A stretch of 20,000 nucleotides of DNA from an uncultured virus (IMG/VR IMGVR_UViG_3300035698_026266) (lineage: Duplodnaviria; Heunggongvirae; Uroviricota; Caudoviricetes): IMG/VR virus record IMGVR_UViG_3300035698_026266. One strand, 5' to 3'. The translations under genes and the position numbers were made by a program. Positions 1 through 20,000 of the stretch are shown here, in pieces. A model generated the notes under the pieces. It had not been told where the DNA came from and did not search any database. It saw nothing but the letters and a program-made list of their open reading frames with translations. Positions within the stretch are counted from its first letter, which is position 1; every line of letters starts with the position of its first letter.

Positions 1-9
1 AATACAAAA

Positions 10-246
10 ATGGCATGGAACAAAAAAATAATATGCACTGGTTTGGGCAATGGACATCGTGGTTGTGGTAAAACAATTGATTTGCATTTTGAAGATTTGT
101 TTAAGACACAAGCGTCTGTTGTAATAAATAGTAGAAAAGAAATAAAAGAATATGTTACTTTTGAATGCCCTAGTTGCGAAGAAAGAACAGATATAAAAAT
201 TGATTGGACGCTAACTAGAAAAATACAAACTGTAAGGAAAAAGTAA
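10..246 (+). CDS. small putative zinc-ribbon protein
   Basis: 78-aa ORF with CTG...GC and CPSC cysteine pairs; stop overlaps the next ATG (TAATG). Confidence 0.6.
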   Translation: MAWNKKIICTGLGNGHRGCGKTIDLHFEDLFKTQASVVINSRKEIKEYVTFECPSCEERTDIKIDWTLTRKIQTVRKK

Positions 247-932
247 TGATTGGTTTTTATAAAAAACTAATTAAAAACATTTGCAACCAATGGTATATTT
301 TGTTTTGTGTTTCAACAATTGCATTTTTATGTGTTTCAATTGGAATAAGAAACAACATTTTAATAATAATTTCTTTTCTTTCAATTATTGGTGCAATCAT
401 AGGCGTCATTGTTAAAAGCTATGTGCCATTTAGAAAAAACAATAGAATCCTTCTCAAAACTTTAGAAGACATAAATGATTCTTTTTTCATTCTTAAAAGA
501 ACAAAGAAAGAATTAACTGTAGCGTTTGATCTTGCAGAGAATCTATGTAGTCTTTTGTGGCTTAAAGAGGAACAAATCAACACTTTCAGCGAAAAACAAA
601 AAGAAATTTTCAACGAAATTGTTGCAACTATAATAAAAAAGTTCAATAAAATTATATCTTTTTACGACAACAAATATAAAAATAAAATAATTGAAAAAAA
701 TATTGAAGAAAACGTAGAGTTAATGTTAAATGATATACAAATAACAGTGACTAAATTAAACGACATTGTGTCAAAATCCATTGAAGAACAATTTACCAAC
801 ACAAAAGATTCTTTGAACTTGACTCAAATGTTGGCAAGCAATTTAGACGTGGCTCGTAAAATAGAAATTCGTGAAAAAGAGTTTTTTTCGAATCTTATTG
901 AAGATGAATTTAATCCCCAAGGAGAATTTTAG
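246..932 (+). CDS. membrane protein with two N-terminal TM helices and a helical/coiled-coil C-terminus
   Basis: Two hydrophobic stretches (WYILFCVSTIAFLCVSIGI; ILIIISFLSIIGAIIGVIV) followed by a charged helical region; abuts the PspA-like gene. Confidence 0.7.
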   Translation: MIGFYKKLIKNICNQWYILFCVSTIAFLCVSIGIRNNILIIISFLSIIGAIIGVIVKSYVPFRKNNRILLKTLEDINDSFFILKRTKKELTVAFDLAENLCSLLWLKEEQINTFSEKQKEIFNEIVATIIKKFNKIISFYDNKYKNKIIEKNIEENVELMLNDIQITVTKLNDIVSKSIEEQFTNTKDSLNLTQMLASNLDVARKIEIREKEFFSNLIEDEFNPQGEF

Positions 933-1760
933 ATGTTTAAAGCAATTGTGAGATATATCAAAGCGGTCGGCTACATGGTTACTGGAAGAATGAACAAAGC
1001 TCGTGAAACACTAGATAGGAATCCATCAGTAATAGCTGCCAAATACGATAGTATTATCACTAAGGAGTCCAATCGAATTGAACAAGGCAAATCTGCTGTG
1101 TCAAAAATATTAGCTAATCATGAAAAAAAGAAAACAAGTCATGCAGCTTTGCTAAAAGAAATTGAAAAATTTGTGTTGGCAAAAAAAGGCGCACAGATAA
1201 AAGCACAAAAATTGGCAAGTAGCTTTGCATCTCTTGAAGAAGCACAAAAAAATCAAGAATTCCAACATGTTCAATCGCAATTCAAAGACATTTCTTCTAC
1301 ATTAGAAGAAAAAGAAAAGAGAGCAATTGAATTAGAAAAAGATATAATTGAATACGATGAAAGACTTATTCAGCATAAATCTCAAATAGAAGAAAGTCTT
1401 AGAACGCTTAGAAAAATAAAAGAAGAAAAGAATGAAACAATTGCAGATGTCACTCTTTCACAACAAGAAAAAGAAGCAAATGATTTGTTAAGCGGATTGA
1501 ATACAAATTCACATGCAGAAGAACTAAGCAGCATGCGAGACATGCGAGACAATGTGAAGGCAGAGGCGAAATTAAGTAGAGAAGTTTCTGGTATAGATGA
1601 CAAAGCAGCAGAAGATGAATTGATCGCTTTGGCTGAAAGTGAAGAATCTAACAATGAATTTACACAGGGGCTTGTGTTTGCTGGAACACAGGATGATTTA
1701 GAAATGAAAGAAGATGTGAATCCTGCATCTGCACAAAAAACAATGTTGCCAGAAAACTAA
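933..1760 (+). CDS. PspA/IM30(Vipp1)-like coiled-coil protein (ESCRT-III superfamily)
   Basis: N-terminal amphipathic helix (MFKAIVRYIKAVGY), Pro after helix 0 (LDRNP), long heptad coiled coil, acidic C-terminal helix (AAEDELIAL); RBS GGAG upstream. Confidence 0.6.
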   Translation: MFKAIVRYIKAVGYMVTGRMNKARETLDRNPSVIAAKYDSIITKESNRIEQGKSAVSKILANHEKKKTSHAALLKEIEKFVLAKKGAQIKAQKLASSFASLEEAQKNQEFQHVQSQFKDISSTLEEKEKRAIELEKDIIEYDERLIQHKSQIEESLRTLRKIKEEKNETIADVTLSQQEKEANDLLSGLNTNSHAEELSSMRDMRDNVKAEAKLSREVSGIDDKAAEDELIALAESEESNNEFTQGLVFAGTQDDLEMKEDVNPASAQKTMLPEN

Positions 1761-1766
1761 ATTTAA

Positions 1767-1812
1767 AGCACAAATGAGACTTGAAGAACGTTTTTCAAGT
1801 CTCATTTGTGCT
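1767..1812. terminator. long near-perfect palindrome, probable intrinsic terminator
   Basis: AGCACAAATGAGACTTGAA (1767-1785) / TTCAAGTCTCATTTGTGCT (1794-1812) form perfect 19-bp arms just after the 933..1760 stop; followed by GTTTT. Confidence 0.7.
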
Positions 1813-1871
1813 GTTTTAACATAATGTATGTCTATGAAGCGAAATTCCTTTTCCTGACACATATATATGGC

Positions 1872-2423
1872 ATGGACTGGCTTGAAGAATTAGAAGTTGA
1901 TTTAAGGAATGCAAAATCCCCAACGTTATCGGCTCAAAGCTTAGATGGTGGGATTGTTGTTAAAAAGAATAAAAAAGAATGGAAATTATGGCTATCAATT
2001 GTTTTAATTATTCTTTTGGCTACATCTGTGTCTGTTTGGAGACATTGGTCCCAAAACAAAGACGTTTTTCAAGAAACTTCTTATAAAATTTTTCAGGAAG
2101 ATGATGATGTAAATTTAGTTATCCAATCTGTGTCGACCACTCCAGAGGCTAACGATAATAAATCTTCTGTTACACCTACGGCAACTGTGCCACTGGTTCC
2201 ATTGGATCAACTTGCTAGAGACAGACTGACATTGGTAGCAATTGTGCAAAATCACAATACGCAACTTTTAAAAAGTGGTGCTAATACGGATGATTTAATT
2301 CTTATTAACGAAGATTGGACTATCAATAAAGTCCCTAATAGAGTGGTTTTATCAAAAAACATACTTGGCTTTTTAAAGCAATTTATCGTTGAAGAAAACA
2401 ACACCATGTCTAGAGATTACTAA
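1872..2423 (+). CDS. hypothetical single-pass membrane protein
   Basis: The track start (TTG 1806) lies inside the hairpin; ATG 1872 (MDWLEELE) is more likely. One TM helix (LWLSIVLIILLATSVSVW). Confidence 0.65.
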   Translation: MDWLEELEVDLRNAKSPTLSAQSLDGGIVVKKNKKEWKLWLSIVLIILLATSVSVWRHWSQNKDVFQETSYKIFQEDDDVNLVIQSVSTTPEANDNKSSVTPTATVPLVPLDQLARDRLTLVAIVQNHNTQLLKSGANTDDLILINEDWTINKVPNRVVLSKNILGFLKQFIVEENNTMSRDY

Positions 2424-2425
2424 AT

Positions 2426-3178
2426 TCACTTGTGTTCAGGTATTGCTCTTGTGTAACTTTTCCAGTCGTCAGGCATTTCGATTTCATCATATAAAATTTC
2501 GCAATATTTTTCCAAAGACTCTTTGAAGTATGGTAAAGATAATGCTGCAATAGCGTCAGGTTTTCTTAGTCTAGAATTTATTTCCATTTGAATACTTGAA
2601 ATTCCAATGTAATAGTTTTTATTAAAATATTGATTTAAATTGTTTTTGTGCTTCCCTGCAAACCTAGTTTTTTCATTGGCTATTTTTGCTGACATATTGC
2701 CAAATTTATTTAAGCTATACAATAAAGCCAATTTAGAATCCTCTGTGCAGCTTAAAGAATTCCGACTTTTGCTCCCACATCCTAAAATCACGTCGGTGTT
2801 TTTAGATATTGAATTTTTTGATACTCCGTGAATGATAATTATAGTTGCAAGGGAAAGGATTTTTCTTTCGATATTTGCAATACATTTTGTAATTAAATCT
2901 AAAAATTCTTCTTTTACAACCGGCTTTACACAATGTGATATCTTGTTACAATCTGCTAAGCTTTCAGTGCAATTTACTGTGTCTGATCTTTGCCAGCCAT
3001 TATTAATGACTGCACAACAACCTAATTGTTTTGCTAATTGTTTTGCGAAAAAAGATGTATTGTAATCGTCGTAACCATGCGGAGCCACTAAAACAAGTGG
3101 TCTTTTGTAGTTCTCAACAACAATAGTTCTTTCATCTACATCATGCATGAAATCGTCTTTTGTGTAAATAGTCGTCAT
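2426..3178 (-). CDS. putative Zn-dependent amidohydrolase/peptidase (N-formylglutamate amidohydrolase / poly-gamma-glutamate hydrolase-like fold)
   Basis: Motifs VAPHG, IIHG and SIQMEI...LR; RBS AAGGA on the minus strand; only credible minus-strand gene. Confidence 0.5.
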   Translation of the reverse strand: MTTIYTKDDFMHDVDERTIVVENYKRPLVLVAPHGYDDYNTSFFAKQLAKQLGCCAVINNGWQRSDTVNCTESLADCNKISHCVKPVVKEEFLDLITKCIANIERKILSLATIIIIHGVSKNSISKNTDVILGCGSKSRNSLSCTEDSKLALLYSLNKFGNMSAKIANEKTRFAGKHKNNLNQYFNKNYYIGISSIQMEINSRLRKPDAIAALSLPYFKESLEKYCEILYDEIEMPDDWKSYTRAIPEHK

Positions 3179-3252
3179 TAGTTTAATCCTTTTTCGTAAA
3201 CAGTTTACCGCATTATAACTTTTTATTATGTATTATCCATTTTGAAATGTAT

Positions 3253-3268
3253 TGTACCTTACTTCAAG
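3253..3268 (+). promoter_or_regulatory. putative phage promoter TGTACCTTA-N6-G
   Basis: TGTACCTTA cttcaa G, upstream of ATG 3305. Confidence 0.75.
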
Positions 3269-3304
3269 TAAAATGTCTAATGGATTTAAAGCAGGGATGT
3301 AAAA

Positions 3305-4348
3305 ATGAAAAAAATAGTTTATCAAGCTGTCATTTGTGGAATAGAAGTTAAAGGTCTTTTGGTTTTGAAAAGCAATTATGACGGCTATGATCCACATGCC
3401 AATGAAAGATTTCTTAAAGGAACTCTAATTGCTTACGTTCATAAAGATCGTTTAAGTGAAGAACAAATTGATAAAATACTAAACGGCCAAAACAAAAGTT
3501 TAACTGTGCAGTGGCCGTTGAAAGAACGTAATGAAAACCCTGTTGAAAATAAAAAAGATGTTCAAAAAGGGCAAAACGACAACTTTGAACCTAGCGAGTA
3601 TCAAAAAACAATATATAATATTGTAGAAAAACAAGAAAATCATATTTTGATTAAAGCTTTAGCAGGTTCTGGTAAAACCTCTACGCTTATATGGCTTGTG
3701 CAACAGATGCATGCTAAAGGGATGACTAAAGGTAAAAAAATAGTCTATCTTGCTTTTAATAAATCCATTCAAAAAGAATTAAGTGAGAAATTAATAGGTA
3801 CTGGTGTGCCTGCGCTCACAACGCATTCTTTTGGGTTTAAAGCAATAAAAAAACATTATAATTCAGATATAAAACCTACTAATGGCAGGGTAGCAAGCGA
3901 TACGTTTTTAAAACTTGTGTGTGAATTAAAAGGGTTAAAACAAAACATAAAGGGATTGAGAGCGGCAAAAGAAACAGAAGAATATAGACTGCGATCTGCT
4001 GTTTTAGAATTAGTAGGTTATATTAAGAATTGGGCTATTCTTCCTAGTTTTGACGACTATTGGGTTTTTGACGACAAACAAAAATCGATAATAGAAGGAT
4101 TTATTTCTGATTACGAAATAGAGATAGATGAAGGTTTTACTTCTGTTGACTTGGTGGATTTTGCCTGTGATGTGGTGGCAAGAAATTTGCCATTATCAGA
4201 TTCCAATATTGTGGAAATAGACTACGACGACATGCTGTATTTGCCGTTGGCAATGAAATTGCCTTTGCCAAAATATGATCTCGTACTTACTGATGAAAGT
4301 CAAGATTTTAACGCTTGCCAAATATCCATATTACAAAAAATCATTTAA
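3305..4348 (+). CDS. UvrD/Rep SF1A helicase, N-terminal half (motifs Q, I, Ia, Ib, II)
   Basis: SEYQ, ALAGSGKT (Walker A), LAFNK, TTHSFG, DESQD (Walker B); stops 13 aa after DESQD. Confidence 0.85.
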   Translation: MKKIVYQAVICGIEVKGLLVLKSNYDGYDPHANERFLKGTLIAYVHKDRLSEEQIDKILNGQNKSLTVQWPLKERNENPVENKKDVQKGQNDNFEPSEYQKTIYNIVEKQENHILIKALAGSGKTSTLIWLVQQMHAKGMTKGKKIVYLAFNKSIQKELSEKLIGTGVPALTTHSFGFKAIKKHYNSDIKPTNGRVASDTFLKLVCELKGLKQNIKGLRAAKETEEYRLRSAVLELVGYIKNWAILPSFDDYWVFDDKQKSIIEGFISDYEIEIDEGFTSVDLVDFACDVVARNLPLSDSNIVEIDYDDMLYLPLAMKLPLPKYDLVLTDESQDFNACQISILQKII

Positions 4349-4355
4349 AAAAGAC

Positions 4356-4371
4356 TGTACCTTAGAAATCG
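4356..4371 (+). promoter_or_regulatory. putative phage promoter inside the helicase split
   Basis: TGTACCTTA gaaatc G in the 65-nt gap between the helicase halves; RBS AGGA ahead of ATG 4414. Confidence 0.75.
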
Positions 4372-4413
4372 AACATTGTGTTAGAAAATTTCACAAAGAT
4401 ATAGGATGAAAAA

Positions 4414-5427
4414 ATGAGCGGCAGAATAATAGTAGTTGGCGATCCACGTCAGGCTTTATACCGTTTTCGTGGTGCTGACGCAAAAGCTTTTGAACGTATA
4501 GAAGAAATGTTTTCTAAAGATAAAAGAGGTATCGTAACTTGTGAATTACCAATAAATTATCGTTGTTCTAAAAAGATAATTAACCATTCAAAACTTTGGG
4601 TAAAAGAGTTGCAGGGTTTCAAAAAAGAAGAAGGAATAGTTGATGAAATTTATTACAATGAATCTTTACAAAGAGCAAATAATGACAATGTTGATATTGG
4701 TCTAAAAGATGGCTGTTTAGGAGAAAGTCGAGTATTAGAAAACGCTACGTTTGCTTTTTTGTGCAGAATAAACGTGTCTTTAGTTATAACAGCATACAGA
4801 TTAATGGGACTAAAAAAGAAAGTTTGCATTATAGGGCAAAGCCAATTTGGAACCCCATTAGTTAATTTAATTGAAAAGTTATGTTATCCTAAAAATAAAG
4901 TTCTTCATACAAACAGGATTAGCGATAGAATAGATGCGTCTGGAAGCATTGTTGAAGAAGGGCTTTTAACAAGATTAAGGTCTGATTTTAGGATTCAAAG
5001 CGAAAAACTAAAATCAGATGGTTTTGAAAGGAAATTGGAGTCTTTGCAGCAAAACGTTGAATGTATAGAAGTCATTGCGTTAAACGCAAAAGATGATAAA
5101 GTAACTACAGTTTTAGAAGACATTGAGGAATTGTTTACAGAAGAACCTGAACCCGGCGTCATAACTTTAAGCACGATTCACAAATCTAAAGGATTGGAAT
5201 GGGATGTCGTTTTTATTCTTAGGCCAGATTTAATGCCACATCCCAAAGCAAAAAGTTGTGAGGAACTAGAACAAGAAAAAAATGCTCAATATGTAGCAGC
5301 GACTAGAGCTAAAAACAGATTGTATTATGTTAAGAATTGGCCGGGTGAAAACTTTTCGTATTCTAGACCTGTTAGCGAGTACGAAAAACCCGAAACAATC
5401 AGCAAAGAGAGCGACATTAAAGATTAG
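4414..5427 (+). CDS. UvrD/Rep SF1A helicase, C-terminal half (motifs III-VI)
   Basis: VGDPRQALYRFRGA (III), NYRC, FLCRIN, STIHKSKGLEW (V), YVAATRAK (VI). Confidence 0.85.
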   Translation: MSGRIIVVGDPRQALYRFRGADAKAFERIEEMFSKDKRGIVTCELPINYRCSKKIINHSKLWVKELQGFKKEEGIVDEIYYNESLQRANNDNVDIGLKDGCLGESRVLENATFAFLCRINVSLVITAYRLMGLKKKVCIIGQSQFGTPLVNLIEKLCYPKNKVLHTNRISDRIDASGSIVEEGLLTRLRSDFRIQSEKLKSDGFERKLESLQQNVECIEVIALNAKDDKVTTVLEDIEELFTEEPEPGVITLSTIHKSKGLEWDVVFILRPDLMPHPKAKSCEELEQEKNAQYVAATRAKNRLYYVKNWPGENFSYSRPVSEYEKPETISKESDIKD

Positions 5428-5458
5428 AATTTATTGTACTAAAAAATATTTGGTTTTG

Positions 5459-5494
5459 CATGAAAAAGCGCTTGTCAACAAGCGTTTTTTCATG
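5459..5494. terminator. near-perfect palindrome, probable terminator
   Basis: CATGAAAAAGCGCTTGT-CA-ACAAGCGTTTTTTCATG (one G-T pair) between the helicase and sigma genes. Confidence 0.6.
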
Positions 5495-5520
5495 TAATTA
5501 GAGTGTGTTCTAAAATCTGT

Positions 5521-5536
5521 TGTACCTTATTGGATG
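5521..5536 (+). promoter_or_regulatory. putative phage promoter of the sigma gene
   Basis: AAAATCTGT TGTACCTTA ttggat G; RBS AAGGA before ATG 5567. Confidence 0.75.
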
Positions 5537-5566
5537 TAAGCAACTCATTTTTGAAAGGAATTTAAT

Positions 5567-6547
5567 ATGTACGTTAAGCATGTTGGTTTGACAAAAGAAC
5601 GAAATCGTGAACTTGCAGCATTGATGCTTGATGCCAATGGTGTTCTATTGGACAAGATCGCAAATTCAAAAGCAAAAATCAATCGTAGTCAATTCAGAAT
5701 TGAATTGTTTAAAATTTTGGATGCCAAAGGAATTAATTCAAAAAATGGCGAAAAAGTCTCTTTGCATGGAGTTTCTTTTTCCGCAAAACAAACCGTTGTT
5801 ATTTCTGCTGTAAGGGAAGTAGAGTTTGATATTATTTCTAATTTTTCAAGATTGCTTGAAAAGCATTCACGAAGATTTGCACAAATGCATCATAAAATGA
5901 ATGGTGTTTTGGAGGTAGAAGATTTCTATGCTGAATCTTATGCCACTGCTGTTGATTGTGTTTATGGGTACAACAATTCAAATGTTAAATTTATTACTTA
6001 TCTTACAATTAGCATTGTCAGAAAGTGTTTGTTGGTCATTAATGAAAACAGACCTTTCTCTCATTATACCAACAATGAATTGAACTTGTCTAGAAAATAT
6101 TACTTGGCAGTAGAAGAAGAAAAACAAAAACAAGGTCGCAATGTGTCTTTTGATGAAGTTGTAAAAATGATGGATTTGTCAAAAGACGAAATAAGTGCAG
6201 TTGAAAAGATGCTTATTAAAATTTCTTCTGGTTCTGGAAACAAGAATGAAAACGAAGAAACATCAGACTATAGTTCTTTAAGAAAAATATCAAAAGAAGA
6301 TTTGAATTTTTCACGTTTTGAAGTAGACGAAAAAGAGGCTATAGAACGTGCTTGGAACAAGATGTCAGAATGGGAACAGGCAGTTTTGGAAGCGTATTTG
6401 GACGCCCCTTTCAAAAATAATGGTTGGAAGACGGAAGTAGCTTCTAAACACATTAATCCTTCAACTGGCAAGATTTACAGTAAAGCAGCACCTTCTTTAG
6501 CGATGGATCGTATTAAAAACAAAATCAAAAAAGAAATGGTTGCTTGA
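5567..6547 (+). CDS. divergent sigma70-family RNA polymerase sigma factor
   Basis: Region 2-like NFSRLL...LEVEDFYAE...KFITYLTISI; region 3-like KQGRNVSFDEVVKMMDLSKDEI; region 4-like AWNKMSEWEQAVL...KTEVA...RIKNKIKK. Confidence 0.75.
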   Translation: MYVKHVGLTKERNRELAALMLDANGVLLDKIANSKAKINRSQFRIELFKILDAKGINSKNGEKVSLHGVSFSAKQTVVISAVREVEFDIISNFSRLLEKHSRRFAQMHHKMNGVLEVEDFYAESYATAVDCVYGYNNSNVKFITYLTISIVRKCLLVINENRPFSHYTNNELNLSRKYYLAVEEEKQKQGRNVSFDEVVKMMDLSKDEISAVEKMLIKISSGSGNKNENEETSDYSSLRKISKEDLNFSRFEVDEKEAIERAWNKMSEWEQAVLEAYLDAPFKNNGWKTEVASKHINPSTGKIYSKAAPSLAMDRIKNKIKKEMVA

Positions 6548-6558
6548 ATAAAATCTTC

Positions 6559-6574
6559 TGTACCTTAGTGACTG
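6559..6574 (+). promoter_or_regulatory. putative phage promoter
   Basis: AAAATCTTC TGTACCTTA gtgact G; RBS GGAG before ATG 6602. Confidence 0.75.
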
Positions 6575-6601
6575 AATCAACTATAGACATGGAGAATTTT
6601 T

Positions 6602-7795
6602 ATGAACCAGTTTTGGGATCAAGCGAAAATTGTATTTCCTGAATTAACAGATGAAGATAGACGTTGGGCCGTCAATCGCAATAATCCCGATTGTCCGTTT
6701 GCTAATTTTATCGGAAACGATAAAGCAATTAAAAGATTGGCACGTTCGGCGTATTCTGCTTTGGGAGACAAGTTTCATTTATGTGATCAGTCATTTGCTC
6801 TATTGGGTCCAACTTCAACTGGCAAAACCACACTTGCTCGTCTTTTTGCGCAAGTGCTTGGTTTGCCTTTTGTGGAATTATCTCCTAGAGCTATTCATGA
6901 TACTAATGATATTGTTGTTAAAATTTCTGATGTACTAAAGAAAACAGTCATTAATTCTCCAACGTATGGACCAGTTTCGTTAGAATTGGTTCCAGTGCGA
7001 AGGCAAGAAGGGGAAGGTGAAGGCGATAGTTATGGCAACAATTACTTTCGTGCGCCGCCTATGGTGGTTTTTATTGATGAAGTTCATGCATTGAGAAGTA
7101 ACGTGGAGCAGGGGTTATTAAAAGCAACAGAACGCAATGATGCCTTACTTGAAACGGAATCAGGTTGGGTTTTAAATTGCAAAAACGTTTGTTGGATTAT
7201 AGCAACCACTGATCGTGGTGACTTGTTTGATGCTTTTGATACTAGATTTACTAAAATATTCCTGAAACTTTATTCTAAAAAAGAAATATCTCAAATCATA
7301 AAACTATGTAATCCTGATTGGAGTACAGACCTTTGCAAACTAGTTGCCAAGTTTGCAGGGATCGTTCCTCGTGAAGCAAAAGAATACGCAAAAGAAATGA
7401 GATTAGAAAAGGAACTTTGTCCTAACAAGAGTTGGGAAGATATAGCTAAACAAGTTGCAGAAGACAATGAAATAGATTCTCTTGGAATGTCATACCAACG
7501 TGTCAAGATATTGACGGCATTGGGACAAGGGTGTATTTCAAAGCAGCGTCTAGATGTTGTGGCAAGCTGTAAAATAGAAGAACTGGAAAAGTTCGTTATG
7601 CCGCCTTTGCTAACGTCTACAAGGGATCAGGATGCTCTTGTAACCGTTACTAGTCGTGGCTATAGTATAACTATATCTGGCATCGAAGAATTGGATAAAA
7701 GAGACATCCCACACATTGGCGACAAAGCTATGCCGAAGGAGTTACGAAATACAGCTACAATTAAAAAATTAAATAACAAATTAAGGAACAATTAA
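6602..7795 (+). CDS. ruvB: RuvB-like AAA+ ATPase (Holliday-junction branch migration helicase-like)
   Basis: FIGN, LLGPTSTGKTTLA (Walker A), FIDEVHAL (Walker B), IATT (sensor I), DTRF (Arg finger), GIVPREA (sensor II), C-terminal IDSLG...TSRG winged-helix pattern of RuvB. Confidence 0.7.
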   Translation: MNQFWDQAKIVFPELTDEDRRWAVNRNNPDCPFANFIGNDKAIKRLARSAYSALGDKFHLCDQSFALLGPTSTGKTTLARLFAQVLGLPFVELSPRAIHDTNDIVVKISDVLKKTVINSPTYGPVSLELVPVRRQEGEGEGDSYGNNYFRAPPMVVFIDEVHALRSNVEQGLLKATERNDALLETESGWVLNCKNVCWIIATTDRGDLFDAFDTRFTKIFLKLYSKKEISQIIKLCNPDWSTDLCKLVAKFAGIVPREAKEYAKEMRLEKELCPNKSWEDIAKQVAEDNEIDSLGMSYQRVKILTALGQGCISKQRLDVVASCKIEELEKFVMPPLLTSTRDQDALVTVTSRGYSITISGIEELDKRDIPHIGDKAMPKELRNTATIKKLNNKLRNN

Positions 7796-8616
7796 TGAAA
7801 CTACCAGAGGGAACTTTAGATGAAATAAATTTAAAATTACTGTGTCAATCAATAGACTTATTGAAAGAAAAATTACTAGATGTTTTTACAAATAACGAAC
7901 AGCCTCCTTGGAGATTGCCGCATGGACAACTAACGGCATTTGGCAAACATCGTTTGGCAGGTAATCAATTGTTATTAGGCTTACATTCAGATAAAAAAGA
8001 TTGGAAATCTTTTGTTTGGGATACGAAAAAAAATTGGGAATGTTTAGATTTTAAAATAAAACCGAATGCTTTTTTTGTCCCTCAATTATCGTATGAACAA
8101 TTTACAACAGACGACGTTTGCAATTTGTCACAAGTAAGTCCTACGACAAAACATAGTGAAAACATTGTTGAAACATTGAAAATAAAAATAGAAAATAAAT
8201 CTAGTTGGGAAGATTATGAAAAGCATATAGAAAAAGAATGGAATTGCATAAAAACCAGATATGGCGATTCTCCAAAATATTTATATGAAACAGATATTAT
8301 CGAAATGCCTTTGAAAAACAGTTTTATAGGAAAAGAAGAATATTACGAGTCTTTGGGGCATGAGGTCGCACATTGGTTATCTAATAAAAAAGAATTTGGC
8401 GGAAGTTATGCTAGGAATGAATTTGTAGCTGAAATAACTTCTTGTTTGTTTCTAAAAACAAATAATATGCCAGTATCTATATTGCCTTTTCATGAATATC
8501 AAGTTGATTCGTGGATAACAGAAATAGATTCAGATTGGTTGAAAGAAGCAATTAGAGAAATAGAGTTTTTAATAAGGATTATGAAAAGCGCCACGGCTTT
8601 AGAAAAACAAATATAA
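7795..8616 (+). CDS. ArdC-like protein (ssDNA-binding N-domain plus zincin-like domain)
   Basis: PPWR...GNQLLL...WDTKKNW N-terminal pattern; YYESLGHEVAHW (HExxH) and YARNEFVAEI, as in ArdC. Confidence 0.7.
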   Translation: MKLPEGTLDEINLKLLCQSIDLLKEKLLDVFTNNEQPPWRLPHGQLTAFGKHRLAGNQLLLGLHSDKKDWKSFVWDTKKNWECLDFKIKPNAFFVPQLSYEQFTTDDVCNLSQVSPTTKHSENIVETLKIKIENKSSWEDYEKHIEKEWNCIKTRYGDSPKYLYETDIIEMPLKNSFIGKEEYYESLGHEVAHWLSNKKEFGGSYARNEFVAEITSCLFLKTNNMPVSILPFHEYQVDSWITEIDSDWLKEAIREIEFLIRIMKSATALEKQI

Positions 8617-8635
8617 TATTTTTAGGATAAATCAA

Positions 8636-8962
8636 ATGGAAAATAAAAGTTTATGGGAGATATTGGTTCCTGCTAGTGACAACGAAGGAAATGATTTCGC
8701 TCCTTCACATCATCGTAGATGGGACAAACGTGTAGAAAAAATAAGTGGCGGCTTGACTATCCTCCATGCTACTAAAGGGCGATGGCGTTCCCCATCAGGA
8801 GAACAGTTTTTTGATAAGATGATTCCTGTGAGGATTGCATGTACCAAATCTGAAATTGAAAATATTTCTGAAATGACTGCTAAACACTACAGACAAAAAG
8901 TTGTAATGTTTTATTGTTTAAGCGAATTAGTTTGTTTTAGGACTTATGACGAACAGTCTTGA
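8636..8962 (+). CDS. hypothetical protein
   Basis: 108-aa ORF with RBS AGGA; no motif recognised with confidence. Confidence 0.7.
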   Translation: MENKSLWEILVPASDNEGNDFAPSHHRRWDKRVEKISGGLTILHATKGRWRSPSGEQFFDKMIPVRIACTKSEIENISEMTAKHYRQKVVMFYCLSELVCFRTYDEQS

Positions 8963-9080
8963 GTCATGTCAGTATAAACAACCATAAGGCAAGAGAGTGG
9001 TTGTAAAAATGACAGAAGGCCATAACCGGCTTCCTTTCATTGCCTTTTATAATGAGCAATGTCATCCTTGCCTTTTATAG

Positions 9081-9110
9081 TTCCGTAGTTGTTTAAAAGC
9101 AGCTACGGAA
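9081..9110 (+). terminator. hairpin, probable terminator
   Basis: TTCCGTAGTTGTTT-AA-AAGCAGCTACGGAA (two G-U pairs) followed by TTTT. Confidence 0.55.
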
Positions 9111-9118
9111 TTTTCTGT

Positions 9119-9134
9119 TGTACCTTACTGTTTG
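9119..9134 (+). promoter_or_regulatory. putative phage promoter
   Basis: TCTGT TGTACCTTA ctgttt G. Confidence 0.7.
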
Positions 9135-9162
9135 TATTTGCATGTTTATAGAAAGTATCATT

Positions 9163-9933
9163 ATGGAACCCCCAATTAAAGATTTTGTCTCTTACAACGA
9201 AAAAATGAAAAAGACTATTATAGATAAGATTTTTTTCATGGACAAAATTGAAGTAGAAAGAATAGTTGATTTTGGATGTGCAGACGGCGCTTTGATTTCT
9301 TTTTTAGCCAACATGTTTCCAGAAATAGAATATGTAGGATACGATATTGATCCTAAAATGATTGAATTGGCTAATGAAAAATCAAATTTAGATAATGTGT
9401 TATTTACAAGTGATATCAAAGACATTAATTCTAATAAAAAAGAAACTGCATTATTGCTTTCAAGTGTCATCCATGAAGTATATTCGCAAAAAAAATATAT
9501 TAATGGTTTTTGGGAATCTGTTTGGGGATTAGATTTTAAATATGTAGTCATAAGAGATATGATGCATAGCAGGACCATGAATAGACCATCGAATAACATA
9601 CACGTTGCAAGAATTAGACAAGTATATGATCCTGTTAAAATAAATCAATGGGAATCCCAATGGGGAACTCTTGAAGAAAATTGGTCGTTAATTCACTTTT
9701 TACTCACCTTTACCTATGAAGAAAATTGGGATAGAGAATTGAGAGAAAACTATTTGCCAATCAACTTGGAGAGTCTGCTTAATTTGATTCCAAATCACTA
9801 TTATCCTAAATTTTTTGAACACTATACTTTGCCTTATATAAATCAAATATCAGAGGAAAAATTTGGAATACAAATTCCAGATAGAACACATTTAAAACTT
9901 ATTTTAGAAAAAAGAAGCTTTAATGTACGTTAG
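9163..9933 (+). CDS. class I SAM-dependent methyltransferase
   Basis: IVDFGCADG (motif I), VGYDID, SSVIHEV. The track TTG start overlaps the promoter motif, so ATG 9163 (or 9142) is preferred. Confidence 0.75.
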   Translation: MEPPIKDFVSYNEKMKKTIIDKIFFMDKIEVERIVDFGCADGALISFLANMFPEIEYVGYDIDPKMIELANEKSNLDNVLFTSDIKDINSNKKETALLLSSVIHEVYSQKKYINGFWESVWGLDFKYVVIRDMMHSRTMNRPSNNIHVARIRQVYDPVKINQWESQWGTLEENWSLIHFLLTFTYEENWDRELRENYLPINLESLLNLIPNHYYPKFFEHYTLPYINQISEEKFGIQIPDRTHLKLILEKRSFNVR

Positions 9934-9989
9934 GTTTTATGATTGTATTAAATATTTTCGTCTTGAATACGAATTGACTTATTATGTGT

Positions 9990-10005
9990 TGTACCATAGA
10001 ACCAG
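9990..10005 (+). promoter_or_regulatory. putative phage promoter (variant)
   Basis: TGTGT TGTACCATA gaacca G, upstream of ATG 10060. Confidence 0.65.
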
Positions 10006-10059
10006 TTACGAAGGATTCTAAACAGGGTTTTCAACAATTAATCACAGAAAGTTTTTCAA

Positions 10060-10251
10060 ATGAGTGAAACTGTTAAGGACAAATTAGAAAGAAGGGAAAG
10101 ATTCAAATCATATGAAAAAAGTTGCGAAGACTATAAAAAATATTTAAAAGAATGTTATCCGCAAAAAACAACAATCCTAAACATCACTATTGGAGAACTG
10201 TTTGCAATGTTTTTGAAAGCTCTAAAGTTTAATAAAAAGGATAAGACATGA
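10060..10251 (+). CDS. hypothetical protein
   Basis: 63-aa ORF downstream of the promoter motif; ATGA overlap with the next gene. Confidence 0.6.
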   Translation: MSETVKDKLERRERFKSYEKSCEDYKKYLKECYPQKTTILNITIGELFAMFLKALKFNKKDKT

Positions 10252-10853
10252 ATCAGATCAAATTTGAATTGACTAAAGTGGATAGTTTTCTTCCTCTAGA
10301 AAACGAAATGTGGAATGTGGCTTTTGTACTTGAACAGTCTTTGCAATGGATGTTTATTCATGGTGTTTACTCTTGGAGTATACATAAAATAAAAAAAGAA
10401 AATGGATGTTTGTTTTCTGTTTTGGCATTAGTAAAACCGAAAAAAGAAGTGATATTCAGTAAAGCCGCAATAATTAATGATATGGCGGAAAATGGTTATA
10501 TTCCCAAAAATCTACAAGAAGAAGATTTGTGGAAAGAAGTAGTAGACGGTCAATCAAAAGCTACCAGCAAGAGAATTGGTGAAGAAACTATTTTGGGTAT
10601 TCCATTGCTAGATTCAAAGGCATCATTGGGGGATTATGTGTTTGGTTTAGCAGATATCGCTACAGGAATGTTTGCTATGGGTGGGCAGCTTGTAAAGAGC
10701 CAAACAAGTATGTCTTACTCACAGATTGCGGTAGATTGTACGATGAATAAAAATGAACTCAAACAATTTGCCGAAAGCACTTTTAACTATCATCCAAAGA
10801 GAACAATAGGAGAAACGTTATGGGGAGAACGAAAAAATCAAACAACTTGCTGA
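10248..10853 (+). CDS. hypothetical protein
   Basis: 201-aa ORF with RBS AAGGA; 3' end is duplicated downstream. Confidence 0.7.
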   Translation: MNQIKFELTKVDSFLPLENEMWNVAFVLEQSLQWMFIHGVYSWSIHKIKKENGCLFSVLALVKPKKEVIFSKAAIINDMAENGYIPKNLQEEDLWKEVVDGQSKATSKRIGEETILGIPLLDSKASLGDYVFGLADIATGMFAMGGQLVKSQTSMSYSQIAVDCTMNKNELKQFAESTFNYHPKRTIGETLWGERKNQTTC

Positions 10854-10901
10854 AAACGTTTTTACCAATCATCCAAAGAGAAAAACAGGAGAAACGTTAT
10901 G
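10759..10901 (+). repeat. imperfect 64-bp direct repeat (10759-10822 / 10838-10901)
   Basis: Manual alignment gives 9 mismatches in 64; both copies end AGGAGAAACGTTATG; period 79 bp. Confidence 0.85.
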
Positions 10902-10985
10902 ACTGATCGGTTGCAACAACACCAGTCTATCAGTATACTTCATCGGCGTGCTTATTCTTTTTCTCAAATACAGGATTCTAATTAT

Positions 10986-11498
10986 ATGAATAAAATAGAA
11001 AACATTATGGGCGATTTGTTTGACGGTATTGAAAATAAAAGCGATAATGTAATCATAATTCCACATGTTTGCAACGACATTGGCAAGTGGGGATCAGGTT
11101 TTGTTGTGCCTTTGGGTACGAAGTGGCCTATTGCAAAAGAATCTTATTTAGAATGGTCTGATAATGGATACGACTTGCAAAGAGATTTAACTTTTGTATT
11201 AGGTTCTACTCAAGTTGTAAATGTTCAAGAACGTATTTATGTAGCAAATATGGTGGCTCAAGAAGGGATCATAAGCAGAACAAATGAACGCCCTTTGAAA
11301 TATTCTGCTTTAACAATCTGCATGGAAAACATCGCCAGAACGATGCTTTGTGCTTCTAGCGAAGATGAAAAAATAGAAATACATTGTCCTAAATTTGGTT
11401 CTGATAGGGCAGGCGGAGATTGGAAGCATATAGAAAATTTAATCGAAGAAATTTGGTTGCCACTGGCGGAAAAAGTTGTAGTTTATTCTTTCGAGTAA
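10986..11498 (+). CDS. macrodomain protein (ADP-ribose binding/hydrolase, Poa1p/DarG-like)
   Basis: IMGDLF...IIPHVCNDIGKWGSGF...VANMVAQ...IHCPKFGSDRAGGDW...VVVY. Start is either 10986 (MNKIENIMGD) or 10899. Confidence 0.8.
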   Translation: MNKIENIMGDLFDGIENKSDNVIIIPHVCNDIGKWGSGFVVPLGTKWPIAKESYLEWSDNGYDLQRDLTFVLGSTQVVNVQERIYVANMVAQEGIISRTNERPLKYSALTICMENIARTMLCASSEDEKIEIHCPKFGSDRAGGDWKHIENLIEEIWLPLAEKVVVYSFE

Positions 11499-11576
11499 AT
11501 TATAATTTGCTATCTGTATTTGACAGGTAACATGTTACAATAACATATGTGTGTTGTTTTAAATAGGAATGTTTAT

Positions 11577-11771
11577 ATGAATTATTTGTTTGATATTATT
11601 GTTTTCTTAGTTGGTTCAGGGTTCCTTGCAGCAAGTTTATTTGTTCCTGCTGCTGTTGGCGAAAGTGTACCATTAAGAATAATAAGCTTTTTTATTGGTG
11701 TTTTATTCACATTAGTAAGCTTGGGGAGTAGGGTTGATAAAAAATCTTGTACCTTAAAGAGCGAATCGTGA
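11577..11771 (+). CDS. small two-TM membrane protein
   Basis: ATG 11577 with RBS AGGA; two hydrophobic helices. Confidence 0.6.
   Translation: MNYLFDIIVFLVGSGFLAASLFVPAAVGESVPLRIISFFIGVLFTLVSLGSRVDKKSCTLKSES
11748..11763 (+). promoter_or_regulatory. putative phage promoter
   Basis: AAAATCT TGTACCTTA aagagc G within the 3' end of the upstream CDS; GTG at 11768 follows 5 nt later. Confidence 0.65.
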
Positions 11772-11977
11772 AAAACAAAAATTTGGATGGACGAAATTTC
11801 GGTTACATATTTTTTTTAATATGGATTTTTATAATTGTTATTTTATTTCGCATGAAGGGTATAGAGAAAAAACAAAATGATTCTATTCAAAAAATAAAAA
11901 TCATTCTTGAAATGCATGAAAAAGATAAAGGTGAAGAAACTACTGCCATTGACGAATTGCCACAAATTGAAAAATAA
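11768..11977 (+). CDS. small single-TM membrane protein
   Basis: GTG 11768 (GTGA overlap with the previous stop) is in frame with track ORF 11747; TM helix FGYIFFLIWIFIIVILF. Confidence 0.55.
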   Translation: MKNKNLDGRNFGYIFFLIWIFIIVILFRMKGIEKKQNDSIQKIKIILEMHEKDKGEETTAIDELPQIEK

Positions 11978-12031
11978 TGCTTTGTTAGTTAAAGAAATTA
12001 CTGTATTTTTGTTTTTTAAGAAAGATTAAAA

Positions 12032-12430
12032 ATGAAAAAAGAAGATTTTAAAAACGCATCTTCTGAATTGCCAAAAGCAAAAAAGTATCCTAATGTAACT
12101 CCATTATGGGGATGGGTTTATGTTGTAAAATTGGAAGACAAGGAAAAAACACTTGCTGGTATATTCCTTCCTGAAAAATCTAAAATTCCTACCTATAGAG
12201 CAAGGATTTTGAAAGTGGGACCGTGGGTGGAACACATGCAGCCACCAGAAGAAAGCGATGAATTTTCATTGGAAAGCGAAGGCGGTAGTTTGCATGGCGA
12301 AAGTCCCTTTCAAAGAGGCGATGAAGTTATAATTCATTATCGTAGTGATAAGCAATGCGTCGAGATAGATGGCGATGAGAATTTATTGCTTGTTCCTGCT
12401 CAATGCTGCATAGCGAAAGTTGAACTTTAA
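12032..12430 (+). CDS. GroES/Cpn10-like co-chaperonin with acidic insertion
   Basis: VTPLWGWVYV...EKTLAGIFLPEKSK...ARILKVGP...GDEV...IAKVE follows the GroES pattern. Confidence 0.75.
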   Translation: MKKEDFKNASSELPKAKKYPNVTPLWGWVYVVKLEDKEKTLAGIFLPEKSKIPTYRARILKVGPWVEHMQPPEESDEFSLESEGGSLHGESPFQRGDEVIIHYRSDKQCVEIDGDENLLLVPAQCCIAKVEL

Positions 12431-12431
12431 A

Positions 12432-12599
12432 ATGAACGATCTTTACATAGAAAAATATAAAGAAAAAGGTAGAACTGGATTTATAATTTGGTATAAAAAC
12501 AGTCATAAAAAAGAACCAAGCAACGATTTGCTAGATAATTTATCAATTAAATGTGACAAATTGCCTTTTTGGCAAAGAATAGTTGATTTTTTCACTTGA
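12432..12599 (+). CDS. hypothetical 55-aa protein (not in the ORF track)
   Basis: ATG 12432 to TGA 12599 (MNDLYIEKYKEKGRTGFIIWY...WQRIVDFFT) fills the gap between the GroES-like gene and the tRNA. Confidence 0.5.
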   Translation: MNDLYIEKYKEKGRTGFIIWYKNSHKKEPSNDLLDNLSIKCDKLPFWQRIVDFFT

Positions 12600-12612
12600 G
12601 GAACCCTTTACT

Positions 12613-12685
12613 GCTCTCTTAGCTCAGCGGTCAGAGCGGGCGGCTCATAACCGCTTGGTCGCAGGTTCGAATCCTGCAGGGAGCA
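12613..12685 (+). tRNA. tRNA with CAU anticodon, most likely tRNA-Ile2 (lysidine-modified, reads AUA); CCA not encoded
   Basis: Full cloverleaf: GCTCTCT/AGGGAGC acceptor, GCTC/GAGC D arm, GGCGG-CTCATAA-CCGCT anticodon arm, GCAGG-TTCGAAT-CCTGC T arm, A73. C4-G69 and overall similarity to E. coli ileX; no initiator features. Confidence 0.9.
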
Positions 12686-12693
12686 TTTTCTTG

Positions 12694-12721
12694 TTTACAA
12701 ACAACCAAATCGTTTTATAAT
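12694..12721 (+). promoter_or_regulatory. possible host sigma70-type promoter
   Basis: TTTACA-N16-TATAAT upstream of the rIIB-like gene. Confidence 0.35.
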
Positions 12722-12755
12722 AGAGCTTATCAAACACTCGTTGATTAAAATCTGC

Positions 12756-12771
12756 TGTACCTTATCAAATG
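12756..12771 (+). promoter_or_regulatory. putative phage promoter
   Basis: AAAATCTGC TGTACCTTA tcaaat G; RBS GGAG before ATG 12801. Confidence 0.75.
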
Positions 12772-12800
12772 TAACAAACTTTCTTTATGGAGATCACTAA

Positions 12801-13679
12801 ATGCAATTCTTAATTTCAAATTCCGGTGTCATTACGGCCATTGTTGCAGGAAAATCTTATGTCATCGATAAAACTCATGTGAATTATTCTCAATGCCTTG
12901 AAGCTGTAAGGAATAATGACGAGAAATCTTTCGTAAAAGTCAACAATGTTTCGTCAGCCATTGAAAACTACATGGATGATAACGTTAAAATTGTAAAAAA
13001 TAAAATTTATCATAAAGGAAAAGAAATCAACAACAAGGTTTGCGATAGAATTCTATCTCAAATGAAAATGGGGCTTCCATCTAAAAATCTTGTTAATTTT
13101 CTAGGTAGATTGTTGTTAAATCCTTCAATGAAATCAAAAAACGAATTGTTTGGTTTTATTGAAGACCGAAAAATGCCGATTTGTGAAGACGGGTGTTTTG
13201 TTGGATTCAAATCTGTTGAAAGAAGGGTGGATGACAATAACAATGTAACGTATTGGGATTGGTATTCCGGTTTGATTGAAAACACGCCTGAAACTTTAAT
13301 TGAAAGAATTCCTAGAAATGAAGTGGACGACGATTTAGAGAAAGATTGTTCTTTTGGTTATCATGTGGGAAATTACAAATACGCAAGCACTTTTCACGAC
13401 AAAGACAAAAATCAAAGGATTTTAGTTGTCAAGGTTGATCCAGCCGACGTAGTTGCGGCCCCACCTGCTTCCGAAAAATTAAGAACAACCTTTTATGAAA
13501 TTTTGAGAATACACGAAGGGCTTATGCCAGATTTGTATGTTGACAATAAAGCGAATATTTCAAGTTCAATTGCCGATGGCAGGACGAATAGTTCGCCTTT
13601 AGATGAATCTTCGTCACCATTTGATGATGATGATTATGATGACTATGACGATTATGAAGATGAAGATGAAGATGTATAA
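12801..13679 (+). CDS. rIIB: rIIB-like protein
   Basis: LFGFIE..MPICEDGCFVGFKSV, PRNEVDDD...CSFGYHVG, VVKVDPADVV, KLRT..YE: rIIB-family pattern; Asp/Glu-rich tail. Confidence 0.75.
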   Translation: MQFLISNSGVITAIVAGKSYVIDKTHVNYSQCLEAVRNNDEKSFVKVNNVSSAIENYMDDNVKIVKNKIYHKGKEINNKVCDRILSQMKMGLPSKNLVNFLGRLLLNPSMKSKNELFGFIEDRKMPICEDGCFVGFKSVERRVDDNNNVTYWDWYSGLIENTPETLIERIPRNEVDDDLEKDCSFGYHVGNYKYASTFHDKDKNQRILVVKVDPADVVAAPPASEKLRTTFYEILRIHEGLMPDLYVDNKANISSSIADGRTNSSPLDESSSPFDDDDYDDYDDYEDEDEDV

Positions 13680-13703
13680 AGTAAAAACATTTGAACAATC
13701 TCT

Positions 13704-13719
13704 TGTACCCTAATTGACG
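13704..13719 (+). promoter_or_regulatory. putative phage promoter (variant)
   Basis: AATCTCT TGTACCCTA attgac G; RBS AAGGA before ATG 13757. Confidence 0.7.
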
Positions 13720-13756
13720 TAACTTAAATTAATATGGTTTTTAAAGGAATCTTCGA

Positions 13757-16183
13757 ATGAAAATGGATTCATCTAAAGGCGATTTGGAAACTAACATCAA
13801 AAAGGGAAAAAAGTTTTCAATTGCTGACAACCCTCTAGCATTTAAAATTCTTTCATCTGGCATTTATTCTAATAAGATTCAAGCAATTATTAGAGAATTG
13901 TGTACAAATGCCTTTGACAGTCACGTTATGGCGAATAATGCAAAGCCTTTTGTTGTAGGCTTGCCAGATATTTACAAGCCGGTTTTTTACGTTCAAGACT
14001 TTGGCGTTGGTCTTTCACCAGATCAAGTTGAAAACATTTTCACTACTTATTTTGAGTCTAACAAAAGAGACTCGGATGAAGTAGATGGGTGTCTAGGATT
14101 GGGTAGCAAGTCTCCACTGTGCTACACTGACAATTTTAATGTAGAAACAGTTTGGGAAGAAAAGAAATATAACTATCTTGTTTATCTTGATGAAAACAAT
14201 GAACCTTCTATTACGGAACCTGTTGTAAGTCCTGCCGAAGATGGCGAAGTCACAGGTGTCAGAATTTCAATTGCCGTTAAAAACGATGATTTCTTTAGCT
14301 TTAGAGATGTTGCATCTAAAGTTTTGTCTTGGTTTAAAAAAGGCAGTTTCGTAGTTGCTGGAGAAAACGAATTATTTTTGGCAAAAAAAGAATACAAATT
14401 CAAAAGTGAATCATATGGGATTCATGGCAAACATTACGGATATTCAGAAGTTGTTATGGGCAATGTTGCTTATCCTTTTACATGGTCAGAATTTAATGAA
14501 CATATTACTTATGCCCGTATTTTTCCTAAAGACGTTGAAGGGCAAGTAGATGTTGATTTTAATGACGACCAAAGCGTATTGAATTTTTATGATAAAGAAA
14601 AGTCTGGAAAATATTTCAAAATCAAAAAACGATTGCAGGCTATTGTTGAAATGGGGATCACTCTTTGGGTGGATCGTGGACAAGTTTCCATGTCTGTTTC
14701 TCGTGAAAAGCTAGAATATAGTCCGAAAACGATTCGAGTAATCACAAGCTTGATTAGTAGTGTAGCTGCCACGATGGTTGAGGATGTCCAGAAAAAGATT
14801 GATGATTCTTCCAATATTTGGGAAGCACGCAGAATTATTTGGGAATTGTTAAGTTATAAGAATGGTCGTAATCCTTTTTTGCAAATTTTAAACAGTTTTG
14901 ACAAAGAAAGCACACAGTTTGCTTATAAAGGCAAAAACCTTTATGGTGGTGGAATTTCTTTGTGGGTGCCACTTGATCTAAAAAACGAAGAAGAAAAAAA
15001 GGGAATGGTGGAGGAAGATGACGACAGTGGATTTGAAATTGACAACACTGGCTCTCCTGTTGAGAAGTATCATGCAAAATTGTTTTCTGCTTTCCATACA
15101 AAACAGGTTGCAAAATGCACCACAGCGTATTGGAAAGAAGCACGTCGATCTAGTTCACCTAATAAATTTGAAAAAGTCACTCATACGAAGTACATTAGTC
15201 CAGAAGAAAACTCGTATTATTTTATCAAAGATTCCAACCATGCCGTTTACAGTAAAATAAAAAATTGGTCTGAAAGTCTTGAAGACAAAATGCACTCCGT
15301 TTTTTATATTTTATATCCTTTTTCGGATGATCCTGACGATGTGGCTTGTTTTGAAGAATGGATTAAAGACAATGAATTTCCTAATGTCATTAAATTAAGT
15401 GAATTAAAAACGCCTTCAATGGCTAAAGACGGACGTAGAAAGCGTGTCCCATCTAAAGTTTTGGGATGGGCGAATAAGGAAGGCCATAGTGAAAACCAAA
15501 ATCTTTTTTGGGAAGATACCACTGTTGATTTAAACGACGAAAATACATCTGGAGTCTATGTCGAGGTCAAGCATTATTCTTGGAAAATGAAAGATGATAG
15601 TAGTTATTCTTCCCCACACTCATTAAGCACTTTGTTGAAAGCTATGGGCACTCATTTTAATGAGCGTTTGATCGGCGTAAGAAAGACAGCAGTTAAAAAG
15701 TTTGCTAAATCTCCAAACTGGATTAGACTAGACGAATGGATTGACAAAAATTTCAAATACACTGGTCAGGAATTGGAAGATATTGGATATTATGAAGCGT
15801 ATAGAAATCATAGGCATTTGATTTTCGAAGCGGTCCATAAGGATTTTCAAAGCTTTAAAAACTATGAATTCAATGACAATTCGCCATTTAAAGAAATGTT
15901 AAACGTTTTGACGTTTCTGGAGACGGTGAATTCAAACAAATTTAGCTTTTCAAATTATTCATTATTGAATAACTTGAAGCACCATTTGGGAATTACTGTT
16001 CCAAATAAAAGCAAAGAAATTGAAGATAGTATTAAAAAAGCAAATGATTTGCTGGCCAATTATCCACTATTGGTGAACATGTATTCAAGTTACAGTGAAA
16101 AAAGTATCAAAAACATTGTTGAATATGTGCAATTAAAAGACCAAAAGGAAGTACAATCTGAAAAAGAAAAGAATGCAGCCTGA
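13757..16183 (+). CDS. rIIA: rIIA-like protein with N-terminal GHKL/HATPase domain
   Basis: AFKILSSGIYSNKIQAIIRELCTNAFDSH, DFGVGLS, FESNKRDS, GCLGLGSKSP, VVMGNVAYP, SVSREKL. Confidence 0.8.
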   Translation: MKMDSSKGDLETNIKKGKKFSIADNPLAFKILSSGIYSNKIQAIIRELCTNAFDSHVMANNAKPFVVGLPDIYKPVFYVQDFGVGLSPDQVENIFTTYFESNKRDSDEVDGCLGLGSKSPLCYTDNFNVETVWEEKKYNYLVYLDENNEPSITEPVVSPAEDGEVTGVRISIAVKNDDFFSFRDVASKVLSWFKKGSFVVAGENELFLAKKEYKFKSESYGIHGKHYGYSEVVMGNVAYPFTWSEFNEHITYARIFPKDVEGQVDVDFNDDQSVLNFYDKEKSGKYFKIKKRLQAIVEMGITLWVDRGQVSMSVSREKLEYSPKTIRVITSLISSVAATMVEDVQKKIDDSSNIWEARRIIWELLSYKNGRNPFLQILNSFDKESTQFAYKGKNLYGGGISLWVPLDLKNEEEKKGMVEEDDDSGFEIDNTGSPVEKYHAKLFSAFHTKQVAKCTTAYWKEARRSSSPNKFEKVTHTKYISPEENSYYFIKDSNHAVYSKIKNWSESLEDKMHSVFYILYPFSDDPDDVACFEEWIKDNEFPNVIKLSELKTPSMAKDGRRKRVPSKVLGWANKEGHSENQNLFWEDTTVDLNDENTSGVYVEVKHYSWKMKDDSSYSSPHSLSTLLKAMGTHFNERLIGVRKTAVKKFAKSPNWIRLDEWIDKNFKYTGQELEDIGYYEAYRNHRHLIFEAVHKDFQSFKNYEFNDNSPFKEMLNVLTFLETVNSNKFSFSNYSLLNNLKHHLGITVPNKSKEIEDSIKKANDLLANYPLLVNMYSSYSEKSIKNIVEYVQLKDQKEVQSEKEKNAA

Positions 16184-16253
16184 TGATTGTTTTAAATGGA
16201 ACCTAACAATTGATCTCTTTTGCTTATGAAAACAAAAAAAATAAAGGGAAATA

Positions 16254-16613
16254 ATGTTAAAATATTTAACTGGATTTTTCAAAAAAGAGCTTGGTGCAAG
16301 ACAAAAAGAATATATTAAAAAACTTAGAGACGAAAACACACATCAGTGTTTTTATATTAATTCTAAAAACCTAGATCGTGTATGTGCGTTAGGGATGGCA
16401 AACAAGGTTCATAAAGGATATTCAAAAGAAGAATTTTGTTTAGACTTTAGAACTTGTTTGTATTTTGGTTTTAGAAGTATATTTGGAAATACGAAAAAGA
16501 GTGATGGTCTTGATTCTATTGTTGAATTAAACGATTCGCTTAAATTAAATTTTAATGAAATAGCAGACATAATTGAAAAGAATCCAGAGCAATATTTTTG
16601 GACTTCTATTTAA
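16254..16613 (+). CDS. hypothetical protein, paralog of 17457..17957
   Basis: Shares ELGxxQK, CxLG and ND..xFNxxADxxE motifs with 17457..17957. Confidence 0.65.
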   Translation: MLKYLTGFFKKELGARQKEYIKKLRDENTHQCFYINSKNLDRVCALGMANKVHKGYSKEEFCLDFRTCLYFGFRSIFGNTKKSDGLDSIVELNDSLKLNFNEIADIIEKNPEQYFWTSI

Positions 16614-16627
16614 ACAGTATAATGTCT

Positions 16628-16643
16628 TGTACCATAATTGACA
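16628..16643 (+). promoter_or_regulatory. putative phage promoter with start site on the ATG (leaderless mRNA)
   Basis: TGTACCATA attgac ATG: the conserved +1 purine is the A of an in-frame ATG; no RBS visible. Confidence 0.65.
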
Positions 16644-17404
16644 TGTCTATTAAAGAAACAATATATGAAGGCGATTGTTTGAGCATTATGCCAGAAATCG
16701 CCAAGTCTTCCATCGACATGGTGCTGTGTGACTTGCCTTATGGAACAACGCAAAACAAGTGGGATAGCGTTATCCCACTACAGCCCCTATGGGAACAATA
16801 TAAAAGAATTGTAAAACCAAATGGGGTCATATGCCTTACTTGTCAAGGAATGTTTACAGCACAATTGATGATGAGTAACGCAAAAATGTTTAAATATAAA
16901 TTGGTTTGGGAAAAATCAAAACCAACTAATTTTTTAAATGCAAAACATCAGCCTTTGCGTAAGCATGAAGACATTTGTATATTTTATAAAAAAACTCCTG
17001 TTTATAATCCGCAATTTTCAGAAGGTGAAGCATACTCTAAAGGAATTAGAAAAGCGCAACAAACAGGTAGTTATGGAAAATTCAATCCTGTTTTAGTAGA
17101 AAGTAAAGGTAAGCGTTATCCTACAGATATAATCTACTTTAAAACCGCTGAATCAGAAGGCAAGGTTTATCATCCCACTCAAAAGCCTGTAGATTTAGCA
17201 CGCTACTTGATTCGCACTTATACTAATCCGGGGGATACAGTAATGGATAATGCTTTTGGAAGTGGCAGTTTTCTTGTGGCTGCAAAAAAAGAAGACCGTA
17301 ACTACATTGGTATTGAAAAGAATGAAAATTCTAAACGATTTGAAAACGATAATATAGATTTTGTAAAAATTGCTAAAAATCGTTTGGCAAATTGTTTAGA
17401 TTAA
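16643..17404 (+). CDS. DNA amino-methyltransferase (N6A/N4C, beta class)
   Basis: GDCL, DLPYG (motif IV), HPTQKP, DNAFGSGS (motif I), IGIE; start moved from TTG 16598 to ATG 16643. Confidence 0.85.
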   Translation: MSIKETIYEGDCLSIMPEIAKSSIDMVLCDLPYGTTQNKWDSVIPLQPLWEQYKRIVKPNGVICLTCQGMFTAQLMMSNAKMFKYKLVWEKSKPTNFLNAKHQPLRKHEDICIFYKKTPVYNPQFSEGEAYSKGIRKAQQTGSYGKFNPVLVESKGKRYPTDIIYFKTAESEGKVYHPTQKPVDLARYLIRTYTNPGDTVMDNAFGSGSFLVAAKKEDRNYIGIEKNENSKRFENDNIDFVKIAKNRLANCLD

Positions 17405-17456
17405 CCGTATAACGATTCTGTTTTACTGTTAGTTAAATGTAAAAAAGGAGTTTGAT

Positions 17457-17957
17457 ATGGAAAAAAATATTTATAATGAAATACGCAGAGATATTGAAAT
17501 TTTCAATATAGAAAAAGCAAAACTGAATCAGTTTAGTTTTTTTGAACAAGAGCTTGGACCAATACAAAAAAAATTAGTTGAGGCATTGAAGTCTGGAAAT
17601 TACAAACAAGGAATTAACGAATTAGTTTCTGGATTGTTTGTTAAAACTTATTGCATTCTAGGAGTAGCTTGTGAATTAGCCAGTAAAGAAAATATTGTTG
17701 CCAAACGTCTTTTTAATACTTACGACGATGATTCAATGGTCCTTCCTAGAAAAGTCCAAGTTTATTATGAGTTTGTAACCAATATGGGTTATATTAATAC
17801 AGAAAGAATTCTAGAAATTGAAAAAAATAAAAAATTAGATTTTAGAAATTATAAGTTTTTATCCTTATCAAGCATGAATGATTTTGGGGTAAGCTTTAAT
17901 GATCTTGCAGATTTATTAGAAGAATTTCCTTGGTTGTTTTTCAAAAAGGCCGTTTAA
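17457..17957 (+). CDS. hypothetical phage protein (ALxSGxYxQG / CxLGV / NDxGxSF type)
   Basis: Strong RBS AAGGAG; paralog of 16254..16613. Confidence 0.7.
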   Translation: MEKNIYNEIRRDIEIFNIEKAKLNQFSFFEQELGPIQKKLVEALKSGNYKQGINELVSGLFVKTYCILGVACELASKENIVAKRLFNTYDDDSMVLPRKVQVYYEFVTNMGYINTERILEIEKNKKLDFRNYKFLSLSSMNDFGVSFNDLADLLEEFPWLFFKKAV

Positions 17958-17964
17958 AATCTCC

Positions 17965-17980
17965 TGTACATTAATCTACA
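17965..17980 (+). promoter_or_regulatory. putative phage promoter (variant) of tilS
   Basis: AAAATCTCC TGTACATTA atctac A, immediately followed by RBS AAGGAG. Confidence 0.6.
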
Positions 17981-17991
17981 AAGGAGACTAC

Positions 17992-18654
17992 ATGAATAAT
18001 AGAATTAAATATAGGCATTTGTTTGACAAAAAAACAAAAATTTATGTTGCCGTTAGTGGCGGGGTAGATTCAATCGCAGCAGCGCATTTTTTAAATGCTC
18101 ACAACTTTAATATGGGGGTTTTCCATTTTAATCATAAAACAAGTGACATTAATGATGAAATGCAAAATAAAGTAATTGATTTCGCAAAAGAAATTGGAGT
18201 TGAGTGTGTAGTAAAAAAAAGAGAATGCGAACTTGATGAATCGCAATCTAAAGAAGCAGCTTTGAGAGATTGTAGAATTAAAGCCTTGTCAGGATTAGGC
18301 AATGTAGTATTAGCACATCACATTAACGATTGCGTGGAAAGTTATTTAATGAATTCTTTTAAAGGCATTCCAGAAAGAGTGCCTATCCCTATTATTACTT
18401 CATTAAATAAAGGCTATATTTATAGGCCATTCATGTTGACTCGTAAAAAATCATTTGTAAATTATGTAAACAATTTCGAATTAAACAAATTTATTGTAGA
18501 AGACCCAACAAATAAAGATTCTGATTACGGTATGAGAAATTGGGTTAGAAATGAAATCATTCCTACAATTGAAAAAAAATATAAAGGGTTGACGAAAATT
18601 GTAGTTAAAAAAATGAACCTTTATTATGAAGAAAAAAAACTAAAAGCAATTTAA
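17992..18654 (+). CDS. tilS: tRNA(Ile)-lysidine synthetase, catalytic domain only
   Basis: VAVSGGVDS PP-loop, HFNH, EAALR, LAHHINDCVES, RPF, EDPTN, RNWVRNEIIP. Confidence 0.85.
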   Translation: MNNRIKYRHLFDKKTKIYVAVSGGVDSIAAAHFLNAHNFNMGVFHFNHKTSDINDEMQNKVIDFAKEIGVECVVKKRECELDESQSKEAALRDCRIKALSGLGNVVLAHHINDCVESYLMNSFKGIPERVPIPIITSLNKGYIYRPFMLTRKKSFVNYVNNFELNKFIVEDPTNKDSDYGMRNWVRNEIIPTIEKKYKGLTKIVVKKMNLYYEEKKLKAI

Positions 18655-18665
18655 AGGGAAGTAAA

Positions 18666-19088
18666 ATGCAAGAATATACAGTTAGAGTTTATGGAAATGT
18701 TGAAGATTGGTATCAAAATGGGCAACTTCATCGTCTTGATGGTCCCGCAACAAAATATAAAAATGGTGATAAATATTGGTATCAAAACGGTAAACTCCAT
18801 CGCACCGATGGACCTGCATGTGAATGGTCAGATGGTGCTAAATATTGGTATCAAAACGGTAAACTCCATCGCACCGATGGACCTGCTGTAGAATGTGCAA
18901 ATGGCGATAAAGAATATTGGCAAAACGGCGAACTTCATCGAGTTGATGGGCCTGCTGTAGTGTACGCAGACGGATATAAAGAATATTGGGAAAAAGGCTT
19001 TCGAATGCCCGATCCCAATAACGTAAAAGAAATGACAGTAGCGGAAATTTCTACTAAGCTCGGACATAATGTAAAAGTCGTAAAATAG
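18666..19088 (+). CDS. 23-aa repeat protein (WYQNGxLHRxDGPA; MORN-like) #1
   Basis: Four full repeats; C-terminal KEMTVAEISTKLGHNVKVVK; 48-bp identical block at 18770-18817 / 18839-18886. Confidence 0.85.
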   Translation: MQEYTVRVYGNVEDWYQNGQLHRLDGPATKYKNGDKYWYQNGKLHRTDGPACEWSDGAKYWYQNGKLHRTDGPAVECANGDKEYWQNGELHRVDGPAVVYADGYKEYWEKGFRMPDPNNVKEMTVAEISTKLGHNVKVVK

Positions 19089-19118
19089 ATTGTGTTTTAA
19101 AAAAGAAATAATACCACC

Positions 19119-19544
19119 ATGCAAACATATCAAGTAAAAATTAGCAACAAATGCGTCGTATGGTATCAAAATGGCGTATTGCATCGCCTAGATGGACCTG
19201 CAATTGAGTATCTTAACGGTTGTCGTAAAGAATGGTATCAAAACGGTAAACGCCATCGAATCGATGGGCCTGCAATTGAATGTTTTAGTGGCACTAAATC
19301 TTGGTATCAAAATGGTCGGAAACATCGTTTAGACGGTCCTGCTATTGAGTGTTTTAATGGTCGTAAAGAATGGTGGGTAAATGGATTTCGTCATCGAACG
19401 GGCGGACCAGCAATCAAAGGTAAAAACGGCACTAAATCATATTGGGAAAATGGAAAACCAATCTATAATCCTAATGAAGCAAAAGAAATGACTGTATCTG
19501 AAATTGCAAAAGAACTCGGTTATAATGTCAAAGTCGTAAAGTAG
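19119..19544 (+). CDS. 23-aa repeat protein #2
   Basis: Four repeats; C-terminal KEMTVSEIAKELGYNVKVVK. Confidence 0.85.
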   Translation: MQTYQVKISNKCVVWYQNGVLHRLDGPAIEYLNGCRKEWYQNGKRHRIDGPAIECFSGTKSWYQNGRKHRLDGPAIECFNGRKEWWVNGFRHRTGGPAIKGKNGTKSYWENGKPIYNPNEAKEMTVSEIAKELGYNVKVVK

Positions 19545-19546
19545 TT

Positions 19547-19562
19547 TGTACCTTAGAATGTG
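19547..19562 (+). promoter_or_regulatory. putative phage promoter
   Basis: TGTACCTTA gaatgt G; RBS AAGGG before ATG 19589. Confidence 0.75.
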
Positions 19563-19588
19563 AATCAAACCTTAAAAGGGAAACAATA

Positions 19589-20000
19589 ATGCAAGAATAT
19601 ACTGTTAAAGTCTATGATTATGGAACAGAATGGTATCAAAACGGAAAACGCCATCGAATTGATGGTCCTGCAATCGAATTCAATAATGGGGAAAAATTTT
19701 GGTATCAAAACGGAAAACTCCATCGAATTGATGGCCCTGCTGCTGAACGTAAAAATGGCATTAAATCTTGGTATCAAAACGGAAAACTTCATCGAATTGA
19801 TGGACCCGCAATTGAAAGTGCTGATGGGGGTAAATCTTGGTATCAAAATGGGGAACGTCATCGTACTGACGGGCCTGCTGTAGAATGGGATGGCGGTGGT
19901 ACTAAACATTGGTGTCAAAACGGAGAATATCATAGAACTGATGGACCTGCAATTATATGGTCTGATGGCACTAAATTTTGGTATCAAAATAATCGATATC
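19589..20000 (+). CDS. 23-aa repeat protein #3 (runs off the window; not in the ORF track)
   Basis: ATG 19589 gives MQEYTVKVYDYGTEWYQNGKRHRIDGPAIEFNNGEKF...; at least five repeats, open to the window end. Confidence 0.85.
   Translation, partial: MQEYTVKVYDYGTEWYQNGKRHRIDGPAIEFNNGEKFWYQNGKLHRIDGPAAERKNGIKSWYQNGKLHRIDGPAIESADGGKSWYQNGERHRTDGPAVEWDGGGTKHWCQNGEYHRTDGPAIIWSDGTKFWYQNNRY

Follow-up and report, generated by a model that had tools for sequence, protein, structure and literature searches.

An SF1A UvrD-like helicase of an AT-rich uncultured phage is encoded by two neighbouring ORFs, ORF1 carrying the N-terminal half and ORF2 the C-terminal half. We consider it very probable that the two products are the chains of one heterodimeric SF1A (UvrD/PcrA/Rep-type) helicase whose gene was divided in an ancestor and whose parts have been kept by selection. 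The same cut is kept, and is under selection, in dozens of distant relatives, which argues for a working two-piece enzyme rather than a broken gene.

Domain layout of the two halves

ORF1 occupies positions 3305 to 4348 on the plus strand of the window, by which we mean the whole 20,000-nt stretch of DNA that was analysed. It encodes 347 aa with the C-terminal end TDESQDFNACQISILQKII directly ahead of the stop codon. ORF2 lies at positions 4414 to 5427 on the same strand and encodes 337 aa starting with MSGRIIVVGDPRQ. The two are in different frames with 65 nt between them (4349-4413). The break falls inside the RecA-like domain 1A, the ATP-binding motor domain, between motifs II and III, and the SF1A motor core is not carried on a single polypeptide, given the two ORFs in separate frames and the retention of the break in relatives.

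The N-half comprises a family-specific beta-rich N-terminal domain (approximately residues 1-70), motif I (AGSGKT, in AGSGKTST), domain 1B and motif II (TDESQDF), and ends in the helix/loop following motif II. The C-half contains the stretches VVGDPRQALYRFRGA, LPINYRC, STIHKSKGLEWD and YVAATRA, which we take to be motifs III to VI, with VVGDPRQALYRFRGA as motif III and LPINYRC as motif IV, together with domains 2A/2B. In the family alignments K124 and T127 of motif I do not vary, and conservation reaches at least 90 % at D330, E331, Q333 and D334; in the C-half D10, R19, R50, T297 and R298 are invariant. The original prediction had described all catalytic motifs as intact, and the presence of motifs I-VI in the halves with conservation of their key residues bears this out.

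Pfam matches run from one ORF to the other, with ORF1 covering positions 7-235 of the 271 in the PF00580 profile (53 bits, cut-off 23) and ORF2 covering positions 241-270 plus UvrD_C (PF13361, 63.6 bits, cut-off 25.6). Likewise, both halves match phrog_1967 in PHROGs, at profile positions 133-385 and 391-679. As these positions are contiguous over the break, almost nothing is missing there. The AlphaFold model of the N-half has a pLDDT of 92 and is matched by Foldseek to PcrA, UvrD, Rep and AdnB at probability 1.0 (including 2pjr, 9dci, 2is6 and 1uaa), while C-half residues 3-68 align with residues 241-302 of E. coli UvrD.

The UvrD, PcrA and Rep SF1A helicases are single chains (PDB 2is1, 3pjr, 1uaa). 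The phage pair resembles them in holding all seven helicase motifs and both PF00580 and PF13361. It differs in consisting of two polypeptides cut within domain 1A, in the added beta-rich N-terminal domain of about 70 residues and in an acidic DDGEPF C-terminal tail found in most members of the phage family. All 34 relatives that were aligned have this tail, and the C-half of the window alone lacks it.

The break among relatives

A comparison of fused and split homologs had been proposed with the original prediction. Both forms exist, and the break is kept in dozens of diverged homologs. The distinct stand-alone N-halves are 33-55 % identical to ORF1, and 43 of the 44 stop in the same loop, 2-14 residues past a conserved LExL; the exception (P0041) is not alignable at the LExL region. 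The best 41 matches of the ORF1 search (190-608 aa) are 40 proteins of 334-386 aa and one fused fragment (P0038). At E<=1e-40 the ORF2 search returned 36 matches besides the protein of the window itself, 31 of them stand-alone C-halves at 45-58 % identity and the other five being two fused fragments, one protein starting within an intein and two short fragments. Stand-alone C-halves mostly start with M-(G/S/A)-(G/A)-R-x-I-V-V-G-D, 2-3 residues ahead of the conserved Arg. The 29 fused relatives (28 full-length proteins of 653-1097 aa plus P0038) are continuous across the junction, with a linker of 3-5 residues. Because they read straight through, no residues are missing at the split, in keeping with the contiguous profile positions and with the earlier claim that almost none had been lost.

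The halves are adjacent or near each other on all five DNA loci that cover both (the window, L001, L002, L038 and L057). They are separated by 65 nt in the window, by 74 nt in L057 and by 12 nt in L001 (84 nt if the second ATG is the start). In L002 they lie 1.5 kb apart with a DUF3846 gene in between, and in L038 about 2.0 kb apart with at least four ORFs in between. Such separations of up to 2 kb with intervening genes, together with the stops that the C-half frame has in the gap of the window, show that the reading frames are independent and indicate separate translation of each half. Thirteen further N/C pairs probably share a contig, judging from longest contigs of identical size, and the L037 contig stops ahead of its C-half. 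A 371/382-aa ORF of L037/L038 is an unrelated gene and not a C-half.

A blastn search of positions 3200-5500 against phage records gave no match, and IMG/VR scans with a single sequence of either half found no relative; L001 and L002 were found by an alignment-based IMG/VR scan. Among cultured-phage records the closest helicases reach at most about 33 % identity. Cellular genomes yielded no close relative, the best being 28-29 % identical over the core.

Predicted assembly and alternative explanations

Complex modelling of the pair, a check that had been proposed, gave a score of 0.79 compared to 0.48 for the best control. Such a pass can stem from likeness to solved structures of the single-chain UvrD, PcrA and Rep, and halves cut from a known fold commonly obtain it. 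Of 157 solved complexes 116 reached the mark for this score, as did 2 of 215 mismatched pairs. Agreement among the three runs covers at least 90 % of contacts, with a partner pLDDT of at least 82. In the model, residues 1-14 and 38-51 of chain 2 touch residues 113-118 and 323-328 of chain 1, and two C-half strands are inserted in the RecA-like sheet of the N-half. In a model of the N-half by itself no strand is assigned at residues 110-123, which fits a strand needing its partner. From these models we infer that the halves form a physical complex.

We propose that the gene was divided in the short loop that leads from the helix behind motif II (DExQD) to the motif III (GDxxQ) beta-strand. The N-half would supply domain 1B and, as motifs I and II, the Walker A and B elements; the C-half would supply domains 2A/2B and motifs III-VI with their conserved arginines. 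Translation of each half would use its own start codon and its own ribosome-binding site. After translation, the C-half strands (approximately residues 4-8 and 41-45) would enter the 1A sheet of the N-half beside the motif I/II strands, and this insertion would rebuild the ATP site at the 1A/2A interface. Since the ATP site would be rebuilt from both chains, neither half is expected to be active alone; the pair presumably has helicase activity.

Alternatively, the halves may no longer be partners, each acting alone or with other proteins after sub-functionalisation, for example as an ATP-binding N-half and a DNA-binding C-half. This would be compatible with the promoter-like motif and ribosome-binding site in front of each half, with the 1.5-2 kb and the other genes that separate the halves in L002 and L038, and with the missing DDGEPF tail in the window, which could mean that some function has been lost in this phage. 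However, the catalytic site of SF1 helicases such as PcrA, UvrD and Rep needs motifs that are carried here by both halves. That the site draws on both, that the motifs are conserved in both, that linkage is kept on five of five loci and that the modelled interface is a strand insertion into one sheet together make this alternative improbable.

Adjacent halves in different frames only 65 nt apart could also reflect restoration of one chain, either by recoding (a programmed frameshift, or a ribosome hop of the kind known from T4 gene 60) or by splicing (a small intron or a split intein). Relatives do carry real inteins nearby (P0272, P0138 and P0303), but these lie within motif III, some 11 residues past the break and not at it. 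We nevertheless find such restoration very unlikely. Within the gap two stops interrupt the frame of the C-half, and the third frame is out of phase at its end. The C-half has a normal Shine-Dalgarno sequence and ATG as other genes do, and protein-coding genes fill the 1.5-2 kb between the halves of relatives. With no readable path from ORF1 to the ORF2 frame and with the halves of relatives up to 2 kb apart, a programmed frameshift or translational bypass is not supported. Nor is a group I/II intron, because no Rfam match at the gathering score was found in the window, L001, L002, L037, L038 or L057, gaps included, and because 65 nt is too short. The same goes for a split intein at the break, because the ends abut as in the fused forms, without extra residues.

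A stop and a change of frame within a domain that is normally continuous, together with the lost DDGEPF tail, might equally be read as a recently broken, decaying pseudogene in the phage of the window. Against this, the break is common to the 43 N-halves and 31 C-halves described above, down to 33-45 % identity, and each ORF has its full length and its motifs intact. Purifying selection was also found on both halves in split relatives, to which the dN/dS measurements are confined, the nearest relatives of the window being about 55-58 % identical. For the N-half, dN/dS is 0.11 between L037 and L038 (dS 0.16) and 0.15 over 75 codons between L001 and L057; for the C-half it is 0.20 between L001 and L057 (dS 0.92). 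In one of these comparisons dS is near saturation. A pseudogene is thus hardly credible, and the prediction of a functional two-chain helicase is upheld by the conserved break, the intact motifs, the dN/dS of 0.11-0.20 and a complex model that passes its controls. An assembly or sequencing artefact can be dismissed: despite the low depth (approximately 4x word depth), Logan contigs of four of four runs, one of which may be the source sample, span positions 4278-4518 across the junction with no differences and no gaps, and the break is also kept in unrelated assemblies.

Other split phage enzymes, history of the break and contents of the gap

Phage enzymes encoded in pieces include T4 UvsW/UvsW.1 and the T4 topoisomerase gp39/gp60. 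In jumbo phages, the available text of a review describes split RNA polymerase beta/beta' and split Pol III alpha, and names a UvrD-type helicase without mention of a split (PMC7824862). The two-chain helicase is similar to these cases as a replication or transcription enzyme in pieces with fused counterparts elsewhere; no SF1A helicase with a cut between motifs II and III is among those in the T4 set or in the text available to us. According to the accessible part of another report, the ribonucleotide reductase gene nrdA of Aeromonas phage Aeh1 is interrupted by the homing endonuclease gene mobE, and its pieces assemble through interaction domains derived from the mobile element (PMC3045599). 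As in the proposed helicase pair, an essential phage DNA-metabolism enzyme is made there from two genes whose products reassemble in working form; the cases differ in that the helicase ends have no extra residues. An endonuclease domain was not found between the halves at any of the five loci (for L038, among the ORFs scanned). A split by a free-standing homing endonuclease of the Aeh1 type is therefore not supported, with no endonuclease gene or remnant among the scanned ORFs between the halves. The L002 insert holds DUF3846 and ORFs without a family match. In the L037/L038 inserts there is a weak wHTH (E 0.003), along with an ORF that matches no family.

A full-text literature search found no description of a split UvrD-type phage helicase. 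If the model is right, the pair would be a natural and long-lived case of a RecA-like motor domain built in trans by strand insertion. The motif II-III loop marks a permissive split site for SF1 helicase engineering, such as fragment complementation. Helicase genes that seem broken in metagenomic phage sequence can be real two-gene enzymes that annotators should pair and not discard, and a family with fused and split members allows a direct comparison of gene fission and fusion and of their regulatory consequences.

It had been proposed that insertion of a promoter/RBS cassette created the split in the phage of the window. This origin is not supported, because the split predates this phage and is common to a large clade in which the gaps contain different sequences or whole genes. 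We suggest that the split is old, dating to an ancestor of a large metagenomic phage clade with some members on 138-464 kb contigs, and that purifying selection has retained it. The seam would later have gained different contents in each lineage, either motifs that resemble promoters or inserted genes, from one to several. Among the members nested in the mostly split clade, nine or ten are fused. The trees of both halves place fused clades within it, with 5-6 changes on the best trees, and an AU test gives a borderline result (p 0.039) against a single split clade. The nested fused forms suggest that the history was not a single clean event. It is conceivable, though we think it rather doubtful, that the motif II-III loop is a seam cut and re-joined more than once where, once open, promoters and small genes land, so that the halves are transcribed separately and activity is gated by the presence of both chains.

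The nonamer TGTACCTTA has 15 copies in the window (nine perfect and six with one mismatch) compared to 3.7 expected, a number reached in none of 200 shuffles, and 14 of the 15 copies share the strand of the genes. One copy lies at 3253-3261 (plus strand), 43 nt ahead of the start codon of the N-half, and a perfect core copy lies in the gap at 4356-4364 (plus strand), 49 nt upstream of the C-half ATG. The gap had been said to hold a perfect promoter motif plus a ribosome-binding site. The TGTACCTTA core and a Shine-Dalgarno-like AGGA (4403-4406, plus strand, 7 nt upstream of the ATG, a layout common to other genes) are indeed there, whereas the wider consensus AAAATCTnnTGTACCTTA is matched only in part, its upstream portion being partial. 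The motif is a putative promoter. A sigma-70-type promoter scan of 3000-5700 gave 13 sites compared to 10.4 expected. Separate expression of the halves, as had been proposed, may occur: in three lineages a repeated intergenic motif of the lineage's own precedes the C-half. The window motif bears only a loose resemblance to that of L001 or, on the opposite strand, to that of L038.

The leaders of the two halves, GGATGTAAAAATG and GGATGAAAAAATG, are as similar as had been noticed (12 of 13 bases identical). Each is an ordinary Shine-Dalgarno sequence, A-rich spacer and ATG, as at other genes of the window, and the pattern with at most two mismatches has 6 matches compared to 4.3 expected. AAAAAAT does flank the break, at 4335 and 4409. 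The whole window has 37 copies compared to approximately 51 expected; the flanking copies are thus no evidence for a target-site duplication, which we rejected since the heptamer is no commoner than chance.

A scan of 3000-5700 found no terminator-like site between the halves. About 40 nt downstream of the C-half stop, at 5469-5484, lies a GC-rich palindromic hairpin with T/A runs on either side. The scan calls it on the minus strand, and the plus strand has the same stem followed by TTTTTT. This terminator-like hairpin likely marks the end of the helicase transcription unit.

A helicase divided between motifs II and III

ORF1 (3305-4348, 347 aa, ending ...TDESQDFNACQISILQKII*) and ORF2 (4414-5427, 337 aa, starting MSGRIIVVGDPRQ) lie in different frames and, judged by motifs, profiles and fold, together make up an SF1A UvrD-like helicase. 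In Pfam, ORF1 matches the UvrD N-terminal family PF00580 at profile positions 7-235 of 271, while ORF2 matches the last 30 positions of the same family (241-270) plus UvrD_C. PHROGs likewise assigns both ORFs to one helicase family, ORF1 to profile positions 133-385 and ORF2 to 391-679. As the positions are contiguous across the break in both profiles, essentially no residues are lost, and the observation in the original prediction of a helicase split between motifs II and III is correct.

The fused relatives are likewise continuous. We found 28 of them by searching longer proteins (653-1097 aa, 34-48 % identity to ORF1), and a word-free search with ORF2 among 1.8 billion representatives agreed with this, its best 22 matches comprising 15 fused full-length proteins (666-1073 aa), 4 C-halves from residue 1-3 and 3 fragments. 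The junction is unbroken in all fused forms, with a linker of 3-5 residues (for example ...LLGKLNQGGARIVSVGD); by alignment, the fused relatives show that no residues were lost at the split.

The break is real. Logan contigs from four salt-lake metagenome runs each span 4278-4518 free of mismatches and gaps, at low depth and with one run that may be the source sample. We regard conservation in unrelated assemblies, described below, as a stronger argument against an assembly artefact.

Some fused relatives (P0272, P0138 and P0303) carry an intein of roughly 370 residues inside motif III (GDENQ / C...HN / CIYRFRGA; Pfam Intein_splicing/Hint). The split point lies about 11 residues upstream of the intein site, and this small helicase region thus has two kinds of interruption. 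At the C-terminus, each of the 34 C-half relatives in the alignment has an acidic F-x-DDGEPF-type tail, as do the fused forms shown. The C-terminus of ORF2 (5395-5427) reads ...SKESDIKD, without this tail, and no remnant of it was seen in the other frame. The likeness of the tail to the C-terminal tips of SSB proteins is taken as a lead only.

Conservation and history of the split

We searched 5.8 billion proteins with ORF1 under a size limit of 190-608 aa. Of the 41 top matches (E <= 5e-40, 33-55 % identity), 40 are 334-386 aa long; the exception is the fused form P0038, truncated to 564 aa by the end of its contig. Among 44 distinct stand-alone N-halves, the alignment places the stop of 43 at 2-14 residues past the conserved LExL helix after motif II; the other (P0041) is not alignable at LExL. 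The ORF2 search returned 36 matches at E <= 1e-40, excluding the window's own protein, with 31 stand-alone C-halves (346-464 aa, 45-58 % identity), 2 fused fragments, 1 protein starting inside an intein and 2 short fragments. Most stand-alone C-halves begin M-(G/S/A)-(G/A)-R-x-I-V-V-G-D and start 2-3 residues ahead of the conserved arginine. The same break is found in the N- and C-halves of dozens of relatives, and fused forms also exist.

In the alignments of both sets of halves, the catalytic positions show little or no variation. Computed only between mutually close relatives, dN/dS ranges from 0.11 to 0.20 across the two halves of split forms: 0.11 for the N-half of loci L037 and L038 (dS 0.16), and, for loci L001 and L057, 0.15 for the N-half over 75 codons and 0.20 for the C-half (dS 0.92, near saturation).

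Quick trees were built from the N-half columns (80 rows, with P0041 and the duplicate P0033 omitted) and the C-half columns (74 rows), and agree in showing fused forms in the outgroups and in several basal clades. Both contain a large mostly split clade (41 split and 9 fused forms in the N tree, 35 and 10 in the C tree), within which the fused subclades P0271/P0127/P0129/P0286 and P0273/P0123 are nested. The best trees require 5-6 state changes, of which the starred branches force at least 2 (N tree) or at least 1 (C tree), and for the N-half a single clade of all split forms is disfavoured by an AU test at a borderline p of 0.039. The most economical reading is one old fission followed by some re-fusions; alternatively, fission may have been repeated at the same seam. 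The insertion of a cassette in this phage, originally proposed as the cause of the split, is not supported: the split is common to the clade with completely different gaps, the supposed target-site duplication AAAAAAT shows no enrichment (37 copies versus about 51 expected), and the similar leaders of the halves are an ordinary SD, spacer and ATG.

Expression of the halves and the predicted pair

The spacing between halves varies across the five DNA loci that cover both: 65 nt in the window, 12 nt in L001 (84 nt if the start is the second ATG), 74 nt in L057, 1.5 kb including a DUF3846 gene (5688-6041) in the 436-kb contig L002, and about 2.0 kb, which holds at least four ORFs, in L038. The window gap holds two stop codons in the frame of ORF2 and the remaining frame is out of phase at its end; no Rfam family reaches the gathering score in the gaps between halves, and neither end of the break has intein residues. 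These features make a single chain formed by frameshifting, hopping, splicing or trans-splicing very unlikely, and the halves appear to be translated separately. Genes inserted between the halves also include those for a 100-aa protein that matches a winged-helix family weakly (PF14947, E 0.003; L037 3114-3419, L038 3093-3395) and for a 371/382-aa protein without family match in the same two loci.

The original prediction also placed a promoter motif and RBS in the break. The gap does contain a perfect core of the motif TGTACCTTA, 49 nt before the ATG and with the upstream consensus partly matched. The window holds 15 copies (9 perfect, 6 with one mismatch) versus 3.7 expected, 14 of them on the gene strand, in intergenic spacers 18-61 nt ahead of start codons. 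As most window spacers longer than 40 nt have one, the gap copy is typical of the genome and not special to the helicase. The wider consensus is AAAATCTnnTGTACCTTA, with G(T/A)A(A/T)C about 6 nt further on; it recurs ahead of most + strand genes (3253, 4356, 5521, 6559, 9119, 11748, 12756 and 19547, plus one-mismatch copies) and looks like a putative phage-specific promoter. ORFs called from TTG at 9118, 11747 and 16598 probably have their true starts at ATGs downstream of the motif.

Relatives have other motifs in comparable positions. Within 6 kb, the plus strand of L038 has 4 perfect copies of ATAAGGTYTACTT (when up to 2 mismatches are allowed, 5 matches versus 0.33 expected), and one copy lies 52 nt before the C-half. 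L001 has GAACCTTT-N12-GTGTGTATAAG three times, including one copy ahead of the N-half and one in the gap, and the L057 gap carries the same bipartite motif. A lineage-specific promoter-like element ahead of the C-half is therefore recurrent, and we infer that these motifs may serve as promoters.

Both halves can be aligned by profile with the solved structures of UvrD, PcrA and Rep; E. coli UvrD 241-302 corresponds to C-half residues 3-68. Modelled alone (pLDDT 92), the N-half gives 26 Foldseek matches at E <= 0.001 to the 1A/1B part of PcrA, UvrD1, UvrD, Rep and AdnB. Prediction of the complex from the two family alignments scores 0.79 versus 0.48 for the best control; of the solved complexes, 116 of 157 reached this mark, and of the mismatched pairs, 2 of 215. 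At least 90 % of contacts are shared between runs, and partner pLDDT is at least 82. In the predicted arrangement, the strand preceding Walker A (N-half residues 113-118) and the motif II strand (323-328) are packed against residues 1-14 and 38-51 of the C-half, which would thus donate two strands to the domain 1A sheet of the N-half. This result lends support to the predicted binding of the two halves, and may reflect no more than likeness to solved single-chain helicases.

Ahead of the helicase core, N-half residues 1-70 (3305-3520) form a beta-rich domain of five strands and one helix (pLDDT about 95). The domain is family-specific, kept in split and fused members, and absent from the cellular-genome helicases found by search.

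Known systems and neighboring genes

While SF1A UvrD-like helicases are single polypeptides, the helicase of the window is encoded as two chains. It resembles in this respect the well-known phage enzymes encoded in pieces, such as gp39/gp60 and UvsW/UvsW.1 of T4. Further cases are described for Aeh1 NrdA, split by mobE (PMC3045599), and for the split RNA polymerase subunits and split Pol III alpha of jumbo phages (PMC7824862). In the literature searched we found no report of a split between motifs II and III in a UvrD-type core. Cultured-phage relatives have fused helicases only, at up to about 33 % identity, and the closest helicase in cellular genomes has 28-29 % identity.

The window is AT-rich (33 % GC), phage-like DNA, and none of 50,697 phage records matches it at the nucleotide level. 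Its gene products include rIIA-like and rIIB-like proteins, a clamp-loader-like AAA ATPase, DNA and other methyltransferases and a GroES-like protein (Pfam, PHROGs), and a tRNA-Met (anticodon CAT, 12612-12686) lies between the GroES-like and rIIB-like genes. A 292-aa protein (12801-13679) matches only the C-terminal part of PHROG 609 'RIIB' (820-1042 of 1055), and directly downstream the N-terminus of an 808-aa rIIA-like protein (13757-16183) matches positions 24-255 of the same family; the pair at 12801-16183 may be another unusual gene arrangement. Finally, the 2,369-bp metagenome contig L036, which ends inside the gene, is 100 % identical to N-half residues 1-177, so the same phage is present in another assembly record.
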